Shown here piece after piece: positions 1 through 64,000 of a stretch of DNA of 64,000 bases. Position numbers and translations under genes: made by a program. The notes under the pieces were generated by a model. It was not told the origin of the DNA. It saw only the letters and a program-made list of their open reading frames with translations, and did no database searches. The stretch spans positions 62,001 to 126,000 of the forward strand of contig NW_025765792.1 of the NCBI RefSeq assembly GCF_003918875.1, written 5' to 3'. The DNA is from Haliotis rubra. Lineage: Eukaryota. Each line of letters opens with the position of its first letter. The stretch's first letter is position 1.

Positions 1-529
1 GTATTAGCTCAGATCGGCGATATATCTGGGTCAAATTGGTGCACATTACCTTTGTCGCCAAGGTGCAAAGACTTTTTCAGAAATGCACTTTTTTCATATT
101 TTGAACACCGTGTGTATTACCATATGGGAGCATGCAGCTGTCCTGTTTTAAAAATTTAAAGAACACAAGCCACGGGAGCACAATGGCTCTATCGTCAAGA
201 CACTGTAAACATAAAGTATTGTTAGTCATTCATAGTGTTTAAAACCTTGCACATGTGGCGTTTATAAGGATTTAGGGATTTACACCTATGAATTACCGCC
301 ATTTACAACCAAGTGAGTCTTTGAATAAGAAGGAATGAATAACATAGCTAAACTGATTAAATGTTAAATATCGATATTTAAACACATTTTTTCAGCTGTG
401 GAAACAATGACATCTCAGACGTGTTTACAGACAATATGTTTCTGACGCCTTATATCCATATATTGTATCAAACTACGAATTGGCAAGAGGTCAATCGTAG
501 CTTGTGCTAATAATTGAATCTGGCTATCT

Positions 530-1000
530 GTATATGTTTGATTCTTGCAACAATTCATTGCATGTCTTTTTAAAAAGTGTTTTTATGGTAATTAAGTTTT
601 TCAATATGAATAAGAAGAAAGCATATTGATAATGTACACAGAACACATAATCTTTAGGAATTTGGACATTCATACGTGTGCCGGACGATATTGGAGAACG
701 CATCTTGCAAATTGTTGATGATGTTAAAATAATTATATTTTTATAATGGATTGTAATAAATAGTGTTATATTTAAAAGATAAGTGCATGATGATTTTCTG
801 TTCTTCACAGATTGAAAGAAAGCACATTGTCCGATTGCATATTTCACAGACACGTATTTTGATATTTACATATATTCAATACGGAATCTGGTAAAAGAAA
901 CCGCTTCTTACAGTTTATGCTTTGGCCGTATATTTTGTAGGACTAAAACAGTTAATGGGGAAATTCAATGATATGATTACATTCCAAAACTTGTGAAGTA
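530..1000 (-). mobile_element. Highly decayed non-LTR retrotransposon ORF2 C-terminal remnant
   Basis: Minus strand reads C-A-F..C-E-E-Q-K-I-I-M-H-L-S-F across a frameshift, resembling the CxxC..ETxxHLFF zinc motif of L1/Tx1-type ORF2; many stops. Confidence 0.3.
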
Positions 1001-1493
1001 TGTTATACCTGTTGATAAGTGTTATCCAGCAGGCGAATATGGTCAGTCATTCATAACAGTATGCTAATGAGAATGGCTCAAATATATTGCAAACAGTACG
1101 GATGTGTATGCATCAAATATGAACTATTTAAAAAATACATGTATGAATATCATGAGCTACATGTGCCATCTGTCCCGTTTCCATTATTCGAGTGTAATGA
1201 CGTTTTGGTTTTTGCACAAGACGATATTAGCGACTCTCAACGCTGTCTAGACAAATAAGAAATATGACGTCACAATGGCGAGTTTGTGATAACAGTTTGA
1301 CTGTGACGTCATCAACCACCAATATCCTCACAGTTGGAACGCCGTGGTACAACTGAAATTCTAAGAAGCAAAGTTTGACTTATTCAGATATTTGTCACTG
1401 CATTGTGTGGACCTATATAACATTTAATATTAATAACGGTAGTGAACAAACAAGATTTAGTGAGTGTAATTTAACTGCATGTTTGTTGTCTAG

Positions 1494-1645
1494 GAGTGAG
1501 TGAGTAATATTTAGCAATATTCCAGCAATATCATGGCGGGGAACATCAGAAATGGGCTTCACACATTGTACCCATGTGGGGAATCAAACCCGGGTCTTCG
1601 GCGTGATAAGCGGACGCTTTGACCACTAGGCTACCCCACCGCCCC
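1494..1645 (-). mobile_element. tRNA-derived SINE family A
   Basis: tRNA-like head with A/B boxes, shared tail, (ACTC)n end; TSD TTGTTGTCTAGGA at 1483-1495 and 1646-1658. Confidence 0.95.
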
Positions 1646-2959
1646 TTGTTGTCTAGGAAGTCAATTGAAACGTTGTAGTATACGGATTTCTTCTCATCAA
1701 TTTATATATCTAACTCGCATCTATGTAATGGCAGATATAGAAAATAAAACACTAAACACAATATAAGCAAACTTTAAAAGATCTATACTGTAGCGTCCCT
1801 TTATGTCAATGATGACACTGGGTGTATATGAAACATGTTATTAAGCACAACGACAGTAAAACATACAGCGCGAATATGTTCAAATCTGCTGGAAATTACA
1901 CACTGTAAACCGTTGATCATAACGCTACTGACAGTACCAGAATATAACAAGTTCTTGTGACCATTTCTGGAACTGCTTCCGTCTAAACAGAGAAATATAA
2001 CTGATTTACCTTTACAATGGCCAATGTTTTATGTTAACTGCTCGTGCTGAAATTGAATACTTGAGTGTTAATGTAGTTTCCTTTTATAGTGAACTAACAT
2101 GCTGTGATATATCCTCTTGGAATTAGGAGGAAATGAATTAAAAGTCATGTCTATCAAATATTGATATTGGGCTGTCGTAACTCCCCAATCGAAATGTAAG
2201 AACTATTTGCAGCTCAAGCAACCTTACGATACAATAATTTCCTTTTCCTGTCGATTATTTAATATTTGACAACGTTGGATTTTGGACGATTTGTCAAGGT
2301 CGTATATTATTGACACATTTACTTTTTCAATGGATGAAATTAAATAGTGAATTATCGCGTATCCTTGACAGTTGATGCCAAGGTTTAAAAGCACAGCTTG
2401 TAAACGATGTAGGTTATGTTTGAGATTTGTTGTGATCTTTTTAACACTTTGGTACACATGGTAGCAGGTTCGACTCGCTTCAGATACGCTGTGGATAAAG
2501 ATTCATGTGTTGTGAATGTTTACAGAAATCAGCTACAGGTAGCGAGGATATTAGGTTGTGACGCTGCAGTAGAGATGGTGGTATTGACAATGAACATTCC
2601 ATGTTTGTTCTGAAATGACCATTTCAATATTTACTACATAGTTTCATAAATCGACCTGCGATAGCAGGATTTGGGCAACGCTTTTTGTGATGTTTTAGCA
2701 CGTTGGTACGCACTGTGAACAAATGCCACGCATTTTATTTCAATATTTTTATGACATTGACATTATGATGTCAAAGCTTAGTGAATTCAGTGTTACGACA
2801 TTGACAAACATACACATATATGTTACTCAGTATAAACGTGTTCTCTGCTGAATATAAATATAACGTAAATAAATGATTGCCATCCAAACATGTGCGAAGG
2901 TGTTTGAACCTTCCCATGGGTTGTTAAAAGGGAAAAAAGCCTAAAAAATGTTTGCTCAT

Positions 2960-3357
2960 TTTTTCTTCAATAAAACCCAATATATTTCTGGGAACGTAAA
3001 CATATAACGCCCATGAAAAATGAATACCCTGTCTTGATTATCTGAAGAAACAGATTCCGTCGGGCGTAATGGGTATAAAATATCGGTGAAAATTGTTTGA
3101 ATGTACCATTGAAAAAGTAACAACGCCAGTGTTGGTGAAATGGGTTAGCATGTCCTGCCCAACCGGTATCATTCGAAATCCACACATTTTGGAAAAAAAA
3201 CGATCAGTATTTTTTGCCAGACGCGGAACTATTTCCCGAGAAAAACCCCAGAGCCCATTGAACGATTCTGATTACTAGATTCCGATGTATATGAATCCCC
3301 ATCAAATAGCGCTCATACCAGGTGCCTGGGAAAAGCGGAGCGTAATATCATACTCTA
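2960..3357. mobile_element. Possible non-autonomous DNA transposon end (Academ-like terminus)
   Basis: Ends in ...GGAGCGTAATATCATACTCTA (reverse complement TAGAGTATGAT...), resembling TAG-terminated Academ TIRs from memory; partner TIR not found and left boundary is a guess. Confidence 0.3.
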
Positions 3358-3408
3358 CCGGTCGCACCTATCACAAACACATTCAAAGGCAAGTAAAATA
3401 TTCAACTG

Positions 3409-3639
3409 TTTGTTGTTCAACGCCACACTCAGCAATATTCCAGCTATATGGCGGCCGTCTGTAAATAATCGAGTCTGGACCAGACAATCCGGTGATGAAC
3501 AGCATGAACATCGATCTACGCAAATGGGATACAATGACATGTGTCAACCAAGTCAGCGAGCCTGACCACCCGATCCTGTTAGTCGCCTCATACGACAAGC
3601 ATGGGTTACTGAAGACCTATTCTAACCCGGATCTTCACG
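3409..3639 (-). mobile_element. Non-tRNA retroposon family B, near full length
   Basis: Matches other family B copies; TSD TATTCAACTG on both sides; (AAC/AAAC)n tail. Confidence 0.93.
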
Positions 3640-4319
3640 CTCAGTATTCAACTGAACAATTGGAAACAGTGTCATGCTTTGTGATTTGGTCGATGCCGTC
3701 GAAAGTTGCTGATATTTCAGACACTGGTTTGCCTGGTACATGTTCAAGCATACTTAATTCAAAAGATATTGTGACGCAACATCAAAATCAACGTTAAACA
3801 TTTACTGCCGCAAATGTTTTACAATGTTCCAGGTATGGCGACAATCAACAGTTCATAAGAACGCGAATGAAATGTTCATTGATGCAGGCTCGGCACAAAC
3901 CGATCCCTTTCAAGAACACAATCATGGCCTGATGTAAGACAATTTTTTATCTGTATACTCCCCAGGGAGTTGAACATAATCAGTACGATGGTGTCATAAG
4001 TAAACAGCGCACCTGGATATGAGCGCCATGTAAGCGGACTGTTACTATTATTACGATTACATGTAAATTGCATTGAGACTCAGATCCACCCTTTCGAGAT
4101 TTCGATGTAGTAATTTTGGTTTGACTGTAGAAACTGGAAGATATTGTCATATTTTGCACTCTGAAAGGTATTGTCCATTTTGTAAATTGAATAACGAATT
4201 TTATATCGAAGATTAATACCATGTAATGTTTATCTGTAATAGTTACAATTCACCTAGAAAAATTTACCTCAGTAAATTTACACAGAAAGATTGTTAATCT
4301 GTACAACACTAAATTTGAT

Positions 4320-4482
4320 GTCCTCAACAAATAATATTGTTATTTATAAGATATGTCGTTATCTGGAGAAAGTCCAAAGATTAAGGAAAAAGATGAATAC
4401 TACTTTATTACTTCGCACATAAGTTAAACATTGTGTAAAGACAATGGCCTATGGCCCTTTACTGAAATAAATCTGTCTGTCT
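4320..4482 (+). mobile_element. LINE 3' end remnant with (TCTG)n tail
   Basis: GGCC-loop-GGCC stem, AATAAA, then (TCTG)n; same ending at 9757, 21638 and 36650. Confidence 0.55.
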
Positions 4483-5618
4483 GTAACTGAATTATTGATT
4501 GACGGAAAAAAGAAACACCTGACACTTAATCAATATCAGCATTTATATACACGACACGGTGTACATAACATCATAAGGCCAATATGCATTATATATGCAT
4601 AATATGTGATCGAAAACACTTGTTTTTCTTTTTCGTCCCTGATAAAAAACAAAGTATAAAACATTGCCAGCATTGCGTCTTGTAATACCTATACATATAG
4701 GTTCTTCGTAAGAAAGTATTTAAAACAATTTCACAGCTGGCAGTAGTCCACATTCCTCATGTAAAGCCCTCTGTTTGTACGATTGTTTGTACACAACAGC
4801 CCACGTTATCATTCTGCAAATATGTTTCTTTAAGCATAACAAAAAATGAACTAAGCACATACATTAAAAGCAGGAACCAGCCGCCAAAACAGACTTCTGG
4901 TAAGAAACACCAGACACAGTGCAAATATTATATTTTCTTACTAATGTCGTATGGATTTAGTGTGATTTGTTGAATATATCTGAGCAATTACTACATGGCC
5001 TTGGGAGTAGATCGTGACCTGACTTCTACGTAGCTTATCTAGTATATACCTGTAGCTTACCTGTACATACAATCCCGGGCTGAGAGGTTAAAGTTTTTTA
5101 ATCACGTTATGAGTCGCTTTGGAAGGTGTTGCTAAGTCGTAATGCTGCTTACATATTACCTTGCCTGCAGCATAATGTTTTTGTGAATGCTATTGAAACA
5201 CTGTAATAAAAAAATCTCAGTGTATGAAATTTAGAACATGTATTTTCTGTTTATACACATTTTGGAAAAGATTAAAAAAATATTTTATTCGTTTTGAACT
5301 ATTTATGCATTATTTTTGTATCACAAATATTTCAATTGTTGTTTTCCCTTTTTATGTCACACGCTATAGTAATTTATACGGTTAATGTCGCGCATTACAG
5401 TAAACAAGCAAATGTAATCGAATTAAAAAAATGTTTTTAGTGATTATAATAACATGTATTTCATGTCTTACACTACCATGCACAAACAATAAAAATGTAT
5501 ACAAATGTATTGTATAGAACCATTGTTCTACTTCAAGGGGACTTGTATTTATACTATTCAAGTAACAGGAACTGCTTCCAGTGAAGCTGTCCACACGGCG
5601 GCTCACAAAGAACATATA

Positions 5619-5775
5619 GTGAGTGAGTGAGTTTAGTTTTACGCCGTTTTAGCAATATTCCAGCAACATCACGGCGGGGGACACCAGAAATTGGCTTCAC
5701 ACATTGTACCCATGTGGGGATCGAACCCAGGTGTTCAGTGTGACGAGCGAACGCTTCAACCACTATGCTACCCAC
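5619..5775 (-). mobile_element. SINE family A
   Basis: Close match to family consensus. Confidence 0.93.
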
Positions 5776-6099
5776 ATTACAAAACAGGAACAGAAAGGTG
5801 GAAATGAATTCCAGTACAAAATGCGGTTGTCATAAGCACTGAAATATCATAAATAAAAACATGCTACGTAACCCAGTGTCACGTGTTATGTACCCAGTGA
5901 ATTATACCAATTATGTATATATTGAGAAGAAACCATACTTCCTTTGTTCTTCCACTGTCATTAAACGATACACCATACACTAGTTATACTTTAAATATCG
6001 GTTCCTCTCTCATATCCTTTTTTCATATTATATACATCGAGCTTTCTGGCGCTGTGTATCAACAATAGCCCATTGTGGTGGCCAACTGTAGTTCGGATT

Positions 6100-6141
6100 G
6101 TGAATGAATGAACGAACGAATGAACGAACGAACGAATGAAT
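6100..6141. repeat. (GAAT/GAAC)n microsatellite
   Basis: Tetranucleotide array visible in sequence. Confidence 0.85.
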
Positions 6142-6314
6142 GGTCGTTTTTTCATCCAATACTTTCTGAGAAATTCTGACTTTGGCGTCACTCATTCACT
6201 CGTACAGAGGCTGAACTAAGATTTACTAAGTTCCATTGCTGTGTCTTTGACTTATCGTGCTATATCTAAAAACAATGGTGTGAATCACTTGCAAAATTAG
6301 GCAACATGCATGTC

Positions 6315-6452
6315 TGTACCTACATCTACATCTCCACATCTTATCGACATCTACATCTACACCGACCCCACATACACCTACATATCTGTATCTACATCCA
6401 CACATTTGGTAACATGCACTTCTACACGTGTGCCTCCACATACACTCATACA
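6315..6452. repeat. Degenerate (CTACAT)n low-complexity repeat
   Basis: Repeated ctacat/ccacat hexamers. Confidence 0.7.
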
Positions 6453-6924
6453 TTTACAGTGTTCATTTTAATATCTTGATTAAATCTTCTATGTATACAA
6501 AAAAGGTCAGTTTAATATGTCTATGGCTGCAAGTAAATATTTTTCGTGAAACACATTTTTGAACTGTTACCAGACTTCACAAAGGGATGAAGGTGGAATC
6601 CTTCCCTTATCACCAGGAAGGGCGTCCCCGTTGGCACAACCACAACTGGATCATATGTTAATGGCTGTCTCTTTACGGCATTGGGATGTAAACACGACGT
6701 TTTGCAGGATTACAGCAATGAAATCGGAATTGTGCTCAGGAGATAGAGGTACTTATGGCCAATGTTTTATTGGCACATGCAGTTTACTTCGAATGCTCCT
6801 TTCAGGATTTACGTCGCCTACGTCATATGTCCAATGTATTAAGACGATGTAATACGTCCCAAAGTATACACGTATAATATCCTATACTTTAAATGCATGG
6901 AATGCCATATGTATACCCCATTGA

Positions 6925-7095
6925 GTGAGTGAGTGAGTGAGTATGGTTTTACGCCGCTTTTAGCAATATTCCAGCAATATCACGGCGGGGAACACCAGAA
7001 ATGGGCTTCACACATTGTACCCATGTGGGGAATCGAACACAGGTCTTCTGCGTGACGAGCCAACGCTTTAACCACTAGGCTACCCCACCGTCCCG
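6925..7095 (-). mobile_element. SINE family A
   Basis: Full length; TSD ATACCCCATTGA. Confidence 0.95.
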
Positions 7096-7419
7096 AATAC
7101 CCCATTGAATAGTTATGATTGGTGATGATTAAAGTGTAGTTGCATGTATTATGTATTCGGTGAACATTTGTATAATGACACATGCATCATCTGTGAATGT
7201 ATACTGTCGATAGATTATGTTCCATATACCATATACATGCACATGACATATTTATATGGTGTATACGTGTATAATAATACACGCAGAATATGTACACTGT
7301 ATAATGTACTTTGTTCCATATATTATGTATATATACTGATGACCCACTCAGTGTCACACGTTTACAATGCCATACGCATAGTGCCCACTGTATTAATGAC
7401 CCATACACAATCCACATGT

Positions 7420-7752
7420 ATTGTATTGGATGTCCCATGTACAACCACTAAATATTAACATATAATGTGTTACATGCCTCATATACAAGCCTTATGTATT
7501 ACACATGTATTGTCTTATTGTGTTGGATGTCCCATGTACAAGCCTTATGTTTTAACGTATAATGTGTTACATGCCCCAGATAAATCCTTATGTATTAACA
7601 TATAATGTGTTACATGCCCCAGATACAATCCTTATGTATTAACATAATGTGTTACATGCCCAAGATACAATCCTTATGTATTACGTATACTGTGTTTCAT
7701 GCCCCATATACAATCCTTATGCATTACCTATAATGTGATACATGCCCCATAT
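7420..7752. repeat. ~42-44 bp minisatellite (ATGTATTAACATATAATGTGTTACATGCCCCAGATACAATCCTT)
   Basis: About 7 imperfect tandem copies. Confidence 0.85.
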
Positions 7753-7818
7753 CATATGTGCCATATATTGTAATAGTACCTCATGTAATATCTCCACCAT
7801 GCATTGTATCTCATAGAC

Positions 7819-7987
7819 TGACTGACTGACTGAGTTTGGTTTTACGCCACTTTTAGCAATATTCCAGCAACATCACGGCGGGGGACACCAGAAAGGGGCT
7901 TCGAACATAATACCCATGTGGGGATTCGAACCCTGGTCTTCGGCGTGACGAGCCAACACTTTAACCACTAGACTACCCCACCGCCCC
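7819..7987 (-). mobile_element. SINE family A, (AGTC)n-tail subfamily
   Basis: Full length; TSD ATCTCATAGAC. Confidence 0.95.
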
Positions 7988-8282
7988 ATCTCATAGACAG
8001 TACCCCGCACATCGTGTCTAATGTTATATGAAGCCATAAAATACGTTGTAAACTACAATGTGGTTCTGAAATAGATATGAAACTGTTCGCTTATGTGATT
8101 ATATATGTATGTTATGCCATCTATGAATGTTAATAAATGATAACAAGGATGTATTGTTAGTATTGTTTTTATTCCTGTGAATATTTTTACATACGATGAA
8201 GATAACTAGATCTACCTGATATGCATGCAACAGTATGACGATCATAACATTTAGCAAACATTGATATTTTCACAAAATATAA

Positions 8283-8356
8283 TTAATCCGACATTTTCGT
8301 TAATCCGACATATTTCTCTGCAACCACAAGTGTCGGATTAACGAGAGTTGACTGTA
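8283..8356. mobile_element. Tc1/pogo-like MITE end
   Basis: Ends ...GTCGGATTAACGAGAGTTGACTG-TA with internal TAATCCGACA repeats, typical of pogo/Tigger-type subterminal structure; partner TIR not found. Confidence 0.55.
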
Positions 8357-8364
8357 TTAGAATC

Positions 8365-8560
8365 TTGGTCATAAGAGGCGGCTGGTCTGGGTGGTCAGGC
8401 TAGTGGACATCATTAATGCATGTCATCGGTTCCCAGTTACGCAAGTCGATGCTCACGAAGTCAATTATTGGATTATCTGGTTCAGACTTGATCACTTACA
8501 GGTCGCTTTCATATAGCAGGAAAATGGTGAATGCAGCGGTAAACAAAAAAGAAACAAACA
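8365..8560 (+). mobile_element. Family B, degenerate
   Basis: GTCATAAGAGGCGGCT...GGGTGGTCAGGCT...GGATTATCTGGTTCAGAC; (AAAC)n tail. Confidence 0.8.
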
Positions 8561-9256
8561 AAAACACCCCAGAAAAACAAACATTTAGAATTATACTTCT
8601 GACGAGGATGCAAGAAACGGCTTATGCGTGTATGTAATGTTGGTTATGAAAGTGGAATAGATTTTGTGGCTTGCATTTTTTAACAAATTCTTTTGATCTT
8701 TCGAAGCGAAAAGATAAATCATTCATAATTCTTGACATGCGATGCCAAGTGATATCATTATACAAACAAGGTTAAAGCTTGAATGAAAGAGATGTTAACC
8801 TTGACACTTAGGGGGTTAGACAAATATACAACATAGTCGTCTTGGTTTGATGTCAGATCACATATGTAATGCCCACAACTTGGAGAGCTGGTGATGGAAT
8901 TACTGTGTACGCTTATGTCGGATTACAAAAATCAAGGTTTGAGTTAGAGAAACGCATGAAAACAAATAATATTATATCATACTGTAAGCATCTTTTTGTT
9001 GCATTATTCAAATAGACAAACCGCTTAACCACAGTAAGATTATCGTATTATGAAAAACAAGGTAACGTCTTATGAGAATTATACTAAGCCTTTCTTGCTT
9101 AAACATGTGTACATTTCGCACCACAAAGAGATTTGGAGTTCTGTTGATTCAAAACATAAATTTAATTTATTTACTTTTATTCAGATTTGTTCACAGCGTA
9201 GGTGGTTCCAAAAAGGAAGAAAGAAATGCCAGGATGCTAAATGTACTGTGTATAGC

Positions 9257-9416
9257 GTGAGTGAGTATGGTTTTACGCCGCTTTTAGCAATATTAAAGCA
9301 ATATCACGGGGCTACACCAGAAATGGGCTTCACACATAGTACCCATATGGGGAAACGAACCCGGGTCGTCGGCGTGACGATCGAACGCTTTAACCACTAG
9401 GCTACCCCACTGCTCC
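9257..9416 (-). mobile_element. SINE family A
   Basis: Close match to consensus. Confidence 0.92.
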
Positions 9417-9756
9417 GTGTACATACCGATGTCATACCGAAGTCATAGTGACGTTGTAAAATACAAGGTACTTAAGTTTATCTATTACAATGCATAGTCA
9501 CATATATCATAAATGTACTTAGATTTACATACGAATTCATACGCTTTTAAGTGTAAATAATAGACTGAACTGTCATTTACAATAGTGTACCTACCTTCAA
9601 GCCATATCAAACAAGCAGTTGGTCGTTAACCTAATTACAATGCATTATTAGTCACACATGACATTAATGTCACCTTTTTACAGACTCATGCATGTACTCT
9701 TTAAAATGTAATTTATAGCGCTAAAGGTGAATTTACATGTAGTGTACGTACATGCA

Positions 9757-10110
9757 GACAGACAGACAGACATTTTATTCAGTAATAGGCCACTGGCCCA
9801 AAATACATTCATAAAAATGATAAGAAGTTACATGCGTTTTACCAGGGAGACTATATAACGTTGTAGATTATCCCTGGTTTTACATAAAAACATCAGAATC
9901 TCTTATTTTCCCAACATTATATAAAAATAGGCACAAATTATTTATTTTCCCAACATTTATGTTTGTTGAAGTCATTATGTTTATAAAACTGTGTTGTGAA
10001 ATAGGATGTTTCAAATATTTACCCAGAAACTTATTCCTTATATCTAAGTAGGCTTTACAATAAAGTAAAACATGTATTTCATCTTCAGTTAAATTAAGAT
10101 TATTTTTGTA
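9757..10110 (-). mobile_element. CR1/L2-group LINE 3' remnant
   Basis: Minus strand carries a decayed TEDEIHVLLYCKAYLDIR motif, a GGGCC..GGCC stem, AATAAA and a (TCTG)n tail. Confidence 0.7.
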
Positions 10111-10640
10111 CGTACATGCAAATTGTATAAACCAAGCTATTGATGGTTAACCTTGTAACAAACTGGGAAAGTTTGACTCAGGTCTCCAGGAAAGACGTCT
10201 ACAGCAGAGACACCAGATCAGGGTTCGCCACAGACACCACAGGGTGGATTTGAACTGACCTGAACTATACCTTCACTCTGGTGTTCTGCGGCATTAGAGG
10301 TACATGTTTACACCATTATGATGTACAACTTATATTTGTTGAATACATGTATGATATATAAAATGGATATATACATAGCGGTTGTTTGCAATCACTACGT
10401 GTCTGCATACAATGACCAGTTAAATGAATAATGTTACACTCATACGTTTTTTTTCATTTTGGGGCGCTGCTTACGGGAGGCATTATTAGTTTGCAAAAAA
10501 TAGCAAATTTCGTAATTGTTCTAGGGGAAAAAGTTTGTTCATTTCGTTTATATCTGGGTTTCTTGATATATGTTTACCTTTGTAGGACCAAGGTAGGACA
10601 AATAAACAGAGTGTGAAATTTATCTCCAATACCGTTTATA

Positions 10641-10736
10641 TACTGGACAAAAATAGTTAGGGATATATGTAAATTTTAATCATAATAAAATATCAATCAT
10701 AAAAATACCAATATCTCTAACATACTTTGTCCAGTA
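10641..10736. mobile_element. Tc1/mariner-type MITE
   Basis: Imperfect ~25-bp TIR TACTGGACAAAAATAGTTAGGGATAT, TA flanks; second copy at 54555. Confidence 0.85.
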
Positions 10737-12027
10737 TATTACAAAGAGAGCATAATCTTTAACTTGGGTGGTGGTTGAGTGTTTTACTCCATCGTCCTGT
10801 ATCAACTGGAAGGCAAGGGTTTGAGGTTTTGACATTGAGTAACGCCCTCCGATCAGTCCACCTGGTATGGGACGGGGGGTTCTGATGGCTAATACAGGAA
10901 CTGTTCCCATAATGTCAAACCACATCAATACACTCATGCACTGTCCAAGAGATCTCCAAGTATGGATGTACCAAAGCAACAAATAAATACAGCTAAAGGC
11001 AGGTTCCTTTATTTGGGTCAGCAGCGATGATATAAACCAACACAAATTATCCGTCAGAAGTCAGAATTAACGTGCTAACACAAAAACATGAAAGTCGCAA
11101 CCTTGACCGAAATAAAATCCGAAAACAATAACTTCACGTGGAGGTGCTAAAACTTCCTATTTCGGCCTTTGTTTACGTGTTGACATTTCAATTATTCTCA
11201 TAAACCCAAAACAATCAACAATAAAAGGACAATACATACACGGTAACATTGTCTCCATATTCATACATTTGGAAGCTTTAAACTGACGCAGTTCACAAAA
11301 AGAGTCAACGTCTTTGCATTTTAACGACGAATACTTGAAAAAACCCAACGTGGACCATGGATTTGACTTGCATTTTTTCATGGTGTTAATGTTTGAAGAT
11401 ATTAACGCCATGCTGCCCTTGACCCAAGACTACACGGGGCGAGGAAATTTTCCTTCAACAACCTGCTGCTAAGAGGAAAATAAACTGACCATGGCTGTGC
11501 TGTGATTTCAACAAAGTTGCTTAATTCTAATATAACTCTCCACTTTGACATAGAACGGCTGGTGGTTCGTGGTCAGATTGCCAGCGATTACTGGGAAATT
11601 ATGCCACACAATGCCACACAGCCAGGTTTCCTTTACAAGGGATTTGGATTTTGCTTTGAAAAAATGAGACACACCTAATCATTTTATCGATCAGGAATGA
11701 CAGATCAAAACATATGAAGAAGCTCTGCTATAAGTCTGCAAATGTATTACCCAAAATGATTAAGCAGATGTCAGTTTTGTAGGGCAACATCTGTTCTGCA
11801 TTCTTGTCCAGTTGTTGTTTGGGTTGTCAATCATGAATGTTTTAATATATTTAATCCGTAGATAACTATCAATCATTGTTTGTCACTCCAGAAGTTAGCA
11901 TTGGAAAAGGCGAAGTCTACGACAGTTCAACCATTGAACCGTACACTATTCTTCTACAGATTATCGCCGAACGTTTCTTAAAATATCCATGAGGGTATCA
12001 CAGTCTGATTACAGTATGTTATGTTCA

Positions 12028-12166
12028 GTCGTCGGGTCCCAATTGCTCAGATTGATGCTCATGCTGTTGATCACTGGATTGTCTGGTCCAGACTCGATTA
12101 TTTACAGACCTCCGCCATATATTGCTGAATGTTGCTGAGTGCGGCGTAAAACTAAACTCACTCACC
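12028..12166 (+). mobile_element. Family B, 5'-truncated
   Basis: 3' half matches consensus; (ACTC)n tail. Confidence 0.9.
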
Positions 12167-12269
12167 TTCCATAATCATAATATTTATTAACCGACAGTGA
12201 CGTCAATCTATTGTTCTTTGGGGGACACTTTTTCTCGTAATATCCCTCAAATCTGATACAATCTCGCTT

Positions 12270-12392
12270 CCTCGGGCAATTATCTAAATAATGTCCCTCT
12301 GTCCCGGGCAATTATCTTAATAACGTCCCTGTGCCCCGGGCATTATCTTAATAACGTCCCTCTGCCTTGGGATTTTCTGAGGAATAGCCCTT
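12270..12392. repeat. ~32-bp tandem subrepeats (CCCGGGCAATTATCTTAATAACGTCCCTCTG)
   Basis: 3-4 imperfect copies. Confidence 0.8.
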
Positions 12393-12494
12393 GACTTTGA
12401 ATTATTACTTGTTTTGAAGATTGATACGACTTTGTCTTGCCATCACTGGATGCGATCTTAAAATATGACATTATTGACAATTTCCAACATGTAG

Positions 12495-12568
12495 TGCCGA
12501 CACCCGGTTTCGAACCCGCAACCTTTCGCTTACTAGCTTGGCGGTTTTATCCACTAGGCTACGAAGGA
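12495..12568 (-). pseudogene. tRNA-like sequence (Thr-AGT-like anticodon loop), not a functional tRNA
   Basis: Minus strand: A box TAGCCTAGTGG, loop CTAGTAA, B box GGTTCGAAACC; acceptor and anticodon stems do not pair. Confidence 0.6.
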
Positions 12569-12779
12569 TCGCTGTGAAGATTGAGATTGTTTGTCGGTAT
12601 GAACCGTGTGTTCCTCGCAAGACGGGTAGTGCGGGCAGCGCACGTGCAGGGCACATGTAGCGCGTGTGGAGCACGTGCATTGCGAGGCGTCGGCTGCCAG
12701 TCTCATCCCAGTTGATTTCAACAGTAAATACCAAATATTGAAATATATCTAAAGTATATCTTCGGTCGGTTTATAAGTT

Positions 12780-12918
12780 GGATATAACATGACCCGTGGG
12801 CATTATTGAAAAGTAAGCCCTCTTCCCTTGGAAAATGCCCGCGGGGCTTCGGCCCATGGGCATTTCCCGCTGGAAGCGGGCTTACTTTTCAATAATGCCC
12901 GCGTGTCATGTTATATCC
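12780..12918. repeat. 139-bp near-perfect palindrome
   Basis: GGATATAACATGACCCGTGGGCATTATTGAAAAGTAAGCCC...GGGCTTACTTTTCAATAATGCCCGCGTGTCATGTTATATCC with a CTTCG-type apex. Confidence 0.92.
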
Positions 12919-14023
12919 TACACATAAAAGCGACAAAACTACTCCCAAAACATAAGAAATCGCTGCAAAAACAGAGAGCATTGCACGATTCTGACTATGT
13001 CATTAGCGTGTGTTTATGCATCTTTATGAAATTGCGACGATAGCAGGAGTAAGGGAAGAAGTGAACATGTACCCTTTAAAAACATATGCAGAGTCAAATG
13101 TTCACCACAACACAACACGGGAAATACCGCCATCTACTACTTGGGGCTCATGTCCGTTTTGTAATCTTGATGATTAAATGTGACACCCATCACAAACACA
13201 CGCACATGCGTGTAAAATATTCACCTGAACAAACAAGAAACAGCATCTATAACTGCAGCCAAAAAGAGCAGCAAACGCATCTTTTCAGAGTTTAACAGTT
13301 ATCTCAGAAAGCACTGTACATGTCACTGTCTGTTTCTTACGTCAGGCGTTGAACCTGGCATTATTGAAATTGGTGAACTTATTTTTGCTATTCATACCCG
13401 CGGGTGGTAACTATAGACTAGCCTACTTTACCCGAACACCTGGTGCCATCACTATTCGACAGCGTTTCATAAACGTCGGAATTGTACAATCGACTCTACT
13501 ATTAGCAAAGATGTTTTTCTAGGTATGGAAAGGGTTATTTCGTTTGTATTTTTCTACATATCATTCCAAAGTTTTGATTTTTCAAATATTACATCATGCC
13601 TATGTCTAGGTCACCTCTCGACAGGTTAGTGTGACACAGTCCGGATGTGTATCTAGATGTCAAAGACGTAGACATACCATGCATTCAACTTATGTTTTTT
13701 GAAGATTTATCTGCAGTAACCCAACAGGAGCTCCCAGATAACAATGTGAACCACAGACAATATCCCTCGATCCCAGGAAGGGCGTTTACATCTCTATATC
13801 ATAAAAAAGGATTTAAGCCTTCATCTTGTGAGTGAGTTGGCGTGGGGGATATTGACAAGCCTAATGGCGCCGTTTGGACACATCTTTAGACTAATGCCCA
13901 AACAAATACTTAATGGGAAATTGATTGAATCGCAAGACACGGCGAGCATATTTCCCCCTGTTACCACGTGGGGACGTTTGATGGTGCTTGTTCAGGGAAT
14001 ATTTTACATTTAGTATTAATAAA

Positions 14024-14457
14024 AGCCATGATGGACACTGTGAAATAGGAGATGGTATGAAGATTGCTAACATTTGGGACAGAAGCAACGTATGCATGAG
14101 TGTGTGAATTATGACATTAATGGCAGGTGCGTGGTTGTACTTGTTACTCCCAACTGACCTGATCTCCACAGCCATGATGGACACTGTGACATAGGAGATG
14201 GTTTGAAGATTGCTAACATTGGAGACAGAAGCAACGTATGCATGTGTGTGTGAATTATGACATTAATGGCAGGTGCGTGGTTGTACTTGTTACTCCCAAC
14301 TGACCTGATCTCCACAGCCATGATGGACACTGTGACATAGGAGATGGTATGAAGATTGCTAACATTTGGGACAGAAGGAACGTATGCATGTGTGTGTGAA
14401 TTATGACATTAATGGCAGGTGCGTAGTTGTACTTGTTACTCCCAACTGACCTGATCT
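14024..14457. repeat. 146-bp tandem repeat, ~3 copies
   Basis: Unit AGCCATGATGGACACTGTG... starts at 14024, 14170 and 14316; copies nearly identical. Confidence 0.95.
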
Positions 14458-14668
14458 GACCTTGTGAAATGTTATGAATGAAACGTTCTTGTTTAAATAT
14501 ATCCGTAGGGGTGGGGCACTGAGCTGCAACTGTTCAAAATGTTATGATTGATCGATAAAATATGGGGTAAAGTGTTGGGGAGAATTTTACAAATTTGCAA
14601 CATCAGATCACACTTTTCACGTTATTAGATATGACAATTATGTTATTTATTTTGTACAGAATGTTTTA

Positions 14669-14836
14669 GACTGACTGACTGAGTTTGGTTTTACGCCGCT
14701 TTTAGCAATATTCCAGCAATATCACGGCGGGGGACACCAGAAATGGGCTTCACACATTGTACCCATGTGGGGAATCGAACCCGGGTCTTCGGCGTGACGA
14801 GCCAACGCTTTAACCACAAGGCTACCCCACCGCCCC
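14669..14836 (-). mobile_element. SINE family A, (AGTC)n tail
   Basis: Full length; TSD GAATGTTTTA. Confidence 0.95.
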
Positions 14837-15000
14837 GAATGTTTTACAGAGGATGGCAAATACGTATGAACAGTATGTACAACTTTAGTCGAAAAGTGTA
14901 TGACGAACTACGGTTATAACGAAGAACTAGTGGTCTCTTTGAGTTTCTTTATAAATGAAATATACTCTATATTAAGTGATAAAGGATTGCTTAGATGCAG

Positions 15001-15225
15001 CTGAGTGAGTGAGTGAGTGAGTGAGTGAGTGTTTTTCATGCGGCTTTGAAAAGTGTTCCACTTCCACCACAACATGTCAAATGGCAAATATCGTTTTGAG
15101 CTGCAGCTGAGTGAGTCTGTGTGTGTGAGTGAGTGCGTGTGTGCGTGTATGCGTGTATGCGTGTGTATGATCAGGAATTGGTGGGGGTTGGGGTTGGGTT
15201 GGGTTGGGGTTCGGGTTGGGGTTGG
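15001..15225. repeat. Microsatellite cluster (GAGT)n, (GT)n, (GGGTT)n
   Basis: Visible arrays. Confidence 0.85.
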
Positions 15226-16689
15226 CGAGCTGGTATATTCGAAATAGAAGCTAGACATCTACAGCAAACCAGATTCATTATAAAACTTGAAAATACGACC
15301 CTCACAACAATAAAACTTTGTGGAAGTCAGTAGCATGATTATGCCTTGACATAAACACATGTCATGGACAATTTATTGATTTCGATAAAATTGTTCTTGA
15401 TACAACTTTGCAGTATATTGAGGAGGCAATAACAATGACACGATTCCCTGGTATCATCACCATCAAACACTGAATCATCATCACCATGAATTGATGATAT
15501 GGTCAATAAATGTACAATGGCGAAATCGTATAAAAAAGGGTTTTATAGTGTTTTTTGTAAGTCTATGAAATTGAGAACATTCATTCACTTACACGACTAC
15601 GTATATGTAAATTACTGACTTTCAGTCATGCAACAAAGTATTTCTTAAATTCAACACAATTTAAAATAAGTACAACCAGCCCGATTGTCAATGTTTATGT
15701 GACCTTGTGTATTGCTAGTCGTTTAAGCCACAGTTCAGCATTTAGGAGTTTAATACCCTGGATTACATGGCTATTAGAAAGCCTGCCTGCCAAAACAATC
15801 TCTTTGCCAACTCTAGTCAACTGACCCTTATAATGACGTTGACCTTGACAAAGCAGAAGGTCAAGAGGACCCAGCCAAAAAGGATCTTGTTTAAACGAGA
15901 AGGATAATTACAACATTGACACCAGTGTGTAAACATGTTTTTAATTAGGGAGCAGAATACTACTCCATTGTGACGGGATAAATCCTTGAATAGAGATGGC
16001 ATTGTTCTTAGTAGATTGCTCTCTGAGACGGAATTATGCCGTTAAATGCTCTCGTGAACGTTTTTGTATTAATGCGAAACATTAAACATTAGAGTTAAAT
16101 AACAGCAGTCATCCAAACGAAGCCTTTAAATATTGTCAAACATGTTGAAAACATCATCTTGTTCTGAGATCAGTTGTTCATGCCAATCAGGTTTCCCTGG
16201 TCATTTGGGTTTAAATATTTAAAATTCAGTATGTAACTAGGGATTTTGTTAGTCGATATTTGTTTTTCAAGATTCATCAGTTTCCATTTCATGTATGTAT
16301 ATTAATGTTTTATATACCTGTGGAAGGTCAGTACATACGTGAACTTATGTAATGTTGCAATGTATTTACATGGTAAAAATGTGTTTCTATCATGATAAAA
16401 ATGTGTTCTAATCCTTGTACACAACAATATTTTTGGAGTTGAGAAATTTACATTGCGCATGAATCCTTGCATGTATATTTGATAAGGCTGCAAGTTATAA
16501 CATAATCTCGAGGTGAATAGTTAATACACTGTTTAAACATATTTTTATTTAATTTTTTTTTTAATAATAATAGTTTATTACTGTGTCATATGTTACATGT
16601 AGTTATACATTTTGGCACTTTACCTTATACAAACACCGGGCCAGTTCTGGCCTAAATGACACCAGATAAATAGATATATTTTTCAGTAA

Positions 16690-17430
16690 AATTGAATAAA
16701 AAGTATTATAAAAATATTCAACAGGGATCGGTGAACAAGCTGTAAGCTTATGTGAACACCTCTCCCTTACAAACACAAATAATGATTACATAATTTGACT
16801 GTAAATCGTGAACAAACTATACAAAATAGGAAATAAAGTATGTCGGCATCATAAATTGAAAGTAAACAGTCATTTTATCCTGAGAAAAAGCAATCAAATC
16901 TGCCTGATTGTGCAATATACAAACGAACAGATTCAAGAATCTGCATGTTTATAGGTACATTTACATGATCATTTCCGAATAATACTGAATCGAATGTGTA
17001 TCCTTTTTGGTAAAAGTACATGTTATTTCGAGTTTCAGTATGAGTAGGACAAGTAAAGACAAAATGAAAATTATCTTCATTTGCTATTCCACATGAGCAT
17101 ATCGGACTCTCTGAAATGCATCTTTCGTATTTGTGAGCATCGAGGTTAGTTAGTACAGTAATAAATAGAACAGGTAATTAGTCCATTAATTCACATTCTC
17201 ACAATATGTGCAAAAATAAATAATTTTTAAAATCCACACTTGATTTATTTTATTTATGTACAGTTTTGCAAGCTCTTATACAAAATCTACATGATGATAT
17301 TCCTCATCATAAAAATTGTGTTTTCATTCAAACTGATATATTGAACAATTTCTACATTTCATTCAAACGTAATCCGATATGTCATAAGATTTCCAAGGAT
17401 GTTACCCCAGGTGTTAAGGAAACCGTGCTA
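16690..17430 (-). mobile_element. CR1-group LINE 3' fragment (ORF2 C-terminus plus 3' UTR)
   Basis: Minus strand translates NLDAHKYERCISESPICSCGIANEDNFHFVFTCPTHTETR...LFGNDHVNVPINMQILESVRLYIAQSGRF; 3' GGGAGAGG..ATAAGCTTACAGCTTGT..CCGATCCC stem-loop. Confidence 0.88.
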
Positions 17431-18174
17431 TTATGTGACATGGAATTACAAGTTGACTCTTTCATGGCGAACCTGAAGAAGTCCTAGTTAGAATGTCCCA
17501 GTTTAGAAGGTACAAAAACTAATATGATTTTCCACCATGGTCCTGTGTCAACTTGCCTCGAAAACTTCCCAGGTAGTTCTATCTTTGTAAATCCTATTAA
17601 ACACCAAGCTATTGTCACTCTTAGATGGTGAAAAACGTCATTTGTCAAAAAAGTTTATTCCAGAAACAGATGCTGGGATGCAATCTCAGATATCGGGGAA
17701 ATTAGAAAAAATGACACAACCCTGTCCAAACATCCAGGAAGGGAGACGAGGAAGTGGAGCCTTCTCACCAACAATATTTCTTTTCAAGCGATAAAGGCCT
17801 TTGAATGATTCCTGAAATATAGTCGTGTTATCGTGATATTTCAAAGGGGGATTACATGATGTTTGCCTTGACAGTTCTCAAGGGGCCCCTCCCTCGCCGG
17901 TGCAGGTCAAGTATGAGGGTCACACGCACCTGAGAAGGAGGTTGGCGAGGCTTACATGTTGCGCTAACACCTGCTAATATTGTACACTTGAAACAAAAGA
18001 GACAGGTGAACCTTTCCTCATCTGTGTTCAAATTGAGTTTTATTTATATATGAAGTTTATACTGATGTGTAGGTTTATTATAGTCTAGACATCAATGTTT
18101 ACTGTCATACTGAATAAATATAATACTTGTTTTATATGCGCTGGTATGATAATGAAAATCTGTTCACTGTAACA

Positions 18175-18243
18175 GTTCTGGTGTCCCCCGCCGTGATATT
18201 GCTAGAATATTGCACAAAAATACGGCGTAAAACTACAGTCACT
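18175..18243 (+). mobile_element. SINE family A 3' fragment
   Basis: TTCTGGTGTCCCCCGCCGTGATATTGCTAGAATATTGC. Confidence 0.8.
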
Positions 18244-19183
18244 CTCTGTTTACGGATGTTAATCCTCACATTAATTCTCAGTTACACATTTCATCAAATT
18301 ATAATGCAGTATTCATTTATTCCAATTCATGGATATATGAAGAAAATAATACGTTTGTACATAATAACATTTTTATAGCAACACATTGTTACGTAACTTA
18401 CATATCAACGCTTCCAAACAACAAGGTACATGTCCTTAAAAGAAATATGTAAAATTATAAAAAGTATGTACTTTCTTAACTTGATCAGAGTGTTTAACAA
18501 ATTAAACTAAAACTTAACTCACTCACTCACTCAAAGGAAAAAAAACATACTTTGAATAAAAAATGCAATGAATAAGGAACATTAAACAACATTTTTTAAA
18601 TAAAACATGCAATGAATATGGCCCATCTGTCCAGTCGGTGAAGTAAGATATTACCCAATGCACTATTCCATGACCCAGTATTCAGTTCATCGATTAAAAC
18701 ATGTTTACAATGTCCGCACCCACGTGTCAGTGTTTCGCGTCAGGCGTCCATACAACAGATTCAAGGTCGGAATCTATGGTAAGCTGCTAGTTTATCTTTG
18801 TGACATCTGTAATATTGACATTTCCTCACAAAACACAATTTCCTTGTCCCTTCCCAGTATGCTGAAGTTGCTGAGATCAGATGTACCTGAAGACTGATAC
18901 GGAGGAGGGCAATATGCCGGCTGCTTGTCATATCCTGTCATCCCCAGCGTTACCACGGACACAGGCTCTACAAGCTTATATATTTACTCGACAACCATGG
19001 TGTGTTGTAGCCAGTTGTAGGACCAAACTGACAGAAGTCCCCGCGGGCGTGACACATGCAAACAACGTCCCGTCCAACTGGGACAAGAGGCGGTTTCTGG
19101 GAACACATTGCCTTCCTGATTTCCGTGTTGATCTGGTATTGCGATGATGGTAAATATATGAACGAAGGCATACGATGATGTTA

Positions 19184-19635
19184 CTCTCTCACTCACACAC
19201 TCTCCCCTCATTTCTCCCCCCCCTTCTCTTTCGTGTTCGTTTCTCCCCCCTCTCTCTCTCTCTCTCAGCTTCCCTGTCTCTTCTCTTCTTGGATCCCTAT
19301 ATTTTTGTCTATCCCCCCGCCCCTTTCTCATTTATTGCCGATTCGGTCTCCCATTCTCAGCCTCTCCTTTCTTCCTTGTCCCTTCCCTTCTTCCATCCCT
19401 ATATTTTCTCTCTTCCTCTCACTCATTTAGTGCCCTTTCTGACTCCCTGTCGTACCCTCTGTCTATCTTCTTCCTGTGTCTCCTCTCTCCCTGCAAACAC
19501 TGCTCTACATTAACTATCTCATTGGCTCACTCCGCTCTCTTCTCCTCCTCTCTTCTCTCTTTCCTCTCAACTCTCACGCCTTTCTTCTTCGGTCTCTTCC
19601 TTCTTTCACCCTTCATCCCACTCTTCATTTTCTGC

Positions 19636-19670
<35 letters not shown>
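19184..19670. repeat. Polypyrimidine (CT-rich) tract ending in (CT)n
   Basis: ~490 bp strongly C/T-biased. Confidence 0.9.
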
Positions 19671-19671
<1 letters not shown>

Positions 19672-20208
19672 ATGATTACGAAAAACACACCAGCTTCATT
19701 CAAAACGATTTTCTTCTGCATGTTCTCGTTGCTATTTAGTATGAGTATGTCAGAGACTAGGCAAACATTTTCAAGGGTGATATAGACAATGGACAACTGC
19801 AAGGTACCAAATGTCAAACCTCCTAAATTTGTCCTAATTGTACATAATGGTTGACAAACATTCTGCGCAAAAAACAAACATTAACCAAATCCTAGAATGC
19901 CTTCGGAAGTAATGCACTGTTTTCATTTGTGGAGGAGCATGGTTCTCTCCTGACAATTAGATGTTCTGCCAATACGACAATACAAGGAACATGTGAATGT
20001 GTTATTTGTTCTAAGGTAGCATTTGAAACACATCACGGGGGCCAGGTATGCATTCTATGTCAGCTGATGCACTTTAACCTTGGACGTTTGATCTCCATCA
20101 TGTGGTGTACATTGTCTCGCACTCACATTGTCTGTTTGTTTGTTTGTTTTGTTGTACCCTGTCTAGATTTGTTTAGTCATATCTCATTGCGTGTCAACAA
20201 CATTTAGT

Positions 20209-20569
20209 GAGGTGAGGTGAGGTGAAATTGGGTTTAACGTCGTGCTTGAGAATATTTCGCTCATATGACGACGTGCATGCGTGTGTGTATGTGTATGTGA
20301 GGCTGCTTGTACTAGCCCAGACTTAAGCTGGTTTTATAGTGCTAGCCCACTGAGATACCATGCCGCAGTGAAGCATGAATACCCCACTCAGACACATTAT
20401 ACTGACTCCGAGCCGACCAGTCCTTGTTGTACCCATTAATGCCGAGCGCCAGACAGGGACCAACAAGTACCATATTTTAACGTCTTTTGGTATGACGCGG
20501 TCGGGGATCGAACCCGCGACCTTCCGCTCTCCAGGCGGACGCTCTAACCACTACGACACGGAGGCGGTC
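20209..20569 (-). mobile_element. Full-length tRNA-derived V-domain SINE
   Basis: tRNA head with A/B boxes; V-domain-like GTCATACCAAAAGACGTTAAAATATGGTACTTGTTGGTCCCTGTCTGGCGCTCGGCATT; (CCTCA)n tail; 12-bp TSD ACAACATTTAGT. Confidence 0.9.
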
Positions 20570-20594
20570 ACAACATTTAGTAATGAACAGGAGC

Positions 20595-20700
20595 GATATT
20601 TTTATGGACAGACAACTTCTTTATTACAATAAACTCGATGTTTCGGTGTAGATGCTAACACTGTTATCAAGTCAAGGGATACACAACATTATGGACAAGG
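20595..20700 (-). mobile_element. Penelope-like terminal repeat remnant with decayed minimal hammerhead motif
   Basis: Minus strand TTGATAA-CAGTG-loop-CACC-GAAA-CATC followed by AATAAA. Confidence 0.45.
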
Positions 20701-20764
20701 AGAAATATATACAAGAAGGGTACAACTGAAGAGGTTGATGTGCAGTGTGATGATATTACTAAAT

Positions 20765-20930
20765 GGGGCGGTGGGGTAGCCTAATGGTTAAAGCGTTGGC
20801 TCGTCACGCCGAAGGCCCGGGTTCGAATCCCCACATGGGTACAATGCGTGAAGCCCATTTCTGGTGTCCCCCGCCGTGATGTTGCTGGAATATTGCTAAA
20901 AGCGGCGTAAAACCAAACTCAGTCAGTCAG
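20765..20930 (+). mobile_element. SINE family A, (AGTC)n tail
   Basis: Full length; TSD TGATATTACTAA. Confidence 0.95.
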
Positions 20931-20967
20931 TGATATTACTAATGGTTGTTGTGATAATAGATTTATC

Positions 20968-21140
20968 AGTGAGTGAGTTTAGTTTTATGCCGCACTCAGC
21001 AATATTCCAGCTGTATGGCGGCGGTCCGTAAATAATCGAGTCTGGACCAAACAATCCAGTGATCAACAGCATGAACATCGATCTACGCAACTGGGATGTG
21101 TCAACCAAGTAATCCAGCCTGGCTACCCTTTCGACACGGG
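20968..21140 (-). mobile_element. Family B, internally deleted
   Basis: 3' half matches consensus; retains the 5' CCCGTG end. Confidence 0.88.
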
Positions 21141-21158
21141 TTCATGATTATAAAGCCA

Positions 21159-21306
21159 GATGGACAATTGCAAAGTATATGGGCCGCTTAATCTTGATTG
21201 GTCTTGATTAGATGATGGTAACTGAGATCGAGGTTATTACATTTCTACGGTTTACCATCATCTAATCAAGGGCAATCAAGATTAAGTAATATTCTCCTTG
21301 TCCATC
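21159..21306. repeat. Foldback/hairpin element
   Basis: 35-bp inverted arms at 21187-21221 and 21252-21286, plus outer GATGGACAA/TTGTCCATC. Confidence 0.85.
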
Positions 21307-21637
21307 ATTGTTCATCATACCAGCCTCTAAATGCCCCTACAAGAAACATTTAGTTGTGTTTAGGTCTGAGAGCTACTGGAATTAACACACCTTCTGTGGG
21401 TTGGTATGTCTGTCGAGGCTTGAGTGGTCTATGCCATTTTGCCCAGTATTAGGGCGGGGACATCAATGATACTCTCGTGGACAATCGAAACAGGTGGCTT
21501 TGGCGCAACGAACAAACATTTTCAATGTAAGGTTACACAATCGTCCAACTGGATGTCAATCACTGGATTGTTTGCAGAGACTCGAATATTTACATACTAC
21601 CGTCATAACGTAGGTTTATTGCGGTGAGTCGGCATTT

Positions 21638-21875
21638 ACAGACAGACAGATATTTTATTCAGTAACAGGCCTCCGGCCCAAAATACAATCATGATAATAT
21701 GTAACATATCAGCGCATTTTACAGTATTTGCAGTTTGTGTTTCTTGTTTACATGATATAAGAATAAACATACATTTATCATCATATCCATATTTTCACTC
21801 TGTAGAATAGATATAAAATTTATAATGTGGGGAAGTTACTAAAATATTTCTTAATATATTTATTCCTGATACTAC
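21638..21875 (-). mobile_element. LINE 3' remnant with (TCTG)n tail
   Basis: GGGCCGGAGGCC stem, AATAAA, (TCTG)n on minus strand. Confidence 0.65.
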
Positions 21876-21963
21876 ATTTAGCTTCTACCAACAATCAAGC
21901 AAACACATATTAATAAGGAAAGCCGAACGTGATACATGCCATTGCTTTTAGCAAAAGAGAAAA

Positions 21964-22149
21964 GAATGAATGAATGAGTATGGTTTAACGCCGCTTTTAA
22001 CAATACAGCAATATTCCAGCAATATTCCAGCAATATCACGGCAGGAAGACCAGAAATGGGCTTCACACATTGTACCCATGTGGGGAATCGAACCCGGGCC
22101 TTCGGCGTGACGAACCAACGCTTTAACCACTAGGCTACCCCACCGCCCC
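21964..22149 (-). mobile_element. SINE family A, (ATTC)n tail, with internal duplication of CAGCAATATTC
   Basis: Match to consensus. Confidence 0.93.
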
Positions 22150-22386
22150 ATTTAGTAATATAAAGAAATATCTTTGTTGCCTATTTGTCAGTCTTAAGAC
22201 AGTGATATGTTATGACGCAGCCATTGAAGGGGTAAAATATAATGTGAAATTTGCGGTTTTCATTAAATCCACTCTTACTGACAAAGCTTGTTGTTATTTA
22301 TGATATGATTCTACCTTTTGAGCCCCATAGAGCGTCGTTGACGTTTGATATACTGAACAAAAGGCCAAGGGTCAATAGTGTTTTGG

Positions 22387-22618
22387 ACCCGTGAAGATCC
22401 GGGTTGAAATTGATCATACTTGTCGTAAGAGGTGGCTAACTGGATCGGGTGGTTAGGGTCGCTGACTTGGTTGACACATGTCGTCGTATCCCAACTGATC
22501 GATGTTCATGATGTTGATCACTGGATTGTCTGGTCCGGACTCAATTATATACAGACCGCTGCCATATAGCTGGAATATTGCTGAGTGTGGCGTCAAACTA
22601 AACTCACTCACTCACTCA
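22387..22618 (+). mobile_element. Family B with intact ends
   Basis: ACCCGTGAAGATCCGGG start, small internal deletion; TSD TAGTGTTTTGG. Confidence 0.93.
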
Positions 22619-23886
22619 TTAGTGTTTTGGGTCCTTTGGTTTTTGTAGTGAAGATTGAGCACACACACACCATTTCATACACATGCCCTCAAAATATTAC
22701 TGTACCCCAACGTCTTTTGTTCAAAATATCATAGTATTATTTTGACATTACTACCAGTACTAAATGAAATGAATACGACAAAACAATGTTCATAAACATA
22801 CAATCTCCGTTGAAAGCACAAATGCATAGATATATGTAGAAAAAGCGCACAACACATTTCGTTCATAAAACACACGATACCTCAACGTTGTCAAGACAAC
22901 AGCATTTAACCCGCTGACCTTTCAACTGTCCCGGAAGAGGGGATGATATGTAAAAAGAATCACTCTAACATGCTATTTCCGGTTGGTTGCTTAAGGTTTT
23001 TGTAAAATCATTGCACGTTTTGCATCATGTTATCTTATTATTCGCACTTGAGGATTACATTTTTCCACGTTTTAACCCCAAAGGTGCTATGCTTTGATCT
23101 GACTGCTAGTTAAACACGCTGGACAATGAAGGTATTGTTCCCAGAAGCCATGTAGACTGTCGGACATGGTCGCTTTGCCTCCATCTCTTCAATTCTATAT
23201 TTATACACCACTTTTAATCTCCCTATCCAGTTTGTTTCCGCATTCGGCGGTGTTAATCCTTTGATGCAAGGGGTTCGAGAGATTAAGACTTGCGTGGTTC
23301 CGACCAAACACTTTCTAATGTCGTCATCTTGTCGAGGACAGGAAGTCAAAAAGTTATGTAGGTTTGAGGTTGGCTTCTCCGCAGTTTGACATGGCTTTGT
23401 CAGATATTTCTGAAATCTGCAATGTATAAAGAACCTATTTGGCACTCAAATCCTCAACATATTTATATGCTGTGAACTTTAATTGAACTTTAATACTGTA
23501 GAGATGTTTCTTGAAAAGCACGCATGTATGTGTACGATATGACTAGGGTCTCTTGAATGTCTTATTTTAAATTTGGGTTTGAGGTTTTGGTTTATCGTGC
23601 GTGTGTGTAATAAATGACAGCCATGAAAAGGATTTAATAAAATAAACATGAACTAAGTTCAAACCTTATTTTTGCAGGTCGACAGATCAGTGGGAGTTTA
23701 CAAAGCCCTTCTTGAATGAATGCAGTTATTAGACAAGCATTAACGTCATTTCGCTTCAATGTTATATTTACATCACATCACAGTTTGGACGTTTACGTAA
23801 GAAGTAAGAAGTAAAACGCATTTCAAAAGAAATTTTAAAGGAACACGACAGCTCTATGCTGACAAACAAGGCGTTATAATGCTTTG

Positions 23887-24041
23887 GGGGCGATAGGGTA
23901 GCCTAGTGGTTAAAGCGTCCGCTCGTCACGCTTAAGACCCGGGTTCGATTCCCCACATGGTTACAATGTCTAAAACCCATTTCTGGTGTTCCCCGCCATA
24001 TAGCTGGAATATTGCTTAAAGCGGCGTAAAACCATACTCAC
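23887..24041 (+). mobile_element. SINE family A
   Basis: Match to consensus; TSD TATAATGC. Confidence 0.92.
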
Positions 24042-24616
24042 TATAATGCACTGTATGTGTCTTTTCTGACTGATCCTGTCACAGTTAAGGGAAGCAATTC
24101 TTAGACTCCTTAGATCATGCCCTTAGACCGATATGGTTGATCTTAATTACCCTAGAAGGCCAAGTTACACAAATGCCTTTTCTTTCTAAACGAGATAGCT
24201 ATCAATCCCATACCTCAGATATCTGAGGTTTCTCACGTTTTGTTCTTTACCAATGTCTCACCATCTGGTATAGTTTCGTGTTGAAGGGTATTGAACATAT
24301 TTTACTTTAAAAAACAACGACAAGATCTTGAGTTATAATTTCTGTGTTTAAAGAAGAAAACGTGATAAGCTGTTATCTTCAAGTGGTAGAGACTTGTTAA
24401 CACTGCTTTGTAGGAATCACTATGAACATATTTATATCAGTGAACATCATCATATGCATAAATTAACATTCATATAAATTCAATATTTAATGAAAAATAA
24501 CCCCAAACAAATCAATTAAGACTTTACTTGTAATGAGTAGAAAGGTGATGACTAAGCAGTTATTTAAATTCGTAAACTATTATACTTTGAATCTTCTGGA
24601 AAAAATATTCAGTACA

Positions 24617-24861
24617 TGAGTGAGTGAGTGAGTGAGTTTAGTTTTACGGCGCACTAAGCAATATCCCAGCTATATGGCGTCGGTCTGTAAATAATCGAGT
24701 CTGGAGCAGACAATCCAGTGATCAACAGCATGAGCATCGACTGGGAACCGATGACATGTGTCAACCAAGTCAGCGAGCCTGACCACCCGATCCCGTTAGT
24801 CGCCTCTTACGACAAGCATGGGTTACTGAAGATCAATATTCTAACCCGGACCTGCACGGGT
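24617..24861 (-). mobile_element. Family B, full length, followed by (GAAT)n
   Basis: Complete 5' domain and tail. Confidence 0.94.
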
Positions 24862-25699
24862 AACGAATGAATGAATGAATGAATGAATGAATGAATGAAT
24901 GTAATAACTCCATATAATAAAATACCATGTCATTAAAACATTTTTTTTTTTTCACAAAGTCATCTATGTTTAGAAATAATTCAGCTAAATGCCATCATTC
25001 AATTGTTGTGTCATCAACGGCAATGAGTTATCATCTTGAACACAGTCAAAACCAACAAGATCTTTCACTTTACTCGTAAATTCTTAATTTCCGTTATTTA
25101 TTCACTCGTTCAGAGCATTGGTCATGAAGTTCGTGTACCGGACACTGGTCAGTTTCAGAGGTCAGCGTTCTTTACACCATAATCCATCCTCTAAAGTGCA
25201 CACTCCACCAATAAAATGACCTATTGTTGTCTGATAATCCTTCCGCGTTCTCTCATCCAGGTTTGGTCACTTTCAGAGGCAATCTTGTTTCGTCTGTGCC
25301 TCCGGGACCGTCTCAAAATCAATTTGCCAAATGCAAAAACGTTTTAGAGTATTTATACAAGACATCGTTTCGAAAAAGTAACATTCTTTATTGTGTTCAT
25401 CAATAGTCCCGCCCATGGCAATGGCAAGAAGTCCAGCAAGTCACTGAACCCAACCACCTGTTCATTTACTCGTCTCTTACGACAAGCATAGGATGTTTAG
25501 AACGACAGTTCAAAAACTAAATTGGGGCGATAGCAATATATTTCTTCCTGTGACTGCGCCTTACCATAATATTTTTTATAACCCCTTTAAGGTGTTTACT
25601 CATGCAGTTGTCAAAGACAAAGGTACTTCTTTAGCACTAGTCTCGAATAGGGTTTCCTTTGTTGTTGCACACAATGACACAAATACAGTCTCGTTTAAT

Positions 25700-26620
25700 G
25701 AGTTTGAGCAAATATTTTGATCTTATGTTGTTTCTTTTTGATGTCTCCTCTTCTTTAAGCTGATTAAGTACAAGGAGGATTTTTTTCATGACAAATATTT
25801 TGTTGTTGCTTCCTGAAAGAAGCAGCTATCAACATTTTTCCCCTTCACAGCTGACATTTTAAACTTTTAATGTACAAAATGAGGTTATGAGTTCTTGGAC
25901 GATTATAGAGATTTTGACATCGTAAAGATGTCAGTAGCATTTAGGAATGCTTCAATTATTATTCTATAAGCATTTGCTATGAATGACCTTATTGTCATAA
26001 ACAGCATAACGTATACTGAAACGTAATCTTTGCAATATGATAATGAACAGCACTTGAAAATACAAATAGAGAAAGTTTTTATGCGAACTAAAAAGAACGT
26101 GCAAGATTCGTTAATTGCGCAAGAAAAGATTACAAATCTATATTATTGTTCATATAACAATACCTTTGTCTTTTGAAATGGAAAGTGGCTGACATTTGTC
26201 TTCTACGAAATGTTCTAAAATTCTATTCATCAACAAAATGCAGGTTTTGCAAAATATTTACAAAAAATGGTTTTATTAAAAGGATAAATAGACTTTATAC
26301 ATGTAGCATTTGAAAGATGTATTTCAGAATTGAATTTTTGTAATTCTTACTTATATATAAATGACTGTGTACACAACGTGTGGTTGTAACGTTCCAAGAA
26401 GCAAAATATATATCGACTGTAAGAATAAATCAAAATACAATATATTCAACACTTTATTCAAGATTCATTTGGATAAATTATTTTATGAATATTAATCACT
26501 TATAACATGCAAATGCAGACTTGTTTAAACATTTGTGCATTCAATTTCTTATAATTAGACACTATCAACAGAACTATGTATGTTCCTATATATTAATTGC
26601 GTACTGAATAAAACCACTTA
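25700..26620 (+). mobile_element. Probable old LINE 3' remnant
   Basis: AT-rich decayed ORF-like sequence ending in a stem-loop and AATAAA; no intact motif. Confidence 0.35.
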
Positions 26621-27217
26621 AAATGTGGTTTGAATTAATCCTTTTTGTGATTTTTCAGCTCTGTCAACGGCAGAATAATGTTTTCTGGAACGTTTGTTCC
26701 GCTATTTGATTGGTTGTTCAACCGTTGTTTGCGTCGACGGCAGAAGAGCCAAAGAAGTATCGATCTTTATGTTATCTTTTACATGGTCTGGAATAATAAT
26801 TGCACAGACTGTTTGGGGTTTAATGAGTACCTGATCAATAGATAAACCTGAGTCTATTTCTATGTTGGGCTGTGTCGCACCTCTCATTTAACGTAAATCT
26901 GTGAACTCCTAGACCCCGCTTCTTGAACTTTGGTCATATTGCTCCCGTGGGCCTCAAAGCCAATAACACGTTGTCGGGATGGGTAAACACAGGTCCGCGG
27001 TGCCGCACGTCGAAACATTGGTTTTATGTAATGATTAATTAACTTCCTTTGTAAACACGTAACATTTTTTCATATTTTATTGATGGATCTTTTTACTCCA
27101 CAGGAAGCGTTTTAAGTAAAAATGATTCTGAACTCTAATGTTGTTTATTTTGTAAATACAGTGGTGTGTTCAATGCCAAAAAGATCAGATGGCGATGATG
27201 GTGGTGGTGGTGGGGAT

Positions 27218-27426
27218 NNNNNNNNNNNNNNNNNNNNNNNNNNNNNNNNNNNNNNNNNNNNNNNNNNNNNNNNNNNNNNNNNNNNNNNNNNNNNNNNNNN
27301 NNNNNNNNNNNNNNNNNNNNNNNNNNNNNNNNNNNNNNNNNNNNNNNNNNNNNNNNNNNNNNNNNNNNNNNNNNNNNNNNNNNNNNNNNNNNNNNNNNNN
27401 NNNNNNNNNNNNNNNNNNNNNNNNNN
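27218..27426. other. Assembly gap (209 N)
   Basis: Run of N next to a (GGT)n/(GAT)n microsatellite. Confidence 0.99.
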
Positions 27427-29159
27427 TGTAATCAAAACATTTCATCACACGTTCTAAATCAGTTGTTTAAGAAGTATCCGAATACCATTAATCTCTTTCC
27501 TTACTCTTTTCACAAACACATGGAATTTATTTTGAAAGATAATCTACTAATCTAATCAAATAGTTTAAATCATTACAACAATTCAAACTAGAATCTTGAA
27601 ATGTTGGGTGTATGATGGGGTATGAACACAAACTGAAATAGTTCCGTTTATTATCCCGAGTTTTTTAAAACACTTTCGTGGTTTCTGGACTAAAGAAAAA
27701 TTAAGATTCAGGAACTACATCCAAACCTAAATGCATAATCATCACTAAACTGTTCTTGATAATGATGAATGAGAAGCGCAAAACTGCTCTCCTTCTCTTC
27801 TACATTTATATAAAGTTTAAAATATCGTGAAAAATCATGTGTCTGTCTTTATTTATTGACCACTTATCCAAAAGTTTGTAAGACAAGAGGGGTGATTTCA
27901 ACTTCACAATAGGTAACTATTCCTGGACGTCGACCAGTTATTACAACAAAGCGTCAGATATCTTGTGAATGGTATATATTCAGGGTTATGTCCTGATCAG
28001 GATCCAGTTCCCAGTTTTGACGGTGTCTGTATCAGGAGCTATCTGGAGGACAGGACAGTATTACGCTAAGCTGTTCGCGAACGCTTGGTATTATCACCAT
28101 TTGATAGTAATTCATAAACAAATAATTGGACAATGAACTATCATATTCATATTCGTATACCATGTTGATTTTTGTATTTATACCTACTATAATTCTAGCT
28201 ATAACTACACAGGATTGAGTTCAGGATAGATTGCTATGGAGAATCAACAGGGAATGAAACCGTCTGGTTTAACAATTTGAAAGTTTTCTTATTTAAATTA
28301 TTTTACAATATGAACCATATGATACACACTGTACAAACTCCTTCCCATAAGGAAGCGTGGCATATACATTGCACCCAAAGACCTGCAAAGGATACCTTTG
28401 TTTGAATGATCAGATAGACAATGGGTTGATTGTCTTCCAGTAAGTCCCCACTCTACTGTGTTTGCTCGTAGTAGGATAAGCCTGAATCTGTTAGATTTAC
28501 GCGAGTGAATGCGGAAGGATCTACCTTACCTGGCGTATATTTACAATTGGTAAAAGCAACACGTCTAAACAATCACAGACCAGTCTTCTGTACCTTGTGC
28601 TCTTCTTATAGAACACTGTCTGTTATGGGCTCTGTGCAAGAGTCCACATTGGTGATAAAGCACAACGGTGGCCAAGAACAGCGAAGTATGCACTTAACAC
28701 CAGTTGTTAATGCTGAACTTTTCTTTGCCATCTGGTGTCCTTATTGGGCGGATCAGTGAAAAAATCACTTTACAAGTTCATAATATGTTTGCATCATATT
28801 TGTGCTTTCAGCTTGGTAGAAACCCACCTGCGTCACTGCATCACAAATTGTCGCTTTCACAATGAGACTTTGTGTATTTAGTACATTTGCACTCACCCTA
28901 TTTGGAAGTTATGATATAATCCTTTTACATGTTAACAACTAGTTGTGTCTCACCTCACCCCTTTTGTATGTATTTAGATGGTCTAAACAGTAACAAAACA
29001 TCCACTCAAAGAAACCGTTACTATTTCCAGTTCCGCTTCCTGATGGTTCATGCACCGCCATTGTAACATTAGGGGTTCCCTTCTCTGAAAATATTTGGAA
29101 TCGTTCGTTCGTCTGGAAAGAAGAAAAAGTAACTCTTTCCATAATGACGTCTCATGGTC

Positions 29160-29512
29160 CACTCTTTTTCTTTCTCTTCTTTTTCTCTCTCTTTCTTTGC
29201 ATTCTCTTTGTCTTGCTTTCAATCACTCTCGCATTCTTTTTCTTTTGATCCATCCCTAGTGGAGATCAAGTGACTCTCTTTTGTCGTTATATCAGGAAGT
29301 CTAATTCTCTCGCTTTCTTTTAAATTATTATGTCTTTTTCACTTCTCTTACGCCTTTCTCTCTCTCTTTCTCTCTCTCTCTTTCTCTCTATCTCACTCTC
29401 TCTCTCTTAATCTCAATGTTTTTCGCTCCCTCTCTTTCTTCCCCTCTCTTCTGCAGAATCTACAACTATCCGGTCTTTTGTACCCCTCTCTCTCTTAACC
29501 CCTCTCACTCAT
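29160..29512. repeat. Polypyrimidine (CT-rich) tract
   Basis: C/T-biased; shares motifs with the 19184-19670 tract. Confidence 0.85.
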
Positions 29513-30267
29513 CATTTATGATTACAAACCCCCAGCGTATTCTTCTTCTTTCAAAACAACCTCTCTAAACGACGTAGTAGCATCATATCCCGTGAGTTCA
29601 CACTATTCAGGTGAAATAGAAACACCACATCAACAACGTCTGACCAGCTGTATTTACACCTGGCTCTTGACATAATCTCTTCCGTGCCGTATTATGCCAG
29701 ATCAATTTTAACACATTTATTGCGACTCCGACACTTGCCCTATAAGCCAGCAATGTCCCAATGTATTGTGTGTAACCGAGATTTGATGTTGACTGTTACC
29801 TACAGATCAAAACATTTAGAATTACGTCATGGGCAAAATGGGTGTTTTTGATTCAAGAATAGATGTGCTTTTGAAATTTATTTTTAAAATGTTGATTTCT
29901 GATCTCAGCCTTGACATTGTGTTACGTTACAAATACCGACAATGTGTAAAGTTAGAAATAAGGCTGTAAAAGCTGCTTTGATGCTTTTTCAGGAAAATGC
30001 CCGATGTGTGTTGTGTGAACCATCCTTTGTGTACGTCAGACGATGAAGAAAATTCTTCTATAGTATACTTTAAAAAAACATTCTTGTGAAAACGTCATCA
30101 TTAATCAATATGTTTAATACCTGAAGACATGTGCAAATGTCAACAATCAAAATACCCAACAAGACAAGCGTGTATGTGAAAACGAGACACAAACCAGGTG
30201 AATTAACAGCCAATTAAGATACCCCGATTTTGGGAATCACAGTGAAGAGTCACGGGTCGAGGGAGCA

Positions 30268-30442
30268 GTGAGTGAGTTTATCTTTACGCCTCACTCAGCA
30301 ATATTCCAGCTTTATGGACCAGACAATCCAGTGATCAACAGCATGAGCATCGATCTACGCAATTGGGATACGATGAAACATGTGTCAACCAAGTCAGTGA
30401 CCCTGACCATCCGATCCCATTAGTCGCCTCTTACGACAAGCA
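30268..30442 (-). mobile_element. Family B, 5'-truncated
   Basis: Match through TTAGTCGCCTCTTACGACAAGCA. Confidence 0.9.
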
Positions 30443-31813
30443 TTGCCCGATTTAGCACTAAGCTCAGTTGGGCAGAACATGATAACCCTTTCCCGAACAC
30501 CTGGTGTCATTTAATTTTCATAGTTAATTTACCATTTACACCCAATGGAATCAGTGGACGTTTCGGCGGATAATCAAGACGGCTTTTTGAAGGTATATAT
30601 TACATGAAAGTAAACCTGAATAAGAATATGTGTTCATGTTAAGATCGGATATGTTTAATGTCTAACTCCATGTACTATGGAAGCAATAATCCTTTGTCAT
30701 CCTTCGGATCATTTGCTCAATTCCAAAGTGAGCCCTTAATTCCTTGTGTTAACATCAGCTTTAGCCTATAGCACTAAGTGGCAGAGATAAGCCTGAATCA
30801 GGAAGTCACTTACACTCTTTGTCCCTGGCTTACTGTGTGGACAAACGGACATTCGTTTGACCCATGGGGAAAAGACTTGCACGAAAAAGTCAGGAAAGCT
30901 GTTAATGGGTACATAAGTTTATACATACTCGTAAGACACAGTTAAACAGTGTCGTAAAACCTGAATTAACACACGTTGCTAATCCGCTTATACGAAGAGC
31001 ATTCAAAATACCAAAGGTTTTACCCCCAAATACGTTTTCTATTCTAAACCTCAAATTAGCGCTAGCGTTAGCCTGGATTTTACTTTGAGCTTAAGATCCA
31101 AAGGACCCTAATTAACTTTTTCAAACATTGACAGAGAAGTAGAATATGGAATATGGGATCTAAACCCGGACTACGGGCTCACGGCTGTTGAACATGAGAT
31201 ACCAACAATCAAAGGGTCGGATATGTTATAGTTACAGCAAAGCTTCTCAATCCCAATGGGTCAACCACAAAATGATCCCGTTATCTATAATTGGAAGGAA
31301 AACGAACATGATGGTGTTTTTCAGATTTGAACATGGCAAACTCAAATTTTAAGACTTGGGATTTAGATTCTGGTGTAGGTAATATTTGTTCCGTGACAGC
31401 ATGCATACTTCCGGCTTATGCATGTAATGTTTATATGCATTAATGACGAGTGTTGGATTCCGATTCAGGACCATCTTGGAAAACCGATCTTGGCATTTTC
31501 TCAAATTAGGATTTCTTTAAACAACCAAGCTTATTTTTTTAGCAACGACTGCTGCAACTGCATATTCTTTATAATTATTATATTGGTGCGTGTTAGTGAT
31601 TGCGGAAAACGATAAAATTATTAGGGTTTGATATTTCAAATTTACTGACGTTCAGATTTATGTAACATAAATTTTTGTAACATAAATTGACATTGACTAC
31701 ACTGTGTTTAATTACAAATTAAAACAGTAGTTTTGGTGTAATGACATCTTGTATATCTTGGCGCGTTTTATCAGAACGTACTTCCGTATTTAAAAATGCC
31801 ACATTTTCCGGCG

Positions 31814-31950
31814 GAGTGAGTGAGGGAGTATATTATTACGCCGGGGGACATCAGATATGGGCTTCACACATTGTACCCATATCGGGAATTTGAACCCGGG
31901 TCTTCAACGGGATGAGCGAACGCTTTAACCACTCGGTTACCCCGGAACCC
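31814..31950 (-). mobile_element. SINE family A, degenerate
   Basis: Match to consensus; TSD TTTTCCGG. Confidence 0.85.
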
Positions 31951-33544
31951 TTTTCCGGTGGAAATGTGGAATTATAACCTGGGATAACTTTACAAAATAA
32001 TGCCGGACGTTGTCAGGGGCTACATCGTTCAGATGAGTTCAGAATTCCAGATTCAAATGGATTCTGATCATTGGTCAGTCAGCACGGTATGCTTGCCCGC
32101 TGTTGACATCAATTTGTCCCACGGTGAACCTCTGTAAGCGCTTCATCCCCATCTTCTCCGCCCCACCCCCTTTTCACGCGTCTTGGTGTAACATGAACTC
32201 TTTTCAGTCTGTCGTTAGATACAACTCACTCACTCTAAGAATGATCTTGGACATACATCTTTACAAGTTGGCACTACACGAAAGTCTTGTGCTCTCACAT
32301 GAACTTGGGAATCTATTCTTCAATTCTCTTGACGTAACAAACAGCGCCATCTACCGATCGCAGACAAAAAGATTAAATGTGTGGTCCCGAGTCTTATGCA
32401 TGATCCTCTTAGCCGGGGTTGCATAATCGTTCACACTCGGAGGTGTCCACGGTAAACCCGGCACTAACATCCTGTGCACTTTTTATGAAGTTTATTCATC
32501 AGAGCTGTGACATCATGTTAGATATAAGGTGCTCTATTTAGACTATTTTTTTCCTTTTTGTAATTGTTCGTTTTTCAAATAAAGATTTCAGTCTTACGTA
32601 AGAATGGATACTTGGAATATTTATCTTCTAAAGTGAAACTATGGTCCAAGGTCTGGTGTGCTTTGTCTGCTTGGATCTTGACACTGTGAGTAACACTGCG
32701 TGAAAATCTCGACACCATTAAGTGCAAAATGCGAACCCAGTGCAAATTCAACAATAATACAAAGGAACTGTTTTTGAGAAATCTGAGTCAAATTTGATGG
32801 GATTTAACCGAACTTCAGCATACTTTGTGTGAAACAATGCAAACATTATAAGTAACAATCAAACATCAATTTGATTCTTTTGAATTCCTTATAGAAAGAA
32901 AAAGAAAAAATTAACTATTACAACTAAAAGTAATTGGTTGCCATGCATGAATTTCCAAGTTAAAACACACCCAAATTTTCATTTCCGCCATCCAAACATA
33001 GCATGGTGTCAGAATAAACTACTATTAACTGGTGAAAATATTTAAAAAATAATTGTAAAAGGCGGAGGAATTAGTTCGCAGGGAGGTTTGGAGAAGATAC
33101 ACCCGAAAATGTAAGCGCCATGCAAATATCAGATTCAAGCAACGTGTAAATGAAATTTGATAGAGGTCAATGTCTGTTTATAATGAACCAATACCCATGT
33201 TTCACGATCAGTGCCATTCATTACATAACACGTAGTGCAAGCGGAACCGTGCCATGCCAACATAGCATATAATTCCGAGGACATTTTTTCAGTTCCACGC
33301 GGCAACCTCCCACTCAGCTGCTAGACCCCCACATCCTCATCCCATGGGTCCGTTTGTAATCCACGGTTCCCTGCCATCGTCAGATGCAACCTTGGCATAC
33401 CGCGTCTCAGGCAGTGTGTCCTATAGCACACCCAGGGGAAATACCTTTCGTGTATTTCCTTCAGAGAGGCGTTACCTGGTCACTAGGAACTCCAAGGGGT
33501 CAGATGTAGTGTTTAGTCGTTGACGATGCTTGTTTTGTTTTAAT

Positions 33545-33910
33545 CACATTTTATTCATGGGAAAAGGATTTGGTACAAGTTATACAACTTAGAACACCCT
33601 CTCCGTAGTATTTACATAAATATTATTTACATTCATTATACAAGATGGACAGAAAACCCAGAAAGATGGGAAACAGTGGAACAATTGCAATAATTAAAAG
33701 AATCTTTTTGATTGACAAATATATGTTTGAACAATTTAAAATATATTTTGATTTATGCGAACAGTCAGATCTGCATTGCTATGTAATAGTAACTCATAAT
33801 TTAATTTATAATCATATTCGTAACACTGCGTAAATTAGACATCATGGCAGTTCTCTGTACAGTATATAATTGACACTCAAATAGGTAATGGTGCGAATTT
33901 TCACAAAACA
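33545..33910 (-). mobile_element. CR1-group LINE 3' fragment
   Basis: Minus strand ENSHHYLFECQLYTVQRTAMMSNL; 3' GGAGAGGGTGTTCTAAGTTGTATAACTTGTACCAAATCC stem-loop and AATAAA. Confidence 0.82.
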
Positions 33911-35318
33911 TTTCCACAAGAAGGTTGCTCGTTGCTTCATGTACGGATATCCTTCAAAATGAAATAATGTATCTTTTAGGTTCTTTTCCAAACTTCATAT
34001 TGACAAATCAGAAGCAGTTGTCTCCCTCGGTATCCTGCCAGCCGTTTTGACCTTGCTTTCACCATTGAAAGAAATGCTTAATTACATGACCTATTTCCAA
34101 GGATTCCCTTGATAATATCATCGGCGTCCATATGGAAGAAAAAACCCAATGTAGTTGTTTTAATGTTTTTATATTTGTCAAGAGCTCTTAACAATGTCAG
34201 CATAACAATTTGAAAAGATTCGCTTTTCCGCCTGATGGAGGAAACAGTCATTCCCTTGTTTAGAGATCGCACAACTGTCTCTAAAAACACATCCTGCAAA
34301 TTAACCAAAGTGTAATTGCACTTGATCAATTGTGTCTGTTGCAAAGATGTGATGTGGAAGTCGGAGAAATGTTTATTTGAACGACGTTGAAATAAAAACG
34401 TATCTACCAAGAAGTGGCAGACAATGTGTACATATGTTATATAAAACATCGTAATCTTCATGACCTCAAAGGTTGACAATAGGCACATCCCATTCACTCA
34501 CGGGAAAAAGAAGAGGAAATGTCAGACAAAAGTTGAAAAGAAATTCTTGAAGACAAAACCTTGTATTTGGGAAACGGGCGAACATGTTATGATCACCGAG
34601 ACATCAACTTTCCAACGTCATTCGAAATATTTGGAAAATGTCCATGTCTTGTTTTTTTTGGTGTAATGCATATGGCAAATGCCGGGTATATACCTGTATG
34701 TTCACCCACTGAACTTAAGGTGACAGAGTCTTTGCTGTGGTCATATGAAATTCACATTTCAATTAAAAGGCTTGTCAAATGCCAAACATTTTCAATAAAT
34801 ATAAACACCAAATCTCTATCCATAATCATAACGGGCATCTGATAAAGGCAGATATCATTGCAGGACTATATCATAAGCAGGTATGAAAGTTTATACATAA
34901 CAACATCTTTATTATAGTATGACATTTAAGAAGTTGTTATCTATAAAGTATCATACCTTTCTTATTAGTCTTCATCTTCTAAAATGCAATCAATCAGATA
35001 TACCATAAGCATAAGCATTGGCACTTGAACCACTGTGAGATACTTAGCAGGGGTTCGCGAAGAAGCGAGCGTAACCTACAGAACTGAAGGCACCTATGAC
35101 AAATACATTTAAGGCAAGTGTTCACACTGAACAAACACGGCAAAAATTCCGATATTCAAGGCGGTACCATTTTCAGTGGACACGCAGAAGAATATATGTA
35201 ATCCGTCCGTTTTAACGAAGTTGGCATGCTGATATGCATCTATACATGTTCAGTAGGCAGGATATAAGGGGTATCACTTTGTATGACACTGACGTTGTCA
35301 GTGACGTCTATTAACTAC

Positions 35319-35483
35319 GGGGGCGATAGGGTGGTCTAAAAGTTCAAGCGTCCGCTCGTCGAGCTGAAGACCCGGGTTCGATTCCCCACATGGGTACAAT
35401 GTGTGAAACCCATTTTCTGGTGTCCCCCGCCGTGATATTGATGGACTGTTGCTAAAAGCAGCGTAAAACAGTACTCACTCACT
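35319..35483 (+). mobile_element. SINE family A
   Basis: Match to consensus. Confidence 0.9.
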
Positions 35484-35739
35484 ATTAAATCCGAAAGTAT
35501 ATTTGAATTAAACACAAAGGTACAATTATTGTCACATGTTGAATATTGAATTTTGTTAGTCACGTTCATCAAGCATAAAACCCCCTAAATTCTACATATT
35601 GAAAGGGATTGATAAACATTACCTTTCTATATCATTGTGTTAGATAGATAGTATGAAGATAACTGAGGTTACCTTGAATAAATTAATATGCTTATAAGAC
35701 GAATGTGTTATACTTAGCAAACACATGCCACTATTTTCT

Positions 35740-36044
35740 ATGATTTATGGACAGGCGTATGTCATAGCAAAGGCATGTCATTAGTTGAAGATGAATACCA
35801 CCTATTGATGGTTTGTCAACGCTATAAAGATGCAAGAATTGAATGTTTCCACCATACCATTATTAAAAACCCGGATAGGGAAAGTTTTGCAAGACTTATG
35901 TCATGTAAGGATGAAAATGTTTTGATAAGTATTGCTAAGTTTCTGATGAAGGCTCGTAAAATTAGAAAATGTCAGACACTTTACAAAGCAAAATTGTATG
36001 ATTGTTACAACATACTGTCACTTTATGACACTTGTGCAAATTGA
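35740..36044 (+). mobile_element. LINE ORF2 C-terminal fragment (CR1/L2 group)
   Basis: VEDEYHLLMVCQRYKDARIEC...FARLMSCKDENVLISIAKFLMKARKIR is the typical post-RT C-terminal motif. Confidence 0.85.
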
Positions 36045-36127
36045 AAGATATATTTCCTTAGATATATTCTACAGTATTATAAACATGTTTTAAGCTAGTC
36101 CAGATATAATAGCTTCCAACCTCCAAC

Positions 36128-36297
36128 GGGGCGGTGGGGTAGCCTAATGGTTAAAGCGTTGGCTCGTCACGCCGAAGACCCGGGTTCGATTCCCCACATG
36201 GGCACAAGGTGTTAAGCCCATTTCTGGTGTCCCCCGCCGTGATATTGCTGGAATATTGCTAAAAGCGGCGTAAAACTAAACTCAGTCAGTCAGTCAG
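36128..36297 (+). mobile_element. SINE family A, (AGTC)n tail
   Basis: Full length; 13-bp TSD TCCAACCTCCAAC. Confidence 0.95.
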
Positions 36298-36319
36298 TCC
36301 AACCTCCAACTGTAACAGG

Positions 36320-36696
36320 GAGGCATAATACACTGTACTGTAATAGACTCTGTTTATATTGCTATACCAGTAGTTGAAGAGGAATACCATTTATTTGTCA
36401 ATGTTTAAAAGATGCATAAGATAGAATGTTTTCCACCATACCTATATATTGGTAACACGTGTAAGGATAATTTTGTTAGACTTTTGTCATCTAAGGATGA
36501 TGTTTTGATAAGTATTGCTACTTTTTCTTTAGAAGGGTATATTATGCCTGTACATTGTGCAAAAATGGTTTCATAGCTTTCAAAGGCAATAATGTATGAT
36601 TATTACTGGTTTTACCAGCATCAAATAAAATGTAAAATTATTCTGTAATGTGGGCCATGGCCTTATATACTGAAATAAAACTGTCTGTCTGTCTGT
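36320..36696 (+). mobile_element. Second, more decayed copy of the same LINE 3' end with (TCTG)n tail
   Basis: GTTGAAGAGGAATACCAT...GTTTTGATAAGTATTGCTA parallels 35784-35938; ends GGGCCATGGCC..AATAAA..(TCTG)n. Confidence 0.8.
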
Positions 36697-37498
36697 CAGT
36701 ATGTATGCTGTGTAAACATTCTCGTTAAGTTCTTGTAGAAATCCTGTTTATACCTTAGTGCAACTTGTATGGAATCAGCTTTATTTGATACTCAAGTGTG
36801 AACTAAATATTATGTAACAAAAAACATATCACCCAGACATGTGACATTGGTCAAATCAGAACCACGGAGTTATGGCATTAAAAATATACATGCTAAATAT
36901 CCCATGGTCGTGTGATATTGATTCATAAATACACGTTAACTGTGTTTGTCTATGTTGAACATAGGTAACGTATATCTATGAGATAAATTACAAATGAAGA
37001 TGGACTTTTTGTCATAATCATAGGAAAAACAAAATCCACTGCAATGTTTTTACATCAACATCACGTCATCGGACGCAACAGCACCGACATTCGATTCTTG
37101 AGGCATGCAATGTTTGTTTTTGAAGGCGTTTTAACGACTATGCAAAGAATTTTCGATAATCCTTAAAACCAACATTAAACGTCCAAAAATACTTTGATGC
37201 AGCAGTTAATAAGGCTGCAACGTTTCTTCCATAACAGAGTTAGGTGTGTTTGTCGTTCTTCACAACTTCATGACGTCAAATGGTTCTGTGGTAATTAAGG
37301 AGGTAAACACCGGGATTATTAGGCATATTTCAGCCCCGCATCCACACACTGACAGACATTAACATGCATTATAAAGGATTGATTGTGTATTTAAAGGGTT
37401 TATCCTGCACGTATTTATATGAAGGGATCGTTTTACGCTGATTGAAATGCATTTGTTGAATGTAGCAGAACCAGCCTAGGAGAGGGATGCCAGATGTG

Positions 37499-37750
37499 TT
37501 TCTTTTTTGAGTTACCTTCTTTTCCTTCTGATTATAAAGTTTAACGGAACATGTTGTTTCCTTGCTTATAAGTTAAAGTTAAGAGAAAGGATTATTATTT
37601 GTAGAAAAGACACAAGGATGCATAAAGTCTTTCTTTTTTTAATTACCTTCTTTTCCTTCTGATTATAAACGGAACATGTTGGTTCCTTGTTTATAAGTTA
37701 AAGTTAAGGAAAAAATTATTATTTGTAGAAATGACACAAGGATGCATAAA
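37499..37750. repeat. Tandem duplication, ~125-bp unit x2
   Basis: TTACCTTCTTTTCCTTCTGATTATAAA...GACACAAGGATGCATAAA repeated. Confidence 0.9.
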
Positions 37751-37944
37751 TTATACAGTGGAGTTATTTTGCATATGGTGAAAAAGGTTGGAAACGCATA
37801 ATCAACTTTAACAAATCATGAAAAATGTGTATTTGTGCGCAGTGCTATCTTCAAACACGGAATAGGATTTAAACTCACACGACGACATTGCGATATTTGA
37901 TTATATGATACCAAAGTACCAAAAGCCAAATGATTTAGTAGTTT

Positions 37945-38280
37945 AAACAAATTCTATTCACAAAGAGAAAAGGATTGGGGACAAGTTCTTATAACTTATA
38001 AAAACCCTCTCCAAGAATTTACAATAACAAATTTTAGCGCTAGCAATCATTAGAAACAGACACAGAGGAAGATTGACAGTTAAGGGGAAATATTATAATA
38101 CAAAAGGTACGCACATAGAAAGCTACTGGATTCGTAATGTATTCTGCATTTTTCCAGATTTTACAGAAATTAGAATATGTCTCAGTATATATTAACAAAA
38201 TTTCATTATACACTCGAAACACTTTTTTTTACCTTTGACAATACGCCAAAGAAATTTGTTCAAGGTCGACTTAATATTTG
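37945..38280 (-). mobile_element. CR1-group LINE 3' fragment
   Basis: Same GGAGAGGG..AAGTT..AACTTGT..CCAATCC 3' stem-loop as at 33560. Confidence 0.75.
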
Positions 38281-38817
38281 CGTGAAATTGTATGCGAAAA
38301 AGTAAAGGACAAGTCGCTGTATCCTTGTTTTACAGTGGTCCATTAACATGTTGTGATCATTGACAACATGATGAGGAAAGTGTTTTCCTGATGACTAGCC
38401 AACAGTACAATACCCTATGGTCACTTGACCCCGAGGGATCACGTTGGGTCAATATTGACCAATAACTGACACTGACCGCAAGCCCAACAAGGAACTATTG
38501 CTGAATTCATCACCTACCATAATAAGCGGATTCGTGACATTAATTATTCAAGGTCATACCAGAAATCAATTCTCTATTAGATGGCTAAAATTGACGGAAT
38601 AACGTTGAAATATGAAAACAAGCAAATATTCGTGTTTACATGAAATGGGTAAGAATATTTCTATATTCACAAAAATACTTCAACTGTAACTGTTTCACTT
38701 CTAAAATAACTGCGGATAATCGAGACTGGCCATTCTCTGGCGCTAGTATTCAATTACCTATTGATACATCCATATACGTTTATTGAAATAACGTATTGTT
38801 TACGTCAAATTGCTCGC

Positions 38818-39630
38818 CATGCTACACGTCAGCGAAATGGGTAGGAACCGTTCATGACTGTGTCTATGCTATCTGTACAACCCATGCTACATGTCAGAGA
38901 AATGGGTAGGAACCGTTCATGACTGTGTCTATGCTATCTGTACAACCCATGTCCTACACGTCAGGGAAATGGGTAGGAACCGTTCATGACTGTGTCTATG
39001 CTATCTGTACAACCCATGCTACACGTCAGAGAAATGGGTAGGAACCGTTCATGACTGTGTCTATGCTATCTGTACAACCCATGCTACACGTCAGAGAAAT
39101 GGGTAGGAACCGTTCATGACTGTGTCTATGCTATCTGTACAACCCATGCTACATGTCAGGAAATGGGTAGGAACCGTTCATGACTGTGTCTATGCTATCT
39201 GTACAACCCATGCTACATGTCAGGGAAATGGGTAGGAACCGTTCATATGCTATCTACAACGTCAGTCAGGAAATGGGTAGGAACCGTTCATGACTGTGTC
39301 TATGCTATCTGTACAACCCATGCTACACGTCAGGGAAATGGGTAGGAACCGTTCATGACTGTGTCTATGCTATCTGTACAACCCATGCTACACGTCAGGG
39401 AAATGGATAGGAACCGTTCATGACTGTGTCTATGCTATCTGTACAACCCATGACTGTGTCTATGCTATCGCGCTACATGTCAGAGAAATGGATAGGAACC
39501 GTTCATGACTGTGTCTATGCTATCTGTACAACCCATGCTACACGTCAGAACCGTTCATGAAATGGATAGGAACCGTTCATGACTGTGAACCGTTATCTCT
39601 ATGCTATCTATGCTATCTGTACAACCCATG
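38818..39630. repeat. 65-bp minisatellite, ~12 copies
   Basis: Unit CATGCTACACGTCAGGGAAATGGGTAGGAACCGTTCATGACTGTGTCTATGCTATCTGTACAACC. Confidence 0.96.
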
Positions 39631-40384
39631 GTAGACCCATGGTACGCACTGTTATGTACCAAGCGTTCTGATATCGCATCTCTGAAGACATTCCAGAATG
39701 TAAGATTCGAACCCGGAACTACTGGATCAGACGCAAATGATCCAAAGACCTACGACATTATAATATAATTACTATATTAAACATTATATTCAAGAGGTCA
39801 TCACCTGTGGGTAATTAATTTCGGTTATCCTCCGAAACTGACTTTGTAGGACTGAAACGGCAAAATAGTTATTTACAATATGTGGATCAGAGTCCATATA
39901 ACCACATGGTTTCTATATAAATGGATAAGTTACACTTGGTGAATAAAATCCTATTGCAACATCATAATATTACGCCACTCCCGTTTTTAGGATTAGTCTC
40001 AAAGCCAGGACAGTCATAAACAATGTCAAGATCACATAAAATTGCTCCAGACCTTTTTTTTCAGCAGTTATTGTAGAACAAAACAAATCCGTAACTGTTC
40101 GCTGTCAAACAATTTTAGCATAATTAAAACTTTTCAACCACGCCACTGCAAAAATGTACCGCTCCTAAATTCTTCAGTTGCGTCGCGCCCAGACCTTCAG
40201 TTAACATCGCTGAAATTAACTTTGTCAGCAAACATCCAAAAGGTAATTAACAAATATTTGCAATAAATGTTTTGTCAACAAACGAAGCTAGGACGTTAAT
40301 ATTTCCTGTGTTCTCTATGATAATGCCTTTATGGATCAAATATGAGCGATGGGCATTACAGAGGAGGACTGTTTCCGTGTTCTA

Positions 40385-40680
40385 CTAGACAGAGCGACTG
40401 CCAGGATTCGTCGTCTAAAAACATTTAAAAATGGTCCTCGTTTCCCAGTCTACCGCAAGGAATTAAAGGGATATAACAAGTACTGGCTGGTTCGAAATTA
40501 GTTAACTGTGTCTGGGTAGGGTATTCATGTTAAAATGCGTCATGGTATCTCAGTTGGATAACGTTATAATACCGGCAGTAATCCGAACTACTTGAAGCAG
40601 CAACGTAAGCCAGATCGACACAGACACACGCACGCACGCACACACGCACGCACGCACGCACATACGAACTCGCACACATG
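40385..40680 (+). mobile_element. Degenerate V-domain SINE with (CACG)n
   Basis: AAAACATTTAAAAATGGTCCTCGTT...TACTGGCTGGTTCG..TGTGTCTGGGTAGGG parallels the 20209 element. Confidence 0.6.
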
Positions 40681-40895
40681 TCGCTATGTACGTGTCTCAT
40701 TTCATCTCTTCTCGCAGATTAAATCACGGAAAACCGGAACCTTCTTCGTTATAAATTTCCGAATAACGGAAATGTTATACTATTTAAAAGTAGAAACTGA
40801 AAATTGTACGCGTATCAAACAGATTCGGGTGAAAAGTCAGAAGGGATGTAGATCTCAGGCATTTACAACTGTGTGAAAAATACAAGTACAGGTAG

Positions 40896-41052
40896 TGAGT
40901 AAGTAAGGTTTTGCGCCGCTTTTAGCAATATTCTAGCAATATCATGGCGGGGACACCAGAAATGGGCTTCACACATCGTACCCATGTGGGGAATCGACCC
41001 GGGTCTTCGGCGTGACGAGCAAACGCTTTAACCACTAGGCTACCCCACCGCC
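40896..41052 (-). mobile_element. SINE family A
   Basis: TSD AAGTACAGGTAG. Confidence 0.94.
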
Positions 41053-41239
41053 AAGTACAGGTAGAGTGCTGACGTACCTAGAAAACCAGGGATTCGAACC
41101 GACGATAATATGTGTCTATCACCTCTAATGGCCAAAACTGTACGTAGAAATATGCGGCGCCTGAGAGCAATCATTTAATCTTTTAGAAAATAGGTATTAT
41201 TATAATTTGGAAGATTTATTATCACATTTTACTTCAAAA

Positions 41240-41510
41240 GGGGCGATGCGGTAACCTAGCGGTTAAAGCGTTCGTTCGCCACTTCGCAGACCCACGTTCA
41301 ATGATTACAATGTGTGAAGCCCAATTCTAGTGTCCCCTGCAATGATGTTGCTGGAATATTGCTGAAAGCGGTGTAAAACCATACTCACTCACTGCACTTA
41401 GAAAGGTACGACGGTTCAGCCTGGTTTCAATACCCTATGTGTACACAGTTTGAAGAAGCCCATTTCTGATGTTTAACGCCGTGAGTATTGCTAGAATATT
41501 GCTAAAAGCA
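41240..41510 (+). mobile_element. Two tandem degenerate SINE family A copies
   Basis: 41240-41393 and about 41410-41510 match consensus. Confidence 0.8.
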
Positions 41511-42172
41511 TTTTCAGTATTAAATTTACAAAATTGGACTTCGTAATGGGAGTGATTAGTTTGACACAGTTGAGTCACTTAAATGAAGCTGAAAAAAACA
41601 ACTGTCAATGTTTGCAGTTGGCCTTTGCCCTATTGAATAATATTTGACCTTCAAAAGTTAAGACAATATTTGCATACATTCTCATTTTATGGCAAAAGTC
41701 ATTTTTTTAAGAACAAACAGTAAAAGTTCGCCGTCTACCTTCCACGTTCCCAATGAGGAAGCTATGGTCAATATTGGTCAGACCATCGGCTGGTGACCTT
41801 CCACGCCCCATGTCCAGGAACTTCTTCCTGAACAAGTGTCCAAACAAAATGACTGTGCTGAAGGTATTGGGCCAGTTTATTAGCTCTGCAGTGATAAACT
41901 GTTATACTTTACACAGTGTATAGGATCAACTGAAGCCAATATTGTTTCACGCTTCAGTGGGACAGAAGAACCATTGTGCAGTGGTGTTGATCTTTCAGTG
42001 TGCGGGAACCTCCGGCTAAACACATTCTGGGTGGGGTGGGGAAGGAAGTTGTAGGGAAATAGTACTTTGAGATTTGAGACACTCAAGAGGTGTATGGATA
42101 ACTGCTTTATCTGTCTCTCAGCTATGTTAAATTAATCCCGATGCTGTGTGGTAATATTTAAAATCAGAAATA

Positions 42173-42570
42173 CTGGCGCTAAGGCGCCAGGCTAGTGATC
42201 CAGCGAGGTTGGGCTGTCTGGATCGAGCCCACCTGTGACTGGGTGTAAAAAACCTTTGAGTCAACTTTGTGTGCAGTGTTGTCACAACCCCTAGTGTACA
42301 GTACACAACTCAGTGCACTTTAAAGAACCCACGAATCCGTTGGTATATGACAAGATGGTGGCCACATGAATACAGGCAAACACCTAGTTGCGGGTACAGC
42401 AACGTGCAGTTTAAACTTGGACAAAGTACTGTGACTATGTGTCCCAGTCCACCCAGCTGTGAATGGGTACCTCGTTAGGATGAGAAAGCCACAATAACAT
42501 GAGCATGCACTTGTTGCCTGGATATGTGCGCTAATAAATATCCTATAATAAATAAAAATAATAAAACAAT
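42173..42570 (+). mobile_element. Composite SINE: tRNA head, Meta-like domain, CORE-like segment, L2-type tail
   Basis: GAGTCAACTTTGTGTGCAG (Meta-like); GTCCACCCAGCTGTGAATGGGTACC (CORE-like); GCGCTAATAAATATCC tail; second copy at 58875. Confidence 0.82.
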
Positions 42571-43140
42571 ATTAAGAAAGGTTACCGGATATTATCTAAT
42601 ATAAGGTATGTTATATTATCTACATGGTTCAGGCTGATAAGTGAGGAAATCGCCCTTCTGTATGACATTTAGATGTGCAAAGATTCAGGTGATGAAAACA
42701 TCCACCAACACAGTGTAACAAGAGACATTTCTTCATCTTTCAGATAACTAACGTTCCTTTACTTCGAGCAATTTTTCAACAGCTACATTCGCGATATTTG
42801 AGTACAAAATAGCATTTTCCCTTTACAAGTATAATACGGGTTTTTTCATAAACGTTCTTAGATGAGAGGCTTTAGTAATGCTTTCAAATTCCTTTGTGGC
42901 AGCCATGTTGGGCACTTCAAATTTTGACGTATCAGTGACCCAAATTATATCCGCTGCTTGACTTTTACCAAAGTTTCGTGTTTCTTCAAGTGAACATTTG
43001 CCTTGCCTTTGCATGTGTTCCGATATACTGAGATACATAGTGAGTATAAAGTGTATGTTTATATAATGACTTAGAGACGTGATAACTCCGTTAAAATGCT
43101 TCTATTTCATCCTGGCAAATGCCCAAATCATATATTAACA

Positions 43141-43352
43141 GGGTTAGAATTGGTCTTCAGTAACCCATGCTTGTCGTAAAAAGGCGACTAACGGGGTCGG
43201 GTGGTCAGGCTCGCTGACTCGACTGACACATGTCATGACATCCCCATTGCGTAGATCGATGCTCATGCTGTTGATCACTGGATTGTCTGACCGCCGCCAT
43301 ATAGCTGGAATATATTCTGAATGCCGCATTAAACAACGAACCAACCAACCAA
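43141..43352 (+). mobile_element. Family B, (AACC)n tail
   Basis: Match from GGGTTAGAAT onward. Confidence 0.92.
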
Positions 43353-44303
43353 CATGGTTGAGAGAGGGCTCTCAGCCTGTCGGTTACATAATTGGCTCGT
43401 CACGGGTTTAATTCACCATTGTTAGCGAGGCCTATTCGTGGTGCCCCCTCTTTGCAAAAATGCCCCTGCTAATACATTTATTCTACCCATAGCAAGACGG
43501 GTGATGCACAAGGCCTGTTTCCCCCCCTGTATTTTATTCATATTTCTATTACAAGGCAGCCAAAATACCTTGTCATGTTTTTCTGACCTTCAACGTGTCG
43601 AATATAGCCGTAACAAACACTGATCCACAAACAGGTCAAGTAACACCTTCAAGCGAAGCCGTTCACAAAAAACTAGAAAGCTTAACCTCACATGTTTCTT
43701 CTTTTATACTACATAAAAAATGGTCAACCAGAGCCATTTGACGGATATAACACCCCCTGTTTCTACAACTGCAAGCAACACAAAGGACATATATCGTAGG
43801 TTAAAAAAGAACCGAACACTGCCGGAACGCCTAGCAACTTCATCCCCCGCTCACCTAAATAGTTTTTATAATTTTACCTTGAAGGTGATCAACATACATG
43901 AACTAATTATCAAGGTAATCAGGTGTCATTAAACGATTAGTTACCTGGGCACACCTGTTTTGTGGTAATCCCCCAGGCGGCGACTGGTCCCCCTCGTCGC
44001 CAGCAAAGGTAAAAAAGGTTTTAATTTTTTAATCACGGTTTGGTTGCACGCCAACTGCTTAGCGACTTTACAGAAACAAATTCCACAAAACAAGCCAGCC
44101 TTCCGCCCCCAAATGTGTATTTGTATATGTGTTTAGAGCAAATCTGAACGTTTTAAATCTGTTGGTAAACCATTTTACTTGGTAAATACAAGACGTCATA
44201 ACATCCGAACCTTGCTACTACCACACAAGTACTCGTTAGTTCTTACGCTGCTCTCGGGAATAGTCTAGCTATTTAACGGTGGTCTGTAAATAATCTTATT
44301 TGG

Positions 44304-44476
44304 GGTGAGTGAGTGAGTGAGTATGGTTTTACGCCGCTTTTTATATATATATTCCAGCAACATCACGGCGGGGTACACCAGAAATTGCTTCACACATTGT
44401 ACCCATGTGGAGAATCGAACCCGGGCTTTCGGCGTGACGAGCGATCGCTTTAACCACTAGGCTACCCCACCGCCCC
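44304..44476 (-). mobile_element. SINE family A nested in an older family B remnant (~44240-44540)
   Basis: Imperfect TSD TAATCTTATTTGG/TAATCCAATTTGG splits GGTCTGTAAATAATC...TGGACCAGAC. Confidence 0.9.
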
Positions 44477-44562
44477 TAATCCAATTTGGACCAGACTATC
44501 GTGTGATTGATATGATTAGCCTCGGTCACCGTGTTCGCAGATATAGCTGCACCTTTAATCAT

Positions 44563-44698
44563 GGGATGTGGTGGGAGCCTAGTGCTTAAACCGTTCGCTC
44601 GTCACGCCGAAGACCTGAGGTCGATTTCCCACATGGGCACAGCCTATTTCTGGTGACCCCCATCGTGATATTGCTGGAATATTAAGCTCACTCACTCA
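44563..44698 (+). mobile_element. SINE family A, degenerate
   Basis: Match to consensus. Confidence 0.85.
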
Positions 44699-45380
44699 TT
44701 ATGAGACTTTTTAACTTTTATTATTTTAATTATAGTTTTAGCACGTACACGTGGACGTTTTCTTAAAATACCTATGCATTGACATCGACAAGAGGTTCAT
44801 ACACTGCGAAACATACACTATACGTCCGTCAGTAAGGTGTGTGAGACTATATTTAAAGGACTATCTAAGCAATATATCTACCACAGGCACACCTAAGAAC
44901 CACCTTCTTCAGGTGCAGTGACACCTCTACATTTCCAACCGATCTATGACGTCACTTTTAATGAATCGACATTTAACTCGAATAGGAATTCGGACACCTT
45001 GGAAAATTAAAGCCACAAAACCGTCTTTCGTAATCATAAGAAATGTTTATCTCAAGATTCCATTTTTAATTGTGCTGTGTGAATGACGGAAATATTTCCC
45101 CATATTGTGTAAACTGTACACGTAGGTTCTGGAATACGAATTGGACATTGTTTAGTTTCATTTCTTTCTTTTCCGTTAATGCTGACACATGTAGGCAAAA
45201 TATAGTTCCGAATCTAACCCAGTATTTCGTCTACATGTAGCTTACATATCGTAATATTGCATTAGTCGGCGAACGTATAAAATGTGACAAAGATATGTGT
45301 GTTTCATCAAACAAAAAAACCCCAAAAAACTAGTTACCGTTATCACACATATCAAACCAGTAACTGTTAAAACTGTTTAA

Positions 45381-45546
45381 GGGCGGTGGGGTAGCCTAGT
45401 GGTTAAAGCGTTGGCTCGTCACGCCGAAGACCCGGGTTCGAATCCCCACATGGGTACAATGTGTGAAGCCCATTTCTGGTGTCCCCCCGCCGTGATGTTG
45501 CTGGAATATTGCTAAAAGCGGCGTAAAACCAAACTCAGTCAGTCAG
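45381..45546 (+). mobile_element. SINE family A, (AGTC)n tail
   Basis: TSD TAAAACTGT(T/C)TAA. Confidence 0.95.
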
Positions 45547-45676
45547 TAAAACTGTCTAAACTTCAATCAAATCAAATACAATTTTGTTATTGGCCTGTAC
45601 ATATTTCCACGTTCGTACCTGTCAACGTTTAACATGTCAACTCGGCTAAAACCATCATGGCCTGAGTCTCCCTTAG

Positions 45677-45839
45677 GAATCATCTAAAAATAGATTAACT
45701 AGTAAATCCCTCATGACCAGAGGTCAAATCCTTCTTCAAACATACAGGACCATGTGGGCAGAACCATCTAAAAACATATTAACAAGTAAATTTGTCATGA
45801 CCAGTGGTCAAATCCTTCTTCATACATACAGGACCATGT
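45677..45839. repeat. Tandem duplication, ~84-bp unit x2
   Basis: CATCTAAAAA...TCATGACCAG.GGTCAAATCCTTCTTCA.ACATACAGGACCATGT repeated. Confidence 0.88.
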
Positions 45840-46394
45840 AGATAGTTTAATCCGAACAAACGGGATAGAAAAAGACAACAAGGTCACTCTAACAAGGAAA
45901 GCGCATGTTGCCAAGTCTTGTTCCAAAGACTCTACCTTGATTGTGTCAAATTAAGTAAGTCCGTGTTTGCTGAACACACTGGACGGGTCAGTGATGAGAG
46001 CCGGTGTGTTTGCAGCTGGTGATGTCTCCGTCGCGTCCTCGACTTCATCAGGGATTATAGGCCAGTGCCAGAGAGATGGTCTCTGATTACTGAGGTGAAG
46101 CCGCGGCAGAGGCTGGGGCCAGACAGACTCCTTCTCGATACACTGTATTGGTGGTGTGGTTCGGGCAGGTCTCTGCCTGCTTGTTAATGAGGGTTAAGCA
46201 CAGGTAGTTGACATGTTTAATCTTCAGGAATTACTCCATAAAGCTCTTCAAGGTGATTTGTGGAAGCAGTGGAACCTGTTTTTGAAGGGGAAGGGAAATA
46301 TTTTTTTCTGGATTTAGAATCTGTGCTGCAGGATTGAAGCTGTTTGATTAGAACATTGACCAGTTAGAGAGTGAGTGAGTACGTCAGTGATCAT

Positions 46395-46535
46395 GAGTAG
46401 GTATGAGTCTGCGCTTCTTTTAGAAATGTTCCAGGAATATCACGATGGAGGACACCAGAAGTGAGCTTCACACATGGTAACCATGCAGGGAATCGAACCC
46501 GGATTTTTGGCATAACGAGAGAAAGTGTTACCCAT
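46395..46535 (-). mobile_element. SINE family A, old
   Basis: GGACACCAGAAGTGAGCTTCACACA..GGGAATCGAACCCGG. Confidence 0.8.
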
Positions 46536-46719
46536 AAGCAATTTAAGTGATTTCCACTCATAGTTGTGTATTGGTCATATTTGCTATTACATGTACTTGT
46601 AACTGGTAACCCGTGGTGACTCTAGCTGCTTATGGCCATGGCATTTTATCAGGAGGTTGAACATTAACACTTATTTTTGTGTTCGTGAAAACATGTTTGT
46701 ACTCAGTCTACCAGATCAC

Positions 46720-46945
46720 ACGTTAAAACTGGTCCCTGACAATCTTGGCTGGTCGTAAGAGGCCATCGGTGGATCGACGGTCTGATTCGGTGACTTAGTG
46801 AATGGCGTGTCATTGTACCCAGCGGCGTATATCTTTACTGTAGCCATCACTGCATTGTCTGATCCAGATTCGAGTATTTACAGGGCGCAGTCACGTACTT
46901 GTAATATAGTTGAATGCAGCGTTAGACAACAAACACACACCCAAA
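46720..46945 (+). mobile_element. Family B, old
   Basis: GTCGTAAGAGGCC...TCACTGCATTGTCTGATCCAGATTCG. Confidence 0.7.
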
Positions 46946-47316
46946 CTATTGACATTGGTAAAGTACCGGTCATTTAGCTTCATCGATATCTGCCAAGTTA
47001 GTTTTAGATATTTGTCACTCTTCCCGTGTGTCCGTTTTGAGATAAATATGGCCTGGACAGACATTGTGTTTACTCTACGGACAGCTGTGTAGTGGACTTC
47101 CTTCATTCAGTACGGTCGTACTTGTCTCGCCGTCCGCTGGTTGGAACGGTTTCCGTTCGTGTAGTAGAGAGTGGCAATCCTTCGGGTGTTGTAAAGGAAT
47201 GAGCAATAGTCCAGCTATAATTATGTAATTAAGGAAAAATGGTGCCAGTTGGCAGAGAGACCCAGATCTTATGAACTGCAGCCTTCCAGTGTGTTGGCTG
47301 AAATGTATATGCTGAA

Positions 47317-47470
47317 TGAGTGAGTGAGTGTGGTTTTACCCCACTTAAAACAATGTTCCAGCAACGTCACAGCGGAAGAACACGAGAAATTAAGTTCACA
47401 CACTGCACCCATGTCGGAATCGAACCCGGGTACGCGTCGTGACGAGGTAACACTTTAACCACTAGGATAA
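47317..47470 (-). mobile_element. SINE family A, old
   Basis: Match to consensus. Confidence 0.82.
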
Positions 47471-49104
47471 CACACACACAAAAACGACCCCTCCCCCACC
47501 CTCTATATAATGCTAAATGTCTATAATGGGACGATAGGAAAACCATTACGAAAAGAACCAACCGGTGAAAAACATACATGAAAAAAATTCTTTACTTTTA
47601 ATCCTGGATTAGTTACTGTTGTTGCATCCTAGAAAACACACACTTTTGGACACGGTTTGGTTGTCCTCTCGAGAAAACATTGCTTTGGTAATAGAAACAT
47701 TGCAACAAAGGATTATCGCTATCCAGCGTATCCTGCCACACCGGTGGCACCCGTCATAAACACATGCTAAGTCTAGTCAAGTGTTCACCTGAAGAAAGAC
47801 GGAAACGTAAGGAAGAGTATACAATTAATTGCATGGAACATCATATATCACTGATGCATCAAATTTTGAAATGTCCTCAACATGTCTACCATAAGACCTT
47901 TTCAAAGCTTTACTGAGGCCTATGTTTTAACCTTAATCAAACACCTGAGCAAGAGTGGTATAACGCCATTGAAATCTTGATAGAAAGAGCATGCTCGGTG
48001 TACCCCAAACGCTGTGAAATGTAAACACCAAAGGCTGGAATATTGCTCGACATGAAAAGCTAGTTGACTATTGGAAGGTTGAAATCATCTCTTCTGTCAT
48101 ACTTCCTCGTGGAGATCTTAAACATGTCAAACCAGCACACATCCACCAACTCACTATTCCATTTGCGTTCCTTTGACATGGCAGGATCCTATAATCGTAG
48201 TTTCGAATGCGAATGATCCTTATTGCTGGTTTGCAAATCCGTGCTCGTTGGTTTCATAAAGACCAAACGTCTATGGTCACTAGCAGTTTCCTAGGAAACG
48301 CCCTGGGGTTGATCAGGTACTCCGCTCACCTCATTTATGTCTTGTGTATTTGTATGCCATGTAACTAAAGAAGTTTGAGCTCAACGTATTCCTTCGTCAT
48401 GTCTACGTATTGTACGTACACTTCGTCTTAACATGAGCGAATTCCCCAGTCGACCATATAGGTACGCGTTGACACAATTTCAAGCAACACGCTATGACGA
48501 CCTAAGTACTGTCCAAGATGTTCAAGTACTGTTCATACCATGAAAGAAACATTTATTGTTTGCATGGCATACAGACCTGACCGGTGAATGCCAAAGCCAA
48601 TGGTCATTTCACAATACTATTACATTCACAAGGCAACCTATAATGACGTCATAGGCCACGTGCTCTTTGCGTTCTGCTTGTTACCTTAGTGACAAGAATA
48701 TCCCAAGTCCCCAAGCAAACACAGCGCCAGACATTGCGTGGTGATTCGACATTTTGCCCGAAACCGCTAATTGGCACAAAAATGTAACAATAGTGTTATG
48801 GTTACAGGGAGTGCAGAAGCGTGGAACTGGTAAAGAAATTGATAGCATTTATTACCATGGTGATGATAATCTGGTAATATTTCACTTATATGAAATTTTG
48901 TTTAAAGTTGTAAAATCTGACGGTATCCATTCCTAAACTGTAGTGGTTTTTTGACTGGATGGGAAGATGCCTCAAAGAGCAGATTTTCGAGTTGTTTCAC
49001 AGAATATCTTTGGAAGTTCGTTAAGCAAGCAAATAAATAAAAGTTGACGCGAAGATTATATTTAGAATGCGAAAAGTATATGGCCATTGCTCTAGTAATG
49101 TCCG

Positions 49105-49373
49105 ACCCGTGAAGATCCGGGGTAGAATTAAGTCTTCAGCAACCCATGTGCTTGCCATAAAAGGCGACTATGCTTGTCGTAAGAGGCGACTAAAGGGATC
49201 GGGTGGTCAGTTTCGCTGACTTGGTTGACACATGTCATCGGTTCCCAATTGCGCAGATCGATGCTCATGCTGTTGATCACTGGATTGTCTGATCCAGACT
49301 CGATTATTTACAGACCGCCGCAATATAGCTGGGATATTGCTGAGTGCGGCGTAAAACTAAACTCACTCACTCA
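49105..49373 (+). mobile_element. Family B, full length, duplicated-hairpin subfamily
   Basis: 14-bp TSD CTCTAGTAATGTCC; tandem TGCTTGCCATAAAAGGCGACTA-TGCTTGTCGTAAGAGGCGACTA. Confidence 0.95.
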
Positions 49374-49954
49374 CTCTAGTAATGTCCAATGCATTCAGAA
49401 CAGAGCACCGACTAAAGAAACATACCAGTAAATGACACACGATGAAATCCTTTAAAACGTCCTTGTAAAGATGTATAATCAACGAATCATGATACGGGAC
49501 ATTTAACTGCAGCACAGGTTGATATGTCAAACTGACTAAGGTTAACTTGCCATGCACAAACTATCTCGCAAGTTGCTTGATCTTCTAACCGGCACAGATA
49601 TATACATCTCCGTCGAGGAATCCAATATTCCTCAATCCAAACTCAGCTTAATATCTAAAGAAGGCTTACTTTATCGCAACGTCATAGGCATCACTGTTAT
49701 TTTTCTTCATTTATATTCGAATCATATGTGATAGTTTACATTAATGACATATTTTTGTCACCCTCGAATAAGGTCTTCGAGCCTGTTGGTGTGGCTCGCT
49801 TCCTTCCATGGCTTGCTACCTCAGCAGTACGTGTGATACCGTAAATGTCACTGACTAATAATCGATGTTATTTGTGAATAATGTAATAATGAATTCAAAT
49901 AAGTTATTATGTATGAAACCCTTTGAACATTGATAAAGGCTTAAGACACATGCA

Positions 49955-50164
49955 ACCGTGAAGAACCGGGTTAGAATATTGATCTTCAGTAACCCATGCT
50001 TGTAAGAGGCCACTAACGTGATCGGGTGGTCAGGCTCGCTGACTTGGTTGACATCGATGCTTATGATGTTGATCATTGGATTGTCTGGTCAGGACTCGAT
50101 TATTTACAGACCGCCACAATATAGCTGGAATATTGCTGAGTGCGGCCTAAACTCAGTCACTCAC
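49955..50164 (+). mobile_element. Family B with intact ends
   Basis: TSD TAAGACACATGC. Confidence 0.93.
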
Positions 50165-51451
50165 TAAGACACATGCTCATTTGAAATTCTACCAAAGTAC
50201 CACCCAGTACCCAACCTGTCGTAAATACATGCCACAAACATTCCCACAAATGACCGCCAACATCATTGAGAAGCTATATTTAGAAGGACATACCTTCATG
50301 ACCTATCTGTATATTTAACTGATGGACCTTGTCTCTTTAATAGCAGAGATTGTTTAAAGTACAAACACTGGCTCCTCCGGTCTAACTGATCGAAGTCAGA
50401 TGTAAATATCAAGACTAGATATATTTGCAGTTTAATGTCAATACTTACCGAATGTCCATTTTAGAACACTTTATTTTTATACACTGCGTCTGTACCTTTA
50501 CAGTCCTTAGATGTCTGGGTTGTTCCACAAAAAGGATGCTACCAATGTGTTGTATTTACATACCTATGCATAATACAAAAGGTAGCACTGTAAACTAAAC
50601 GTTTGTATACATTTAAATGACACCTGTGAAACATTGCAATGTGTGAAATCCGATGGATTTGAACATTGGACTGTGGACAACGCAACCTTCTATCCATATT
50701 GCACTCTATCAACTTTTAATTTGCAGAAGGGTATTTATCGGTTTTTAATGTATTTTTACAACATAAAAAGCCAATAACGGAGGTTTTTAATATGAAATGC
50801 CCTTTACATACACAAACTATGTCTGCGAAAATAGGTTTTTGAGATTTGCAACGTTCTAGCAGCGTCTTTAATGACGTCTTCGCTAAAATTCTTTGAAATA
50901 TTTCGGTGAGTAATGCGTGCATTATGGGTTTTAATTTTCATCAGATTTGTTCACATATACGATTATATAATACTCATTCTGTTGTATGTCTAATGTTGCG
51001 TAAATTCATGATTGGCATGTGCTTCACATTTCATAATCATCTGGAGTGTTTGACATATCGCATTTATCATATTCTAAAATGTTAAATTTCATGATTCGAA
51101 TTTATCAGATTCTATAATGTTTTATATTTAGGAATGTTAAAGTTTGAAATGTGGAGGTTTCGTGACATGAAATAATAGAATTTGTACTTTGTATGTAAAA
51201 GTATCTTTAAAATGCGTAATTAGTCTCATTGTGAATTTATCTCATTTGATATCCATATATTTCGTCATATGGAATTATCTTAATTGAAATAAATAACATG
51301 TCGTTTGAAATATTTGATGAGGGGATTTGATGGTTTCGTTTAAAGTTGCCAATGTCACGATGACCGTACCGTTCCAACGAAATGACTGAATATATCTTGG
51401 TGCTTCTCAAGGACAGTGTTACAAAGTCTTATCATCGCTTGCACTTAATAC

Positions 51452-51613
51452 TGACTGAGTTTGGTTTTTACGCCGCTTTGAGCAATATTCCAGCAACATC
51501 ACGGCGGGGGACACCAGAAATGGGCTTCACACATTGTACCCATGTGGGGATTCGAACCCGGGTCTTCAGCGTGACGAGCGGACGCTTTAGTCACTAGGCT
51601 ACCCCACCGCCCC
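51452..51613 (-). mobile_element. SINE family A
   Basis: 15-bp TSD GCTTGCACTTAATAC. Confidence 0.95.
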
Positions 51614-51878
51614 TGCTTGCACTTAATACATGAGTATGGTTTAACATTGCATATAGCAAAATGCCAGCGACACAAGGCCAGGGACATCAAGAAGGGACAT
51701 CAAGAAGGGTATCCGACACATTGCATTGAACTCGTTTTTTTCTAGAACAGATGTTATAAGGTTTACATCCAGCAATTTAATCTCATGTTAATGTCTCCAT
51801 ATCACTTGTATCAAAGTCGTATTTTCAACTTGTCAACCAAATTTGTATTTTGTCGCTCTTATTTACCAGCATGTATTT

Positions 51879-52019
51879 GGGTGGTGGGGTAGCCTTGTGG
51901 TTAAAACGTTCGCTTTTCATGCCGAAGACCCGGGTTCGATTCCCCACATGGGTACAATGTGTGAAGCCCATTTTTGGTGTCCCCCTCCGTGATATTGCTA
52001 GAATATTGCTAAAAGCGGC
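51879..52019 (+). mobile_element. SINE family A
   Basis: Match to consensus. Confidence 0.92.
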
Positions 52020-53105
52020 GAAAAACTAAACTCACTCACCAACATTTATTTAAATTTGTTGATTTAGCCGTATGTAACACTGATTCAGTACCTTCAAGGT
52101 GCACATAGGAAACAATATACAGAAGAAACAAACATGTTAAACATTGTGAATACTAATTATCCACCGTAATCTTAAACAAACATAAATGGATATTTCTGGC
52201 ATTATTGATCATATGTCAAATGGTTACATCAAAGAGGATCAGGCTCTTTTATCTATGATATTATAATGGTTGCCATCCATACCTAATGTTTAATGTCAAT
52301 ACAACCACAACGTCATTGTCACACTAGATAATTCAGATGCAGAAGGAATTATCACGAGAGTCTGAAATGTCTCAACTCACTGACAGTGGAAGAGAAGATC
52401 AAACTATTCAAGTTTAAAATTCAAGTCCAACGTGATTTCTGATAACCCATAGACACAATGAGCCCCAAATAGGGTCCGAAACCGTTATTGACCCCTCTTT
52501 AGGCATATCCAGGAGGTCAAATAAACAGACCAAGAACAAAGCCCTGTAGCAGAGGCCGTCTCACGTGACCTCTGTTATGTTTTAAAACCCTTGAACTTGA
52601 AGAATGGCGCTATGCTCTGATTTGTAATGTGATTTATTCCGCATCTTCTAACGGTTTGTTGAGCATCTGAGTTATCATGACCCTTAGATGCACTGAAATT
52701 ATTTCTTGAAACCAATCCCATGTCTTTCAGTGACTGCATAGCTTTATCAGTTTTCAAAGTTTGTTTGTTGAGACAGTTTTATTCAAATTTAAGATACATC
52801 ATAATGCTTAGTTTATTTTTCTTAGAAAAATACACTCTTTGAAATGTGTTAATTGCAATTAATCACAAAAACTGAAATACAAATTGATAAAATATGAAAT
52901 TATTCAGGAGTTAAAAAGTTAGACAATTCATTCTCTAACACCAAGAGTAACGAGTTGTGGTATCATCATTGTGTTTGTTAATGTGGTATCTTTCAAATGC
53001 TTGTGCATTTATATAATAATAAATCGTTTAGAGAGTGAATTTGAATTATCCCCCAACCTCGAACAAATGTCACTCGACGTGTTCGGACACCGCCCAGGAA
53101 CTGAG

Positions 53106-53266
53106 AGAGTGATTAAGCTTTTACACCGCTGTTAGCAATATTTCAGTAATATCGAGACAGGGGACACCAGAAATAGGCTTAACACATTGTATTCATGTGG
53201 GGCATCGAACCCGGGACTTCATCTTGAAGAACAAACGCTTTAACCACTAGGCTAGCCTACCGCCCC
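53106..53266 (-). mobile_element. SINE family A
   Basis: TSD AGGAACTGAG. Confidence 0.9.
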
Positions 53267-53479
53267 TCTAAGGAACTGAGTTTGTACACATAAGTCACCA
53301 TGTCCATTATCAGGAGATATATCAACTTGAAATGAAAAGGTTTTTGTATCTGGAACTAACGATTACAACATGATTGACTGTCAGATACCATTTATCTCAC
53401 ACCGAGTTGTTTGAAACGGTATCTAATGAACGAGAGAGACATTGACACTCACACCCTAAAAGTTATATTTTTAGCATCG

Positions 53480-53648
53480 TGAGTGAGTGAGTGAGTTTGG
53501 TTTTACGCCGCTTTTAGCAATATTCCAGCAACATCACGGCGGGGGACACCAGAAATGAGCTTCACACAATGTACCCATGTGGGGATTCGAACCCGGGTCT
53601 TCGGCGTGACGAGCCAACGCTTTAACCACTAGGCTACCCCACCGCCCC
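53480..53648 (-). mobile_element. SINE family A
   Basis: TSD TTTTAGCATCG. Confidence 0.95.
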
Positions 53649-54554
53649 TTTTAGCATCGAATCAATGCAGATTTTAGTCTATTCTCATGTTCCTTATTGC
53701 GTAAGACAGCGGTTCGTCATTCTTCCTACTGCTCAAATCGAGTACATAATTTACTGCCTGTATCATGATTCACTGTTTAGATTACTAATTACTACTTATT
53801 GCACCATATGTATAATGTATATGTATAACTCCAATGTATATGGGCCGGAGGCCCTTTTGTACAATAAACATCTTTGACTTTGACTTGAGTGTGACCCTCC
53901 ATAAAACGGTTTCTGTTGAGTACCAAGGAGAAAACATAAACTAGATAAGATTAAAGAACATTTGTCTCTCTTAAATAATAAAGTTTCGACACACGTATGT
54001 ATGTGAATGTGACCAAGAAATGATCAATGAATGAAAATATGTCAAGTAGTTTGTCATAATTTAACCTCAGGTCATCGTGAAGTAGCCATTCATGGACCTG
54101 GAATTTGATCTTACTCATATGATTGATTTAAATTTGCTCACACGGGCTTTTTGCTAGAGCATGTGAGAAAATGTGTTCTTCATGCCACTGGTGACGTTGT
54201 CCACAGGGGTGATCTAATCCAGCCCCAAACAGTAATTAATGGGGAAAGGGCCTAGGGTCAACGATGTGGCTGAAATTCTGCCGATGTGACTTTAACATTT
54301 AACTCACTCACCCAGGGGCTGGGGAATCACGGTCCCCTTGATCTGTGTTTACCTTGAGCGTGTGTTCAATATAGAAGCATAAAATCATTTATGTCTTTGT
54401 TAACCTTTGCTATCAGCTATGACACATGACCACTTGACCATACAGTCGTGGCGTACATGCAGTATAGGTTTGCTGGGAGAGAGGGCTAAGGTCCTCTGTA
54501 CACTCAATATCTCACATTGTGCCGCTTGTAATTATGGAATATACTTTGTATATA

Positions 54555-54683
54555 TACTGGACAAAATAAGTTAGGGATATTGGTATTTTTATGATTAATA
54601 TTTTATCAGTGTGTCAATGAATAAATAGATCATTATTCATTATTTCAAAATTTACATATATCCCTAACTATCTTTATCCAGTA
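54555..54683. mobile_element. Tc1/mariner-type MITE (same family as 10641, opposite orientation)
   Basis: TIR TACTGGACAAAATAAGTTAGGGATAT, TA flanks. Confidence 0.85.
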
Positions 54684-55577
54684 TATTTAAAACATCGCTT
54701 TGCTTTATAACATGTAAATGTTACGGTATATTAAAAAAGTTTTGTAGTTATGACTTTCTTGGCTACATGTCAGCAAATCTGTTGTCTCATAAGGATCATA
54801 GCTAAAAATGGTTCTGGGAGTGCCAACTATGTGCAGCATTACACGTGGAATGAGTTTGAACTGGATGAGACTGAACCCATCATCAACACCTTCTAGTAAT
54901 CCCTTCAGCTTAAGAATATTGTCCTTACAGCAAACGTGTCGAGGTGTAATCTGTTCACTCCAATGAGCGTCTATGTAAATGTTTCCCCAACACTGCTTTA
55001 TATAATCTGTATGGGTTCTCTAGGTATGAGTGCACACTGCCTGACTTGTACATTACATTGACATTTGTTTCGGTCCTTGAGTAACATGTCCACGTGTCTG
55101 GCGCTTCTTGAACAAGCGTTTGAAAGAAGCAAGGATGGCAATCATTTAAGAATAAAGGATGTAAAAATGAGTTTGGACTTGGCGTTAGCGAGCAGTGGTT
55201 TCGTCACATTGCCAATGTTAGTGTGATAAAAACGTAGAGAGTCTTCTTCGGGAAGACTGGAATATTGCCTACCATTACACCACTTCAACCGTTGGTGATG
55301 AGGTGCATCAAGTTCATAACTGTCAACGACATTTTAACGGTACATGGAGCGTTCCTGTTGTCCTGATTTCTAATCAAATATTATTAATTATTTCTAAAGT
55401 CACATTGTGATACGGGTTGGCTGACAAGTCAATGTACAATGCGCTAGTGATATGATTAAGTATGCAGATTAGCGTCATAAATAATTACAATTAAGTCTCA
55501 CATGGCTTGGTTACATAGTTTTTGTCTTTAGAAATATTTGGACGATGGCTGTCCTGAATTAATCGCTATGATATATG

Positions 55578-55804
55578 CAGTGTATGAAATAAGCCAAAAC
55601 CCCAGCCAGACATCAGGGCTGGTAACTTCAAAATGTTACCAGTCCAAAATGGATTTAACCAGACCAGACACCAAGATATGACTAAGATGTATATAACATC
55701 TAAATTTTTTACCAGACCATCGGGCTGGCGAGCTGTAAATCTAGACCATCCGTCTGAAATCTAATCCGTCTCGGGAGGTCGGACGGGCCTTATTTCATAC
55801 ACTG
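55578..55804. mobile_element. MITE with 16-bp TIR
   Basis: CAGTGTATGAAATAAG...CTTATTTCATACACTG; 7-bp TSD ATATATG. Confidence 0.9.
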
Positions 55805-56266
55805 ATATATGTTTCTGTAAATAATATTAACGAATCATCTAGAGGTAAAGGTACATTGTAAATTTTATATGTGCCTGTTGTATTCGACCGATGAGGGTCC
55901 GACGAAGGTCCATGCTTAACATGTTAACAAACTTGAACCTGCATCCAAGCTTTACATATTACACCCATCGGAATGACTCTCTTGCTTTTGAATGCTGTGG
56001 TGTGTGCAGAAGGAAAAGCATTTACATGTTTACTAATTCCATTCATTTTTCGCCGAAAGAATTTGACTTTGAAAGAATTGTATATCAAAGGAGTTTCCTT
56101 GTAAAAACATCGTCGGGATAGATTCCTGGGAAGGGAAAACTTCTGTTAAGAATCATTAGGTGACGTTTATACTGTCAAAAATGCTCATTATTTATAGATA
56201 CTCCAGAAACCACTCCCAAGAACTGAAGGTCGGCAGTTCTTGTCACGTCATCAATACGGAACATTA

Positions 56267-56419
56267 GTGAATAAGTATCGTTTTACACCGCTTTAGCAAT
56301 ATTCCATCAATATCGCGGCGAGGGACATCAGAAATGAGTTTCACACATTGTGCCCATGGGGAATCGAACCCGGGTCTTTGGTGTAACGAGCAAACGCTTT
56401 AACCACTGGGCTACCCCGG
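56267..56419 (-). mobile_element. SINE family A
   Basis: TSD CGGAACATTA. Confidence 0.92.
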
Positions 56420-57604
56420 CGGAACATTAACATATGGTACTTGTTGTTACTCTGCCTGTCAGTAAGGATATAAGAGGAGTTGGTTTAGCGTTAAAGTAAT
56501 GTATCCGAGAGCAATATTCATGTTAAACTGCATGATGGTGAATCAATGGAATACCGCACTGAAAAACATGCACGTGCTTAAATTATTTGAAAATGCATCA
56601 TGAGGTCACATATTTATCTCAATTGAGACTTAATTGTAATTGTTCATATGACTCTAATCTGCATACTTAATCCTTCTCACTACCGCATTGAACATTGACT
56701 TGTCAGCCAACCCGTACCACACTGTCACTTTCAATTAGAAATCGGGATAACTACAGTTCGTACTTTCGAGTTTCCAGATGAAAAATGGTTGTGTACATAT
56801 ATAAGCTACACAATCACACGTTTTCAAATATAAAATCCACGAAATTATGGTCCTTTCATCATATGCTGTGAGAATAATCCGATAATTTGCACCTACATAT
56901 TCCCAAATATTTGCTATCATTGCAGTGAGAATACTGCGCATCTTTCAGCCTTTCTACTGCGTAGAACTTGGTGACGCATTGATCCTAAAAAGCACCCGAT
57001 CTTGGCAGATGTTTCAGTAAGACAATGTGTACATACATTCTTTAATTCCTTCCTCGTGATGGTGGACTGTCACAGAAAAAATTGTTTAAAGTACGCGTCT
57101 AGGGCAATAAGTATAGGCGCGTTGTCTAACGCTTCTAATCTACTGTAAACATATGATGTGTCAGGGACCAGGAAACATGTGCTCAAAAATCGATGACGTC
57201 ACCATTGTGTGCTTCGTCGTTGAACTCAAGGCCGATGAAAATCGTTTTGTCTTATATTTCGACAACAAAGGAAGTTTTGAATTGAATACATTCATCCTTA
57301 TCTTTGTGAAATAATAGAGTATACAGTTTGAAATCTTGGAAACATTCTAGAAAACAAAACAAAACATGGTACATCACTCTGATATGTTCAAGTGTTTTTA
57401 TGGCTTTAGTTATGAAATACTGTATTTGCATGAGCAACAAACATTTTGGTTTAGTGAAATAAAACTATTTCCTGGAACAACGTTAGGACTCCTCAGTGAC
57501 GGAATGGTTATTAGAGGACAGCCATGGAATCATTATATAAGTAGCACCTGTCTTTTATATCAAATAACAAGTCAACATAAGACACCATAAACAACACATC
57601 GAAG

Positions 57605-57845
57605 TTGTAGGGCGGCGGTTCGATTCGCAGACGCATCATACCTAAAGACGTCAACAGATGGTGCTCGTTATACTGCCTCTTTTGGGGATTTAGCCTATAG
57701 GGAATAAATAGGGCTGTCTGAAGGTATTGTGTCTGGATAGACTATCAAACTACAAATGAGCACTAACTGCTAACAAACAACTAACTGCTAGCACGAGCAA
57801 ACAGGGATATGCACACACACACAGGCATGCACGCACACACGCGTA
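57605..57845 (+). mobile_element. Degenerate V-domain SINE
   Basis: B box GGTTCGATTC followed by CATCATACCTAAAGACGTCAACAGATGGTGCTCG. Confidence 0.6.
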
Positions 57846-57875
57846 TGAATGCTAGCTTTAATCCATTTCACCGTG

Positions 57876-58452
57876 CAATATATTCAATGAAGAGCAATAT
57901 ACTCAATGAACAGCAATATACTCAATGATGAGAAATGTACTCAATGAAGAGCAATATACTCAATGAGAAATATATTCAATGATGAGAAATATACTCAATG
58001 ATGAGAAATATATTCAATGATGAGAAATATAGAAGAGCAATCTATTCAATGAAGAGCAATATACTCAAGGATGAGAAATATATTTAATGAAGAGTGAGTG
58101 AGTGAGTTTAGTTTTACGCCGCACTCAGCAATATTCCAGCTATATGGCGGCGGTCTGTAAATAATCGAGTCTGGACCAGACAATCCAGTGATGAACAACA
58201 TGAGCATCGATCTGCGCAATTGGGAACCGATGACATGTCTCAACCAAGTCAGCGAGCCTGACCACCAGATCCCGTTGGTCGCGTCTTACGACAAGCATAG
58301 TCGCCTTTTGTGGCAAGCATGGGTCGCTGAGGACCTATTCTACCCCGGATCTTCACGGGTCTACTCAATGATGAGAATTATAGAAGAGCAATATACTCAA
58401 TGATGAGAAATATACTCAATGAAGAGCAATATACTCAATGATGAGAAATATG
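57876..58452. repeat. ~19-bp minisatellite (AATATACTCAATGA(A/T)GAG(C/A)) interrupted by a family B insertion
   Basis: More than 12 imperfect copies flanking 58092-58360. Confidence 0.9.
58092..58360 (-). mobile_element. Family B, full length, duplicated-hairpin subfamily
   Basis: Same internal duplication as the 49105 copy. Confidence 0.95.
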
Positions 58453-58724
58453 ATGATGATGACAATGTTTATTCCACGACTGATAAATAATGATGTTAAT
58501 CGTGCTGATGGAAAAGATGAGGACCTGAAAATGAGGGCGATATGGATGATGATGATGATGATGATGATGATCCGGATCAATCGAAAATCATAATCTCTGA
58601 GATCAGTTCCACTAGAAAGGTGCTTCACACATTGTACCTATGTGTGGAATTGAATCCAAATCTTTAAGAGGCTCTGCAATGGTCCCTGGAAACAACAAAT
58701 GCTGATGGTAATGCTGCTGTTCTT

Positions 58725-58872
58725 TTGTTTTGTTAGTTTGTTGTTTAACGTCGCTCTCAGTAATATTCCAGCTATGTGACAACGGTGTGTAAATAATCAA
58801 GTCACAGTCGAGGACCAGAAAATCGTAATCAACATCACGAGCATCGATCTGCGCAATTGGGATACGATGACA
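58725..58872 (-). mobile_element. Family B 3' part
   Basis: Match to consensus; abuts the Meta-like SINE tail. Confidence 0.8.
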
Positions 58873-58874
58873 TT

Positions 58875-59363
58875 ATTATATTTTATTTTATTATCATAGG
58901 ATATTTATATAGCGCACATATCCACGCAACTAGTACATGCTCAATGCGCTGATATGTTCCCCCTCGATCATTGGATGTCAATCTCAACGGGACATTGTAT
59001 TATCAATTCCAACTCCCCGGGGAGTAAACAACTCTTGCAGCCACTAGGGGAGTAAACAACTCTTGCAGCCACTAGTCCCAGTACTTTGTCCAAGTTCACT
59101 GCACGTTGCTGTACCCTCAACTAGGTGTTTGCACATATTCATGTGGCCACCATCTGGTCATATACCAACGGATTCGTGGGTTCTTTTAAGTGCACAGGGT
59201 TGTGTACTGTACACTAGGGGTTGTGACAACACTGAAAGAGTCTGCACACAAAGTTGACTCAAAGGTTTTTACACCCAGTCACAGGTGGGCTCGATCCCGG
59301 CACCTCCAAGCTCGCTGGATCACTAGCCTGGCATCTTAGCCAGCTTGACCACATGCTCGCACC
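58875..59363 (-). mobile_element. Composite Meta-like SINE (same family as 42173)
   Basis: Reverse-complement match to 42173-42570; internal 29-bp duplication GGGGAGTAAACAACTCTTGCAGCCACTAG. Confidence 0.85.
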
Positions 59364-61132
59364 ATTACATGCATAAACACATGCTCTGTCATCGTATTGA
59401 ATGGTGACAACCACTGGATTTGTTTACAAACTACATCATACAGCTGTAATACTGCTGAAACCAATATCTGCTCATGATATAGTCACAACTGTACACTCGA
59501 CTCTGCTTTTAGCAGAGATTTCTTACGAATGTGCAAAGGTTTTTCTCGCTTTTATTTATGTGTAAACCAAGTCAGAGAGCCATGGAGTAAAATGTGAGAA
59601 TGTTTGCGAAAACAGAACAGAAAGATATAGCATTAATGGGTGGCATGTTTGAGTAAACGAAGGTATTTCCATTGTCAATATGAAGAGGTAAACGTGATGT
59701 CATTTCAGAAATATTTCAATTTCCTTAAAAATCAAAATCAAAACAGAACGCTTCCCAAGCAAACCATCCCACGTTTCAAATGATAAATATATTTAAGTCT
59801 ACTTGAGCTTAGATTGCACATTTCGTCACCTAGCCTCGTTGAGTTATTTGTATGAAGCATATTACCAGCTATCACCGTGTTTTGTCTACAGGAAGTTTCA
59901 GTGATGAGCGAGCTTGTTTCTTCTACGAGGTCAGAGTGTGGAGACGTCCTAAAGATCCCTCTAAGATACAACTGGTATAAACGCATTTCCTCTTCACTAT
60001 TCCTTTCAAGCATCGTGTCTTACATAAGTTAGCTTAGGATGTACACAAGCGGCTTAGAGGATATACGCTCTGGGTTGCCGTTCACAGGAAATGTGTGGAG
60101 ACATAGGTACACAAAGTCATGACGTCATCAATTCTTGCTTACACATTCTTTACAAGTACAAGTTTCGTGAAGGGGAATGAGTGGGATACGTTCCCTGAAT
60201 CGACACAGTCAGCGCATCTGTTGAACGTCGTCACAGCATGCGTGAAGTGAAATACTTTAAAATACAATGAGGTTTTGGCGTATTGAAAATTATTAAACAC
60301 CTGGTATCATCGCTATTGTATGTCAAAATATATTCATGAACCAATACATATGATAGTCGGAAACGTACAATAGATTCTGCTTTTAGTAAATAATTATTAT
60401 GCTATGTAAAGAGCTTAGTCATGTGGCCTATTCCTATTACGTCACTAAAACCGACAGGTGTCGCTTTATTGTCAGTTTTAGGTCTATGTACTTTCTATCT
60501 GACTGTGGTATATGCTACTATATATTATGCCAGTTAAATAGGATGTATATTTTGAAATATTTAATTGTTTAAAAATTTCACAATGTTTGTGATTTGATCA
60601 CGTTTGACGTAGTTTCGGTTTTGTCGCTTTTGTTTAATTTCTCAGTCATTAAAACATGGTTCTGTGTATTTTCATTGTTATACACGGACAAAATGCATCC
60701 AACTTGCCATAACTGGGAGACACACATGCGTAGAATATCTTCAATGTAGATACCGGCTGCTTGTAGTGAGTAGGAGGTTATACAAAGGAATGGTATAACC
60801 TGTATATCGACGAGACAAAATTGTGTATGCGCTGATTCAGGGAGCTGTCTGTGTGTGTGCGTACGTGTGGATGCAGGGGATAATAACATACGTTTGAGGT
60901 ATAAACGTATTTCAACACTTAAAGTGACACGTACTGAGATATGTCGCAAACGTATTGTTACGACTGTCACATTTGTAAATTGCGGATTATCTGCATTCAT
61001 TTGGAAGTGATCACTAAATGAACCTCTCCTTCTTAAAAAAAGGTATGTTGATAATTGTCGACTGTCTTTACGTCATCCAGTATGACAAACTAATATAGTG
61101 ACAAACTGTCATCTCAAATGTTAAATTCATAG

Positions 61133-61330
61133 TGCGTAAAAGACGACTAACGGGATCAGGTGGTAAGGCTCGTGGCTTGGTTGACACATGTCATCGGTTC
61201 CCAATTGCGCAGGTCAATGCTCATGCTGTTGATCACTGGATTGTGTTGTCCAGACTCGATTATTTACAGACCGCCGCCATATAGCTGGAATATTGGAGTG
61301 CGGTGTAACACTAAACTCACTCACTCACTC
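61133..61330 (+). mobile_element. Family B, 5'-truncated
   Basis: Match to consensus. Confidence 0.9.
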
Positions 61331-61941
61331 ACCAATTTCATAATGGCTAAATGAACATGTACAACATAAACAAATGATGAACAAACAAACAAATACTTCC
61401 ATGCAAGATTAACACCTGGTGTCAATACATAGTGACACCATGAGGTAACCAGTATAATATGATGACATGTCTTGCTGACTTCGTGCACATATCACAGGCC
61501 TTATCTGGGTTGGCATTTATAAACAATCAATTACCACATTTTACGCTGTTGTGGCTAGTTAATTATGACACTGCAGAAAGATACACCTAATGCGGGTATC
61601 GTTTTCAGACTTTGAGTATTTGATAAAAATAGACAGCATCACTGATACCTTTTCTTAAACATCACCAAAATACGTTTCAGAACTATTTTGTGTACTTTTA
61701 TGACTAACTATTTGTTTATTAATTACGAAACTGATACACGTCCTTCCAGTGGAGATGTTCAGAAGATCAAACATTGAACTTGTGTCTAAACAAACAAAAG
61801 TGAAATGTCTGATGTTTAAGTTTTGCATTACAACGAGGCTGACATCAATAACTGGCCAGTGAAAGTCTCAGATGCCTGTGGGATTGTGCCAACACACATT
61901 CCTCAGTGGCTGAAGGATGGGGCTGAAGTGATGGGGACTCG

Positions 61942-62086
61942 CCTGGACGTTAACAGATGTACCAGCTACAGTTACCTCTCCTGGACGTTAACAGATGTAC
62001 CAGCTACAGTTAACTCTCCTGGACGTTAACAGATGTACCAGCTACAGTTACCTCTCCTGGACGTTAACAGATGCACCAGCTATAGT
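61942..62086. repeat. 38-bp minisatellite, ~3.8 copies
   Basis: CCTGGACGTTAACAGATGTACCAGCTACAGTTACCTCT. Confidence 0.93.
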
Positions 62087-62695
62087 CTGTTTGCAGTGAA
62101 AACGTACCGATGAATTGCGAATCCTCATAATTTTACCTTCTCAACTGAACATTTAAATATATCTCAGAATTTTATTCAACTTTGGGTAAAAGTCGTTTAA
62201 CAAACGATCATAGATTCAAATCGCTATTATTGGTTTGCTTTACGCAGTGGTTGGAACAGTGAAACAAATGCACGTGCGGGACGTGATGAGCGTTAACTTA
62301 GACCAACCCTACTTGTTCTCGGTGTTTCATTTAATGTGCATACCCCCTTGTGATACAAACCAAGAAGAAGAACACTGATTGACTCTGCATGTATTTTGGT
62401 TCTTGGTACCGGTTTACATTAAATTATTCACTTATCACCCCATAATTTAATATTTTCTATAGCATAATTATAGTTGCAAAATTGAATGGATGTGTTCATA
62501 TTGTTGGACTAATTGTACAAAAACTTTTTTGATCCATTAATGTCAGCAGGTATGATTCTTATTGACATTGCATTACTAGAATTACACTTATTGCAGTTGA
62601 AGGCCTCTTTGTAGCAGAACAATTAACTTATAAAATTCGTAGTCACCGGCAAACGGTTGTGGAGAGTTGCTTCTCTTAGTTGTGCCATGATACAG

Positions 62696-62914
62696 TAAGT
62701 GAGTGAGTTTGGTTTTACGCCGCACTCAGCAATATTCCAGCTATATGGCAGCGGTCTGTAAATAATCGAGTCAGGACCAGACAATCCAGTGATCAACAGC
62801 ATGAGCATCGATCTGCGCAAGTGGTAACCGATGACATGTGTCAAACACGTCAGCGAGCCTGACCACTCGATCCCGTTAGTCGCCTCTTACTACAAGCATG
62901 GGTTACTGAAGATC
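62696..62914 (-). mobile_element. Family B, slightly 5'-truncated
   Basis: Match to consensus. Confidence 0.92.
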
Positions 62915-63534
62915 GTGCCAGGATACACAGATCGTAGGTTCTGAAGTTGATTTGTACTGTTTGCGAACCTTGGTTTGTAAAAGCCATACATGTGAGTGGC
63001 TTGTTACAGAACTGGTGAAGGTCTTGCGCCTGTGTCGGAATTTAGTGTTGATATCAGTGTCACAAAACCAGCCTTACCTTGGCATTCTCACCATTACGAT
63101 AATACAAGAACTGGTCGTATCTGAGTCAGGTTAAGGAGATATGTCCATGCTCAGCTCGCCTTACCATAGACTTACTATAGAACCGGCACTAGTGCAGACA
63201 GACACGGTCTTATTTAAATCAGGACTGCAGGAACTCTAATTTTACCAGTCAACACTTAAATGTATATGATGTAAAATATACCTTAACCCTTCTCGCCCAG
63301 TTCGCGTTGACTGCAATCTTATGTAAACCCGCTGAAATTATGGATAAATAGCTACGCATAAATAGCAATTTCTAAAAAGTAATATATCTTCAGTTGTTCA
63401 GCAACTCTTGCTGGCCAGTACTCAAAGATGTGGGATTAATCAAGACTAATAGCCTAAATGTGTATTTCAATAATTATTGTTACAATAATGCATTCTTGTG
63501 TGAGACACTTTTATGTTTTATGAACATAGATAGA

Positions 63535-63694
63535 ACCTCACCCCACCCCACAACCCCCCAAAAACCCGACCCCCAAAAACACAACAAAACCAAACCAAAA
63601 ACTACAAAAACACACAAAAATCCCAACAAAACCGTAACAAAAAACAGAAAAATCCACAGAAAAACAAAAACACAAACACACACACACACACACA

Positions 63695-63731
<37 letters not shown>

Positions 63732-63742
63732 TCACTCACACA
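63535..63742. repeat. A/C-rich low-complexity tract plus compound (CA)n(CT)n microsatellite
   Basis: Visible arrays. Confidence 0.9.
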
Positions 63743-64000
63743 GAGAGGGACACACCGAGTGAGTTCTCCAACTCATGGGGATATCAGATGGTTTGTCCAT
63801 ACGAAATGCAAACACCACAATATTATATATAATACTCTGTGAATAGACAGTATTTAATTGACTTAAAACAGGTGCCCGTTCTGGCACAAGAACACAAAAA
63901 GTGTCTGAATGAATTACCCAGATTTGGCAGCGTTTTTAACGTGCTGTATCTCATTGACTCCTCTGACGTCAAATGAAAGACAGCATCACGTTGCCAACTG

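What the first reader, a model, noticed from the sequence alone, without database searches (positions are those of the whole stretch)
49105..49205. Family B retroposon starts with a compact pseudoknot instead of a tRNA head: candidate self-cleaving or promoter RNA domain
Seen: copies with intact 5' ends (22387, 24861 minus, 49105, 58360 minus; near-intact 3639 minus, 49955) begin at or within 1-2 nt of ACCCGTGAAGATCCGGG and have no Pol III A/B boxes. The ~65-nt consensus head can pair as an outer stem CCCG/CGGG, an inner 8-bp stem TGAAGATC/GRTCTTCA (G-U tolerated across copies), a loop GGGTTA pairing downstream with TAACCC (pseudoknot), a hairpin TTGTC-GTAAGA-GGCGA, then an unpaired CTAA before the closing CGGG. 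Known: HDV-like ribozymes cap the 5' ends of R2, RTE and L1Tc/Ingi retroelements and have the order P2-P3/L3-P4-C(U/G)AA-P2', with the catalytic C in that junction; Vingi and RTE 5' ends are known contributors to non-autonomous elements. Inference: this is a LINE-derived 5' RNA module, possibly a non-canonical HDV-like fold lacking the usual 5' P1 strand, that sets the element's 5' end. Caveats: it does not fit the canonical HDV descriptor, the pseudoknot shrinks to 4 bp in one subfamily, and individual copies carry mismatches.
Basis: partly seen in the sequence, partly recalled or inferred. Interest (0 to 1): 0.72.

Follow-up and report, generated by a model that had tools for sequence, protein, structure and literature searches.

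The report
Known LINE-type head of abalone SINE
The 100 bases are the start of a very abundant abalone jumping element whose non-tRNA, LINE-type head was described in 2016 (LP-SINEs). It contains one hairpin that looks selected, but the proposed pseudoknot and HDV-like self-cutting fold are not supported.

Summary
Window 49104-49376 is a retroposon flanked by an 11-nt target-site duplication, with an (ACTC)n tail. It starts sharply at (G)ACCCGTGAAGATCCGGG. The head motif occurs 6 times in the window (0.04 expected) and about 96,000 times in the genome (7 in the control).

It is not new. Matetovici et al. 2016 (PMC4758252) described LP-SINEs in Haliotis. They report a roughly 70-nt head shared with the 5' ends of Nimb and RTE LINEs, propose a promoter role, and mention the L1Tc promoter/ribozyme analogy. 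This scan has flagged the same head at least nine times on other DNA of this genome.

New here:
- The 8-bp hairpin (7-14/27-34) is kept by Watson-Crick or G-U pairs in every abundant subfamily. One subfamily carries a compensatory A-U to G-C change (2,023 copies against 237 with A/C). The only lineage with an internal mismatch has 8 exact copies.
- The pseudoknot carries two uncompensated changes in abundant subfamilies. As drawn it is also sterically implausible, because a 1-nt linker must cross an 8-bp stem.
- A lenient HDV descriptor anchored at the 5' end finds no solution, and Rfam finds no ribozyme.

The data fit a nested four-helix fold better. Promoter or processing function remains untested.

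The parts
49093..49103 (+). 5' target-site duplication TAGTAATGTCC
   Evidence: Identical 11-mer at 49377-49387 directly after the tail.
49104..49199 (+). Head of the LP-SINE copy. It is the S3 subfamily form, about 96 nt because of the internal 22-nt duplication (the consensus head is about 70-76 nt).
   Evidence: Covariance model hit 49104-49206, 75.8 bits. 97-98% identical copies occur at 40 or more other places. The S3 head core has 3,086 exact genome copies.
49110..49138 (+). Inner hairpin: TGAAGATC (49110-49117), a 13-nt loop, AGTCTTCA (49131-49138). This copy has 7 pairs; the consensus has 8.
   Evidence: Predicted in the minimum-energy and alignment folds. Subfamily changes are G-U or compensatory.
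49149..49170 (+). 22-nt tandem duplicate of the hairpin unit (TGCTTGCCATAAAAGGCGACTA), diagnostic of the young S3 subfamily
   Evidence: Absent from the other window copies. Present in 34 of 117 sampled copies.
49176..49190 (+). Hairpin GTCGT-AAGAG-GCGAC (consensus positions 48-62)
   Evidence: RNAfold and RNAalifold. No covariation, since pairs vary on one side only.
49200..49314 (+). SINE body specific to Family B
   Evidence: Alignment of nine window copies and BLAST within the window.
49315..49376 (+). 3' tail shared with the tRNA-derived Family A SINE, with ACTAAA (49356-49361) and (ACTC)n (49361-49376)
   Evidence: Query region 211-270 matches about 20 further places in the window that are Family A copies.
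49377..49387 (+). 3' target-site duplication TAGTAATGTCC
58094..58361 (-). Second full-length copy of the duplication-bearing subfamily
   Evidence: 93% identity over 270 nt. Model hit 58262-58361.
24624..24862 (-). Full-length copy of the rare S2 variant (A9C mismatch and G12-U29 in the hairpin)
   Evidence: The exact head core has only 8 genome copies.
22386..22615 (+). Full-length but internally deleted copy, with duplication TAGTGTTTTG(G)
49953..50164 (+). Older copy with duplication TAAGACACATGC

Best explanation
This is the 5' head of an LP-SINE (a SINE with a 'LINE promoter' head), the Hdi_LP/Hmi_LP type already described in abalone. It is a short non-autonomous retroposon of about 250-275 nt that is copied by a LINE enzyme. 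It has target-site duplications and an (ACTC)n tail that it shares with a tRNA-derived SINE.

Instead of a tRNA head it carries a roughly 70-nt module of a kind that also starts some Nimb and RTE LINEs. The module travels with every copy and defines an RNA 5' end at G1/A2.

Most likely it provides the element's own start signal, that is an internal promoter, probably for Pol II as the 2016 authors proposed. In addition its sense-strand RNA forms a nested four-helix fold, and the 8-bp hairpin in that fold is needed for successful propagation.

Shown here: element anatomy, a sharp 5' end, abundance, and subfamily-level maintenance of the hairpin. Inferred: promoter function and the role of the fold. 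It is not an HDV-like ribozyme, and the proposed pseudoknot is not a conserved feature.
For: Anatomy, duplications and tail. Abundance: 95,759 head matches against 7 in the control.

Published identity: PMC4758252 describes duplication-flanked LP-SINEs in Haliotis with a roughly 70-bp LINE-type head, an ACTAAA hexamer before the tandem repeats and a tail shared with other SINEs. ACTAAA and the shared tail are seen here.

No tRNA, 5S or snRNA match.

Hairpin maintenance:
- A28G gives U-G in 38 of 100 listed S1 copies.
- A12G gives G-U.
- The S4 subfamily has G12-C29 in 2,023 exact copies against 237 with A12/C29.
- The only variant with an internal mismatch (A9C) has 8 exact copies.
- G-U tolerance points to the sense RNA rather than duplex DNA.

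Nested fold: the RNAalifold consensus has four helices. The common T36C change turns U36-G44 into C36-G44 in the small helix. On 99 distinct copies 91% of cells are paired, and 11 pairs change on both sides against 4.8 +/- 1.6 in shuffles.

Sharp 5' end: positions 2-8 are constant. Position 1 is G in 61% of copies, against 15-23% G in the flanks.
Against: - No transcription evidence could be obtained. All public runs were available only as contigs, which cannot show RNA starts.
- The LINE homology of the head was not re-tested, and none of 117 sampled heads sits on a LINE in this genome.
- Folding energy is ordinary, with z about -1.
- Covariation within one genome rests on a few subfamily events. 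The slid-partner controls show similar numbers of double changes, and the alignment was fitted to the model.
- No recognisable Pol II initiator or downstream promoter element was seen by eye at the start.
Confidence: 0.6

Rival explanations
1. The head is a self-cleaving RNA, either a non-canonical HDV-like fold or a new class. It would cut the element out of longer host transcripts and so set the 5' end.
For: The 5' end is sharp in more than 100 copies. There is no recognisable Pol III promoter. The precedents are L1Tc Pr77, R2 and RTE, where the first roughly 77 nt or more are an HDV-like ribozyme (PMC3185411 and PMC3383444 listed; PMC3774820). A hairpin under RNA-level constraint exists.
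Against: - No Rfam ribozyme model (HDV-like, hammerhead, twister, hatchet, pistol and others) matches at E<=10 in three copies or at gathering score in the window.
- The lenient 5'-anchored HDV descriptor gives 0 solutions for S1, S3 and S4. It does find the HDV control, and it fires on 79% of shuffles.
- The would-be P1' pairs only with L3, so it cannot place cleavage at position 1.
- The proposed catalytic C lies in a predicted helix.
- The pseudoknot pairs 19:38 and 21:36 are broken in thousands of copies.
- Position 1 is variable.
Confidence: 0.06
2. The head is purely an RNA-level module with no promoter. It would be a 5'-terminal folded RNA recognised by the partner LINE's proteins or needed to finish cDNA synthesis and 5' joining, comparable to 5' protein-binding motifs of R2. 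Transcription would come from outside the element.
For: The hairpin shows strand-specific (G-U tolerant) maintenance. The paper reports the same roughly 70 nt at the very 5' end of LINEs of two clades and several phyla, with no conservation downstream. One to three extra nucleotides lie between the duplication and ACCCG in some copies, as expected from reverse transcriptase end-additions.
Against: About 10^5 dispersed copies need a portable way to be transcribed from the exact first base, and nothing here explains that without a promoter or a processing step. No protein partner has been identified, and the LINE partner in abalone is unknown.
Confidence: 0.2
3. The head is a very degenerate tRNA-derived head that is still transcribed by Pol III.
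For: - Head positions 8-23 match the T-arm region of the co-resident tRNA-derived Family A SINE at 14 of 16 bases. Only 15 of 3,000 shuffles score as high.
- GGTTAGAAT resembles a B box or D loop (own reading).
- The nested fold is cloverleaf-shaped and about 70 nt long.
- There is no T4 run inside the element (consensus).
Against: ARAGORN and the Rfam tRNA model find nothing. The B-box-like motif sits at +16, where no A box can precede it. The youngest abundant subfamily (S3, T19G) moves further from the B-box consensus. The similarity was noticed post hoc and is only modestly significant.
Confidence: 0.07

Closest known systems
LP-SINEs of molluscs (Hdi_LP/Hmi_LP, Lsa_2, Sgl_LP, Oco/Oed_LP; Matetovici et al. 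2016, PMC4758252)
   Same: Haliotis host. Short retroposon flanked by target-site duplications, with 3' tandem repeats preceded by ACTAAA. No small-RNA head. A roughly 70-nt head at the exact 5' end. Tail shared with tRNA-derived SINEs.
   Different: Nothing essential differs. The paper gives no RNA fold, no subfamily analysis and no copy numbers. Those details (the hairpin constraint, the S3 subfamily with the 22-nt duplication, and about 10^5 heads) are added here.
Pr77/L1TcRz of trypanosomatid L1Tc, ingi and their non-autonomous NARTc/RIME (PMC3185411, PMC3383444)
   Same: A roughly 77-nt module at the very 5' end, shared by autonomous LINEs and short non-autonomous derivatives, and conserved while downstream sequence is not. 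It defines the RNA 5' end.
   Different: Pr77 folds as a canonical HDV-like double pseudoknot and cleaves in vitro. The abalone head fails the HDV topology test and matches no ribozyme model.
HDV-like ribozymes at R2 and RTE 5' ends (PMC3774820)
   Same: Position at the 5' end of a non-LTR element. The element order 'stem, hairpin, hairpin, junction, closing strand' looks superficially alike.
   Different: There is no P1 starting at the cleavage site and no P2 strand between P1 and P3. The inner stem has 8 bp where P3 has about 3. The candidate catalytic C is predicted to be paired.
Bipartite non-autonomous LINEs and SINEs with LINE 5'-UTR parts (Kojima 2018, PMC5786205)
   Same: Short elements built from a LINE 5' piece plus a LINE 3' tail.
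   Different: In those SINEs the LINE 5'-UTR piece usually lies behind a tRNA or 5S head. Here it is the head itself.

Membership tests
LP-SINE (Matetovici et al. 2016) | Short retroposon with variable target-site duplications and 3' terminal tandem repeats | tested here: met
   Duplications of 11-14 nt in the window copies and in 39 genome copies, plus an (ACTC)n tail.
LP-SINE (Matetovici et al. 2016) | Head not derived from tRNA, 5S or another small RNA | tested here: met
   ARAGORN finds 0 genes. Rfam finds nothing at gathering score or at E<=10 in three copies.
LP-SINE (Matetovici et al. 2016) | First roughly 70 nt homologous to the 5' end of LINEs (Nimb-17_LMi, I-3_DR, RTE-9_CPB) | not testable with these tools
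   Repbase sequences and the paper's figure and supplement were not available. The claim rests on the paper's text.
LP-SINE (Matetovici et al. 2016) | Haliotis form: ACTAAA-type hexamer before the repeats, and a tail shared with other SINE families | tested here: met
   ACTAAA at 49356-49361. The tail is shared with the tRNA-derived Family A. The genome was identified as Haliotis rubra only by earlier notes of this scan.
HDV-like self-cleaving ribozyme | P1 helix that begins at the cleavage site and pairs with the roughly 7 nt immediately after P3/L3 | tested here: not met
   The complement of positions 35-44 exists only inside the loop (16-21). The descriptor anchored at positions 1-3 gives 0 solutions. 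The rule comes from PMC3774820.
HDV-like self-cleaving ribozyme | Nested double pseudoknot with P2 closing the fold, and an unpaired catalytic C in J4/2 | tested here: not met
   No P2 5' strand fits between the outer and inner stems. C62 of CTAA pairs with G48 in the predicted hairpin.
HDV-like self-cleaving ribozyme | Match to curated covariance models (HDV, CPEB3, drz families) | tested here: not met
   No hit at E<=10 on window 49050-49420, window 22330-22640 or L063:1440-1780.
HDV-like self-cleaving ribozyme | Self-cleavage in vitro that is abolished by a C-to-U change | not testable with these tools
   This needs a bench experiment.
   Only G35 links the 8-bp stem to the second helix. 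By the established geometry of H-type pseudoknots (own knowledge), crossing the shallow groove of 8 bp needs several nucleotides. T19G and T36C are uncompensated in 3,086 S3 copies and about 30% of S1 copies.
tRNA-derived SINE (Pol III type 2 promoter) | A and B boxes in tRNA-like spacing, and a detectable cloverleaf | tested here: not met
   There is only a 14/16 local match to a T-arm region.

The most novel reading that the evidence does not exclude
The roughly 70-nt module could be a previously unclassified functional RNA. It would be a 5'-terminal four-helix fold shared by LINEs of different clades and by LP-SINEs across phyla. It would either cleave by a mechanism unrelated to HDV or recruit a processing or reverse-transcription factor, and so define the element's first base. 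My data exclude only the HDV-type topology and the drawn pseudoknot. They do not exclude a new catalytic or protein-binding fold built around the constrained hairpin.
Probability: 0.07. Interest if true: 0.8.

Novelty: already known. Interest (0 to 1): 0.22.

Why it matters
LP-SINEs are the one reported case where a SINE uses a LINE 5' end as its head. How about 10^5 such copies are transcribed from their exact first base is still unknown. The useful residue of this check is narrow:
- The head has one hairpin that behaves as if selected in the sense RNA.
- The popular pseudoknot/HDV reading can be dropped.
- The question becomes testable with cap-sensitive 5' end mapping and promoter assays.

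It does not change the published picture.

Tried and rejected
1. Cross-species heads for covariation.
- A viral contigs pattern scan gave only chance matches.
- The single metagenome scan returned three abalone-like contigs, PEAW01.
- The genome-contig scan gave none.
- No cross-phylum alignment could therefore be built.

2. RNA 5' ends. All 24 runs were available only as assembled contigs. Laying four of them showed the ordinary S1 head in three organisms but no starts.

3. A LINE carrying the head in this genome. Heads followed by foreign sequence turned out to be nested insertions: a roughly 480-nt repeat in L005/L091 and L039, and a Family A SINE in L086. The window has no ORF of 180 aa or more.

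4. Thermodynamic stability as evidence. The z-score is about -1, so it is not informative.

5. Cap-derived extra G. Position 1 is G-enriched, but T, A, C and 2-3-nt extras also occur, and there is no G enrichment one base further upstream. This is inconclusive.

6. tRNA ancestry. There is only a weak local match.

7. The positive control for my HDV descriptor used the HDV ribozyme sequence recalled from memory. It served only to check the script.

Full report
**What is there**

Window 49104-49376 (+) is one complete short retroposon. It is flanked by the 11-nt duplication TAGTAATGTCC (49093-49103 and 49377-49387). It ends in ACTAAA plus (ACTC)n and begins GACCCGTGAAGATCCGGG.

BLAST and an alignment of nine window copies show the same element many times. 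Target-site duplications also fix the first base for the copies at 22387 and 49955.

Genome-wide, the head 21-mer (up to 3 mismatches) has 95,759 matches against 7 for the reversed control, in a 1.38-Gb assembly. In 39 sampled copies with clear duplications the element starts at ACCCG, preceded by one G (18 copies), nothing (8), T (6) or 2-3 extra bases. Position 1 is G in 61% of 101 copies against 15-23% G in the flanks. It is G in 94% of copies in the youngest subfamily.

**It is a known kind**

No tRNA, 5S, snRNA or ribozyme model matches.

Matetovici et al. 2016 (PMC4758252) described exactly this class as LP-SINEs. These are duplication-flanked short retroposons in Littorina, Haliotis diversicolor and H. 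midae, Ostrea and Saccostrea. Their first roughly 70 bp are homologous to the extreme 5' end of Nimb-17_LMi, I-3_DR and RTE-9_CPB. For Haliotis and Ostrea they report AATATA and ACTAAA hexamers before the tandem repeats, and tails shared between families. The authors propose a promoter role and explicitly recall the L1Tc/ingi 77-nt promoter/ribozyme.

The ACTAAA hexamer and the tail shared with a tRNA-derived SINE (Family A) are present here. Earlier notes of this scan identify the genome as Haliotis rubra (not re-tested). They had already reached the LP-SINE identification on other pieces. I could not re-test the LINE homology, because the figure, the supplement and Repbase were not available. 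No later paper on LP-SINEs is in the library.

**Subfamilies**

From 117 sampled heads I separated four forms.

| Form | Features | Exact core copies |
|---|---|---|
| S1 | Consensus, polymorphic A/G at 28 and T/C at 36 | 5,643 |
| S3 | T19G, A28G, T36C plus a 22-nt tandem duplication of the hairpin unit; the form at 49104 and 58361 | 3,086; copies 97-98% alike |
| S4 | A12G plus T29C | 2,023 with G12-C29, 237 with A12/C29 |
| S2 | A9C, A12G; the copy at 24862 | 8, several in segmental duplicates |

**The fold**

The 8-bp inner hairpin (7-14/27-34) is in every predicted structure. All abundant lineages keep it through Watson-Crick or G-U pairs. S4 carries a true compensatory A-U to G-C change. 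The only lineage with an internal mismatch is tiny. G-U tolerance argues for a constraint on the sense RNA rather than on duplex DNA.

- T19G and T36C break two of its six pairs without compensation, in thousands of copies.
- Only G35 links it to the 8-bp stem. By the known geometry of H-type pseudoknots (own knowledge), that cannot span the stem, so the two helices are alternatives, not a compact knot.

T36C instead improves a nested 4-bp helix (34-37/43-46, U-G to C-G).

RNAalifold on nine diverse copies gives a nested four-helix junction:

| Helix | Pairing |
|---|---|
| Outer | 3-7/65-69 |
| Inner | 8-14/27-33 |
| Small | 34-37/43-46 |
| Hairpin | 48-52/58-62 |

This puts the C of CTAA in a helix.

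I built a covariance model on this fold and aligned 110 heads. On that alignment 91% of cells pair. Eleven pairs change on both sides, against 4.8 +/- 1.6 in shuffles. The slid controls give similar numbers of double changes, and the alignment is fitted to the model. Folding energies are ordinary, with z about -1. The fold is therefore plausible. The hairpin is reasonably supported and the rest is untested.

**HDV-like ribozyme**

In HDV-like ribozymes the cleavage site is set by P1 pairing with the roughly 7 nt directly after P3/L3 (PMC3774820). Here the complement of that segment exists only inside the loop, so nothing can direct cleavage to the element's first base.

I wrote a deliberately lenient descriptor: P1 of 5 bp or more starting at positions 1-3, P3 of 3 bp or more, P2 of 4 bp or more, and a C in J4/2. 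It finds the HDV control and fires on 79 of 100 shuffles of the SINE. It gives zero solutions for the S1, S3 and S4 consensuses.

**What could not be done**

- No cross-phylum heads were obtained.
- Public runs were available as contigs only, so RNA starts, caps and strands could not be read.
- No LINE with this head was found among the sampled copies. The apparent chimeras were nested insertions.

**Verdict**

The pseudoknot/HDV reading is not supported.

The most likely working model is a portable internal promoter plus a sense-RNA fold whose 8-bp hairpin is under selection. A purely RNA-level role or a novel processing RNA cannot be excluded without bench work.

Noticed in passing
window 5619-5900 (-), 6929-7200 (-), 20700-20929 (+), 36060-36292 (+), 53483-53760 (-): Family A is a tRNA-derived SINE with an anticodon-loop GTC (Asp-like) and clear A and B boxes. 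It shares the last roughly 50 nt and the (ACTC/AGTC)n tail with Family B, so both probably use the same LINE partner.
   Followed up: partly
window 49111-49126 against the Family A T-arm region (e.g. window 36150-36170): Head positions 8-23 (GAAGATCCGGGTTAGA) match the variable-loop and T-arm segment of Family A (GAAGACCCGGGTTCGA) at 14 of 16 bases. Only 15 of 3,000 shuffles score as high. This is a weak hint that the LINE-type head may itself have a tRNA-related ancestry.
   Followed up: partly
G000:C7:60365-60487; C15:188867-189162; C56:152193-152324; C890:714732-715591; C2:4365766-4365845: Head cores of different subfamilies (S1, S3, S4) occur in tandem arrays with a period of about 52 nt, or multiples of it, at several unrelated loci. 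The first half of the head has repeatedly given rise to small satellites or multi-head arrays.
   Followed up: no
window 49149-49170 and 58294-58315 region (-): The youngest abundant subfamily carries a 22-nt tandem duplication of the hairpin unit. Three changes (T49C, G51A, G55A) shift its best pairing to TGCC/GGCG, which adds a fifth small hairpin to the junction.
   Followed up: partly
L091:7420-7911 (-) = G000:C2431; L039:812-1320: Two SINE B copies are interrupted at head positions about 68-80 by inserts of about 480-510 nt. The L091 insert is itself a repeat, with about 2,100 first-look candidates and the 40 scored matches at 94-98% identity. Its family was not identified.
   Followed up: partly
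L207, L208, L209 (PEAW01029925.1, PEAW01010040.1, PEAW01029914.1): Three contigs filed in the metagenome collection are packed with abalone-type SINE B copies. One has a different body and a CA-rich tail. They look like vetigastropod host DNA rather than microbial sequence.
   Followed up: partly
window 1-64000: There is no ORF of 180 aa or more on either strand in 64 kb. About 39 BLAST segments match Family B or its shared tail, so the window is very SINE-dense non-coding DNA. It contains 209 N.
   Followed up: no
G000:C1024:297947, 317026, 318704 (L055, L045, L036): Several S2-type copies share the same upstream flank (…CTTCTTTACATTT). They are segmental or tandem duplicates rather than separate insertions, which makes the S2 lineage even smaller than its count suggests.
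   Followed up: partly
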